A DNA stretch of 64,000 nucleotides from Macrostomum lignano (lineage: Eukaryota), in contig NIVC01001789.1 of NCBI GenBank assembly GCA_002269645.1, forward strand, positions 124,001 to 188,000, read 5' to 3'. Within the stretch, counting starts at the first letter, position 1. Each line of letters begins with the position of its first letter. The notes beneath the pieces are model-generated. The model was not told the origin of the DNA. It worked only from the letters and a program-made list of their open reading frames with translations, and did no database searches. Both the position numbers and the translations under genes were made by a program. This document shows, piece by piece, positions 1 to 64,000 of this stretch.

Positions 1-941
1 GACTTTCTTGGCCCAATTCTGATTGAACCATGCCGGCCAGTTCTTCAGCACGAAGTTCAGGAAGCTGTGTTTCGCTCGGCTCATCATCACCGCATTCGAA
101 ATCAGTGCCGGAAGATTGAACGTGAAGACTGCGTGCTCAGTAGGCTCCTGACTCCACACGGCTGACTCACAGTCGAAGTTCGGAGTCAGCCCCGCTCCCT
201 GAAGCTGCGACTGTCTCAGCAGCGGTGTCGGATCTCGAAGCAGCTCCACATCCGTGTCGACGTACAGACCGCCGACGTGGTGCAGCACGACCAGACGGCC
301 GATGTCCGATCGCTCCAGCCCGTTGACCAGCTTGCGGTAGCTTTGAACAAGGTACGGATAGTGCTTTGAGATGAGCTCGGAGATCTGCTTGTCGTCAAAG
401 TGCATGAAGTGCCAGCGGTCAGTGGGGAATTCGTCAGCATTCGAGCTGTTTCTGTCAGCGCTGCTGCTATCGTTGAGTCTGACATCGAGCAGTCGCCTCC
501 ATGAGCGCACAATGGGAATCAGCTTGGCTGGCACTCGACCGTCTTTGCTGGTCCAGTGCACCAGCGGCGGGATGGAGTCCGGGAAGCGGAAGGGCAGCTC
601 GCCGCACTGCCACTTGTAGCTAAAAATCGACTGCGAAGTCCAGTTTGCGCTGAGCAGGCAGAGCAGCACCGACGCCACCAGGATCAGGAGGAACGATTTC
701 CACTTGTTGGCTGCTGGGATTTTATTTGAAAAAGTTTTGATTCATTTATGAATTACGAAACAGAGCTGTGTATGAGCGTAAAAGATGATGGTCTCTCGGA
801 TTCCAAGTTTTAGGTTTGTTTTTAAGTTCAGTTTTTCTCAACTGCAACTATTGTACGAGCATAAGTGATGTGTTTAAACAAAGGCGGTCACTTACCAGTA
901 CTCAAACAACAGCATGGAAATTGTAACTTTTGGCTTAGCAT
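1..941 (-). CDS. GT32 / DXD-motif glycosyltransferase paralog 1, type II membrane; 3' end runs off the window. Exons complement(896..941, <1..710)
   Basis: Hand translation is open from 710 to base 1: ...IPPLVHWTSKDG...RSDIGRLVVLHHVGGLYVDTDVE...ISNAVMMSRAKHSF. Acceptor cag|CC at 710. Upstream exon MLSQKLQFPCCCLST-G|gtaagt (phase 1) joins in frame to ANKWKSFLLILVASVLLCLLS (TM anchor). Confidence 0.85.
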
Positions 942-1734
942 TCACTTTTGAAAAAAATGATTACGCTATGGTGGTCAATTTCAATCGTCTCGTGTGTGAC
1001 ACATGTAAGTAAAGCAGCCATGGACAGCTAGTGAAAAATTGTCCCTTAAACACTAAAATACTCACAATTCTGGCAGTAGCACGAAAAGCTTCTGTCGGGG
1101 TCAGAAAGAGAGCATGCTACTGCACAGAATGTACTGTCCATTTTTGTGACCTCTGTGCACAACGATGAAGAGAGAAGAGAGTTTGCTTGTTTGCGCGTGT
1201 ATGACTGTGCTCGCCAGTCCAAGGCTTGCTGAAAACTGCGCTTTGTGTGTCAATATGCTCTCTTTCTCCTTGGTATTGTTAGACTCCGAGACTCCTCTCT
1301 ATAGAATGCCAGACAAAGTTGCTGAGTAAGAGTTCCTACCCCGTGAATTACTGAGTTTGTTCGGTACGTGAGGCATGCCCATGAGTTATTATGAATGTAC
1401 ACGTATAAGCGTGAATTCATAACTTGTTACAGCCAGTTGAAAGTATACTTAACAACATGCTAGACCTGCAGTGGGCCTGGGCTAGAGTTGGAAACCTGCG
1501 CCATTGCAATGTAGTGAGCTGAAGTCAGTCAGAGGTTTTCAATATTACCGAGTGTACATTGCATTAAGCTTTCACCCGGATCATTGTTCTAACTGTGCAA
1601 ATTAGGTATAGCCAGAACTATGGGAGGCAGGATTTTCTTCTTGACGATGTCTCCAAACAAAAAAGCAAAGTTCCCAATTCGGGAATTCAGCGCATACTTT
1701 TATTCGATTATCAAATATTCATGATACATTGCGG

Positions 1735-2965
1735 CAGTGTTGGGCAAGTTACTCAAAAAAAGTAACTTACGTTACTGTAACTTAAGTTACCACTTTTTAA
1801 AAAGTAACTTACGTTCGCCTAGTAACTTTGAACAAAAACCCGGTAACTTTTAAGTTACTTCCGTTACTTACTTCCGTTACCTATGTTATTAACAAATTTT
1901 CTGCTTTTTTGACATTGCAAATGTGCTGGAACAGCACAAATGATCGCGAAAGCCAGGAGGAAGAATACAACAACATTAATTTCAGTAACTGTATTAAATT
2001 TTAATCACTTTAGGCCCTTTCCGTAAAAAAAGAGAAGCTGAAGGTCAGAAACGTTAAAGGCAAAACGCAATTTAATTTTTAATAACATTATAAGTTATAA
2101 TACACAAGGACAACTTAACGTAACTTCAGTTGTCCTTGATAATACATCGCTCGTAATAAGTACCTGGCTTTACTCCACTCTACGGTCTGCTTTACTAGTC
2201 TTTTTATTTATTTTCAATTATTATCATTAATATTAAATTATTGTGCAGTGCAGTGCAGTGCCAGTGGACTTTAGTGGTGTAGCCAGGGAGGCCGCCTTAA
2301 CAATCGTTGGGGCGGCAACTTCACCCCACCTGCAAGACACCCCTCCTGGGGGGGTGGGGTTGGGCGTGGCGGGTACCAAAAACCATGAGGCGATTGGGTG
2401 CCTGCGGCGCTTAAATGAGTGCTTGCGGCGCTAAAATGAGTGCCTGCGGCGCTAAAAGTGGCAATGGCATGAGGCATGGCCAGCCAGGCCAACCCGCCCC
2501 CCTCCAATTAAAATTCCTGGCTACGTCGATCACTGAGTGGATTTGTGGAGACTACAGATGAATTTCTTTCTTTGGTTGTTTGTTTCTAAGAACTAAACAA
2601 AATATTTTTATTAACTTAAAAACGAAAAGCAAAAATATTTTACTGAAAATAACAAAGTAAAAACATGTTTCAAGTATTTCTTTATTAATTACAGCGTAAT
2701 ACCGTATGATATTATTCACTTAGTTTTGAATTTAGGAATGAAAAATGCTAAAAATGTGACAACTGGCGTAATAGCTAAGCATATCAGTTTTAAATTTAAA
2801 TATTGCGATTGTTGCAAAGTAACTGTAACGGACTTCCGAAATTTAAGTAACTTACCGTTACCCCGTTACCAAAATAGGAAAGTAACTTGCGTAAGGAACG
2901 CTTTACGAAAAAGTAACTTGCGTTACCATTTACAAGTTACTCGGTAACGGAAGTGCCCAACACTG
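1735..2965. mobile_element. Non-autonomous hAT-type DNA transposon (MITE)
   Basis: 12-bp TIR cagtgttgggca / tgcccaacactg; perfect 8-bp TSD cattgcgg at 1727-1734 and 2966-2973; many subterminal gtaac/gttac repeats; no transposase ORF. Confidence 0.9.
2272..2535. mobile_element. Small GC-rich MITE nested in the hAT element
   Basis: Imperfect TIR gtagccagg / cctggctac; flanks agtggact / agtggatt may be a TSD; contains about 3 copies of the 21-nt gcgctaaaatgagtgcctgcg unit. Confidence 0.5.
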
Positions 2966-3966
2966 CATTGCGGTAGAGAAGCACTCTTAACAGATAATAG
3001 TAAGACAAAACTCAATATTATTTGCGACGCGTTTCGGCTAAAACTAGCCATGTGTTGAAAAAAAGATTTTTCAACACAATAAACGCCACCCATCCTAACA
3101 TTAAATTCACCGTGGAATATGGTGGAAAGAAACTACCGTTTCTTGACATCGAGATCCATCTGAAGGACTGCGCTATTGAGACCGAAGTGTATCGCAAGCC
3201 CACATTCACTAACTTGATGCTTAATTTCCAGGCGTTGTGCCCCAGGGAATGGAAGACGGGAGTCATTCGTTGTCTGCTTCATCGTGCCTATACAGTATGT
3301 TGCTCTTGGTCGTTGCTGCACAACGAGTTTACCAACATTATCAATATTCTCACTGCCAATGGATACCCTATCAACTACATCATGAAGGTTATTGGTAATT
3401 TCTTAGATGAAAAAATTGAAAAAAAGCTTAAACCTAAGCGGCCAGATAGAGAACCAGGAGAACCAATCTTGACTCTTCCTTTTTTGGGCAACTCTTCGAT
3501 TGTGTTTAAGAGGCAAATTCGCAAAACTTGCCAAAAATTCTTTAAGACTAAGATTCATGTAGTGTTCCGTACTCATAAAGTCAGTCAATTTGTTGGGAGT
3601 TTAAAGTCTCGTGTTCCATGTGCTCTCAAGGCAGGTGTCATCTATCGTTTTCGTTGCTCTGTTGACCAGAGCATTACCTACATTGGTAAAACCAAGCGAC
3701 ACCTACTCACGAGAGCCAAGGAACATAGGCAACGAAACTCTCCGATTCATGAACATTTGCTGCAATGCCATGGTTGTTGTGATGAGCCAGACATAACCTC
3801 TCATTTCAAGGTCATAGACAACAGCAAAAATGAGCATAAACTTAACATTCTTGAAGCTCTGCACATTAAGTTACACAAACCCACTCTCAATGTCCAACTA
3901 TCTGGAGGAGGTGCGAGTGAACAGCTGTTGGTGTTCTAAGCTAGAGTACATTTGGGGCGCATACGC

Positions 3967-3971
<5 letters not shown>

Positions 3972-4012
<41 letters not shown>
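3972..4012. repeat. (CT)n microsatellite in the PLE 3' UTR
   Basis: Seen directly. Confidence 0.95.
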
Positions 4013-4015
<3 letters not shown>

Positions 4016-4155
4016 CTCTGTCCTGTCATTCCACAAAAAATATTATGAACATTGCTATACTGTACATTGATCCTTTAGTCCTTTTATATCTTTTCAATAC
4101 CTGATTTTGTCGTCTACACAGTATTTAATAGGTTGAAATAAATTCTGTTCGATAG

Positions 4156-4193
4156 TGCCTGAAGATGGCTAGTTTTAGCCGAAACGCGTCGCA
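4156..4193 (+). ncRNA. Minimal type I hammerhead ribozyme in the PLE 3' repeat
   Basis: tgc-CTGAAGA-t-ggcta(gttt)tagcc-GAAA-cgc-GTC^gca: both catalytic boxes, a 5-bp stem II, a palindromic acgcgt stem III and a 3-bp stem I. Predicted cleavage after 4190. Confidence 0.8.
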
Positions 4194-4215
4194 AATAATA
4201 TTGAGTTTTGTCTTA

Positions 4216-4655
4216 TCATGATACATTATCCATTATCCATTATCTATCCACTATCCATGATCCATCATACATTATCCATTACCCACTATCCATGATCCAT
4301 CATACATTATCCATTATCCATGATCCACGATACATCGTAAATTATCGGCCATTATCCATTAACTACGATCCATCATACATTATCCATTATCCACGAATTC
4401 ATGATCTATGATCCATCATACATTATCCATTATTCATGATCCATCATACATCGTAAATTATCGGCCATTATCCATTTTCCATGATCCATCATTATACACT
4501 ATTCATTATTCATGATCCATCATACATTATCCATGATTCCTTATCTATTATCCATGATCCTTCATACATTATTCATTATCCATTATCCATGATCCATCAT
4601 ACATCGTAAATTATCGGCCATTATCCTTTAACCACGATCCATCATACATTACGAT
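4216..4655. repeat. Degenerate minisatellite (tccatgatccatcatacattatccatta-like) abutting the PLE end
   Basis: Tandem units seen directly. Confidence 0.85.
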
Positions 4656-5303
4656 TTTTACATTAGCTCTAATTATCGAACGCACAAGTCGAGGGTGCAG
4701 ATTTTTATGTTTTATGATACGAGCTTTGTACTTGATTGATTTTAACTAAGTAATTATCTAATAAAAAGAAAAATTGCCCAATTGGCATAAATAAGTGAAT
4801 AAAAATATTTTTCGATGTAATATTCAGCTAGTTCCATTCTGGGAACTGGGAAGTGCATGGGCACCCTGACTAGATTAAAAGATTTTTATCGTTTATAAAG
4901 TTCGATTGCTTATTTTCGAGAGCATCCTCTTGGGCTGTACATGGTAGAACAACTCTGGGGATATGTCGGGCTGGGGACGCAGCCCTACATGTTAACCACA
5001 GATAAATAAAGCAATAGTATTTCAATAACTCGTATTTAGTATAAATCATCCAATCCATTTCCAGTTGCAGACCCGAAAAACTCTTAAAGTATTTACCTCT
5101 AATAAGAGGTTCAAGTTGATGTTTAATTTAAGCTTCAAGTCAATGTGCAAATGTCCATGTCCAACAGCGATAAGTCCGTCTGCTAGCGAACTAAAGCTAC
5201 GAATTGCAGCAGTTACGTTGAATACTCGTGCGTGTCTGAATTGAAAATCAATAACGGAGAAAAACTGCAAATGAATGAGCATATCTCAGATACTGTAGCA
5301 AAT

Positions 5304-7046
<1,743 letters not shown>

Positions 7047-8159
7047 GCACCCGATAGAGCGATCCTTTTCACATGCAATTACTGGCACAAGCTGGTCAAT
7101 ACCAGCTAGAACTGATGAAACTGTGTGCCTCTCTGTACACGTAGCTCTGTGCGCGTCAGCACACGTTTATTTATTCTTACCTGCTCGCGCTTGGACACAG
7201 TACGAGGGTACAAATGCTTTTATTGTTCAATGTCTCAGTACAGTTAGACAACCTATAAGGTCTGAGTCAGCTAGCTGCTGCTACAGGGAGGGACAGTGGC
7301 TGCTGATTGGCTCTTTCTCTCTTTACAAAGTCGTACCCAGAGCTAAGAGTTACATTAACAGTCATACGTTACCTTCTTTAGGCAAAAAGTAGAGTCAAGT
7401 TTAGTTTATAAAAAGGACTGCGACGACAGCTAACTAAATATGCATGATTCCAGCCTGCCTGCAGGGCGTCAGAATCAAGCAAAATCAAGCAAAGCCTGAC
7501 TATTCGAAGTCGTGAGGCATAGCAAGACCAGGGACTTTTAAATCTAGCACCACTAGACTGGAAGCTAGAATAGTTCTTTCGAGTTAGGGCAACTGGGGAT
7601 AGGGGACTGGGGGGAGAGCAGGGAAACAGACAAACGAATGGAAATGTACAGGGCATTAATATGTGCTCGTTGTATGTACAATTTAAGAAATTAGTCACCC
7701 TCCTAACCCCCAGATCCTCCTTGCTTCTCTGCTAAGCACTGACAAGAGTATATGATACATTGCACCCTGCAGGTTGCCCCTTAAATCACAAATCCACACT
7801 GCTATCATTTCCAAGAGCATGCTTCAGTACAAGCTTTAAATGCTGCATGTATGTTCAGCCTACTGCTGATGGTGTCTACTGTCTAATGCTCAACTCGAGC
7901 AACCACGGAATCTCAGTGTGTCAGTCAGTGTGTCGTGTTTGCTGCTACAACTGCCTGGCCGAAGGCCTTTCCGTCACGCATGGAGCCAATGGACTGCCAC
8001 GAAAAGCAAGCATGTTCAGCGACTTACTGACTGGAGGAAAAGCTTTGACCCTCAAGTCCCAGTTAGCTTGTGAATCCATTATCCAGAATCAAGAATTAAA
8101 CTAAAGATTCCTGCAAGGCTGAGTTGTCACCTGAGACCAAGGTCGCCAGTCTGCTGGAT

Positions 8160-8400
8160 GCGGTGTGCAAGACCTCTTGGAGGCAGCAGAAGGGCTGACG
8201 GACAATCGGACTGTGAGCTTTGCCCTGGAGCAGCTGAAGCTCAGCAAGAAGTCATCATGCATCAGGAGGTACTCCAAGGATCTCCTTGTGCTCTCCTACT
8301 TAATCTAATCCATCAGGATACAAGACCGTGCTTGAGCAGGACGTCATCTGCCTCTCATCTGATCGCACGCCGAGGTCCATAACTGCAAGAGTTGGATCTT
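8160..8400 (+). pseudogene. Decayed P-element/THAP9-like transposase fragment
   Basis: Reads FALEQLKLSKKSSCIRRYSKDLLVLSYLI, then across a stop/frameshift NPSGYKTVLEQDVICLSSDRTPR. This resembles the RRYS...AY..L...LP...TL region of P-type transposases; pattern recognition only. Confidence 0.4.
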
Positions 8401-8852
8401 CAAGCGGCGCGGCCTTTACAGCCAAGGCTACCTTGCGCTGCTGAGAGTTTCAAAGCTGTTAACTCTGCTACATCTAGGCAGCTGGAAGTTGAGAATATAT
8501 AAATGCGTCCTGCAGGAATTTCAAACCATATAAAGTGAATTAAGCCTTTCTTACTTCGTTTCTTTTGCCCGTCCAAATGATGATTTTTAACATTGACCAT
8601 CAACATGGTCGAAGTCGTTATGGCTATTATAGACAAATGAATAAATGGAAGACATAGGATTTTTTCCAACTTTGGCCCGGTCTTTCTGATCGACATAACA
8701 AGTATTTCAATTGTAATGGAAGTACGAACGAAGGAAGAAAAAAGGGAAGTTGTTTGTCTTGTTACTATTCTGTTTATGTTTATGACACAGTTTGACTAAT
8801 GTAAGTCAGAAAAGTCATGGCTAAGTAATAACAGTCTTAAGTGTCAGTTACG

Positions 8853-10109
8853 CTAAATTGTACAAGTAAGTATAGGAACTATAGACGAAAATGAGACTGA
8901 CAAAAACATGCGCTCTCTATAGCTTAAGTGCAAAAAGTTATGCAAAGTAAATGTATTGTCGGGAATGCGCTTCGACATAAAGTCGTCTTTAGCCATTCGC
9001 CGACAATATTGCCGTTGTCTCTCATTCAGCCGGCCAGCATCTGAGCAAATTTGCCGCATAATCTTTGGCAGGTAGCCCCAATCGCTGACTGGCTGGAAGG
9101 CCTCCGGTTCAGCCAGCATATTGCCGCACCAGTCGGCAGGTCTGTCGCTCGGCTTCAGCATGGTGTACTCATCGTAGAATGACTGCAGCATCTTTGGCCC
9201 GGTCACTAAAACAGCATCATCGACTGTTCTTTGTGTGATATTGGCCCAATTCTTCTCGAACCAGGACGGCCATTTCATCAGCACGAAGCTCAGGAAGCTG
9301 TGATTCGCTCGGCTCATCATCACCGCATTCGAAATCATTGAATCAATATTGAATATGAATATTGAATGCTCTATTGGCTCCTGACTCCACACTGCTGACT
9401 CACAGTCGAAGTTCGGAGTCAGCCCCGCTCCCTGAAGCTGCGACGGTCTCAGCAGCGGTGTCGGATCTCGAAGCAGCTCCACATCCGTGTCGATGTACAG
9501 ACCGCCGACGTGGTGCAGCACGACCAGACGGCCGATGTCCGATCGCTCCAGCCCGTTGACCAGCTTGCGGTAGCTTTGAACAAGGTACGGATAGTGCTTC
9601 GAGATGAGCTCGGAGATCTGCTTGTCGTCCCAGTGCATGAAGTGCCAGCTCTCTGAGCTGGCCTTGTTGACGTTGTCATTAGTTAATCGTCTCCATGTGC
9701 GCACAATGGGAATTATCTCACTAGGCACTCGGCCGTCTTTGCTGGTCCAGTGCACCAGCGGCGGGATGGAGTCTGGGAACTGGGAGGGCAGCTGGCTGCA
9801 AGGCAGCCCGTCTGGCAAATTTGATTGCGCAGTCTTCTTAGCAGGAATCCGACCGCAGTCTGTTTTGGGTCCGCAAGACTGCTCCAGCTCAATTCTGACC
9901 AGACTGGGAAGCACTTTCAATACCACAACCAGCAGCATTAAAAGCAGCAGACCGCGAATTCGTCCTTAATTTTTTCGCAGATGGGGGGGGCGCAATTCGC
10001 TTTTTAAATCTATTAAAGTACAATAACAGACTGCATGTATACATGTAAAGGCGTAAGTCTGCTGAATGTTGCAACGTGACATTCAAATTTACTCACCGAT
10101 GTCGTCCAT
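8853..10109 (-). CDS. GT32 / DXD-motif glycosyltransferase paralog 3. Exons complement(10097..10109, 8853..9964)
   Basis: ATG GAC GAC ATC G|gtgagt joins acceptor ttaag|GA to give MDDIGRIRGLLLLMLLVVVLKVL (TM); intact DXD motif (YIDTDVE) and stop at 8853. Confidence 0.88.
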
Positions 10110-10588
10110 TCGGCAGTTGGTAATGTGTCTACGAATGGTCATTTCGACGTGTTCACAGCCCAGGAACCGTGAGAGATTCCTATCTTTCTTTCTTTAATTA
10201 ACAAATTTCGCTTCTTTCATCAAGAAATTATTCATTTACTTATATTTCCACCAGTTGTCACATGCAATTGTCTCGCAGCTGGAATTGTGGGTGTTCCTCT
10301 TTGCTGCCTGATTCAATAAAAAGTCATTTATAGTAAGTGTGAGAGACAGGCAATATATAGTGTTAGCACTAGCTGCCTGAACAAAATCTTTTTTTTCTCC
10401 GGAAGCGAAGCACATTATTTTTTCCACACCTGTTGTTAAAAAAACTATTTCTTTAGATTTTTTCCTTGATTACAGCAATTAGTTGATTATGTAAAAAGTT
10501 ATTGGAGGAACAAACTTCCGCTATAGTCTTTACGCTCGTAGTCACTGCTCTATTTGTAGTCGTATCTCTCAAATTACAATTTTAGTGC

Positions 10589-11918
10589 AGTGATGGGTTT
10601 CAACCTTCCAGCCCCCTCGTGAGGAAGCCTTCGGGCCTCAGGTCTCAGAAATAAATCAATTAGAGGCTGCAGCCCGTACGTCCTGGCTCACCACACCGGG
10701 ACTCTCGAAATCGGGCTTCCGACTAGAGGGGGCTTTGCACTTACCTGCCAACTAGTGTCTTTTTGCTGTCTATTTTGAAGTCATAGCCGATGATAAGCTG
10801 GGACACTGCTGGGACACTGCTGGGACTAGATCGCATTGGCCATGCAGGTACAGAGGGGACTTGTGCAGGGGATTCTTGCAGTGGCGAGACTATGGGGTAG
10901 CTACATGTACTATTACATTGCTAAATACGAGGAATTGTACTTTTGGCCTTCAACCAGCCTCTCCTAGCGCCGATGATAGCTAGGCTAACTCGAACCTCAG
11001 AGACCGCATGATTCGTCACCCGAGCCGCTTGGCTAACCTAGAGTGCACAGAGTACATCTCTGGAGCCGATTCTGCACTACTGGCAGTTTCGCTAACTGAT
11101 CTGATAGATTGATCGACTGAGAACTGCCTTGCCATTGGTCCACTGTGACCGGCGCCTACTAGTTTAGCTATTCATCTGAGCCATCGGCGAACAAAGAAAT
11201 GGAGCCGATAAAAATAACTGTTAGATTTAACCTTCTCCTTAGATCGCTTCACACTTCAGATTGAATTGGAGCTTTAGACTACTAGCAGTATTATCGAATG
11301 ACGTCTGCCTCGATTACAGCACTACTGAACAAAATGAGCAAAAGTGTGCGCCTAATCCAGCTACTGAAACAGGGGACAGATAAGGAATCACCCATTCAAG
11401 CAAGTCTAGGCAGCCTCTCACCCAACCAATCAGAAACTCAACAGCCTGAGACCAGGTAATCCACAGTGACAGAATCGGCCTAGTGCTTCGCAGCTGTAGA
11501 CCCGGGATGATGCTGATGTCGCAATCTTCGCTGATAGCTAGCAGGTGATGCTCTTCACTTTGATGTTCGCTGCTGATGACCGGGGGGACTCGTCCTTGAT
11601 GATGATGGGGGGAAGTCGCAATCGGGATCAAGAAACGACGGTCAGTTCCTGGCCGGTGGAGCCAAGGGTAGCACCCGGTCGCCAGAAGGTTTGCAGGGGT
11701 AGCACCCCGAAAGGTGCCGTCCGAGCGGGCCAAAAACACCGGTTTAAATAGCCGCCAACTGGACCGCAGTTTGTTATAATGGGACACGTCGATTCTGATT
11801 GGCTGAGCCGATTTGTTAAAATGAGCGTCGAATTTTCTGATTGGCTAAGCTTGTTGCTACCCAGAATCACGTGACCGGGAGATCCTATCAGTTCCCTCGG
11901 GGTCGTAAAAACATGACA
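10589..11918 (-). mobile_element. Probable solo LTR
   Basis: The minus strand begins tgtcatg and ends ...cccatcact (one change from the canonical ca end). 5-bp flanks agtgc / ggtgc (one mismatch). Two CCAAT boxes (agccaatcaga) followed by ctatttaaa near the 5' end. No pol ORF. Confidence 0.5.
11744..11835 (-). promoter_or_regulatory. CCAAT-CCAAT-TATA core promoter inside the putative LTR
   Basis: Plus strand shows tctgattggct twice (~11795 and ~11818) and tttaaatag (~11743-11751). Confidence 0.45.
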
Positions 11919-12624
11919 GGTGCGGCCATAAATCAATCAAAATCGCAACAAAATGATTTATGACTTTTCGCGTAGAATTGACAAAAGTTAATGAAAAAAT
12001 AAACATTAGAAAGCTCTTATTAAATAGAAAGTGAAGATAATGAAGAGAAATCGCTAATCGCTAATCCCAAAGTACTTTTAGGGGTAAAACGCATAGCTGT
12101 CAAAACTGTCACACGCTTGAGTGAACACGAACAATAGGCCCTGACCTCATAAATCTTGATGGCCTGTCAAAATGATGAGAAAAAAGCTACCGCCCGCATC
12201 CTCTCAGACCATCTGGCGCCCGCTTCAACACTGAGTGAGGCGCAGGTGGCTGTCAGACCAGCTTTGAAAGCGATGATTTATGACCCAAAAAGCTGCGCCT
12301 ATGTTATTATGACTACTAGTATGACCAAACATTATATCTAGTATAGATTCTATGACAATTCGCAGAAAAAGGATAAAAATGCCCATTGCCCACTGTTAGT
12401 AGGCTAGTAAGTTCAGAGCACATATGTGCTAGCGCGGGATTTGGAAAAAAGTGCGTCCTCATCAGCAGCTTGATGCAGCGCAATGTACATAGCAAAAGTT
12501 GCCGAGGGGTCACTCCCACTGCATGGCAGAGACATTTCCTGCAAGAATGAATATACCATGGTATAACATTAAAAGCTGTAATATATTACAGAAGCTGTAG
12601 CGCCCTCATCGACGGCAAAATAAC

Positions 12625-12870
12625 ATGTATCGACGTCGGCCGACGTTCCCAACGTCCATCATCGTCGAATTAAAATATGTACGTTTACATTAAACCGGCG
12701 GATATCGACGTCATACGTCAATATACTGTGAAAATAATTAGAGACCTACGGATTACCACGTCATGCGTCGGCTGATCGAACGTTGGTGGAATTTAAAAGT
12801 ACATATTTGTCAGCGACATCGATATAGACTTCGAGAACGTCGGCCGACGTCGAATTACTGTACGGGTAGT
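12625..12870. mobile_element. Degenerate MITE / foldback fragment
   Basis: tcgacgtcggccgacgttc at ~12630 recurs inverted (gaacgtcggccgacgtcga) at ~12836; CpG-rich cgacgtc motifs between them. Confidence 0.45.
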
Positions 12871-15279
12871 TTGTCTCTGTTTTGGCGCCCTATTGGATTG
12901 TAGTTGTTTGGTATATAGCTTGTTCCCCTTAAAAAATTTCTGAATCATCCCTGTTTCGATTACACATAAATTTCTAGTGAATTGGCTTGAATTGGTTGAA
13001 GCTTATTCACAGATCTACATTGTAATTCAGGCTGTGCATGCACACGTACATGTACATGTACATGTATAAAGTTTTAAGATGTGAATTTTCCGATTGACTC
13101 TCTGAAATAATTGTCTGCGGCGGTGAGGCCACACATTTGACGCTAGCTTCACGCGTACATGTACAAAGTAGGATGCAGCTTTTCTCGAAACAGAATCCAA
13201 AGCCTCTAGAAAGTCATATGGACTGAAGACAATAATGCATGGATGCGAGGCGTTTCTTCTAGAAATCGACTCTGATCATCGAGATATAGCTATACACCCT
13301 TTATGGTGGTTGCCCTTGCCTTTTTGAAAAAATTAAAACGTTTCTTCACTGTCTAATTAAATAATTAAGAAATAAATGTTGGGCACAACGTGCTCTGCAT
13401 TTGCACCTGATGCAGCTACCAACAACGCGCTCTGATGGCCCGCGCTGGAACTCCGCCCCTAAGCGCTTACCCTGCGCTATGCGCTATGCAGCGCCGTCAG
13501 ATGAACACGGACGACCCTGCGTCCGTGGTGCGCCCGCCCCTCTGGCCCTTGATGGCCCAGCTGCTGCACCGGCCGAACGAGCAATTGCGCCCCGTCCAGC
13601 TAGGCACAAGCACACTGCCACTAACGGACTGCATGTGCCTCTCATCGCTTGAGCTGACCCCTCTCTGGCTACTGCTGCCTGGCCCCCTCCGCCTGTTCTG
13701 CGAGCGCGTGCGCGCAAGGGGCCTGCTCTCTGGATCCTAATATACAGAAAAGCGATCAGTTATACGAGTATACGAGCCGTATACATGTACGTGCATACAT
13801 GTAACAGTATAGTTTCTCGCATGCTGAAGTATAGAAATTTTCTCTGAGAAAGATAAAATCTTTTACGTATGAAACTTTACTTATAATTTGATAACTATGT
13901 CATGTATGGAATCACAGTGAGAGTGATACCATGCTTCTTTTTTATGAATTCTGGTTAATTAGGAATATTGCTGTGTCCAATCTACATGTACATGTATTTA
14001 GACTCTTCTCCAAGTAGAATCATTTTTATTTTTAGGGCTTTTTTATTTTGTTTTATTTTTTTTAAAAAATTGATGTAGTATTATCGCATAATACGGGTTG
14101 CACAGATCGTTAAAGTTCGGAAAATTTTATTTTAGAAGTGTAATTAACATTATTAATATTATTTTTATTTCGATTAAAACATTTGAACTAGAACAGCATT
14201 TTTTTGCCTGCTGTGGTCATGGTCACACATTTTGTTAAATTCGATTAAATTTTTTAAAAAGTTCGAATGCAACATTGAATGCAGAAATTTAACTAATCAT
14301 GCGCATGATCATGCGAATATTGCACAATCTCATGAGTAATGTCCAAAACTGCGCTAGAAAGATATCCGTCCGTGTATGAAATTTACGGGCCTTCTATTCT
14401 GTAACTAAATTTAATGAAATCGACAAAACATTTTTAATATTAATAACGATTAAAATTGCATGTGCCATAGATAAGTCCTTGTTAAAGTGTTTGAATTTAG
14501 TTATAAGTTATTATAATTATAACTTAGACTAGAGTTAAGGATCTAGGTCAGGTAGTATTTTTAAAAATCAACATGACATGACAACAAGGCTTAGATATAT
14601 GAGCATATTTGGCTATCTAAATATAGACTATATTTTATGCAAATAGGATAGGCCTAACTTGAACCTTGAATTTGCACTATCTAATAGGCCTACGATCCTA
14701 TATATACTAGTGTTCTCATGTTTTTGCCATTAGGCCATGGTATAAGCCTATTGTATTTACAGTATAAGGTAGCCTATGCATAATTAGGTTATTACTTTTT
14801 GCTGGCATCCCAGGATCTTGTGACATTATGGTTAGGGGCCTAGGCCTAATAGGGGCCTGGTTAATGTCAAGATTATTTTCTAGTCCATAAGTCCAAGGCC
14901 AAATAATAGATTTACTAAGCAATTATAAATCTAAGTAAGACAATTAATATCATTTTTAGAATACATTGGTCTAGGACTAGGATAGGCGGTAGGGTTATGA
15001 TCTCAATATTTGCTAGAATCTTAGTTGGTGCATGTCTAGCAGTCTAGGCTAAGGTGGCTATACACTAAGTAAGGTAGCTACAATACAGGCAATGTTCTAA
15101 ATTATGCCCAGCTTATGCAAACAGAAAAAACTTTAATTTTTTTTAAATTATTATTAGCAAGGCTTATTCTAGCTCCTATCCTAGGGTAGGCCCTATCCTA
15201 GGGTAAAACTTGTAAATTCTATAACTAGACTATAGGATAGGCCTAGTTAAACAATTATTGGCCTAATTATCAATAATAA

Positions 15280-16660
15280 TATTGGGAACAGGACATTTCG
15301 TCCAAAGGGTACGACATTTTGTCCAATGGGAATGACATTTTGTCCAAGTCCAATATACAAACTTTAGGCTAATCAATGCAAGTGTTTGGGTGTGGGTGCA
15401 TTTGAGTGTGTAGCAATGCATTGCAGTAGCATTGCAGTAAAACTTCGAGTATTTAAAATGGTACATATAGGCTTAGCAAGCCATTGCCATAATAATAATA
15501 GCTTATAAACTTCATAAAATATAGCATTGTATTAAAACTTCGAATAGTAAAATGGTACATATAAAATGCCATGTTAATGCAAATGTTAAGCAGGAAATGC
15601 ATCAGGTTTGACAAATTTTGACAAGTAAATATGGCTCATGGACTTCAGGAAGCTATCAAGGCTAATTTGTCCTTTTTTGAAAAGTTGCCTGAAAGTCCTT
15701 GTTCTTTTTCTAAAATTATACCCATGCATATATTGTACACTATACTGTAAGCTTCAACCTTAAGGCTTAGGCTTGGCTTATGTTCTGTTGTATCATCATT
15801 GATGAGTACAAAATAGCTGCTGATGGAGCTAGTGCGACTGCTGCCCCAATTCAACAAGGAGCTACTGATAGAGCTAGCACGACTGCGGCCTTAATTCAAC
15901 AAGGAGCTACTGACAAAGCTAGCACAACTGTAGTAGTAATTCAATATAGAGCTGCTGATGGAGCTAGTGCAACTGCAGCCCAATTGCTGCACTTATTGCA
16001 TGCCACAGCTTCTTGTCATCGCAGTATAGACTTTTTCCACCTGATGCACTCATTGTCCAACATTGTAATTGTAATTTTGGCTTAGTGTGTCAAAAGATAA
16101 CTTATGGAATTTATACTACATGTACAACATCCAAGCTAGACCAGCACTACCACTTCAATCATAACATGCACCAATAGTACAACAGCTGTAGAGGGGTTGA
16201 GTGGCGGAGCATAATAAATCCCCTTCTTGGCCAAATTTGGGTGTTTTCCAAGGCATATTTAGTTTGTACACTGCCTGACAACAAGAAAATCAGGGGAGAT
16301 GTATACCTAGTGGGCATTCTTGAATGGGCCTCGAAATGCTCAAAGCAACCCCAGCAAACTAACCAACTTTACATAACTGAATTGAACACTTGCTACCCAT
16401 TTTCTTTATACCCATTTTACTCCACTCTCAGATGTACATGAAACTACATGTACATATTTCAGCACTAGTCACAATGAACCCTTCACTGAATGCACCCTTT
16501 TAAACAATGAACACTTCAATTGATTAGACTAAAATTAACAAAATTTTCAAACAAAATGTTGTGCCCATGGGATGAAATGTTGTACCCTTTGGATGAAATT
16601 TTGTGCCCCAAAATTTTTGGACAAAGTGTCTTGGACAAATGTCCCTTGGATGAAATTTCA
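15280..16660. mobile_element. Decayed non-autonomous DNA transposon with inverted subterminal repeats
   Basis: acatttcgtccaaagggtacgacattttgtcc (~15292-15325) is matched in inverted form by ggatgaaatgttgtaccctttggatgaaattt (~16570-16600). Confidence 0.5.
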
Positions 16661-17238
16661 TAGGTCCATAGTATTGACTATTAGTTATTCATAAGCTAAG
16701 CATATCCAAAACTAGATAGTTTGGCAAATAAGATATGAACTCATAGAAGTTAAGATAAAACTAAGACTGTAGAGGAAGTGATAAAAGAGATCTTTTATTT
16801 CTATACCTTACTTTCTTTAGCCTTGCCTTGACTTCAAAGCAGTAAGAAATATGTTTGCCTTGTGACCACATTGGACTGTGGCTATGGTCACCTTGACCTT
16901 AGTCTATCACTTCTAGGCCTAAAGTCTAACTGATATCTCAATCTCAATTTTTTAATTTTGAGACAGCCTTTTTGAGAAATTCTCAAAATTTTAAGAATAG
17001 GCTTGGAATTCAAGAAGTTGAGCAAGATTTCATTTAATATAGAAAGTATAAAAATATTGTAAAAATGCAATGCCATATTAAGAATATCCTCAGCCTAATT
17101 ATCTGACAGCCAATAAGCCAATGTATATAAACTATAGTATAGCCTGCAGGCCCTTGGCAGTGACACCTTTGAGCTCTAGGCAAAAGGCTCTAGCTTTGCA
17201 TATGCTTGAATTAAATGCAGCCTTGAAATAGTTGTTAG

Positions 17239-17874
17239 TAGTGTTCCACCATAGCCATAGCTATGGCTATAGGATCCTATAGCAAATATAGTAAAATAGG
17301 TGCCTATGACAGCTATAGATATGCCTACAGCAGCTAGCTCCTCTTATAGCTACAACTACAGAAATATAGTAGTTGCTGTCACTTTCCATAGATTCCCATA
17401 TCCATAGTTATTAATTTAAAAAATTGAAAAAAATATTAGAAACAGGTAGAGTAAAGCAAATATACTTTAGTAAACTGTATTATTAACTTAAAAACTTATA
17501 GAATATACCTAATAAAGTACAATAAAAAACACTAGCAAACTCTAATTTTTATTAATGTGAAAAAGTTTAGCATTAGTACTTTCAGTAACGATTAAGTATT
17601 GTTGTTCTATAAAAAGACAAAATATAATTTTACAAAGGCAATCAAGTGTTTCTTTTATTTCCTAACTTAATTTGCAGATGTTTAAGCACCAAGTTATCTC
17701 CTTGATTTAAAATATTTTGTTTTCTAGACTTTTTGTTAAAACTATGGCTATGGCTATAGGAACTACGGGAATATTGGGGTCCTTATGGCTATGGAATATG
17801 GAGAATTGGAATAACCCATAGTTTTGCTCATGGCTATGGCTCGGTACATGGACCTTCCTTATTGTGGAACACTA
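17239..17874. mobile_element. Old hAT-type MITE
   Basis: 11-bp TIR tagtgttccac / gtggaacacta; 8-bp flanks gttgttag / attattag (two G>A changes); subterminal gctatg/catagc repeats. Confidence 0.7.
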
Positions 17875-18480
17875 ATTATTAGCTACTAGTACATTTATGC
17901 ATGCGAAACTGGACCCTACCACTGCCAATGCTAAGTGTCAGGTAGCAGTAGTTTGGGCATAGCCTGAGCAGGTTGAGTTAGGATTGCAGCTTAGTTAGAC
18001 AGCTAGCAGCAGACACCATAAAACTCTCTTAGCCAGCTTTGAAGTACTTTTTTCTGACAATGTGGTTGTATATATGGTTGACAATGTTGAGATTCCACCA
18101 GCACTTGGTGCCTTGCTAGTCTTAGGCTAATGTTTCTTATGGGGCCCTGAGCCACCAAGAACTAGGGGCTGCTACTGCTAGAGCAACGAGACTATGGCTG
18201 CTGAGTAATAAATAAAATATAATATAATATGACAAAGAAATATACTAATACCATAGGCTAAATTTTATGTATAACTTATCATAAGTATTAGAAAAATATT
18301 CTTTTTTACTCATTCTATACAAATTCACAATTGCAGCCTGATCTCCAATTTTCAATTGACTTATTCTTGATCTCAATTTGTAATAAAATTATTGCTTGAT
18401 TTTGCTTTAAAACACAAATCTGATCTTGGATATAGGAAATTTTAAGATAAGAGTCCCGTTGGATTTTGAGTTTTTAAAGT

Positions 18481-19633
18481 AGGCATGAAAGGTGAAGAGT
18501 TTTGCACCTTCTGCCTCACTTTCGCCTCTCTTATGCCTATTTTGTGCCACTTGTGCACCTTTTGTTCACCTGAGTGCCTCTGCAGGGGCGGAAGGTGAAT
18601 TTGAGGCACGAAATAGGCGGTAGGGGCACAGGTGTCGTTGGGGAGTTAGGTGCATAAAAGGTGCACAGTGTGCGTTGAGGCACAGAAGGTGAATAAAGTA
18701 GGAATTGGGGGCATTGGGGGGAGTGAAAAGTGAATAAAAGGTGCGCTGCTGTGGAAGTGCAGAAAAAGTGTACAGTGTGCACTGGAGGCACGAAAGGTGA
18801 ATAAAAGGTGCACAGTGGGCACTTTAGGCGTAGAGGCAATGCAAGGGGCGTTAAAGTTTCAACTGGCGAAGTTTTTTGCTACCTTTTCTCACTATTGGAA
18901 ACTTTTCCTCACTAATGCAAACCTTTTCATCACTTTTCGGAGCTTTTCCTGAGTATTTGAAAGTCATTAAAACTTATCAGTATAGGACATGTTTAGTTTC
19001 GTGGTTTGTCAGGAGTAGGAAGGGGATAGCAGCGATTAGTATAGGTGTAAATAAAGCTTTTCTATGTTCAATCTGTGCGTGCAATGTACGAGTATGTAAC
19101 TCTCAGTTAATTTTGTTACAAATTATTAATGCGTTAATTCGTGCATATGCATGAAAGGTGAGCGAGGTGCACAAAAGAGGCACTTTAGGGTCTCTTTCGA
19201 GCGTGTTTTGGAAATGCACCTGTATACATATTTACGCACATGTACACCTTATGCACCTCTAATTCACCTTTCGTGCCTGAAATGCACCTTAAATGCACCT
19301 TGAATGCACCTCTAATTCACCTTTCATGCGCTTTCTGCGCCCCTTCAGCACCTTTCCTGCACCTGCTGTGCCTCACTTGTGAGCCTACTCTTCACCTTTT
19401 GCGCACCTCCAGTGCCCCTTGTACACCTTTACTGCCCCTACCGCCGCAACCAATCAAAATTGAGAATTCACCTACTGCCTGACCACTTCACCGATTTTAC
19501 ACCTTTCATGCCTCTTTTCAAAAATATTGGTGACATTTAGGCATAAAAGGTGCACTCAGGTGCATTTCCAAAACACGCTCGAAATAGGCCACCAAAGTGC
19601 CTCTTTTGTGCACCTCGCTCACCTTTCATGCCT
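18481..19633. mobile_element. Cluster of foldback MITEs sharing an aggcatgaaaggtg terminus
   Basis: aggcatgaaaggtga at 18481 is inverted at 19619-19633; a long imperfect inverted repeat pairs ~19148-19222 with ~19557-19633; a further inverted end lies at ~19500-19513; many tgcacc/aaggtg repeats. Confidence 0.65.
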
Positions 19634-19893
19634 CTGCAGGTGCATAACTTTTCCAACGGGAGTATAATGATTGTTTGTCTTTCACGATTGAGCTTCAATA
19701 TGGCTATTTAAGACGGTTATTTAAATGTCTATTTATTAAAATATTAACCTTGCTTAATGCTTTGTTTAATGAAGTGTGCTTGTTTTGCCTACTAATAGTA
19801 GTGCCTTAAGGACAATGCTAAGTTGATAATGTCATGACACGCTTTGACACTAAAAACCCTGTCTATCAAAGTGCTTTATAATGATCAATTTTC

Positions 19894-22800
19894 ATGAACC
19901 AAACAATGCAAGCAACAGTGGAATCTGAGCAAGCAGGATGCGCTACTTCTTCCGGGTCTGATGAGCAGGATTGTCAAGACGACTATGATGACGACTTTGA
20001 CGATATTGACGATGCAGAGCTGGCTAGGATTAGCGGACTGGCTGACTCGTTAGACCGGCTCTGCGTCAGCGCTTCCAGCGGTCAGCAACCGCAGGCTAAG
20101 CTGCTCGATCAGCATCAGCGCCTGGTTGATCTCAGTGATCGATTTGTGAAACCCGATAGGAGAACTCGGGATAAAGCTGATCGGGCAACCACTGATAATT
20201 GCTTGGATCAGCGCAGTTTGCGGGTCATGTTTAAATTGCTGCAACAGGGTGTGCTGACCAATATTGAAGGCTGCATTAGCGCCGGCAAAGAGGCAAATGT
20301 TTACTATGCTATTAGTCCCGAGTATGGCCATCTGGCCATTAAGGTGCGACATAAGTCTTTTTGTATTGTCCTGTCTTTGACTACTTTGAGAATAAAAATC
20401 GCTTCTTGAGCCACTAAATTTCTATGAAAATCACAGCTTAGTAAGGCCTACTGGATAACCTATTTTACACTCGCCCCGAAGCGGTCCATGAGTATCGCCC
20501 CTAAACTCCAATGAGAATCGCCCCTAAACCCCAATGAGAATCGCCCCTAAACCCCAATGAGAATCGCCCCCTAAACTCCAATGAGAATCGCCCCCTAAAC
20601 CCCAATGAGAATCGCCCCCTAAACCCCAATGAGAATCGCCCCTAAACCCCAACGAGAATCGCCCCTAAACCCCAATGAGAATCGCCCCCTAAACCCCAAC
20701 GAGAATCGCCCCTAAACCCCAATGAGAATCGCCCCCTAAACTCCAATGAGAATCGCCCCCTAAACCCCAATGAGAATCGCCCCCTAAACCCCAATGAGAA
20801 TCGCCCCTAAACCCCAACGAGAATCGCCCCTAAACCCCAATGAGAATCGCCCCCTAAACTCCAATGAGAATCGCCCCCTAAACCCCAATGAGAATCGCCC
20901 CCTAAACCCCAATGAGAATCGCCCCTAAACCCCAATGAGAATCGCCCCTAAACCCCAATGAGAATCGCCCCTAAACCCCAATGAGAATCGCCCCCTAAAC
21001 CCCAATGAGAATCGCCCCTAAACCCCAATGAGAATCGCCCCCTAAACCCCAACGAGAATCGCCCCCTAAACCCCAACGAGAATCGCCCCCTAAACCCCAA
21101 TGCGAATCGCCCCCTAAACGCCAACGAGAATCGCCCCTAAACCCCAACGAGAATCGCCCCCTAAACCCCAATGAGAATCGCCCCTAAACGCCCCAAAATC
21201 TCATCCGTTCTCACGAATCAACTGCCGCAGGTGTACATGACGTCAGTAATGCCATTCAAAAATCGCGACAAGTACATGACAGGCGACCGCAGACTTCGTC
21301 ACGGTGTCGGCAAGCGCTCCTGGAAGAAAGTTAGCAAATGGGCCGAGAAAGAATTTCGCAATCTGCTTCGAGTTGCTCAAGCCGGCATACCGGCGCCAAA
21401 ACCGATCAAACTCAAGGGAGTTGTGCTGCTCATGACGCTTATTGGGGAGGAGGCTGACGCTGCGCCCAAGTTAAAGGATGTAGATAGCGATGATGCTGAG
21501 CTGTGGCACAGCCTGTATTGGCAGGTAAGCTCGTGTTTCAGATACAGACTGACTAGATTATCACACTGATAATGAAGGACTCTGATTAGATTAGCACACT
21601 GATAATGAAGGACTCTGACTAGATTAGCACACTGATAATGAAGGACTCCGACTAGATTAGCACACTGATAATGAAGGACTCTGACTAGATTAGCACACTG
21701 ATAATGAAGGACTCTGACTAGATTAGCACACTGATAATGAAGGACTCTGACTAGATTAGCACACTGATAATGAAGGACTCCGACTAGATTAGCACACTGA
21801 TAATAAAGGACTCTGAGAACACTGATAATTATCATTATAATGGATATTTAGATCATAAATTAGTTCAAGCCTGTTCAGTGATCCATTTAAACTCCTCAAT
21901 CCCATTGCCAGGTTGTGGGCAATCTGCGAACCCTTTACCAGCAGTGTCGCCTTGTACACGGGGACCTCAGCGAATACAATTTGTTATACAACGCTGGCCA
22001 AGTAATCTGGATTGACTTCTCCCAATCCGTTGAGCACGAGCATCCGCAGACTTTTGCCTTCCTTAGAGCGGATTGTCGCAATGTGAACGCATTTTTTAGT
22101 CGGAAACCGGTTCGAATTCTGTCCGATCAGGAACTATTCGAGTTTATCACCGATCCGACTATCACTGCGGAGAATTGTGAACGGTGCCTGGCAGCTCTGC
22201 AAGATGTTGCAAATGGGCGGGAACAGCCTCCTGATGTGGATGGGGCGTTTCAGGTGCGGGCTGTGCTGTGGAATATTCAATTATTTTCCATTGTCTATGG
22301 GTGAGATTCTACCCACCTTCCATTGTCTGTATGTGATATGCTACCCACCTTCCATTGTCTATGGGTGATATGCTACCCACTTTCCATTGTCTGTATGTGA
22401 TATGCTACCCATCCTCCATTGTCTATGGGTGATATTCTACCCACCTTCCATTGTCTGTATGTGATATGCTACCCACCTTCCATTGTCTATGGGTGATATG
22501 CTACCCACTTTCAATTGTCTGTATGTGATATGCTACCCACCTTCCATTGTCTATGGGTGATATGCTACCCACTTTCTATTGTCTGTATGTGATATGCTAC
22601 CCATCCTCCATTGTCTATGGGTGATATGCTACCCACTTTCCATTGTCTGTATGTGATATGCTACCCACCTTCCATTGTCTATGGGTGAGATGCTACCCAT
22701 CCTCCATTGTCTATGGGTGATATTCTACCCACCTTCCATTGTCTGTATGTGATATGCTACCCATCCTCCATTGTCTATGGGTGATATTCTACCCACCTTC

Positions 22801-24136
22801 CATTGTCTGTATGTGATATGCTACCCACCTTCCATTGTCTATGGGTGATATTCTACCCACCTTCCATTGTCTGTATGTGATATGCTACCCACCTTCCATT
22901 GTCTATGGGTGATATGCTACCCACTTTCAATTGTCTGTATGTGATATGCTACCCACCTTCCATTGTCTATGGGTGATATGCTACCCACTTTCCATTGTCT
23001 GTATGTGATATGCTACCCATCCTCCATTGTCTATGGGTGATATGCTACCCACTTTCCATTGTCTGTATGTGATATGCTACCCACCTTCCATTGTCTATGG
23101 GTGAGATGCTACCCATCCTCCATTGTCTATGGGTGATATTCTACCCACCTTCCATTGTCTGTATGTGATATGCTACCCATCCTCCATTGTCTATGGGTGA
23201 TATGCTACCCATCCGCCATTGTCTATGGGCGAGATGCTACCCACCTTCCATTGTCTATGGGTGAGATGCTACCCATCCTCCATCCTAATACTAAAACCGT
23301 CTGTATGTCTTCTCATTCCTGTTGAAAACGTTACAGCGAGAATAATCACTAGAGTCCTTGCAAGCAACTCACTAGTTGACTCTAGCGACTTTTTTAACGA
23401 CTCAAATGACTGCAGTCGTTTGATTCTTAGGCGACTTTTTGGCGACTTGTACCGGGACATCTCGTCGTTTTAGAGTCGTCTAGAGTCACTTCTTTCCTAT
23501 TTTACACGTGTTACCTGAGACCGAGACGTTTCTTGGCCTAGGCTACACCGTTTTCACTAGGATTGTCTATTGGTGAGATGCTACCCATCTTTCGGCAGGT
23601 TATTCACAATAAACACAAATTTACTGATTCAACCGCCAGTCTGCATCATCTGTCCCAATCTCCAGGGAGTGCACATACCCCGCCGCCTCGAAGAGGTGCT
23701 GCACTACGAGCGAAACGCACTGCTATTGCGCCAGGGCAAGCTGACCCAGCACGACCTGCTATTCGCCACCGTATCCGGTATGAGTCACGATTTAAAAGGA
23801 CCAAAACGCACGGCTGGCTTACTGAGCGACTCGGGCAATGGCGATGCTAATGATGAGTCTGTGGTTCGGTCTGAGAACAATCCGCCAGCTGATGATGAAG
23901 CTGAACATGCGACAGCGTCGGAGTCTGGATCGTCTGTCACATCATCGGCCGATGAAGCTGAGGAGGACAATGGCGCAAATCGACCGTCTGGTCAGCAGCA
24001 GAAGCGGCCGCCCAATGAGACCACCGAGGAGAGGAAAGCTCGCAAGCAGGCGTTGAAAGCTGAGAGGCGCGAGAAGCAGAAGAGCAAAGTGCCGAAGCAC
24101 GAGAAGAAAAGGCAGACTAAGGCTAAGAAAAAATAG
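19894..24136 (+). CDS. RIOK1: Serine/threonine kinase RIO1. Exons 19894..20343, 21231..21524, 21912..22253, 23666..24136 (about 518 aa)
   Basis: DKADRAT...LDQRS, ISAGKEANVY, AIK|VYMTS..FKNRDKY, WAEKEFRNL, LVHGDLSEYN, IDFSQSVEHEHP, FLRADCRNV, HIPRRLEEV and a C-terminal K-rich tail KVPKHEKKR; all introns GT-AG, phase 0. Confidence 0.95.
20490..21196. repeat. 24-25 nt minisatellite gagaatcgcccc(c)taaaccccaat, RIOK1 intron 1
   Basis: About 28 tandem units. Confidence 0.95.
21547..21828. repeat. 33-nt minisatellite gactagattagcacactgataatgaaggactct, RIOK1 intron 2
   Basis: About 8 tandem units. Confidence 0.95.
22275..23283. repeat. 32-nt minisatellite ccattgtctatgggtgatatgctacccacctt with two largely alternating variants, RIOK1 intron 3
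   Basis: About 31 units; ctgtatgtga and ctatgggtga variants mostly alternate. Confidence 0.95.
23284..23561. mobile_element. Short MITE (CC...GG ends, 2-bp AT TSD) inserted into the last minisatellite unit
   Basis: The host unit catcctcc-at-tgtctat is split, with at duplicated at 23282-23283 and 23562-23563; ends are ccta / tagg; the body matches both ends of the 27538-28542 element. Confidence 0.75.
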
Positions 24137-24204
24137 GGCTAACAATGTTCTTTTGGGGGCTTGTTGCTTTTTTACATTAACGTAAGCTGTGCGACTTGGT
24201 CAAT

Positions 24205-24935
24205 TCCTCAGTTGCTGGGCCACGGCCAGCCTCCCTGATCCTCAGATGCTGGGCCACGGCCAGCCTCCCTGATCCTCAGTTGCTGAGCCATCCTCCCACT
24301 CCCAGAGTGTCAGTTGCTGGGCCAACCTCCCAGAGTGTCAATTGCTGGGACAACCTCCCAGATCCTCAGTTGCTGAGCCAGCCTCCCAGATCCTCAGTTG
24401 CTGAGCCAGCCTCCCAGATCCCCAGTTGCTGTCCCGGCTTCCCAGATCCCCAGTTGCTGTCCCAGCCTCCCAGATCCTCAGTTGCTGGGCCAGCCTCCCA
24501 GATCCCCAGTTGCTGGGCCAGCCTCCCAGATCCTCAGTTGCTGTCCCAGCCTCCCAGATCATCAGTTGCTGGGCCAGCCTCCCAGATCCTCAGTTGCTGG
24601 GCCAGCCTCCCAGATCCTCAGTTGCTGGGCCAGCCTCCCAGATCCTCAGTTGCTGGGCCAGCCTCCCAGATCCTCAGTTGCTGTCCCAGCCTCCCAGATC
24701 CTCAGTTGCTGGGCCAGTCTCCCAGATCCTCAGTTTCTGGGCCAGCCTCCCAGATCCTCAGTTGCTGGGCCAGCCTCCCAGATCCCCAGTTGCTGTCCCG
24801 GCTTCCCTGATTCCCAGTTTCTGGGCCAGTCTCCCAGATCCTCAGTTTCTGGGCCAGTCTCCCAGATCCTCAGTTTCTGGGCCAGTCTCCCAGATCCCCA
24901 GTTGCTGTCCCGGCTTCCCTGATCCCCAGTTGCTG
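24205..24935. repeat. 28-nt minisatellite cctcagttgctgggccagcctcccagat, downstream of RIOK1
   Basis: About 25 units; the same unit occurs at 47280-48228. Confidence 0.95.
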
Positions 24936-25329
24936 GCTACAGTACAGCTCATTTTCCAGGTAGCGAAGCACCGTTAGGAGCTGGATAATAGATTCACTTT
25001 GAGAGTAGAATATAGATTTAAGCGACGTAACTGGAAATGTGTCTACCTTCCTGTGTATATAGGAATCTACAACATTTTTCGCATATTATTGATAACCTGC
25101 ATTGAGTACGCTTATTGTAACTAGCCAGTCGTTGTATTTCTATTTGTCTGTCTTCTTAGATCTGTTTGGCTAAAATATACGCTGGTTTGTTTGTTGCTCG
25201 TTGAGTCATTAGCAGCCTGTATTGTTAGTTTAGAGTGATAAATTCTTGACCTACGAGTTTGAGTTTCCTTTTTGAATTTTACTCTGCTTTAGTTTATTCT
25301 CTTGTACTTTAAAAGCGTGTTTTATAGTC

Positions 25330-25862
25330 GAAGTTCCCACCCAATCCTGTCACTACCCTTTTCCCATCCCAATCCTGTCACAGTGTACCTTTTTCCCACC
25401 CCAATCCCGTCACAATACCCATTTCCCACCCAATCGTCTATCCCAGTACCCATTTCCCATCCAATCTTGTCACAGTACCCATTTCCCATCCAATCTTGTC
25501 ACAGTACCCATTTCCCACCCCATCCTCTATCCCAGTACCCATTTCCCACCCCATCCTCTATCCCAGTACCCATTTCCCACCCATCCTCTATCCCAGTACC
25601 CATTTCCCACCCCATCCTCTATCCCAGTACCCATTTCCCACCCCATCCTCTATCCCAGTACCCATTTCCCACCCATCCTCTATCCCAGTACCCATTTCCC
25701 ACCCCATCCTCTATCCCAGTACCCATTTCCCACCCCATCCTCTATCCCAGTACCCATTTCCCACCCATCCTCTATCCCAGTACCCATTTCCCACCCCATT
25801 CTCTATCCCAGTACCCGTTTCCCACCCAATTCTCTATCCCAGTACCCATTTACCACCCTAAT
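25330..25862. repeat. 28-29 nt C-rich minisatellite cccatcctctatcccagtacccatttccca upstream of ASCC3
   Basis: Tandem units seen directly. Confidence 0.9.
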
Positions 25863-25988
25863 CGTCTGTCAGAGTACCTATTTCCTACAAATCTATGTCT
25901 CTAGCCCAACATTTTTTTGGTTTTCTCTTAACAAATGGGTTTCGAGAAACTCAGGCTTTACAATCACAATTTGCTGCTAATTAGCAGC

Positions 25989-28900
25989 ATGCCTCATCCT
26001 AGTCCGTCAGCATCCGTTCTGCCTCGCTTCACAACAGCATTGCGCGTGTTTTCCAACGCTGATGAACAACAAGCAGACGATCGCGCATTGCCAGTCAGTC
26101 CCGCAGTACTGGCCAATGACGATCTTGATGCTAAACGTCGTTGGCGTTTTGAACGCGCTCAACAGAACGCACTCGATTGGCCTAAACTATTAACTAGATT
26201 AAAGTCTCGAACTAGTTCAACAGGCAATTTAAACAAAATAGCGGACGATGCTGATGCATTGTTGAGATCCGCTGTTGGCACCGACTCGCCAGATTGGCGC
26301 GTTAGTTGCGCGCAATTCTTTATGAGCGCTTGCCGTCCATTAGAAGCCACGCTGAGAATGCGAGACCAGCTCAAACGGAACACTGGATGCTCAGACACGG
26401 CACTGATTGATCGAACTATAGCAGCCTGTCGCAGATTAGCAGAAGCTGTTGGTCCAGATTGGAACGAAGCGATAGATCCTGTTGATGTTAAAAATGGAGA
26501 CGTTGATAAATCGGACTCAACTGAGACTATGTTTGGTCAGACTGTTAAGTTCAACGATGCTCTAACAGATTTCGATGCAAAGAATTCTGCCGACGTTGAA
26601 GAGTACAACGAGAACTTTTTTGCCGCCCCAGACGAGGGCGACAATGTGCCGTCTTATATACAGAATTTTTCGCTTGCTTATAAACCACAGCAATCTAAGC
26701 AGCAGACTACTGAGTTGAGTAGGCAGTCTGTTCAGTATAATCTAAATTGGCTAGCTGCACTGACAGGCGCGGAGCTTGCTGAGCCAACAGCTGCCGTGCT
26801 TGAATCAGCCGGCAGCGATGACTCTATTCAAAATGAACTATTAGAGCTGCTCGGATTCGAACGGATCGAAGTGATTGCCGAGATACTGGAAAGTCGGACT
26901 AAATTTCTGCAGCAGCGAAATCTTGCCGATGAGAAACTTGACGACAAGGTGAGAATGAGAACAAGATTGAGTATCCTATATTGAGCTGCGATGATGCGGA
27001 AGTTGAGCCGCCAACTTAGTCCGATATAATAGAAGCGAATTATCATAGCGGCAGTTTCGCCATTTTTTCAGGCCGATGCAATGAGTTTAAAATCAACTTT
27101 ACCATTTTCCGTTGAGGTGTATAAAATGGGATTTTAGATTATTGAGATCCCCTCAGCTTGCTATAGAATATGTTCCTCAATTCATTTACGATACTACATC
27201 TACTTTACTAAATGATAGATTGCGCACGATTGCAATCGCAAATTGGAAAACAGTAGGTCACTGTCTGCAAATTTCTAGAAATATGGAAATTTAATCATCA
27301 GGACGATATCAAATGCAAAACATCTAGCAGGTTGCCTGAAGCCCCTTTGGGGTTGCTATCGATATAGCTTTACATCAGTCGTCTTTAATTAAAGATGTTA
27401 TACGATTTACCTAACGAATGGCGTCCTATGCGCCTAAAAATATACGTTGGGACCCGCATTTTTGCTTTGAAAGATTCAATAAGGATAAGTGGTGTATGTG
27501 TATTGCAAATTTGGGTGCAGCAGAAAAGGTTGTTATGCCCGTTAAAGGCGTTACCGTGACAAAAATCGCTAAAGAGTCTTTGCAAGCAACTTTCTAGTTG
27601 ACTTTAGCGACTCTGGAGTGACTCTTGCGACTTTTTTAACGACTAAAACGACTGCAATGCGACAGAGAGGCGACTGTTGAGTCCCATGAGCGCATTACGT
27701 GAGTTGCAGAATTAGTCAATAGACGTTGTAGCGCTTGACCTTCTACTACAAGATTTATCCTTGCTAATTTTTGTTCTTGACAGAATAAGATGGCGCCTGA
27801 TGGCACGCCGGGAGACCTGCATTTCGCTACTAATTTCAGCTACACTTCTTTTCTCTAATTAAAACTTTGACAGGAGATCAATACGTTGCTTGTCCGTCAG
27901 GCGACGTCCAGTCTCCATTTGCAAGCTTCGTGAAATTGCTGTTAGTCTCCCTATTAATGTCAGACAATGTATTTTCGATAGGGAAAAATAGAAAGGGTTT
28001 GCCATAAAAAAAACTATGAGAAACTGTTAAGGTGGACGCCGAAAAAGCGGGCAACCTCTATAAACAACCCACCTCAAACAGCGCTCAATCTTACTCTCCC
28101 CAGTTAATGGCTCAGCCAATGACGAACGAGTTACACACAGATTCTCGCGAGAATTGAGCCTTTCCTCGCGAACCCAACTGTAACTCAGTAGACTAAATGC
28201 AAAATGCGATTCTAATTCATTAAGTGACGCAACCCCGTGATTCTACAGCGACTCTAACACGCATCAGATATAACTCTACGACTCCAGAGTCATTATACTT
28301 CAGTAGAAGCGCCACAGGGTCACTTGCGTCGCCCCAGAGTCCTTTCAGAGATAAAGATAACAGAACGCCTCGAATTGACATAGGCGACTTTTTGGCGACT
28401 TGTACCATGACATCTCGTCGTTTTCGAGTCGTCTAGAGTCACTTCTTTCCTATTTACAAGTAACCTGTGCTACCTGCAACGACTCAGGCGACGCAAGTGA
28501 TTCTGGGACGCTTCTCAGCCTAGGTACAGTTTTCATCGGGTAGCTATTGTACTTCTATTATAAAATAACCAATGCATCATACTACGCAGCTTGGCTAATC
28601 AAACTGATATAAACAGGTGACAATTCTAAAAAAAGTAAAAGGCGATAAATTATACATAAAAAATTATGCTGGATAGTTTTTTCTGAACGAAACATATGAT
28701 TTTTAATCTCATGGAATGCTTCTTAATTAGAGTAGAAAAAGCACTAATTGATCTCTTTCATGAGAGAAAGCTTTAAAGAAAATAATGGGATATCAGTTAA
28801 GCAACAGGGGTGGAGCCGAAACAGTGGGAAGTCCAAGAAAAGACATGATTTCTGGTCTTACTATTGACAGAGTCAGAAAGCGTGCACAAAAATTGATCGC

Positions 28901-31900
28901 ATCCCCAGAGAGATCCGACAGCCGCCGAGGACCAGTTGATTGACAGTTTAATAGCCAGCCAGCAGGCTCACGCGCGCAGCTACGCGGAGGGCCCCAAAAT
29001 GCCTACGGGTCCCGGTCGCTTGGCTGGCACCAATGCTCGCTATCCGTTTGTATTCGACGAACTTGCTGACGCTCTGCGTCGATCCGCTTATATTGCTGGC
29101 GCTTCCGTGATGCTACCGGCTACGGCTACGCAACGATCGACGCCGAAATTCGACGAAGTGACCCTGCCGCCTAGCTCGGCCAAGCCCACTCACGTTGGCG
29201 CTAATCGGGTGCCGCTAGCCGAACTAGACGAGCTGACCCAGCGAGCCTTTCCCGGCACTAGTCATCTAAACGCTATACAAACTGTAGTATTCGATTCCGC
29301 TTATAAGACTAACGAGAATTTGTTAATCTGCGCCCCAACTGGCGCCGGTAAAACTAACATCGCTATGCTCACTGTTCTGCACGAGATCAAACAAAACATT
29401 GGACCTGGCGGCGTTGTTAAACGAGACGATTTTAAAATTGTCTACGTCTGCCCTATGAAAGCTTTGGCAGCCGAGATGACCGCCAATTTTGGTAAACGTT
29501 TGGCACCGTTGGGCCTCACAGTTCGTGAGTGCACCGGCGATATGCAGCTAACTAAAGCTGAGATTGCTCAAACTCAAATGCTGCTAGTAACGCCAGAGAA
29601 ATGGGATGTGTTGACTAGAAAATCCATTGGCGACGTGGGACTCACTCAATTAGTGAAGCTGCTAATTATTGACGAAGTTCACCTGTTGCACGACGAGCGC
29701 GGCGCTGTGATTGAGTCTATTGTGGCTCGCACGCTTCGTCAGGTGGAATCGTCGCAAAAAATGATTCGAATTGTTGGCTTATCGGCCACTCTGCCTAATT
29801 ATCTGGATGTTGCCCAGTTTCTCAGAGTCAATCCATACAAGGGTTTGTTCTTCTTTGACGCCAGGTTCAGGCCCGTGCCGTTGGGCACCAGCTTTGTTGG
29901 TATTAAAAGTACAAATATTATGCAGCAACAGCAGGACTTTATGGACGTTTGCTTTGATAAGGTGTGTATATCTTTTTGCTCTTGAAAGTGTTTCATTTTG
30001 CAGTTGCTTTAATAGCTTTATAGTTTCCGTTACACTTCTTTAAGATCGCATTACTTGTACTAACCTTAACGTTTGGCCATTAAGGGTAGCTTGGGGTCAC
30101 TCCCATGTATCCCACCTGTGATTAGCTTGGGGTCACTCCTATGTATACCACCTGTGATTAGCTTGGGGTCACTCCTATGCATTCCACCTGTGATTAGCTT
30201 GGGGTCACTCCTATGTATACCACCTGTGATTAGCTTGGGGTCACTCCTATGTATTCCACCTGTGATTAGCTTGGGGTCACTCCTGTATTTCAACTATGAT
30301 TAGCTTTGGATTACTCCCCATGCATCTTACCTGTTAATAGCTTGGAAAAATCCCGAACAGAAGTTTAGCTTGGGATTCCATTATATATGTATATATCTGA
30401 GATCTGCGTATAGTTTGACTGTTTGCAGGTTAAGTAGACCTGACCGCGGTTAGTACGCATTTTCTGCATCTTCTAGTTAAAAACGGTCTACCTTGTAAAT
30501 AACAAACTCACTCAGGTAGTGGAGCAAGTGCGCCAAGGCGAACAAGTGATGGTGTTTGTCCACTCGCGCCCGGAGACTCGCAAGACGGCTATTCGTCTCC
30601 GCGAGATGGCCAGAGAATCTGGTGCTATTAAATACTTTTTACCAGCCGATCCAAACACCTCACACTATGGCCGCGCGCTCAAGGAGGTGGGCCGGTCGCA
30701 TAACCAAGCCTTCAAAGAGCTGTTCGCAGACGGATTCACCATTCATAACGCTGGCATGCTGCGGTCGGATCGCAATCTAGCTGAGAAGTACTTTGCCCAG
30801 GGCATGATTCGATGCTTAGTGTGCACTGCCACCTTAGCCTGGGGCGTCAATCTGCCAGCTCACGCGGTTATTATCAAGGGTACACAAATCTACAACGCTG
30901 AAAAGTCCACTTTTGTCGATCTTGGCATCCTAGATGTGCAGCAGATATTTGGCCGAGCTGGTAGGCCACAGTTTGACAAGGTCGGCTATGGCACTATTAT
31001 TACTACTCACGACAAGCTTAGCCGCTACCTGACACTCATGTGCAGCAGGAATCCTATTGAGAGTAGCTTCATGATTGGCTTAGCCGACAATCTCAACGCT
31101 GAAGTTGCTCTAGGCACCGTGGCTAACACAGAGGAAGCGGTTCGTTGGCTTAGCTACACTTATCTGCACGTTCGGATGAAGCTTAATCCGCTAGTGTACG
31201 GAATTAGTCCCAATCAGTTTGCTACGGATCCTAATTTGGAAAATCACCGACTTGCTTTGATCACGCTGGCTGCTAGAAAGCTGGATAGCGCCAGAATGAT
31301 TCGATTTGATGAACGAACTGGCTATTTGGCTAGCACCGATCTGGGCAGAATTGCCAGCCATTTCTATATTAAATTCAACACTGTCGAAGTTTGGAACGAT
31401 GAATTGTCTGCTCTGTTGCCTAATGAAAAAGTTCTGTCTGTTGTGTCCAAGTCTAAAGAATTTGAGCAGGTCAAAGTGCGCGAGGAAGAACTGCCGGAAT
31501 TGGATCAGGCTGTGCATAATTCTTGCCAGTTTTCCACTGGCGGAGTTGAGAATAGCGAAGGAAAAGTAAGTGAGAGATTGTGTCAGGCTAGGGTAGATTG
31601 TGAGAGGCTAGGGTAGATTGTGTGAGGCTAGGGTAGATTGTGTGAGGCTAGGGTAGATTGTGTGAGGCTAGGGTAGATTGTGTGAGGCTAGGGTAGATTG
31701 TGTGAGGCTAGGGTAGATTGTGTGAGGCTAGGGTAGATTGTGTGAGGCTAGGGTAGATTGTGTGAGGCTAGGGTAGATTGTGTGAGGCTAGGGTAGATTG
31801 TGTGAGGCTAGGGTAGATTGAGTGAGGCTAGGGTAGATTGAGTGAGGCTAGGGTAGATTGAGTGAGGCTAGGGTAGATTGAGTGAGGCTAGGGTAGATTG

Positions 31901-33638
31901 AGTGAGGCTAGGGTAGATTGTGGGGAGCTATGGTAATGAGGAGCAGAGAGGCTAATCATACTGCAAATGACGCTGCCATTATACCAGAAACTGCCAAATC
32001 CCTTCAGGTGAGCGCCCTACTCCAGGTGTACATCGATCGCCAGTCGATAGAAACAGCTTCTCTCGTATCCGACCAAGCCTACGTGGTGCAGAACTGCTCC
32101 CGAGTAGTTCAGGCCCTATTCGAGTACTGCATGCGCAAGGGCTGGCCACAGGCCGCCAGCAGCCTGCTGACCTGGTCCAAGTGCATCAACAGACGCCTGT
32201 GGCCGGATGCTCACCCGTTGAGACAGTTCGACGGCGGCCTGCTCAGGTGGGACATTGTTGACAAACTGGAACGGGCTGGTCCGGCGGCTAACAGTGTGGA
32301 AGCGTTGCGCGAGATGCCGAGGGCCGAGCTAGACGCAATTATTCGATTGAGAGGCTACTCGGAGGATGTGCGCAAGTTGGCTTGGAATTTTCCGCTAGTC
32401 GAATTGGAGGCAGCGTTTCAGCCGATTACTCGAACTATTCTGCGAGTTCGACTGGAGGTGCGGCCTCATTTTCATTGGAACGATCGAATTCACGGAAAGG
32501 TGAGTTTTTGCTTATGTTCAATGACGTCATCGCTGTATCATTGACCAGAGATGTCATAGAATAGAATGTTAATTAGCGGGACATTTCAATGTTCCATTAA
32601 CTATATTATTCATATCATTAACTCACTGGTAGCCTCATAAACTAACTTGTAGCCTCATAAACTAACTAGTAGCCTCATAAACTAACTAGTAGCCTCATAA
32701 AATAACTAGTAACCTCATAAACTAACTAGTAACCTCATAAACTAACTAGTAGCCTTGCTAGTAACCTAAACTAGAAATATCAGTAATTCGCATGCCCGAA
32801 AAAAGCCGGATTACAAAAGTGTATTTTTCAAAAAGAATTCGTACCAAGGAAGATCTGGAAGGAAATATCAATTTCATCAATATCAATATAGTACAGAAAA
32901 ATAAACAATAATGAAAACTTTCGTAGCTTGCCTACTTACACTAGTAGTCTGTTGCAAATGCGTCTATCTCCGATCCGTATATTATATTACTTATTATTTG
33001 AACTTTCCCAGGTTGCCGAATCTTTCTGGGTGTGGGTTGAGGACACCGACAATCAGCACGTGTACCACAGCGACATGGTGCAGCTGTCGCGCAAATCTGT
33101 ACAACGCAACGAGCCGGCTGTTCTAGCTTTCACCATACCGATATTTGAGCCGCTGCCTACTCATTATGTCATTCGATGCGAAAGCGAACGCTGGCTACAC
33201 GCCGGCGACACCTACGTGCTCAGCTTCAAGCACCTGCGCCTGCCGCAGAGCCATCCGCCGCATTCCGAGCTGCTGGACTTGAATCCCCTACCTGTTAGCG
33301 TGCTGAAGGCGCCTCAATTTGAGTCCATCTGCTCCTTTACTCACATGAACCCGGTGCAGACTCAGGTATTTCACGCTGCTTATCACACCGATTGCAACCT
33401 GCTGGTTGGCGCCCCGACTGGCAGCGGCAAAACCTTCATCGCCGAGCTGGCCATCTTCCGGGTGTTCAAAACCAAGCCGGGCCTCAAGTGCGTCTACATT
33501 GCGCCGCTGAAAGCGCTGGTCAGGGAGAGGATCAACGATTGGAAAAAGAAACTGGAGCCTATGAATAAGAAGGTGAGGTGGCGACTGGTAGATTGCTGAA
33601 TAGATAGATAGATGGATAGATGGATAGATGGATAGATG

Positions 33639-33685
<47 letters not shown>

Positions 33686-33714
33686 GGATAGATAGATAGA
33701 TAGATAGATAGATG

Positions 33715-33770
<56 letters not shown>

Positions 33771-33814
33771 TAGATACATAGATAGATACATAGATAGATA
33801 CATAGATAGATAGG

Positions 33815-33847
<33 letters not shown>

Positions 33848-33856
33848 GGATAGATG

Positions 33857-33894
<38 letters not shown>

Positions 33895-33984
33895 CAGATA
33901 GATAGATAGATGGATAGATAGATAGATAGATAGATAGATGGATAGATGGATTAGATAGATAGATAGATAGATAGATGGATAGAT

Positions 33985-34021
<37 letters not shown>

Positions 34022-34091
34022 CAGATAGATAGATAGATAGATGGATAGATAGATAGATAGATAGATGGATAGATGGATAGATGGATAGATG

Positions 34092-34150
<59 letters not shown>

Positions 34151-34179
34151 GAATAGATAGATAGATAGATAGATAGATG

Positions 34180-34231
<52 letters not shown>

Positions 34232-34291
34232 TAGATACATAGATAGATACATAGATAGATAGATACATAGATAGATAGATAGATAGATAGG

Positions 34292-34328
<37 letters not shown>

Positions 34329-34337
34329 GGATAGATG

Positions 34338-34391
<54 letters not shown>

Positions 34392-34481
34392 CAGATAGAT
34401 AGATAGATGGATAGATAGATAGATAGATAGATAGATGGATAGATGGATTAGATAGATAGATAGATAGATAGATGGATAGAT

Positions 34482-34518
<37 letters not shown>

Positions 34519-34660
34519 CAGATAGATAGATAGATAGATGGATAGATGGATTAGATAGATAGATAGATAGATGGATAGATAGATGGATAGATAGATAGAT
34601 AGATAGATGGATAGATAGATAGATGGATAGATGGATAGACAGATAGATAGTAGATAGATG

Positions 34661-34703
<43 letters not shown>

Positions 34704-34736
34704 GGATTAGATAGATAGATAGATAGATGGATAGAT

Positions 34737-34769
<33 letters not shown>

Positions 34770-34812
34770 GATAGATAGGTAGATAGATAGGTAGATAGAT
34801 AGATAGATAGAC

Positions 34813-34858
<46 letters not shown>

Positions 34859-35505
34859 GATAGAAGGGTTGATAGATAGATAGATAGAAGGGTTGATAGA
34901 TAGATAGATAGATAGATAAGACACACACAATTGACTATTCACCTCTCCCTCAAAGCCACCCCGTCCACCGATCCCAGGTTGTAGAGCTCACTGGCGACGT
35001 CGCGCCCGACATGAAAGCCGTGGCCGCAGCCGACCTGATCGTGACCACTCCGGAGAAATGGGACGGCTGCTCCCGCAGCTGGCAGCAGCGCCAGTACGTG
35101 CAACAGGTGGCGCTGCTGGTCATTGACGAGATTCACCTGCTTGGCGAGGACCGCGGCCCTGTGCTAGAAGTTATCGTGTCACGTACCAATTTTATTTGTT
35201 CTCACACGAAGCGCCCAGTTCGAGTTGTCGGTTTGAGCACAGCTCTGGCCAATGCTCAGGATTTGTCCGACTGGCTGGGCATCAGGGAGTCGCTGGGCAT
35301 GTACAACTTCAGGCCCTCTGTGCGCCCGGTTCCGCTGGAGGTGCACATTCAGGGCTACCCGGGGAGGCACTACTGCCCCAGGATGGCGTCTATGAACAAG
35401 CCTGCGTTTCAGGGTGCGCCACTGCTGGGCGGATCTTGCTGTTATAGATAGACAGATAGACAGACAGACAGATAGACAGACAAACAGATAGACAGACAGA
35501 CAGAC

Positions 35506-35558
<53 letters not shown>

Positions 35559-38500
35559 TAGACAGATAGACACACAGACACTAAGACAGACAGACAGACA
35601 GACAGATAGACAGACAGACAGATATACAGACAGACAGATAGCCAGACAGACAGACAGATAGCCAGACAGACAGATAGCCAGACAGACAGACAGATAGCCA
35701 GACAGACAGACAGATAGCCAGACAGACAGACAGTTACCAATTCCAATCCGCCTGACCCTTCGCAGCCATCCGGCAGCACTCGCCAGCCAAGCCAGTTCTC
35801 ATATTTGTGTCCAGCCGTCGCCAGACCCGCCTGACTGCCCTGGACCTGATTGCCTACCTAGCCGGGGAAGATGATCCCAAACAGTGGCTGCACATGGAGG
35901 AGGCCGAGTCCGCCCTGGTCATTGATATGTCGCGCGACGCCAATCTGAAACTGACGCTGGCCTTCGGCATCGGCCTGCACCATGCCGGCTTGCACGAGCG
36001 CGACCGGCGCATTGTTGAGGAGCTCTACGCTTTGCAGAAAATCCAGGTGCCTGTCTGTCTGATCGAATTTTATGCTTTAAAGTGTACTTTTATCTAAGTT
36101 CAACCTTGATTTACCTTTAATTTGATATCAAATCGATTTTAAATTGACCTTCTCTGACCCTAAACGACCTATAGCATGACCTTGAATTGACCTGAGATGA
36201 CCTTGATTTGACCTCGAATTTGACCTTAAATTGCAGGTGCTAATCGCCACCAGCACGGTAGCCTGGGGCGTCAATTTCCCTTCGCACCTGGTTATAATAA
36301 AGGGCACCGAATACTTCGACGGCAAGACGAAGCACTACGTGGATTATCCAATCACGGACGTGCTGCAGATGATGGGCCGGGCCGGCCGGCCGCAGTTCGA
36401 CACGCAGGGCAAAGCCGTTGTCATGGTGCACGACGCTAAGAAGCATTTTTACAAACGCTTCCTGTACGAACCGTTCCCGGTCGAGTCCAGCCTGCTTGGC
36501 GTCCTTAGCGACCATCTAAACGCCGAAATTGTCGCTGGGACCATCTGCAGCAAGCAGGACGCTATGGATTATCTCACTTGGACTTATTTCTTTCGTCGAG
36601 TAACCGTTAATCCGTCTTACTATGGACTAGAATCAACCGATCATTCTTCGCTGAACGCGTTCTTGTCCCGACTGGTTGAGAAAGCCTGCCAAGAGTTGAT
36701 GGCGTCCGCTTGTATTGAGGTACCTGCTTGATCTCACTGACATCGGGTGGCACTTTCCACTGTTCACCTCAATTGACCTCGGCTATTAGCCTTGGAAACC
36801 CTTGGACATACATTTGTAGCATAAGCTATCACACTCGAACTCTAGTTGACCCCAGTTTAACTCAGCTATCACCTTCGAACACCTGTTAACCTCAATTTTC
36901 ACCTTTAAACACCGATTGACCTTAATTGACCTCAGCTATCGCCTTCAAACGCCAGCTGGCCTCAATTGACCTCAGCTGTCGCTTTAAAACACCTTTTGAC
37001 CTTAATTGACCTCAGCTGTCGCTCTCAAACACCGATTGACCTCAATTGATCTCAGCTATCGCCTTCAAACACTGGTTGACCTCAATTGATCTTGCCTTGG
37101 AGCAATCGTTAATCTATTACCGTGACCTTAATTAACCTGCTAATATCCAAAACCTCATTCGCCAGGTGGACACGGACAGCATAACCCTATCGCCAACGGT
37201 ACCCGGTCGCATAGCGGCCTTCTACTACCTGTCTCACCTGACCGTGAAGCACTTCAAATCGGTGCTGCGTCAGGATGCCAGCGTGTCCGATCTGCTGTCG
37301 GCTCTGACCGACTGTCAGGAGTTCGCCGAACTGCCTGTCCGTCACAACGAGGACCAGCTGAACGCCGAGATCAACAACCAATGCCGGATTCGCCAGCCGG
37401 CTACCAGCGTTGACTCGCCTCACTGCAAAGCCCACTTACTGTTGCAATCGCATTTCTCCAGGCTTGCCATGCCCATTGCCGACTATGGCACCGATTTGAA
37501 ATCCGTATTGGACCAGGCTATTCGCATTGTGCAAGCTATGATTGATATGTGCGCTGATTGCGGCTGGCTGTCGGTCTGTCTGAGAGCTGCTCAGCTCATT
37601 CAGATGCTGGTTCAGGCTCGCTGGTTTGATGAAGATCCATTGATAACCTTGCCAAGCGTTGAGACCTTTCACCTGCCGACTCTCAGGCAGTGAGTTTTGT
37701 AAAATTGCCCTAAGCCATTCTTTGAATCGCCCCTAAGCCATTCCTAAAATCGCCCCTAAGCCATTCTTAAAATCGCCCCTAAGTCATTCTTAGAATCGCC
37801 CCTAAGCTATTCTTAGAATCTCCCCTAAGCCATTCCTAAAATCGCCCGTAAGCCATTCTTAGAATCGCCCCTAAGTCATTCTTAGAATCGCCCCTAAGTC
37901 ATTCTTAGAATCGCCCCTAAGTCATTCTTAGAATCGCCCCTAAGTCATTCTTAGAATCGCCCCTAAGTCATTCTTAGAATCGCCCCTAAGCCATTCTTAG
38001 AATCGCCCTGAACCATCACTAGAATCGCTCCTGAACCATCACTAGAATCGCCCCTGAACCATCCCTAGAATCGCCCCTGAACCATCACTAGAATCGCCCT
38101 GAACCATCCCTAGAATCGCCCCTGAACCTTCACTAGAATCGCCCCTGAACCATCACTAGAATCGCCCCTGAACCATCCCTAGAATCGCCCCTGAACCATC
38201 CCTAGAATCGCCCCTGAACCATCACTAGAATCGCCCCTGAACCATCCCCCAAAAACCGCAGGCTGGCCACCCCAGCGCACCGCCTCGACACCTTGCCCGG
38301 CCTGCTGCACGCGCCTCGCCCAGTTGCCGAGCGAGCTATTCGCGAAGCTCTTGGTGGTCGTCACGCCGAGTCTGATCGTTGCCTAGCAACGCTGGCCGCT
38401 ATGCCGAGACTCCGGTGTCACCTGGAACTGGTCAAGGTGGTCCAGCAGCTCGCGGACGATAGCGAGGGCGAAGAGGAAAGCAATAATCCTGCTGCTGATG

Positions 38501-39470
38501 ATGAGGCCTGCAAGGTGAGCTATCGTTGCTAACTGCACCCGAATCCCCAGCTGGTTGCTACCCCATCCCCTGACCCTTTACAGCTCCCACCCCCTGCCCC
38601 CCTGATCCTTCAGCACCCATCCCCTGACCCTTCAGCTCCCATCCCCTGACCCTTCATCTCCCATCCCCTGACCCTTCAGCTCCCATTCCCTGACCCTTCA
38701 GCTCCCATCCCCTGACCCTTCAGCTCCCATCCCCTGACCCTTCAGCTCCCATCCCCTGATCCTTCAGCTCCCATCCCTTGACCCTTCATCTCCCATTCCC
38801 TGATCCTTCATCTCCCATCCCCTGATCCTTCAGCTCCCATCCCTTGACCCTTCATCTCCCATTCCCTGATCCTTTATCTCCCATCCCCTGACCCTTCATC
38901 TCCCATCCCTTGACCCTTCATCTTCCATTCCCTGATCCTTCATCTCCCATCCCCTGACCCTTCAGCTGCCATCCCCTGATCCTTCAGCTCCCATCCCCTG
39001 ACCCTTCAGCTCCCTTCCCCTGACCCTTCATTTCCCATCCCCTGATCCTTCAGCTCCCATCCCCTGATGCCATTCAAGCGGTTTCAAGCCGATTTCTCCC
39101 CACAAACTCGCAGATCAAGATCCCGCTAGACGGCCGAGACTGGATCTCAGTTGACCGTGACGCCGAGTACTCGCTAAACCTGCGCCTAGTGAAGACCTCC
39201 TACGGTCGAACTCCCGGCGACACCCGAGCTCAGGCGCCTCGCTTCCCCAAGGCCAAAGACGAAGGCCTCATAGTAGTCCTTGGCCACGCCGAGAATGACG
39301 AAGTGCAAGCGTTGAAGCGCATTCCAGCGCTGCGCCAGCGAGTCATCAACAGTTCCATGGTGTTCCTGACGCCCGAAGATCCTGGCAGAGTGGTGTACAA
39401 TCTCTACGTCATGTCTGACGCTTATATTGGCTTGGATCAGCAGTACCAGCTTCGGTTTGATGTCGGTTGA
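25989..39470 (+). CDS. ASCC3: Activating signal cointegrator 1 complex subunit 3 (tandem Ski2-like helicase + Sec63 cassettes). Exons 25989..26948, 28909..29961, 30516..31565, 32008..32499, 33012..33572, 34978..35413, 35766..36046, 36237..36719, 37166..37689, 38262..38514, 39114..39470 (about 2149 aa)
   Basis: N-terminus [13 protein letters not shown] (ASCC3-type, not Brr2); two helicase cassettes ([22 protein letters not shown] and [22 protein letters not shown]); [25 protein letters not shown]; C-terminal [11 protein letters not shown]. Frames join through GT-AG sites. The exon 2 start is the least certain boundary. Confidence 0.95.
27538..28542. mobile_element. About 1-kb non-autonomous DNA transposon in ASCC3 intron 1 (long sibling of the 23284 MITE)
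   Basis: Ends cccgtt... / ...catcggg. Shares gcaagcaact...tagcgact...tttttaacgact at the left and taggcgactttttggcgacttgtacc...gagtcgtctagagtcacttctttcctattt at the right with 23330-23510. Confidence 0.7.
30085..30335. repeat. 36-nt minisatellite (ccacctgtgattagcttggggtcactcctatgtat-like), ASCC3 intron 2
   Basis: About 6-7 units. Confidence 0.92.
31584..31921. repeat. 20-nt minisatellite gaggctagggtagattgtgt, ASCC3 intron 3
   Basis: About 17 near-perfect units. Confidence 0.95.
32630..32757. repeat. 20-nt minisatellite actaactagtagcctcataa, ASCC3 intron 4
   Basis: About 6 units. Confidence 0.9.
33599..34918. repeat. (GATA)n microsatellite with variant blocks, ASCC3 intron 5
   Basis: About 1.3 kb of gata with gga/gaca/taca variants. 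Confidence 0.97.
35445..35733. repeat. (GACA)n microsatellite, ASCC3 intron 6
   Basis: Seen directly. Confidence 0.95.
36770..37135. repeat. Degenerate ttgacctc(a/t)-based repeat, ASCC3 intron 8; similar ttgacc units occur in intron 7 (36110-36230)
   Basis: Recurrent aattgacctcagct / cttcaaacac motifs. Confidence 0.7.
37700..38248. repeat. Compound 22-23 nt minisatellite (agaatcgcccctaagtcattctt, then agaatcgcccctgaaccatcact), ASCC3 intron 9
   Basis: Two sub-arrays share the gaatcgcccct core. Confidence 0.95.
38560..39066. repeat. 22-nt minisatellite cccatcccctgacccttcagct, ASCC3 intron 10
   Basis: About 22 units. Confidence 0.95.
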
Positions 39471-40069
39471 TTGGATTTTATTGTGTTTTGTGACAATGGC
39501 CATTATGTTGACTTTGTGTGTGCCTTTGAAAACTTTTTTATTCGGCTGGTTGGATAAGCTTGGATAAGCTGGTTGGTCAACTATGGTATGATCGCTACCT
39601 GTGAAAGCTATGGTGATAATGAGAGGGAAGAGATATACAGACAGAAGGGAGATACAGACAGAGGGGAGATACAGACTGGAAGGAAAAGATAATGACGGAG
39701 TCGAACAGAGATATAAAAAATCTATTATTAAAGATCCACTCGCCGATCATGATTGAAACTTCATGGTTCTTTTCCTGGTGATAGCATTATAAAAGTAAGT
39801 GTGTGCTGTACTAGGTTTACTGCTTAGAACACTAATTGTCACGTCACTTATTAATAATTTGATTAATAAATAAATTATTTAGTTCCGGAATCTACAAACA
39901 AGTAAATCAGCAAAGAAGATTTTCCAATCGTGCAAATTCATACACGTCTTCTTAAATTGTGTCGATTAAAAGTAAATAATTCTTTCACTCTACTGATTCT
40001 GGTTCAGTAGCATAAAATGCGCGCGAATTTCTCGACGAGGGAACCGCCCTTATAAGAAATCTTTAAGTC

Positions 40070-40350
40070 TTCAGGGCCTCAGCTAATCAAGCTACCCAAT
40101 GCCCTTCAGGGCCTCAGCTAATCAAGCTACCCAATGCCCTTCAGGGCCTCAGCTAATCAAGCTACCCAATGTCCTTCATGGCCTCAGCTAATCAAGCTAC
40201 CCAATGCCCTTCAGGGCCTCAGCTAATCAAGCTACCCAATGTCCTTCAGGGCCTCAGCTAATCAGGCTACCCCCAATGTCCTTCAGGGCCTCAGCTAATC
40301 AGGCTACCCCCAATGTCCTTCAGGGCCTCAGCTGCAAGCTACCCATTGTC
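40070..40350. repeat. About 35-nt minisatellite cttcagggcctcagctaatcaagctacccaatgcc upstream of the Lhx gene
   Basis: About 8 units. Confidence 0.92.
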
Positions 40351-40627
40351 CTTCATGAAGGAGTCTCCGCTCTGGGTCTTCAAGATTTTCAAGACTCCAA
40401 GAGCGGTTTCTCTACAACTTAAAAAAATTAACCGAATGTCTGCTGTCCCAACCAGTCAGGCAACGAAATGGCCCAACTAGCCAATCAGCGATCGCCATGC
40501 GCCTAATATGGGCACTTCACTGCGCGTCCATTGAATAAGCGAGCTGTTTCGCTAGGACTTCTGTCAATAGTTACAGCTATCTATTGACTTGGCTTGGGCT
40601 TGGCTCACACACAACCAGTTTAAGATA

Positions 40628-43180
40628 ATGTCGTTTTGCGCCGGCTGTGACAAACCGATATTTGATCAGTTCCTGTTGAGTGTGCTCAACCAGACTTGGC
40701 ACGCCGACTGTCTGCACTGTGCAGATTGCGGACTCGGTCTCAGCGAGCGGTGTTTTAGTAGAGATGGTCGGTTCTATTGTAGGACTGACTTTTTCCGGTG
40801 AGTGCTGCTTCATTAGCTCTTGATTGCAGTTGCAGCTTTCATTTCTGACTGCCGTGGCTACACCTGAGAATCGCCCCCCCCTTGGCTACACCTTAGAATC
40901 GCCCCCCCCCCTTGGCTACACCTGAGAATCGCCCCCCTTGGCTACACCTGAGAATCGCCCCCCTTGGCTACACCTGAGAATCGCCCCCCCTTGGCTACAC
41001 CTGAGAATCGCCCCCCCCCCTTGGCTACACCTGAGAATCGCCCCCCTTGGCTACACCTGAGAATCGCCCCCCCTTGGCTACACCTTAGAATCGCCCCCCC
41101 CCCTTGGCTACACCTGAGAATCGCCCCCCCTTGGCTACACCTGAGAATCGCCCCCCTTGGCTACACCTGAGAATCGCCCCCCTTGGCTACACCTGAGAAT
41201 CGCCCCCCTTGGCTACACCTGAGAATCGCCCCCCTTGGCTACACCTGAGAATCGCCCCCCTTGGCTACACCTGAGAATCGCCCCCCTTGGCTACACCTGA
41301 GAATCGCCCCCCCCCTTGGCTACACCTGAGAATCGCCCCCCTTGGCTACACCTGAGAATCGCCCCCCTTGGCTACACCTGAGAATCGCCCCTTAGCCACC
41401 CCAGAGGAGGCCTCATTCCTGAGCTGCAACCCGAACCCGCAGCCGGTTCGGCACCAAGTGCTCAGGCTGCTCCGAGGGCATCTCGCCCAGCGATTTGGTT
41501 CGGCGCACCGCTGAGAATCGTGTCTACCACCTGTGCTGTTTCACCTGTGCGGCCTGTCAGAAGCAGCTGCTCACTGGCGAGGAGCTCCTAGTGATTGACG
41601 GCGGCAGCAGATTCGTCTGCAAGGCTGAGAAGTGCCGAAAGTCTGCGCTTGAAGCTGAGGCTGCTGGAGAGATGCAGAACGGTGGGTTCACCAGGTTGAG
41701 CTGTTTTTTACTTGATTTTGAGTGCCATTATTCAGTTCCGACTGCACCGCCATTCTCTCTGAGTAGAGTGCCATTATTCAGTTCCGACTGCACCGCCATT
41801 CTCTCTGAGTAGAGTGCCATTATTCAGTTCCGACTGCACCGCCATTCTCTCTGAGTAGAGTGCCATTATTCAGATTCAGTTTCAGATAATCTTTTCCGAC
41901 TTTCATAGAACATTGCTGCGGTAGGTTGCGCTGCGTTCAACCAAAGAAAAACAAAGACCTGGCAACAGGGTCTTGTTAATATAATCCCCTTCTTAGTTTC
42001 CGGAACTAAATGCAAGGAGACAAAACTGAGATTACCCGCTCTGGTAGGCCTAATTTGTGCTCACGGAAACTATTGGCCTGAGTCTCACTGACTGGAAGCG
42101 CAATGTTTGTATTACCAAGCTGGGTTTATTGAGGAATTAAAAAAATTAAAAGAAGCTCTCTGACTATCTGCTTTTGGCCGCCTCTTCTCAGTGAACCGCA
42201 GCTCTTCCACTGGTAGGGGCTGGAATCGAACCTTGAAATTGCGGCCATCCTAATTAGAGAGCTTACCAGCGCGAGTATTGTTTTTTTTATTGCTTGCTTC
42301 TGTGCCTCTGCTCTTGCTCTGCTCTCCCCTCTCGGCTCTCATCTCTCATCTATCTCCTCTTCTCTTCCCTCTCCCCTCTCGTCTCTCTTCTCTCCCCTCT
42401 TATCTCTCCTCTCTCTCTACTTCTCTCCCCTCTCCCCTCTCGTCTCATCTCCCTCTCGTCTCTCATCTCTGCTCTCCTCTCCTCTCCTTTCCTCTCCTCT
42501 CCTTTCCTCTCCTCTCCTCTCCTCTGCTCCTCTCCTCTCCCCTCTCGTCTCTTATCTCTCTTTTGTCTACCCTCTTCCCTCTAGCTTTCCCTTTCACTCT
42601 CACTTATATATCTCCCAGTCCCCCAGTGCTCCGACGCCTAGTCCGCTAAGAATTGAATATTGCCAGCTCGCGCCAAATTGCCTGCTAAGTGTCCCATTGT
42701 GAGCCGTAGATCAAGCTATGCGCTGTCTCCACTATTGTGGCAAGACTCACTCTTGGCATGGGGGGTTTCTGCTTCTTTTTGAACTGCCATTATTCTGCCG
42801 CCGCCAAATATGGAATTGGAAACTAATTTACTCCGATACTCGTAGATTTCTTAGTAGCTAAATAATTGAGCTCTGGAAACGCAGACTACTCAGATTTCAC
42901 ACAGATTTCTTTTATTGTTTTTTGAAGAGACCGCGCGACGCGGGACAGCTGGCGGAATGCAAAAATAGACAAGTGGCCAGAGGCGATAAACAGCAAGTTT
43001 GCAAAAGCTTGATCTAGAGAGAGAAGTTCTCGAGATTACGTCACCGAATTGAGCCAAGTGGGCGCTGCTAATTTTGGTGTGATAAAGCTTATTACTAAAA
43101 CACCTCAAGGGATTAGGAATTTTTTTCGAGTATAAAGTCAACAGAGGGTGGGTGGAAATGCCTCTGATGTTGCCCAATTG

Positions 43181-43240
<60 letters not shown>

Positions 43241-46200
43241 ATCTATCATCTATCTATCTATCTATCTAATCTATCATCTATCTATATCCATCCGAGTCTA
43301 TGCATCACGCTCTCTCTCACTTAGCTCAGCTTTCACGCCACAATTAACACAGCCCACTACTCATAAACCATTTTTTATCATCAGGCTTAGGTCCGCAGCT
43401 AAACCATAAAAAAGGCAAAATCGAAATCTGCTCTGCTCAAATCTGTTCGGTCCACTGCCTCCACCCCCTGATCTGGAATTTTCCTTTTTCAATAAGCCAC
43501 AATTTTTTCCACAAATATATTTCATAAGTCGCGAGGCATGCAGTCAGAAAGAAAACAGAAAAAGCTTTCAAGTTCGACTGTCCATCTTGGCCCCAGCTAT
43601 TCGACAAGATTACGCCATTCGGGCCTGGCCTCGCATCGTTTCAGAGACCCTCCATCACGCGAGGCAAGGGCGGAGAGTGGCAGAGAATCAGTTGAGGCAG
43701 TGGGAAGTCTTTCAATATTTTCATAGCTAATTGGAGCTGGTTGGGGTTCAAAATAAACATTGTGAGAATGCTCAAATCTAACTGTGAGAATCTGTGCTCA
43801 AATCTAACTGTGAGAATCTGTGCTCAAATCTAACTGTGAGAATCTGTGCTCAAATCTATCTATGAGAATCTGTGCTCAAATCTAACTGTGAGAATCTGTG
43901 CTCAAATCTAACTGTGAGAATCTGTGCTCAAATCTAACTGTGAGAATCTGTGCTCAAATCTAACTGTGAGAATCTGTGCTCAAATCTATCTATGAGAATC
44001 TGTGCTCAAATCTAACTGTGAGAATCTGTGCTCAAATCTAACTGTGAGAATCTGTGCTCAAATCTAACTGTGAGAATCTGTGCTCAAATCTATCTATGAG
44101 AATCTGTGCTCAAATCTATCTATGAGAATCTGTGCTCAAATCTAACTGTGAGAATCTGTGCTCAAATCTAACTGTGAGAATCTGTGCTCAAATCTAACTG
44201 TGAGAATCTGTGCTCAAATCTATCTATGAGAATCGGTGCTCAAATCTAACTGTGAGAATCTGTGCTCAAATCTATCTATGAGAATCTGTGCTCAAATCTA
44301 ACTGTGAGAATCTGTGCTCAAATCTATCTATGAGAATCTGTGCTCAAATCTATCTATGAGAATCTGTGCTCAAATCTAACTGTGAGAATCTGTGCTCAAA
44401 TCTAACTGTGAGAATCTGTGCTCAAATCTAACTGTGAGAATCTGTGCTCAAATCTAACTGTGAGAATCTGTGCTCAAATCTATCTATGAGAATCTGTGCT
44501 CAAATCTAACTGTGAGAATCTGTGCTCAAATCTAACTGTGAGAATCTGTGCTCAAATCTAACTGTGAGAATCTGTGCTCAAATCTAACTGTGAGAATCTG
44601 TGCTCAAATCTATCTATGAGAATCTGTGCTCAAATCTAACTGTGAGAATCTGTGCTCAAATCTAACTGTGAGAATCTGTGCTCAAATCTAACTGTGAGAA
44701 TCTGTGCTCAAATCTAACTGTGAGAATCTGTGCTCAAATCTATCTATGAGAATCTGTGCTCAAATCTATCTATGAGAATCTGTGCTCAAATCTATCTATG
44801 AGAATCTGTGCTCAAATCTAACTGTGAGAATCTGTGCTCAAATCTAACTGTGAGAATCTGTGCTCAAATCTAACTGTGAGAATCTGTGCTCAAATCTATC
44901 TATGAGAATCTGTGCTCAAATCTATCTATGAGAATCTGTGCTCAAATCTAACTGTGAGAATCTGTGCTCAAATCTATCTATGAGAATCTGTGCTCAAATC
45001 TAACTGTGAGAATCTGTGCTCAAATCTAACTTTGAGAATCTGTGCTCAAATCTAACTTTGAGAATCTGTGCTCAAATCTAACTGTGAGAATCTGTGCTCA
45101 AATCTAACTGTGAGAATCTGTGCTCAAATCTAACTGTGAGAATCTGTGCTCAAATCTAACTGTGAGAATCGGTGCTCAAATCTAACTGTGAGAATCTGTG
45201 CTCAAATCTAACTATGAGAATCTGTGCTCAAATCTAACTGTGAGAATCTGTGCTCAAATCTATCTATGAGAATCTGTGCTCAAATCTAACTGTGAGAATC
45301 TGTGCTCAAATCTAACTTTGAGAATCTGTGCTCAAATCTAACTTTGAGAATCTGTGCTCAAATCTAACTGTGAGAATCTGTGCTCAAATCTAACTGTGAG
45401 AATCTGTGCTCAAATCTAACTGTGAGAATCTGTGCTCAAATCTAACTGTGAGAATCGGTGCTCAAATCTAACTGTGAGAATCTGTGCTCAAATCTAACTA
45501 TGAGAATCTGTGCTCAAATCTAACTGTGAGAATCTGTGCTCAAATCTAACTGTGAGAATCGGTGCTCAAATCTAACTGTGAGAATCGGTGCTCAAATCTA
45601 ACTGTGAGAATCTGTGGTCAGTACAATATGAGGATTATTTTACATGTTTAAGTATGCTGGCAGAAAGCTTACAGAGAATATTGACTGTCTGTAGAAATCA
45701 ATCGATAGAAAGAAATATGTATATATGGCTATATTCTCCTCATATTGAGCCTGCGCCCCAGTTAAAGCTCGGGATTACAGCACGAACAGATGCCAGTTTA
45801 CTCACAGAATAATCTATTCATTTTTATATATACTTTCCAGAGCGGAGAATTGCTGCAGTTTTGCAATTGCAATTGTTGGCTGCATAATAATGGCCTCACG
45901 TTGGTTGCTCTTCCGGCACAGAAGTTGACTGGCATAAATTATGCTAATTAGTTGGGACACGCGTAGCAACCAAATGCTATCAATAATGCTTGCAGAATTT
46001 TGACTGCTAATATTTTTATGGGCCACTGGACAGTCCATTAATTGGTTTTGTTTCACAAAGTTGCTGTTCAACTTGTTAAAGTTACGTCTAAGACTGTCGT
46101 TGGCGCCATTTTGATGAGTTGTCATTGGCGCCATATTGATGAGTTGTCATTGGCATCATATTGATGAGTTGTCATTGGCACCATATTGATGAGTTGTCAT

Positions 46201-49200
46201 TGGCGCCATTTCGATGAGTTGTCATTGGCGCCATATTGATGAGTTGTCATTGGCGCCATGTTGCTGAATTGTCATTGGCGCCATATTGATGAGTTGTCAT
46301 TGGCGCCATATTGATGAGTTGTCATTGGCGCCATATTGATGAGTTGTCATTGGCGCCATATTGATGAGTTGTCATTGCGCCATATTGATGAGTTGTCATT
46401 GGCGCCATATTGATGAGTTGTCACTGGTAGTCCACAAATCGTTAGCAATCCCTCATTACCAAACTCGAACTCCACAGAAAAGTCGTTCGCGCTTCTTCGC
46501 TCTCATCGCTCAATGCTTCATCAGAGAAGAACCGAACTCCTGACCGAGGCTGCACCGAATTCGTCTGTCAGCTTTGAGACAAATAACAACAAAAACAACC
46601 AACACAGTGCTAAAAGCAGAATCTCTGCAGAAGAAAATCGGGCAATGAATCGTGTGGAAGAAGAAGACTCCCAGGAAGCAACAGAAGAAGCAACCGGCGC
46701 GCCAGACGACTTTGTCGAAGTATTCGACGATGAGGATCCGGACGAGGAATGCAGCGATGCGGATGAGTCGGGAGAATCCGCCTCCCTGACGGCGGCTGCT
46801 TCCGCGGCGTCCGCGTCTGCTGCTGCTGCTGCTGCTTCTGGAAGCAAGCGGCGAGGTCCGCGAACGACCATCAAGGCGAAGCAGCTGGAAATGTTGAAGG
46901 CGGCGTTTGCCGCGACACCGAAGCCAACGCGGCACATCAGGGAGCAGCTGGCGCAGCAGACCGGCCTGAACATGCGGGTCATTCAGGTGTGCTGCACGAA
47001 CGCATAACTAAGCTTGAGTATCGTTTAAGAGGCCGCTTGGCGCAGACATTGTAAAACGATACGATGGGTCTGAGACAGATGCTGTGGCGCGCAGCTCTGA
47101 GAAACTAATCCTTGAGCTGGGGGGGGGATAGTTGAACTGGGACAGTTGGGGCGCTGGCAGCTGAGGCTGAAATTTCATCCAAACTGCCGGGTGGCTCAGC
47201 GTGCTGAGGCCGGCAGCTCAGCTTCCACCCAAGGGACAGGGTCCGGCTTCATGGAGCTCTGGGATATCTGGTCTGGCTGGCCCTCCCAGATCCCCAGTTG
47301 CTGGGCCAGCCTCCAAGATCCCCAGTTGCTGTCCCAGCCTCCCAGATCCCCAGTTGCTGTCCCAGCCTCCCAGATCCCCAGTTGCTGTCTCAGCCTCCCA
47401 GATCCCCAGTTGCTGTCCCAGCCTCCCAGATCCCCAGTTGCTGTCCCAGCCTCCAAGATCCTCAGTTGCTGTTGCTGGGCCAGCCTCCCATATCCCCAGT
47501 TGCTGGGCCAGCCTCCCAGATCCTCAGTTGCTAGGCCAGCCTCTCAGATCCTCAGTTGCTAGGCCAGCCTCCCAGATCCTCAGTTGCTGGGCCAGCCTCT
47601 CAGATCCTCAGTTGCTGGGCCAGCCTCTCAGATCCTCAGTTGCTGGGCCAGCCTCCCAGATCCTCAGTTGCTGGGCCAGCCTCTCAGATCCTCAGTTGCT
47701 AGGCCAGCCTCCCAGATCCCCAGTTGCTGGGCCAGCCTCCCAGATCCCCAGTTGCTGGGCCAGCCTCCCAGATCCTCAGTTGCTGGGCCAGCCTCTCAGA
47801 TCCTCAGTTGCTGGGCCAGCCTCCCAGATCTTCAGTTGCTGGGCCAGCCTCCCAGATCCTCAGTTGCAGGGCCAGCCTCCCAGATCCTCAGTTGCAGGGC
47901 CAGCCTCCCAGATCCTCAGTTGCTGGGTCAGCCTCCCAGATCCTCAGTTGCTGGGCCAGCCTCCCAGATCTTCAGTTGCTGTCCCAGCCTCCCAGATCCT
48001 CAGTTGCTGGGCCAGCCTCCCAGATCTTCAGTTGCTGGGCCAGCCTCACAGATCCTCAGTTGCTGGGCCAGCCTCCCAGATCTTCAGTTGCTGGGCCAGC
48101 CTCCCAGATCTTCAGTTGCTGGGCCAGCCTCACAGATCCTCAGTTGCTGGGTCAGCCTCACAGATCCTCAGTTGCTGGGTCAGCCTCACAGATCCTCAGT
48201 TGCTGGGTCAGCCTCACAGATCCTCAGTTACCAAAACGAACCAAAACGGTGATTCCGAATAGCAAGCGTTATCCCTCAAACCTCAGGTGTGGTTTCAGAA
48301 TCGGCGCAGCAAGGAGCGCCGTCTGAAGCAGCTGAGCGCCATGGGCGCCCGCCGCGGCTACTTTCGAAACCAGCGCCGAATGCGCGCCCTACGCGGCGCC
48401 GAGTCACAGGACGCCAACGTCCCGAACGGGGATCTGGTGTCCTTCGCGAGCGGCTACTTCGGTGAGAGGCGCTGACATGCAGACTTTTTTCGATACATAT
48501 CGGTAGCAGCGCGCCGACATTCAGACTTAATTTTTGATACATATCGGTAGCATACATTTTTGAACAATTTCCATCTCGCAGGAAATTCCGACTGCTTCGG
48601 CAGTTTTTATCCACACGGATTTTATCAAGCAGCCGCAGCCGCTGCTGCTGCTGCCGCGGCCGCCGCTGCATCCGCCGGGGTCACCGAGGCAGTTCCCTCA
48701 AATGCAGCGCCGCCGTATCACTTCCTGACTCCAGCATCAGGGACGGATGATTCGGCCTCGCCCATGGCGCACTCGCAACCACTGCTGAGGATGCACTGTG
48801 AGATCCTTCAGTGACTCACTCACTGACTCATTCACTGACCAACCCATTCACTGACCCATTCACTGACCCATTTACTGACCCATTCACTGACCCATTCACT
48901 GACCCATTCACTGACCCATTCACTGACCCATTCACTGACCCATTCACTGACCCATTCACTGATCCATTCACTGACCCACCCATTCACTGACCCATTCACT
49001 GACCAATCTATTCACTGACCCATTCACTGACCCATTCACTGACCCACCTATTCACTGACCCACCCATTTACTGACCCGCCCATTCACAGACCCACCCATT
49101 CACTGACCAACCCATTCACTGACCCATTCGCTGACCCACCCATTCACTGACCCATTCACTGACCCACCCATTCACTGACCCATTCACTGACCAACCCATT

Positions 49201-49715
49201 CACTGACCCATTCGCTGACCCACCCATTAACTGACCCATTCACTGACAAACCTATTCACTGACCCATTCACTGACCCATTCACTGACCCATTCACTGACC
49301 CACCCATTTACTGACCAACCCATTCACTGACCAACCCATTCACTGCCCAACCCATTCACTGACCAACCCATTCACTGACCAACCCATTCACTGACCAACC
49401 CATTCACTGACCAACCCATTCACTGACCAACCCATTCACTGACCAACCCATTCACTGACCAACCCATTCACTGACCAACCCATTCACTGACCAACCCATT
49501 CACTGACCCACCTGTTCACTGACCCCGATTTTGTAATTGAATTTCCAGGTCTGCAAGGCGACCCTCCCGACCTCGCCATGGAGAGTCGGAACTGCAACTC
49601 GTCATCTCAGCTACCGAAGCCGCCGCCTTCAGAGCTGGCCCGGCACGAGGTCGGCAAAGATGACAGCTCTGGTGTTAAAGTGCTGAGCAGTGCCAGCCCT
49701 ATCAAGTCTTGGTGA
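40628..49715 (+). CDS. LHX1/5: LIM-homeobox transcription factor of the Lhx1/5 (Lim1) group. Exons 40628..40797, 41443..41681, 46631..46986, 48287..48461, 48582..48797, 49549..49715 (about 440 aa)
   Basis: LIM1 [14 protein letters not shown]...WHADC...[16 protein letters not shown]; LIM2 [18 protein letters not shown]; homeodomain [47 protein letters not shown]|[12 protein letters not shown]; post-[10 protein letters not shown]; terminal Trp. The exon 3 acceptor was chosen by phase. Confidence 0.93.
40855..41395. repeat. About 26-30 nt minisatellite gagaatcgcc(c)nttggctacacct, Lhx intron 1
   Basis: About 19 units with a variable C-run. Confidence 0.95.
41720..41872. repeat. 47-nt tandem repeat (about 3 copies), Lhx intron 2
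   Basis: gagtgccattattcagttccgactgcaccgccattctctctgagta repeated. Confidence 0.9.
42212..42278 (-). mobile_element. tRNA-derived SINE head remnant
   Basis: Minus strand has a B box ggttcgattcc (42222-42232) and a weak A-box-like gcgctggtaagc; no complete cloverleaf. Confidence 0.4.
42310..42600. repeat. CT-rich low-complexity tract
   Basis: Seen directly. Confidence 0.9.
43181..43290. repeat. (TATC)n microsatellite
   Basis: Seen directly. Confidence 0.92.
43762..45615. repeat. 26-nt minisatellite gagaatctgtgctcaaatct(aactgt|atctat), Lhx intron 2
   Basis: About 70 units with two main variants. Confidence 0.97.
46103..46424. repeat. About 24-nt minisatellite gccatattgatgagttgtcattggc
   Basis: About 13 units. 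Confidence 0.93.
47280..48228. repeat. 28-nt minisatellite cctcagttgctgggccagcctcccagat, Lhx intron 3
   Basis: About 33 units; same family as 24205-24935. Confidence 0.95.
48812..49524. repeat. 12/16-nt minisatellite cattcactgacc(cacc|aacc), Lhx intron 5
   Basis: Seen directly. Confidence 0.95.
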
Positions 49716-49984
49716 CGAAATTAGGCTGACATTGAAACTGTCAATAACATTTTGATGAAAAATTGATAAACATCTAATAATCCAATTATCATATTCAAAT
49801 CTCTCGCTTTAATTCTTAAAGCAACCATTCATAACTTGTTAAAACAGCTTCTATTACATATGCTGTGCTATTAGTTCCATTCAGACTAAGTTGTACTGGC
49901 AATTAAATAGTAAAAACAAAAATGTTGTTACAAATATTGTGCTGACAACTGCTTGTAATTGTTCATCATTTGTTCATTCGAGGC

Positions 49985-51665
49985 TCCACTCTCCCACACT
50001 CTCCCACACACTCCCACACTCTCTCCCACTCTCCACACACTCTCACACACACTCCCACACACTCCCACACTCTCCCACACTCTCCCACACACTCCCACAC
50101 TCTCCCACACTCTCCCACACACTCCCACACACTTCCACACTCTCCCACACACTCCCACACTCTCACACACTCTCCCACACTCTCTCCCACTCTCCACACA
50201 CTCTCCCACACACTCCCACACACTCCCACACTCTCCCACACTCTCCCACACACTCCCACACACTCCCACTCTCTCCCACACACTCCCACACTCTCCCACA
50301 CTCTCTCCCACTCTCCACACACTCTCCCACACTCTCCCACACACTCCCACACTCTCCCACACTCTCCCACACACTCCCACACACTCCCACACTCTCCCAC
50401 ACACTCCCACACTCTCTCACACTCTCCCACACACTCCCACACACTCCCACACTCTCCCACACTCTCTCCCACACTCTCTCACACTCTCCCACACACTCCC
50501 ACACACTCCCACACACTCCCACACTCTCCCACACTCTCTCCCACTCTCCACACACTCTCCCACACACTCCCACACACTCCCACACACTCCCACACTCTCT
50601 CACACTCTCCCACACACTCCCACACTCTCCCACACTCTCCCACACTCTCCCACACTCTCCCACACTCTCCCACACACTCCCACACTCTCTCCCACTCTCC
50701 ACACACTCTCCCACACACTCCCACACACTCTCCCACACACTCCCACACACTCCCACACTCTCCCACACACTCCCACACTCTCCCACTCTCCACACACTCT
50801 CCCACACACTCCCACACACTCCCACACTCTCCCACACACTCCCACACTCTCCCACACTCTCCCACACACTCCCACACACTCCCACACACTCCCACACACT
50901 CCCACACTCTCTCACACTCTCCCACACACTCCCACACACTCCCACACTCTCCACACACTCTCCCACACACTCCCACATACTCCCACACTCTCCCACACTC
51001 TCCCACACTCTCCCACACTCTCCCACACTCTCTCCCACTCTCCACACACTCTCCCACACACTCCCACACTCTCTCCCACTCTCCACACACTCTCCCACAC
51101 TCTCCCACACACTCCCACACTCTCCCACACTCTCCCACACACTCCCACACACTCCCACACTCTCCCACACACTCCCACACTCTCTCACACTCTCCCACAC
51201 ACTCCCACACACTCCCACACTCTCCACACACTCTCCCACACACTCCCACACACTCCCACACTCTCCCACACTCTCCCACACTCTCCCACACTCTCCCACA
51301 CTCTCTCCCACTCTCCACACACTCTCCCACACTCTCCCACACTCTCTCCCACTCTCCCACACTCTCCCACACACTCCCACAGTCTCCCACACTCTCCCAC
51401 ACTCTCTCCCACTCTCCCACACTCTCCCACACACTCCCACAGTCTCCCACACACTCCCACACTCTCCCACACTCTCCCACACTCTCCCACACTCTCCCAC
51501 ACTCTCTCCCACTCTCCCACACTCCCACACACTCTCCCACACTCTCTTCCACTCTCCACACACTCTCCCACACACTCCCACACTCTCCCACACTCGCAAA
51601 CTTTACCAAACTCTCCCACAATCTCTCCCACACTCTCCCACACACTCCCACACTCCCACACTCTC
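49985..51665. repeat. (ctcccacact/cacact)n degenerate 10-mer satellite, almost G-free on the plus strand
   Basis: 1.7 kb seen directly. Confidence 0.97.
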
Positions 51666-52099
51666 CAACACTAACCCACACCAAGAAATCGCTTATCTGT
51701 ATCTCCCCTTATCCCAAAGCCCCGACACGCCAACACGGGCGGTCTCCAAACTGCCCTAATCTCAAAGCAGACACCTGACTAAGGAAGCGAATGTCGAATT
51801 TACAGGAAATTCTGCAAGATAAAGACGTATTTGCTTGGTAATCCTGCTGAGAGCGTCGTGCTCATGCGGAAGAGATTAGCAGATCTCACTTTCTATTTTG
51901 TTAGACTTTAATATCGGCCGTTTAAATGACCAGTTTTTTAATCGGGTTTTGTTAATCCTTTATTACCCGCGGGTCGTGAAATCCCAGCAGGTCATTGAGA
52001 TTAGGAGACAAAAAATACGAGTATTTGTTACTCCAGTGGCTTAAATAAATCTTTTATTTGAGGAATTATGCCTGGGATAGATGAAGGGCGAGTAGCTTT

Positions 52100-53295
52100 T
52101 CTTGATCCCCACCCTCCATCCTCCGAATCTGCCCCAATCCTCCGAATCTGCCTCAATCCTCAGAATCTGCCTTCATCCTCCGAATCTGCCCCAATCCTCC
52201 GAATCTGCCTCAATCCTCCGAATCTGCCCCAATCCTCAGAATCTGCCCCAATCCTTCGAATCTGCCTCCATCTCCCCGAATCTGCCTCCATCCTCCGAAT
52301 CTGCCCCAATCCTCCGAATCTGCCTCAATCCTCAGAATCTGCCTTCATCCTCCGAATCTGCCCCAATCCTCCGAATCTGCCCCAATCCTCCGAATCTGCC
52401 TCAATCCTTCGAATCTGCCTCAATCCTCCGAATCTGCCTCAATCCTTCGAATCTGCCTCCATCTCCCCGAATCTGCCTCAATCCTCCGAATCTGCCTCAA
52501 TCCTCCGAATCTGCCTCAATCCTCCGAATCTGCCCCAATCCTCCGAATCTGCCTCAATCCTCCGAATCTGCCCCAATCCTCCGAATCTGCCCCAATCCTC
52601 CGAATCTGCCTCAATCCTCCGAATCTGCCCCAATCCTCCGAATCTGCCCCAATCCTCCGAATCTGCCCCAATCCTCCGAATCTGCCCCAATCCTCCGAAT
52701 CTGCCCCAATCCTCCGAATCTGCCCCAATCCTTCGAATCTGCCTCCATCTCCCCGAATCTGCCTCAATCCTCCGAATCTGCCTCCATCTCCCCGAATCTG
52801 CCCCAATCCTTCGAATCTGCCTCGATCCTCCGAATCTGCCCCAATCCTCCGAATCTGCCCCAATCCTCCGAATCTGCCCCAATCCTCCGAATCTGCCCCA
52901 ATCCTCCGAATCTGCCCCAATCCTCCGAATCTGCCCTAATCCTCCGAATCTGCCCCAATCCTCCGAATCTGCCCCAATCCTCCGAATCTGCCCCAATCCT
53001 CCGAATCTGCCCCAATCCTCCGAATCTGCCCAATCCTCCGAATCTGCCCCAATCCTCCGAATCTGCCCCAATCCTCCGAATCTGCCCCAATCCTCCGAAT
53101 CTGCCCCAATCCTCCGAATCTGCCCCAATCCTCCGAATCTGCCCCAATCCTCCGAATCTGCCCCAATCCTCCGAATCTGCCCCAATCCTTCGAATCTGCC
53201 TCCATCTCCCCGAATCTGCCCCAATCCTCCGAATCTGCCTCCATCTCCCCGAATCTGCCCCAATCCTCCGAATCTGCCCCAATCCTCCGAATCTG
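52100..53295. repeat. 18-19 nt minisatellite tcctccgaatctgccccaa
   Basis: About 62 units, followed by (atagcatag)n at ~53305-53350. Confidence 0.96.
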
Positions 53296-53784
53296 GCGCA
53301 CATAAATAGCATAGATAGCATAGATAGCATAGATAGCATAGATAGCATAGATATCGCATATCCGGTTTAGGCATCTGGATGATGCAAATATCCGACTAGC
53401 ACAGGTTCAGAACAGGTCTTCCTTAATTTTCGTTGTTTCAATCTACTCAAAATAGACCTCAAATTGGAATTTTCTTATTTCCTATTCAGTATTTTTCGCT
53501 TCTCAATTAGGAAGCCAAATTGAATCGATGGCTGCTTAGGAAAGGGTTATGATCTCCTCAATCGGGGGTAATTCACGGACACAAGATGTGAGGCTAAAAA
53601 CAGGTGAAACAGTGAATAAATTTTTTTTATTTTTTTTGCTTCCCGAAGATCATGACTCATCGTCAATCATGGCCAGGCGTGTTGGAAAATCTTTATCAAA
53701 ATAATTTGCCAGATTTACATTGCTAGCGAAAGAAGTATCAACAGATTAGGGAGAGAGATTTAAAATCAGTTCAAGTAGAGTTTG

Positions 53785-54135
53785 AGAAGTAGAGTGAGGA
53801 GAGAAGTAGAGCGGGGATAGAAGTAGAGTGGGGAGAGAAGTAGAGCGGAGAGAAGTAGAGCGGGGAGAGAAATAGAGCGGGGAGAGAAGTAGAGCGGGGA
53901 GAGAAGTAGAGCGGAGAGAAGTAGAGCGGAGAGAAATAGAGCGGGGAGAGAAGTAGAGCGGAGAGAAGTAGAGCGGGGAGAGAAATAGAGCGGGGAGAGA
54001 AGTAGAGCGGGGAGAGAAATAGAGCGGGGAGAGAAGTAGAGCGGGGAGAGAAGTAGAGCAGGGAGAGAAGTAGAGCGGGGAGAGAAGTAGAGCGGGGAGA
54101 GAAGTAGAGCGGGGAGAGCAGTAGAGTGGGGAGAG
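53785..54135. repeat. 17-19 nt minisatellite gagaagtagagcgg(gga)
   Basis: Seen directly. Confidence 0.92.
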
Positions 54136-54933
54136 AGAGCAACAAGGCAACATCTGACATCAGAGTGGCATCTCAAATTCATCGGCCTCGCTATCCAAAT
54201 TTTGCCCAATTAGTTCTCTTAACATTCACCAAGCGCGTCTCTGTACCGCATCAGGAAATGTAGAAGCATTTGCTGTGTCTGGGGAATTGCCCTGGGATTC
54301 CCAGGCGTTCAGTTTGTGGAGCATGAGGCTAATTTGAACGGAGGTTCAAATTAGCCTCATGCCCTCCTGGGACAAGTTTATTCAAAACGGTTTTGAAGAC
54401 GATTCTGACACTTTCTTGGACCAGTTTGGCTTCAGTTGAGTTTTGTAGTTAACCTTTTAATTTTCATCAATTTTTTAGCAAATTTGAATATCGTGTAATT
54501 TTCGATTTCAAATTGTAAACGAACAAGCGCCTGCCATCGAGAGAAAACTTTATTGAGACTCCAGGCTATCCCAAATAAATTTTGCAGCTTATTTCTCCTT
54601 CCGTACTACACTACTGCCGGTGTCTGTCAGTAGTGTGTAAAACATTTTTTGTCTGTGTCAATTCTGCCCATTCCGCTGACTCCTGAGCCATAAATTAATT
54701 CGGCCGCGCTCTGTCCACGCCATATTAAGCTTTTCTTCTCTAACTTATGAGAATTCCGCATCGCTAGAGGCTGGCTCAAAACAGTTTCAGAACCGCGGAT
54801 AGTCTATGGTAGTTATTGGTGACTAAGAACGATGTAGCACTCTCGTTCGACTGAGCTTCAAGATCCGTAGTTAGGGTTTGTTTTATTTTTATGTGGTCCA
54901 TAAGTTTCTAGCAACTTCTCGCCGAGCTCACCA

Positions 54934-55975
54934 ATGAATCCGACTTCGCCCAGATCGAAATCATTGGCACGCGGCGCCCTACCACAGAAGCGGCCACAGT
55001 CTGGTCAAGCTTCCGTGACGTCATCTCCAGCCAGAAACTCGCCATCAATGGTTGCTGCTAGGCCAGTCGGAATTGGCAGCGTTCAGAAGTCGGCGGGCTC
55101 GCCCGGAGTACGAGATCTGCGAAGGTGAGCTGGGCTTTGCAGACTGCACTGCAGTGCACTGTAATGCAGTACTAGTTAAACTGAGTATGTCATGAGTTCG
55201 CAAAACCTCCGGGTCCGCAGGCGAGCGTTGCAGAACTTCAAGCTGGGCAAAAGTCGAGCTCCAGTTCCAGTTGCCCCGGCTGCAGTTGCACCTGCTGATG
55301 ACTCGGCTGCTAGTGCAGGTCGTACCGGAAGCGAGACCGTTGGCTTGAATGATGAGGTAACTAACTATAAGATAGTGGGCTGGCTCAACGGACTAACGTA
55401 GCTTAGTTAAAAGGACATCCACATGTAGCTCGTAAAGGTTAATTGTTAAGTCAATAGGTACTTTACTTTGGTTGGATAGTTTGTTGGTGAACAAGACGAA
55501 TATTATTGAGAACTTCTGCTCCTATGAACAGAGGACTTGATTGGCATGGCTTGACTCCGTTCTCCGTCGCAAAAGACTCTGTTAGACAGACTCAATACGG
55601 TCTGATGCTGCTAAGAGCGAAGCGTCCTCGTCTGTACACTTCAGTCCTAAGATACCTACGTGTCTCCGTGTTGTTCTTTTCTATCTTTTCTCCGTGCCAA
55701 TTGTAGAAAGAGCAGCAACAGCAGCAGCCAAACGATTCGGCAATCTTCTGGCACGAGATGAGTCGAACGTCCGAAATGCTCACCAGCGCCCTCGAAGACG
55801 AGACCAGACGAATGCGGGCTGGCAGTGGAAATGAGGATCGCCAGACTGGTGGCTCGATGGCAACCGTTGTGGAATTGCGTAATCTTCTGAGCGAAGTGGA
55901 AAAACTAAAGCAGATCCAGCGACAGCGACAGCAGCAGCAACAACAACAAAAACCACCACCACCACCACAACAACC

Positions 55976-56012
<37 letters not shown>

Positions 56013-59000
56013 CCACAAACGCAACAACAAAAACAACAACCACAGCAGCAGCATCAGGAGGACGAGCAGCAGCAGCTAAAACAGTTTCTAAATCTAACTA
56101 CCGATAGTCAGCATGTTGTTTCAGTTGAGATCAATCGAATCCTTCGAGTACTTGACGCTTTACAACGCCGAGGCCTTCAGCACCACGTTGCATTGTCCGC
56201 CGCAGAAATACTCAGCCTACGCGACTCAATTCGTCGAATGAATCCGTCAGCGTTGAGCTGCGCGGACATCGAACTGCTGTCTAACGCTCGAGAGCTTGTC
56301 GCTTGCGTTGGTGGAAAGCTGGCCGAGCAGCTGCGCCAGCGACAGCAGCAGCAGCCGCAGCAAAAACAGAAGCAGCACCAGCACCAGCAGCAGGCTTCCG
56401 TCAGGTTAGTCTTCAGTTGAGTTTTAAAACTTTTAGCTATAGCTTCATCAAACAGGAGGTTGTAGCCCAGTGGCTAGAGCGTCGGACTCACCAATTGAAG
56501 GTCGGGGGTTCGACTCCCGATCTCACTGGAACAATTTGTGTCCTTGAGCAAGACACTTAACTCTGCATTGCTTCAGTTCACCCAGCTGTAAAATGGGTGC
56601 CAGCATTAGCTGGGGTGATTGACTGTGCGTGTGGCGACCCCCGTCCTTGGACTGAACAGCCGTACGCAGCCTTCAGATGCGCCGCGCAATAGCTGCGGCT
56701 GAGCTGTCGGTTTCACACCTGCCCCAATTGAGGGCAGGTGTAATCAATTAGTTTTATTCATTATTCATCAGAAAAGTCCGAGCGGATGTCAGAGAAAGGC
56801 AGTTGAAAATATTCATGCTCCACTATGGTTGCGATGCTCGCGCCACAAACATCCAGGTCTCTCGATCGTCTGCCCCAGATGGAGGCACGGCAGCAGCAGC
56901 AAGCGGTCGAACCTGCTTCAGCCAATACACCAGCTCAAGGCCAACTATCAAGCCAAATCGAATCAGTCATTGAGGGGCTACGCCAGCTCAACACAACAAC
57001 GGATCATCCAAGTGATCGACCGTTCAAAAACGGAGAAGTTCAAGGCCTGATCCGCGATCTGAGAACAGTCACGGCGGACAATGCAACCGAGGTTGACCGG
57101 CTGCTCATTCAGCAGCTGGGCGAGAAAATCCGCAGCGTCCGAGAGCAGTCGGCAGAGAATCGAGTAGCCGACACGGCCGAGTCTGGTCCCGACAAGCACC
57201 GGGTTCAGAATTTGAAAATTGCTGACGAGTTGCAGTTGTGGGAGCAGACACCTGCTGGACAGCAGCAGTCGCTTACGGAGCAGCCTGAGGCGGCAACTCC
57301 GGCCAAGTCGGAGTCGGCGGCGACAAACGCGCACTCGTCTCAGGTGTCGCCGACCAACGACAAGTCGGCAAAGGCGGTGCGTTTGAAGAATACTGATGAG
57401 GCGGTACAGCAGCAGGAGCAGCGGCGGCCCCAGGCACTGCGCTCGTGCCTCAAGCCGGTCAGCTGGAAGCCCGCAACCGAGTCGCAAACAGTAAAAAACG
57501 ACAACGAATCGCGTCCTAGCAGAGGCCGTGAGTTTTGGTCGGGAATGCGGCATCTTTTTCATTTTGTTTTTGCCTCTCTATATTGCAGACTGTGCATGCC
57601 TGACCATGGTAGACAGATTTTATGGTGGGGAGACAAAGCCAACAATTCAACATGTACATGCCAAAATTCCTACATTTCCATTATTTTGAGAATCGTGTTG
57701 TCAGCGCTCGCTTTGACGCTACAGGCACTCATTTTAGCGCCACAGGCACTCATTTTGGTGCCGCAGGCACTCATTTTAGCGCCACAGGCACTCATTTTAG
57801 CGCCACAGGCACTCATTTTAGCGCCACAGGCACTCATTTTAGCGCCACAGGCACTCATTTTAGCGCCGCAGGCACTCATTTTAGCGCTGCAGGCACTCAT
57901 TTTGGTGCCGCAGGCACTCATTTTAGCGCTGCAGGCACTCATTTTGGTGCCGCAGGCACTCATTTTGGTGCCGCAGGCACTCATTTTGGTGCCGCAGGCA
58001 CTCATTTTTAGCGCCGCAGGCATTAATTTTGGCGCCGAAGGCGCTATATTTCGGCGACCTGAAGAAAAATTATTAATTACCACAACGGTTCACAAGGTTG
58101 TGAACCGTTTTTTACTGTTTGCGCATTGGCATGTCCCCCCATAGCTTTTACCGAAGGGGACATGTCCCCCCATAGCTTTTACCGAAGGGGACATGTCCCC
58201 CCATAGCTTTTACCGAAGGGGACATGTCCCCCCATAGCTTTTACCGAAGTGGACATGTCCCCCCATAGCTTTTACCGAAGGGGACATGTCCCCCCATAGC
58301 TTTTACCGAAGTGGACATGTCCCCCCATAGCTTTTACCGAAGGGGACATGTCCCCCCATAGCTTTTACCGAAGGGGACATGTCCCCCATAGCTTTTACCG
58401 AAGGGGACATGTCCCCCCATAGCTTTTACCGAAGGGGACATGTCCCCCCATAGCTTTTACCGAAGGGGACATGTCCCCCCATAGCTTTTACCGAAGGGGA
58501 CATGTCCCCCATGGCTTTTACCGAAGTGGACATGTCCCCCCATAGCTTTTACCGAAGGGGACATGTCCCCCTGACCCCCCGCGATGGCGACGCGCCGATG
58601 GTAAAGTCAGACGCAGTTAACCCAAACAAACAACATCTGCCCTAGCTAGAGATAAAAGCAGGAAAAAGATTAGCGAACTACCAACAAAAATACTGCCGAT
58701 ATGACTAAAACAGACTGGGTGCAAAATGGAACAACGGGTGTTGGGAAGATGCGCCTCAAATACGGGAGACGAAGTCAATGCAGATAAAGAGAGCTATATA
58801 GGAAAGCATTGGATGAGGCTTATCGCATGCTACACTTATCAAGTAATACTTGTTTGCATATACTCTCCAAGGCTCAGCCCTGCCACTTTGTATGTAGCAT
58901 CGCATTCAGTTCCTCTCAGACAGGCCTCGCCACTTTTCCTACGGGACAGCAACTGCTGACTGCGAATATTTTATCCCATATTTTATTGCCTTCCCCCTTT

Positions 59001-60347
59001 ATAGGCAAAGATCGGGGGGGAGGGGTGGCGGCATAATAATTATGTGGAATTTTATACGCTTCACCAATGAAGAAAAGTTTACGGACTAGCTCTCCAGAAC
59101 ATGCGGCTGGCGATGCTGTCTGGCTGTCCCAAATTTAATGTGCCTTACTCGATCTGTCTACTAAATCCAGTGTAATTCAATCCATTAACTTTGCTTATCC
59201 TGACCCACGAGGGAGGCGATTCTCATCATCATCAGTGAGTTGAGGGCGATTCTCATCATCATCAGTGAGTTGAGGGCGATTCTCATCATCATCACTGAGT
59301 TGAGGGCGATTCTCATCACGGAGTTGAGGGCGATTCTCATCACTGAGTTGAGGGCGATTCTCATCACTTAGTTAAGTGAGCATTCAAGGCTCGTTCACAG
59401 CAGCGCTCACCTGCTCAAAAGGCAAAAATCCGAGTATCCTAACGGCATCGCTAACGAAGCCTTGTCAACCACCGACCGCCCACTCTCATTGGCGCACAAC
59501 CGCAGGCTCTGTACTCAGAGGCTTCATCAAACGACTCGGCGGCAAAAGCGGCAGCCGGGGTCGCCGAAGAAGCAGCAGTGCCGGCAGCGGCAGCGGCGCT
59601 CGATCGCAGAGCGCCGTCGGCCGAGTTTTCAAAGCGCTCTTCGGCGGCGGCGGCGGCGGCGGCGCCAGCGGCAAGCACCGACGCCGATCCGCCGGCGCCG
59701 CTAAGAGTCGTCGCCATCGCCGGCATCGACGGAGTCGCGGCGCCGGTCGCAGCCGCAGCAGGCATCCGCGGAGGAAAATCCGCAGTCGCAGTAGCAGCAG
59801 CACTAGGAGCAGCAACAGCAGCAGCAGCAGCATAAGCAGCAGCGATAGCGACATCGACAGCAGACGCAAGCGCAGGCGCCATCGGCGACACAGGCGCCGG
59901 TGTCGACACCAGACAGCGCGCCAGCGACGCAGAAGCAGCAGCCGGAATCATCGAGTATCGGCTGACAACGGCGAAGGAGTCGGCGAAGGAGGCGGTGGCG
60001 GCGGCAGGGGAGATGATTCCTCCGACTGCTCCTACAGCACCGGCTCGCAGTCATCAATGGCTTCGTCTGCATCATCGTCGACAACATCTTCTGAGGCTGC
60101 TCGCATCTCCGCCGCCAAGCTGGAGCCGATGGATCTGATGGACATCCGTGAGACCCTGCTGCGGCTCACCAACTATTGGGAGTGCCAGAAGTGGAGGAAC
60201 AGCGCCCGAGACAGCGGTGGCAGCGGCGCTGGTGGTAAACAAGGAGGCGGCCGTCAACCAGACGACGATTTGAACAGTCTGGACAGTCGGCTAGCAGCGG
60301 CGGTGGTGCGGATGCACGGCCTGGACAAGCCAAAGACAGAGAAATGA
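54934..60347 (+). CDS. Uncharacterised polyQ, Ser/Arg/His-rich protein. Exons 54934..55124, 55221..55356, 55707..56404, 56857..57527, 59506..60347 (about 845 aa; the N-terminus may extend upstream)
   Basis: Four GT-AG introns (phases 2,0,2,1) join five open segments without a stop; GC-rich coding-like composition; no domain recognised. Confidence 0.7.
56455..56770 (+). mobile_element. Full-length tRNA-derived SINE in intron 3 of the uncharacterised gene
   Basis: A box tagcccagtgg, B box ggttcgactcc; central gtgtccttgagcaagacacttaac...cacccagctgtaaaatggg (Deu/Nin-type SINE core); 3' hairpin acacctgccc/gggcaggtgt; (tta/ttca) tail. Confidence 0.85.
57720..58020. repeat. 21-nt minisatellite ggcactcattttagcgccaca
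   Basis: About 14 units; reverse complement of the unit at ~2390-2460. Confidence 0.93.
58130..58570. repeat. 31-nt minisatellite catgtccccccatagcttttaccgaagggga
   Basis: About 14 units; junctions form the palindrome ggggacatgtcccc. Confidence 0.95.
59213..59370. repeat. Short minisatellite gagggcgattctc(atc)n...gagtt (GAGAATCGCCC core on the minus strand)
   Basis: About 5-6 units of shrinking length. Confidence 0.9.
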
Positions 60348-60444
60348 CTCACCGCTGATGCAATGAAGACTGCGGCACCGCTAAGCCAGTTTCATACGGC
60401 TGCTGGCCTCAGTTGATTCACGAGATTTTCTTGCCTATTTGCAA

Positions 60445-63400
60445 GTTTTAGCGACGTTGTCTCCTCTTCCCTCCTTTCCTCTTCCCTCCTTTCCTCTCCT
60501 TTCCTCTTCCCTCCTTTCCTCTCCTCTCCTCTTCCCTCCTTTCCTCTCCTCTCCTCTCCTCTCCTCGCCTCTCTTCTCCTCTCCTCTCTTCTCCTCTCCT
60601 CTCCTCTCCTCGCCTCTCTTCTCCTCTCCTCTCTTCTCCTTCCTGTCCTCTTCTCTCCTCTCCTCTCCTCTCCTCTCCTCTCCTGTCCTCCTCTCTTCTC
60701 CTCACCTCACCTCTCCTTCCTGTCCTCTCCTCTCCTCTCCTCTCCTCTCTTCTCCTCTCCTCTCCTCTCTCTCTCCTCTCCTCTCTTCTCCTCTCCTCTC
60801 CTCTCCTCTCCTCTCCTCTCCTCTCCTCTCCTCTCCTATTTCCTCTCCTCTCCTCTCCTCTCCTCTCCTCTCCTCTCCTCTCCTCTCCTCTCCTCTCCTC
60901 TCCTCTCCTCTCCTCTCCTCTCCTCTCCTCTCCTCTCTCTCCTCTCCTCTCCTCTCCTCTCCTGTCCTCTTCTCTCATTCCTCTCTTCTCCTTCCTGTCC
61001 TCTCCTCTCCTCTCCTCTCCTCTCCTCTCCTCTCCTCTCCTCTCCTCTTCCCTCCTTTCCTCTCCTCTCCTCTCCTCTCCTCTCCTCGCCTCTCTTCTCC
61101 TCTCCTCTCTTCTCCTTCCTGTCCTCTTCTCTCCTCTCCTCTCCTCTCCTCTCCTCTCCTGTCCTCCTCTCTTCTCCTCACCTCACCTCTCCTTCCTGTC
61201 CTCTCCTCTCCTCTCCTCTCCTCTCCTCTCCTGTCCTCCTCTCTTCTCCTCTCCTCTCCTCCTCTCCTCTCCTCTCCTCTCCTCTCCTCTCTTCTCCTCT
61301 CCTCTCCTCTCCTCTCCTCTCCTCTTCTCTCTCTCCTCTCCTCTCCTCTCCTCTCCTCTCCTCTCCTCTCCTCTCCTCTCCTATTTCCTCTCCTCTCCTC
61401 TCCTCTCCTCTCCTCTCCTCTCTCTCTCCTCTCCTCTCCTCTCCTCTCCTCTCCTCTCCTCTCTCTCTCTCTCTCCTCTCCTCTCCTCTCCTCTCCTATT
61501 TCCTCTCCTCTCCTCTCCTCTCCTCTCCTCTCCTCTCCTCTCCTCTCTTCTCCTCTCCTCTCCTCTCCTCTCCTATTCTCTTCTCTCCCTCATCTCCTCT
61601 CCTCTCCTCTCCTCTCCTCTCCTCTCCTGTCCTCTCTCTCATTCCTCTCCTCTCCTCTCCTCTCCTCTCCTCTCCTCTCTCCTCTCCTCTCCTCTCCTCT
61701 CTCTCTCTCCTCCTCTCTCTCTCCTCTCCTCTCCTCTCCTCTCCTCTCCTCTCCTCTCCTCTCCTCTCCTCTCCTATTTCCTCTCCTCTCCTCTCCTCTC
61801 CTCTCATTCCTCTCCTCTCCTCTCCTCTCCTCTCCTCTCCTCTCCTCCTCTCCTCTCCTCTCCTCTCCTCTCCTCTCCTCTCCTCTCCTCTCCTCTCCTC
61901 TCCTCTCCTCTCTTCTTCTGGATTCCACAGGCATTAGGCTTGTCAAAGGACTGAGATGTGCATACCATAGTTAACAGCCACTTTTCCTTACATTTCAAGC
62001 TTCTCAGTTCTTGAGATTTCCGTTGCATTAGATGTAGAGATCCCAGCCCCTTAGACAGTAAGTAACCTTTTTCTCGTTTGGTTAAAAATCTGCTTTGCTG
62101 ATTTCGCATTTATTATTGCTCTGTGTTGTGCCTTTATAAGTGTCTTTTTTGTTTTAAAGCACATGGTAGTGAAACACGCGTTCAGTACTGTGCAGAAGTT
62201 CACAAAATATATTCTTTTAATAAGCAGATAGGGCTGCAATATGAGGCTATAAATCTAGGATGATATTATACATAAGATTTATTGTCAAACTTGCATCACA
62301 ATATAAATTTGGTAAATCTTAAATGTACGTTTGTTGTGAAGCTGATATTTTTTACCATTTTCAATTGGTACGTCCATAAGATTTTTGGTCATTGAGCTAG
62401 CACTTCTCTGCTCTCCTCTCCTCTCCTCTCCTCTCCTATTCTCTTCTCTCCCTCATCTCCTCTCCTCTCCTCTCCTCTCCTCTCTTCTCCTCTCCTCTCC
62501 TCTCCTCTCCTCTCCTCTCCTCTCCTCTCCTCTCCTCTCCTATTTCCTCTCCTCTCCTCTTCTCTCATTCCTCTCTTCTCCTTCCTGTCCTCTCCTCTCC
62601 TCTCCTCTCTTCTCCTCTCCTCTCCTCTCCTCTCCTCTCCTCTCCTCTCCACTCTTCTCCTCTCCTCTCCTCTCCTCTCCTCTCCTCTCCTATTTCCTCT
62701 CCTCTCCTCTCCTCTCCTCTCCTCTCCTCTCCTCTCCTGTCCTCTTCTCTCATTCCTCTCTTCTCCTTCCTGTCCTCTCCTCTCCTCTCCTCTCCTCTCC
62801 TCTCCTCTCCTCTCCTCTCCTCTTCCCTCCTTTCCTCTCCTCTCCTCTCCTCTCCTCTCCTCGCCTCTCTTCTCCTCTCCTCTCTTCTCCTTCCTGTCCT
62901 CTTCTCTCCTCTCCTCTCCTCTCCTCTCCTCTCCTGTCCTCCTCTCTTCTCCTCACCTCACCTCTCCTTCCTGTCCTCTCCTCTCCTCTCCTCTCCTCTC
63001 CTGTCCTCCTCTCTTCTCCTCTCCTCTCCTCTCCTCTCCTCTCCTCTCCTCTCCTCTCCTCTCCTCTCCTCTCCTCTCCTCGCCTCTCTTCTCCTCTCCT
63101 CTCCTCTCCTCTCCTCTCCTCTCCTGTCCTCTTCTCTCATTCCTCTCTTCTCCTTCCTGTCCTCTCCTCTCCTCTCCTCTCTTCTCCTCTCCTCTCCTCT
63201 CCTCTCCTCTTCTCTCCTCTCCACTCTTCTCCTCTCCTCTCCTCTCCTCTCCTCTCCTCTCCTCTCCTATTTCCTCTCCTCTCCTCTCCTCTCCTCTCCT
63301 CTCCTCTCCTCTCCTGTCCTCTTCTCTCATTCCTCTCTTCTCCTTCCTGTCCTCTCCTCTCCTCTCCTCTCCTCTCCTCTCCTCTCCTCTCCTCTCCTCT

Positions 63401-64000
63401 TCCCTCCTTTCCTCTCCTCTCCTCTCCTCTCCTCTCCTCGCCTCTCTTCTCCTCTCCTCTCTTCTCCTTCCTGTCCTCTTCTCTCCTCTCCTCTCCTCTC
63501 CTCTCCTCTCCTGTCCTCCTCTCTTCTCCTCACCTCACCTCTCCTTCCTGTCCTCTCCTCTCCTCTCCTCTCCTCTCCTCTCCTGTCCTCCTCTCTTCTC
63601 CTCTCCTCTCCTCTCCTCTCCTCTCCTCTCCTCTCTTCTCCTCTCTTCTCCTCTCCTCTCCTCTCCTCTCCTCTCCTCTCCTCTCTTCTCCTCTCCTCTC
63701 TCCTCTCCTCTCCTCTCCTCTCCTCTCCTCTCCTCTCCTCTCCTCTCCTCTCCTCTCCTCTCCTCTCCTCTCCTCTCCTCTCCTCTTCTCTTCTCTCTCT
63801 CCTCTCCTCTCCTCTCCTCTCCTCTCCTCTCCTCTCCTCTCCTCTCCTCTCCTCTCCTCTCCTCTCCTCTCCTCTCCTCTCCTCTCCTCTCCTCTCATCT
63901 CCTCTCCTCTCCTCTCCTCTCCTCTCCTATTCTCTTCTCTCCCTCATCTCCTCTCCTCTCCTCTCCTCTCCTCTGCTCTCCTGTCCTCTTCTCTCATTCC
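60445..64000. repeat. (CTCTC)n-based polypyrimidine satellite, interrupted by a unique island at ~61915-62400; runs off the window
   Basis: Seen directly. Confidence 0.97.

What the first reader, a model, noticed from the sequence alone, without database searches (positions are those of the whole stretch)
143..9650. Gene-conversion-like mosaic: near-identical DXD core, divergent flanks
Seen: between paralog 2 (~5830-6103) and paralog 3 (~9378-9648) I count only 3 mismatches over about 270 nt spanning WHFMHWDDKQ to SQEP. The same two genes differ extensively in their N-termini and are only roughly half identical in the C-terminal third. Paralogs 1 and 2 share almost everything from the acceptor to SQEP. 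All three then diverge abruptly (TEHAVFTFNLPAL / VEHPTFIFNMNKSL / IEHSIFIFNIDSM) and reconverge at ISNAVMMSRA. Inference: recurrent conversion homogenises the nucleotide-sugar-binding core while putative acceptor-specificity loops diversify, a constant-core/variable-loop diversification system.
Basis: partly seen in the sequence, partly recalled or inferred. Interest (0 to 1): 0.72.

Follow-up and report, generated by a model that had tools for sequence, protein, structure and literature searches.

The report
Gene conversion in flatworm glycosyltransferase array
Three neighbouring glycosyltransferase genes of the flatworm Macrostomum lignano (a fourth lies just outside the window) keep a 273-base catalytic segment almost identical by copying it among themselves, while the rest of each gene is old and very different: a clean but ordinary case of gene conversion between tandem duplicates.

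Summary
Paralogs 2 and 3 differ at 3 of 273 nt from WHFMHW to SQEP. Their C-terminal 126 codons are 52% identical in protein and 62% in DNA. Synonymous divergence (dS) is 0.03 in the core and about 1.4-1.6 in the C-terminus.

The window is Macrostomum lignano contig NIVC01001789.1. The genes are GT32/Och1-like DXD glycosyltransferases in a four-gene tandem array (p3-p2-p1-p0). The array occurs three times in the assembly, once per subgenome, and all 12 copies show the same mosaic. That argues strongly against an assembly artefact.

An unlinked paralog has a core dS of about 1.1 against the array, and the core evolves at the normal rate between subgenome copies. Nucleotide-level constraint is therefore excluded. 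The explanation is non-allelic gene conversion.

Conversion is recurrent. p1 and p2 share a longer tract from the exon-2 acceptor to SQEP. One subgenome copy of p1 still carries a private linker that the other two have replaced with the p2 linker.

The "diversification system" reading is not supported. The variable loop and C-terminus are ancient, under purifying selection, and nearly unchanged among subgenome copies. The loop is nevertheless a true unconverted island between two converted blocks. Heterology or selection could explain this, and the data cannot decide.

The parts
1..713 (-). Paralog 1 (p1), large second exon, cut by the window start at ...NWAKKV. The full gene gives the 379-aa protein P0002.
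   Evidence: The acceptor CAG|CC lies at about 713.
896..941 (-). p1 first exon (MLSQKLQFPCCCLST) with a GTAAGT donor. It is unrelated to the p2 first exon.
   Evidence: Gene model.
142..414 (-). p1 homogenised core, WHFMHF to SQEP, 273 nt.
   Evidence: It differs from p2 at 8 and from p3 at 7 of 273 nt.
103..141 (-). p1 unconverted loop, TEHAVFTFNLPAL.
5304..6400 (-). Paralog 2 (p2), large second exon including the stop codon (5304-5306).
   Evidence: Pfam PF04488, 42.5 bits.
7025..7046 (-). p2 first exon (MSACLTF-) with a GTAAGC donor. The intron 6401-7024 is mostly (GATA)n.
5829..6101 (-). p2 homogenised core, residues 89-179 of the ORF, containing DXD (D141-T-D143).
5829..6400 (-). The longer p1-p2 conversion tract, from the exon-2 acceptor to SQEP. 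Its partner in p1 is 142-713.
   Evidence: (runs test p = 1e-4).
5787..5828 (-). p2 unconverted loop, VEHPTFIFNMNKSL. It has one extra codon.
5697..5786 (-). p2 ISNAV..NW block, with intermediate (older or rarer) conversion.
   Evidence: Of 18 codons with an invariant amino acid, 5 differ among the paralogs.
6195..6272 (-). p2 FPDSIPPLVHW..PIV block, also partly homogenised with p3 and p0.
5307..5696 (-). p2 C-terminal domain. It is ancient and unconverted, 37-41% nucleotide divergent from the other paralogs.
8853..9965 (-). Paralog 3 (p3) open frame. The ATG ORF is 8853-9938. No gene is called at p3 in any of the three loci.
9375..9647 (-). p3 homogenised core.
   Evidence: It differs from p2 at 3 of 273 nt.
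9336..9374 (-). p3 unconverted loop, IEHSIFIFNIDSM.

Best explanation
The window starts inside a tandem, head-to-tail array of four old duplicates (p3, p2, p1 in the window; p0 beyond it). They encode type-II membrane glycosyltransferases with a GT-A fold, of the GT32/Och1-like family, in Macrostomum lignano.

Shown:
- The paralogs duplicated long ago. The C-terminal halves are saturated at synonymous sites.
- A 273-nt segment encoding the DXD half of the fold is kept 97-100% identical by recurrent non-allelic gene conversion between the neighbouring genes.
- p1 and p2 also share a younger, longer tract that runs from the first base of exon 2 to the same 3' end.
- Two conserved blocks beside the core (FPDS..PIV and ISNAV..NW) are converted less often.

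Inferred:
- Tracts stop at fixed 'walls'. One is a linker of variable length on the 5' side. The other is a 39-42-nt loop, about 40% divergent and carrying an indel, on the 3' side.
- Strong heterology there aborts heteroduplex formation, or converted variants there are removed by selection, or both.
- The outcome is a shared catalytic core with stable, paralog-specific N-terminal stems, a post-SQEP loop and C-terminal domains.
For: 1. dS is 0.03-0.05 in the core and 1.4 to saturated in the C-terminus for all six pairs of paralogs. The synonymous-codon test gives p = 1e-9 to 1e-16.
2. Control for constraint: the unlinked single-copy paralog P0004 has a core dS of about 1.1 against every array member. 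At codons with identical amino acids, it differs in 44-46% in the core and 46-54% elsewhere (p = 0.3-1).
3. Between subgenome orthologues the core changes as fast as the rest of the gene, 0-1.5% against 0.7-1.6%. The core is therefore not a slow-evolving sequence.
4. The tract includes a surface insertion that varies across the family (residues 151-170; occupancy 0.15-0.5 in 71 distant homologues; lower pLDDT). It is nonetheless identical among array members.
5. The same mosaic appears on three separate contigs (NIVC01001789, NIVC01001938, NIVC01000051). Paralog-diagnostic core SNPs are shared across the contigs, for example sites 48 and 291.
6. Recurrence: p1C and p2C differ at 1 of about 572 nt, less than the divergence between subgenomes. 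p1B keeps a private 42-nt linker with no donor anywhere, flanked by sequence identical to p2. p1A and p1C carry the p2 linker, with 0 of 93 differences.
7. A Sawyer-type runs test detects the p1-p2 tract (p = 1e-4).
8. Three tiers of synonymous variability among codons with an invariant amino acid: core 5/84, flanking blocks 5/20 and 5/18, C-terminus 35/44.
9. Family identity: Pfam PF04488 above threshold; profile hit to yeast Och1, PDB 9n3s, E = 1.6e-20; AlphaFold model with pLDDT 88.7 whose best Foldseek hit is Och1, E = 1.7e-8.
Against: - No raw reads were examined. Short-read polishing could have erased or created a few of the core SNPs.
- The GENECONV-style test is blind to the core, because all four genes are homogenised and few polymorphic sites remain there.
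- The signature of GC-biased conversion is ambiguous. Core GC3 is 0.77 against 0.55 in the C-terminus, but the unlinked paralogs also have core GC3 of 0.76-0.85.
- Two of the three core SNPs that look like exchange after the subgenome split are CpG transitions and could be parallel mutations.
- The phasing of the three loci is uncertain. Relationships switch along the array, and the published analysis reports many chimeric scaffolds (PMC10733133).
- The cause of the sharp tract ends is inferred, not tested.
Confidence: 0.88

Rival explanations
1. Selection-maintained divergence. Conversion would homogenise more of the gene, but variants in which the post-SQEP loop or the C-terminus has been overwritten are removed, because these parts give each paralog a distinct acceptor specificity. 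This is the defensible core of the first reader's idea. It refines the best explanation rather than replacing it.
For: - The loop is an unconverted island (22 of 39 nt variable) between the core (10 of 273) and the ISNAV block (17 of 90). Fisher p = 6e-16 and 5e-5.
- All tracts end within a few bases of the same point in all four paralogs and all three loci.
- Each paralog's loop is held constant among subgenome copies.
- In yeast Och1, modelled acceptor-contacting residues lie after the DXD motif and in the C-terminal part (PMC12312940).
Against: - dN/dS is below 1 in both the loop and the C-terminus, so positive selection is not detectable.
- The same wall is expected from heterology alone: about 40% mismatch plus an indel.
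- The correspondence between the loop and the Och1 acceptor residues could not be aligned. The profile alignment stops just after the DXD motif.
- No biochemical data exist.
Confidence: 0.35
2. Constraint at the nucleotide level. The core is identical because an embedded RNA or DNA element, or extreme codon selection, prevents synonymous change, and no DNA is exchanged.
For: The core is the most conserved protein segment of the family and has high GC3.
Against: - The unlinked paralogs P0004 and P0005 have core dS of 1.1-1.3 against the array and against each other.
- Subgenome orthologues differ in the core at the same rate as elsewhere.
- The tract includes an insertion loop that varies across the family.
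Confidence: 0.02
3. Assembly or polishing artefact. The identical core results from a collapsed consensus or from reads mapped to more than one place.
For: The genome is neopolyploid with three subgenomes, and 36% of assembly length lies in chimeric scaffolds (PMC10733133). Relationships among the loci switch along the array.
Against: - A 273-nt patch inside genes that otherwise differ by about 40% lies far inside single long reads and cannot be produced by collapse.
- The pattern is reproduced on three contigs with consistent paralog-specific SNPs inside the core.
- All reading frames are intact.
Confidence: 0.03
4. A programmed diversification system, comparable to the cassette-based conversion used for antigenic or receptor variation. 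In this view a constant scaffold is combined with actively varied loops.
For: Only the superficial constant/variable layout.
Against: - The variable parts differ by 0-1 nt (loop) and about 1% (C-terminus) among subgenome copies, so there is no hypervariation.
- All 12 copies are intact genes, with no silent cassettes.
- The only reverse-transcriptase-related sequence nearby is a Penelope-like GIY-YIG fragment, present in locus A only.
- Conversion acts on the constant part, not the variable part.
Confidence: 0.01

Closest known systems
Concerted evolution by non-allelic gene conversion in tandem arrays, for example the variable exons of clustered protocadherins (Noonan et al. 2004, as summarised in PMC1885805) and the tandem arrays of Trypanosoma brucei (PMC1855330)
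   Same: Physically close paralogs in the same orientation. Conversion is confined to part of the coding sequence. The other parts stay paralog-specific. The pattern shows up as a local collapse of synonymous divergence.
   Different: This case is a four-gene glycosyltransferase array in a flatworm, replicated in three subgenomes. The tract ends are unusually sharp and are shared by all members. A 39-42-nt unconverted island sits between two converted blocks.
Red/green opsin and similar cases in which selected differences persist inside converted paralogs. The relevant theory is Walsh 1987 and Teshima & Innan 2004/2008. This comparison rests on my own knowledge and was not checked here.
   Same: Islands of divergence persist next to homogenised sequence. 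Heterology and selection both limit the tracts.
   Different: No functional difference between the paralogs is known here, and positive selection was not detectable.
Yeast Och1, the initiation-specific alpha-1,6-mannosyltransferase (CAZy GT32; PDB 9n3s; PMC12312940)
   Same: GT-A fold, DXD motif, type-II membrane topology. Profile match E = 1.6e-20 over the donor-binding half. Best structural match.
   Different: Only 14-16% identity. The sugar donor and the acceptor are unknown. The flatworm clade is separated by a large gap from all other relatives (E below 1e-140 within M. lignano, 1e-32 for the next hit).
Animal A4GALT / A4GNT, the names that UniRef gives some of these proteins
   Same: They share the Pfam PF04488 DXD region.
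   Different: The C-terminal Gb3_synth domain (PF04572) was not detected at E <= 0.01. One subgenome copy is instead named alpha-1,6-mannosyltransferase, so the automatic names conflict.

Membership tests
Non-allelic (ectopic) gene conversion between paralogs | A segment with much lower divergence than the flanking parts of the same paralogs | tested here: met
   Core 1-9 of 273 nt differ, against 144-171 of 390 in the C-terminus, over 8-12 copies.
Non-allelic (ectopic) gene conversion between paralogs | The deficit holds at synonymous sites and is not explained by constraint (outgroup or rate control) | tested here: met
   dS is 0.03-0.05 within the array and about 1.1 against unlinked P0004. 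The orthologue rate in the core equals the rate elsewhere.
Non-allelic (ectopic) gene conversion between paralogs | Different segments give incongruent relationships | tested here: met
   In the C-terminus and the loop, copies group by paralog, with p3 nearest p2 and p1 nearest p0. In the N-terminus p1 equals p2. In the core all copies are about equal.
Non-allelic (ectopic) gene conversion between paralogs | An identifiable donor-to-recipient event | tested here: met
   p1A and p1C carry the p2 linker (0 of 93 differences). p1B keeps a private linker for which no donor was found. The polarity is inferred by parsimony.
Non-allelic (ectopic) gene conversion between paralogs | GC-biased signature in converted tracts | tested here: inconclusive
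   GC3 is 0.77 in the core and 0.55 in the C-terminus within the array, but the unlinked paralogs also have 0.76-0.85 in the core.
Non-allelic (ectopic) gene conversion between paralogs | Not an assembly artefact (support from single molecules) | not testable with these tools
   No reads were available. Indirect support comes from three independent contigs.
GT32 / Och1-like DXD glycosyltransferases (Pfam Gly_transf_sug) | PF04488 match above the gathering score | tested here: met
   42.5 and 44.2 bits against a cut-off of 23.
GT32 / Och1-like DXD glycosyltransferases (Pfam Gly_transf_sug) | DXD motif and GT-A fold | tested here: met
   D141-T-D143 are invariant in 78 sequences. The AlphaFold model has pLDDT 88.7. 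The best Foldseek hit is Och1, 9n3s. Profile E = 1.6e-20.
GT32 / Och1-like DXD glycosyltransferases (Pfam Gly_transf_sug) | Type-II membrane topology | tested here: inconclusive
   An N-terminal hydrophobic stretch, FLLILVASVLLCLL, is read directly from the sequence. No topology predictor was run.
GT32 / Och1-like DXD glycosyltransferases (Pfam Gly_transf_sug) | Retaining transfer from a nucleotide sugar to a defined acceptor | not testable with these tools
   This requires an enzyme assay.
A4GALT / A4GNT subfamily | C-terminal Gb3_synth domain (PF04572) | tested here: not met
   Only PF04488 was reported at E <= 0.01.
Programmed diversification by cassette conversion | Hypervariation of the variable part between close lineages or copies | tested here: not met
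   The loop differs by 0-1 nt and the C-terminus by about 1% among the three subgenome orthologues.
Programmed diversification by cassette conversion | Silent donor cassettes or dedicated machinery at the locus | tested here: not met
   All copies are intact full-length genes. The only mobile-element ORF is a Penelope-like fragment found in locus A alone.

The most novel reading that the evidence does not exclude
The post-SQEP loop, and perhaps the C-terminal domain, is kept different by selection while conversion runs on both sides of it. In that case the array is a natural modular design: one shared donor-binding core with paralog-specific acceptor modules. The wall positions would then mark the specificity determinants of an uncharacterised GT32 clade restricted to this lineage.
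Probability: 0.3. Interest if true: 0.5.

Novelty: new member of a known kind. Interest (0 to 1): 0.33.

Why it matters
- It is a clean, internally controlled example of segment-limited concerted evolution: four paralogs, three subgenome copies each, and unlinked outgroup paralogs. It could be used to measure conversion rates, tract lengths and the effect of heterology in a neopolyploid flatworm.
- It carries a warning for annotation and phylogeny. Trees built from the DXD region of these genes will be wrong, and short-read mapping and polishing in the core will be ambiguous.
- The sharp walls suggest which parts of an uncharacterised GT32 enzyme are free to differ, or required to differ, between paralogs. 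That gives a cheap hypothesis for acceptor-specificity determinants.
- It does not reveal a new mechanism.

Tried and rejected
- **Sawyer/GENECONV-type runs test** on polymorphic sites of the four locus-A paralogs. It detects only the p1-p2 tract. It cannot see the core, because all four genes are homogenised there. I replaced it with Fisher tests on synonymous codons and an unlinked outgroup.
- **AlphaFold with the seven M. lignano sequences only.** The model was unusable, pLDDT 37.6. I repeated it with 78 sequences.
- **Aligning the loop to the Och1 acceptor residues by profile.** The alignment ends just after the DXD motif, so no residue correspondence was obtained.
- **GC3 as a signature of biased conversion.** Ambiguous.
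- **Core SNPs shared across paralogs as proof of exchange after the subgenome split.** Two of the three are CpG transitions, so this evidence is weak.
- **Donor search for the private p1B linker** in all fetched loci and in the window. None found.
- **Repeats or palindromes at the tract ends** as a possible hotspot. Nothing notable.
- **Literature.** No paper links M. lignano with gene conversion in this family, and the four gene identifiers I searched return no papers.
- **A start codon supplied by a spliced leader for p1 and p2.** I rejected this by reasoning only: an ATG fused at the acceptor would be out of frame. Canonical short first exons with GTAAG donors exist.
- **Site-model dN/dS on the loop.** Not attempted. 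There are 13 codons and 4-6 sequences, and dS is saturated.


Full report
**What is at the coordinates**

The first 10 kb of the window carries three homologous open reading frames on the minus strand.
- p3 is at 8853-9965.
- p2 is at 5304-6400.
- p1 is at 1-713 and is cut by the window start.

Each ORF matches Pfam PF04488, the glycosyltransferase sugar-binding region with the DXD motif, above the gathering score. tblastn finds no further copy in the other 54 kb.

p1 and p2 have no in-frame ATG in the large exon. Short first exons with GTAAG donors lie at 941-896 for p1 and 7046-7025 for p2. The p2 intron is mostly a (GATA)n array at 6434-6910.

**Check of the observation**

- p2 and p3 differ at 3 of 273 nt from WHFMHW to SQEP (6101-5829 against 9647-9375).
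- p1 differs from each of them at 7-8 of 273.
- p1 and p2 differ at 13 of 573 nt from the acceptor to SQEP.
- The p2 and p3 N-termini are 30% identical in protein. Their last 126 codons are 52% identical in protein and 62% in DNA.
- After SQEP, 13-14 codons diverge (10-17 of 39 nt). Similarity returns at ISNAVMMSRA.

Nei-Gojobori dS is 0.03-0.05 in the core. In the C-terminus it is about 1.4-1.6 for p2-p3 (depending on the alignment used) and higher, up to saturation, for the other pairs.

**Origin and wider context**

[quoted passage not shown] The window is contig NIVC01001789.1 of assembly GCA_002269645.1.

Just beyond the window start lies a fourth paralog, p0. The array order in the direction of transcription is p3-p2-p1-p0, with 2-7 kb between genes.

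The whole four-gene array occurs twice more in the assembly, on contigs NIVC01001938.1 and NIVC01000051.1. This fits the published finding that the assembly holds three subgenomes, S, L1 and L2, that differ by 1.4-2.4% in SNPs (PMC10733133). I call the three loci A (the window), B and C. All 12 copies have intact reading frames.

**The same mosaic in all 12 copies**

- Over the 273-nt core only 13 sites vary among the 12 sequences, and no pair differs at more than 9 sites.
- In the C-terminal 390 nt, paralogs differ at 144-171 sites, whereas orthologues in the three loci differ by about 1% over the non-core parts of the genes.
- Some core variants are diagnostic for one paralog in all three loci: site 48 for p0 and site 291 for p1. 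The main homogenisation therefore slightly predates the subgenome split, and the three contigs are independent witnesses.

This makes assembly collapse very unlikely, although no reads were examined.

**Excluding constraint**

Three controls show that the core is not simply slow-evolving DNA.

1. P0004 is an unlinked single-copy paralog on another contig. Its core dS is about 1.1 against every array member, similar to its other segments. At codons that encode the same amino acid, P0004 differs from array members in 44-46% of core codons and 46-54% of other codons (p = 0.3-1). Within the array the figures are 2-3 of 85 in the core against 46-65% in the C-terminus (p = 1e-9 to 1e-16).
2. Between orthologues in loci A, B and C the core changes about as fast as the rest of the gene.
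3. The tract includes residues 151-170. In 71 distant homologues this stretch is a poorly populated, variable insertion (occupancy 0.15-0.5). It also has lower model confidence. Yet it is identical in DNA among array members.

The only remaining explanation is transfer of sequence between the paralogs, that is, non-allelic gene conversion.

**Recurrence and polarity**

Conversion has happened more than once.
- The p1-p2 tract is longer than the core tract shared by all four genes. It begins within a few bases of the exon-2 acceptor, while the introns and first exons are unrelated or at most weakly similar (a stretch just upstream of the acceptor aligns).
- The tract is very young in locus C. 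p1C and p2C differ at 1 of about 572 nt, less than the divergence between subgenomes.
- p1B keeps a private 42-nt linker between sequences identical to p2. No donor for it exists in any fetched locus. p1A and p1C have the p2 linker with 0 of 93 differences.
- The simplest reading is a p2-to-p1 conversion that erased the p1 linker in the lineage of A and C. In this part of the array B is the most divergent haplotype, which fits.
- Two conserved blocks beside the core have intermediate synonymous variability. Among codons whose amino acid is invariant in the four paralogs, the codon differs in 5 of 20 for FPDS..PIV and 5 of 18 for ISNAV..NW. The figures are 5 of 84 for the core and 35 of 44 for the C-terminus. 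These blocks have been converted, but less recently or less often.

Three core SNPs are shared across paralogs yet differ among loci, which would suggest exchange after the subgenome split. Two of them are CpG transitions, so this point is weak.

**The walls**

Both ends of the core tract are sharp to within a few nucleotides, and they fall at the same place in all paralogs and loci.
- The 5' wall is the linker. Its length is 14 to about 100 codons depending on the paralog.
- The 3' wall is the post-SQEP loop. It is 20-46% divergent, and p2 has an extra codon there.

The loop is a true island. Of its 39 nt, 22 vary among the four paralogs, against 10 of 273 in the core and 17 of 90 in the ISNAV block on its other side (p = 6e-16 and 5e-5).

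Two explanations fit, and I could not separate them. Dense mismatches and indels may abort heteroduplex formation, which would make the barrier self-reinforcing. Or variants with an overwritten loop may be removed by selection. dN/dS is below 1 in both the loop and the C-terminus. The loop is too short, and dS too saturated, for a site test.

**What the proteins are**

A profile of the family finds thousands of distant relatives. There is a large gap between the M. lignano clade (E below 1e-140) and everything else (best E = 1e-32).
- With 78 sequences, AlphaFold gives a confident GT-A model: pLDDT 88.7 and pTM 0.88.
- Its best structural match in the PDB is yeast Och1 of family GT32 (9n3s, E = 1.7e-8).
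- The profile matches the Och1 sequence at E = 1.6e-20, from the first beta strand through the DXD motif.
- Glycosyltransferase domains of several bacterial effectors and toxins appear only as more distant GT-A relatives. I did not pursue them.

In the model:
- The core tract covers beta-2, three helices, the DXD strand pair (D141-T-D143), the variable insertion and the strand ending in WSQEP.
- The loop is a short helix plus coil (residues 180-193).
- ISNAV is the next strand.

E178 (in SQEP) and N196 (in ISNA) are nearly invariant across the family. The Och1 paper places donor-binding residues in the N-terminal half. Its modelled acceptor contacts are at E243, Q260 and the C-terminal part (PMC12312940). 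Calling the core 'donor-binding' is therefore reasonable. Calling the loop an 'acceptor-specificity loop' is only a hypothesis.

The UniRef names for these proteins conflict: alpha-1,4-N-acetylglucosaminyltransferase for some, alpha-1,6-mannosyltransferase for another. The Gb3_synth domain of A4GALT/A4GNT was not detected.

**Verdict on the interpretation**

Gene conversion that homogenises the DXD core is supported. A 'diversification system' is not.
- The variable parts are old and are conserved within each paralog.
- They are essentially identical among subgenome copies.
- Conversion acts on the constant part.
- There are no silent cassettes and no dedicated machinery.

The phenomenon belongs to a well-known class: segment-limited concerted evolution in tandem arrays. 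Protocadherin variable exons are an example (summarised in PMC1885805). Divergent islands maintained by heterology or selection are also known, with opsins and the Walsh and Teshima-Innan theory as examples from my own knowledge.

What is pleasing here is the natural replication, four paralogs in three subgenomes plus unlinked controls, and the sharpness of the walls.

**Scores**

This is a new member of a known kind. Interest is about 0.33. Confidence that conversion is the cause is about 0.88. The most novel reading still open is that selection keeps acceptor modules distinct around a shared core. I give that a probability of about 0.3.

Noticed in passing
L001 17498-18832 (beyond the window start); L002 21979-23313; L006 16668-18002: A fourth array member, p0 (416-418 aa), has the same homogenised core. 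Its linker is much longer and contains a 39-codon in-frame stretch that the deposited gene model removes as an intron.
   Followed up: partly
window 8853-9965 (p3); L002 4689-5801; L006 502-1614: p3 is an intact 361-370-codon frame in all three loci. Between loci A and B its pN/pS is about 0.2. No gene is called at that position in any of the three loci.
   Followed up: partly
window 397-399 and about 211 (p1 core): The window's copy of p1 has private non-synonymous changes in the core. One is a tandem GG>TT change that turns W94 into F (WHFMHF); W94 is nearly invariant across the family. Another is P>Q in LLRQSQ. For p1 (A against C) and p0 the ratio pN/pS is about 1.0-1.3, based on very few changes. 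This may reflect relaxed constraint on some homeologous copies.
   Followed up: partly
L001, L002/L003 and L006 over the whole array: The relationships among the three subgenome loci switch along the array. C is 99.3-99.8% identical to B across p3 and the p2 intron. Across p1 and the p1-p0 spacer, C is 97.5-98% identical to A, and B is only 91-94% identical there. This could be homeologous exchange, or haplotype switching in the assembly.
   Followed up: partly
window 3001-4215: An ORF with a GIY-YIG domain at 3022-3939 (+ strand; Pfam PF01541, E = 2e-5) is typical of a Penelope-like retroelement fragment. It is bracketed by a perfect 51-nt inverted repeat (3001-3051 and 4165-4215) and followed by a TTATCCA-type tandem array at 4213-4651. 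The p2-p1 spacer is 4.6 kb here and about 1.9-2.0 kb in loci B and C, so the insertion appears specific to locus A.
   Followed up: partly
window 6434-6910: A (GATA)n microsatellite of about 119 units fills most of the p2 intron, about 45 nt upstream of the acceptor. It is present in all three loci.
   Followed up: partly
window 28936-33599 (+): These are exons of a Brr2/SNRNP200-like Ski2-type helicase, with DEAD, Helicase_C, winged-helix and Sec63 domains. The gene is broken up by introns that contain minisatellite arrays.
   Followed up: partly
window 20488-63995: The density of minisatellite and microsatellite arrays is extraordinary. There are dozens of arrays with periods of 4-35 nt and lengths of 0.2-3.5 kb. 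Examples are (ATAG)n at 33600-34918, a 26-mer repeated 71 times at 43769-45620, a 10-mer repeated 168 times at 49987-51681, and (TCTCC)n from 60460 to the window end. They cause strong GC and AT skews.
   Followed up: no
window 1-714 and 5697-6400 against the unconverted parts: Within the array, converted blocks have GC3 of 0.65-0.80. The unconverted C-terminus has 0.52-0.58, and the p3 and p2 loops 0.31-0.50. The unlinked paralogs have GC3 of 0.74-0.85 in both the core and the C-terminus. This is compatible with GC-biased conversion offsetting AT-biased decay, but it is not conclusive.
   Followed up: partly
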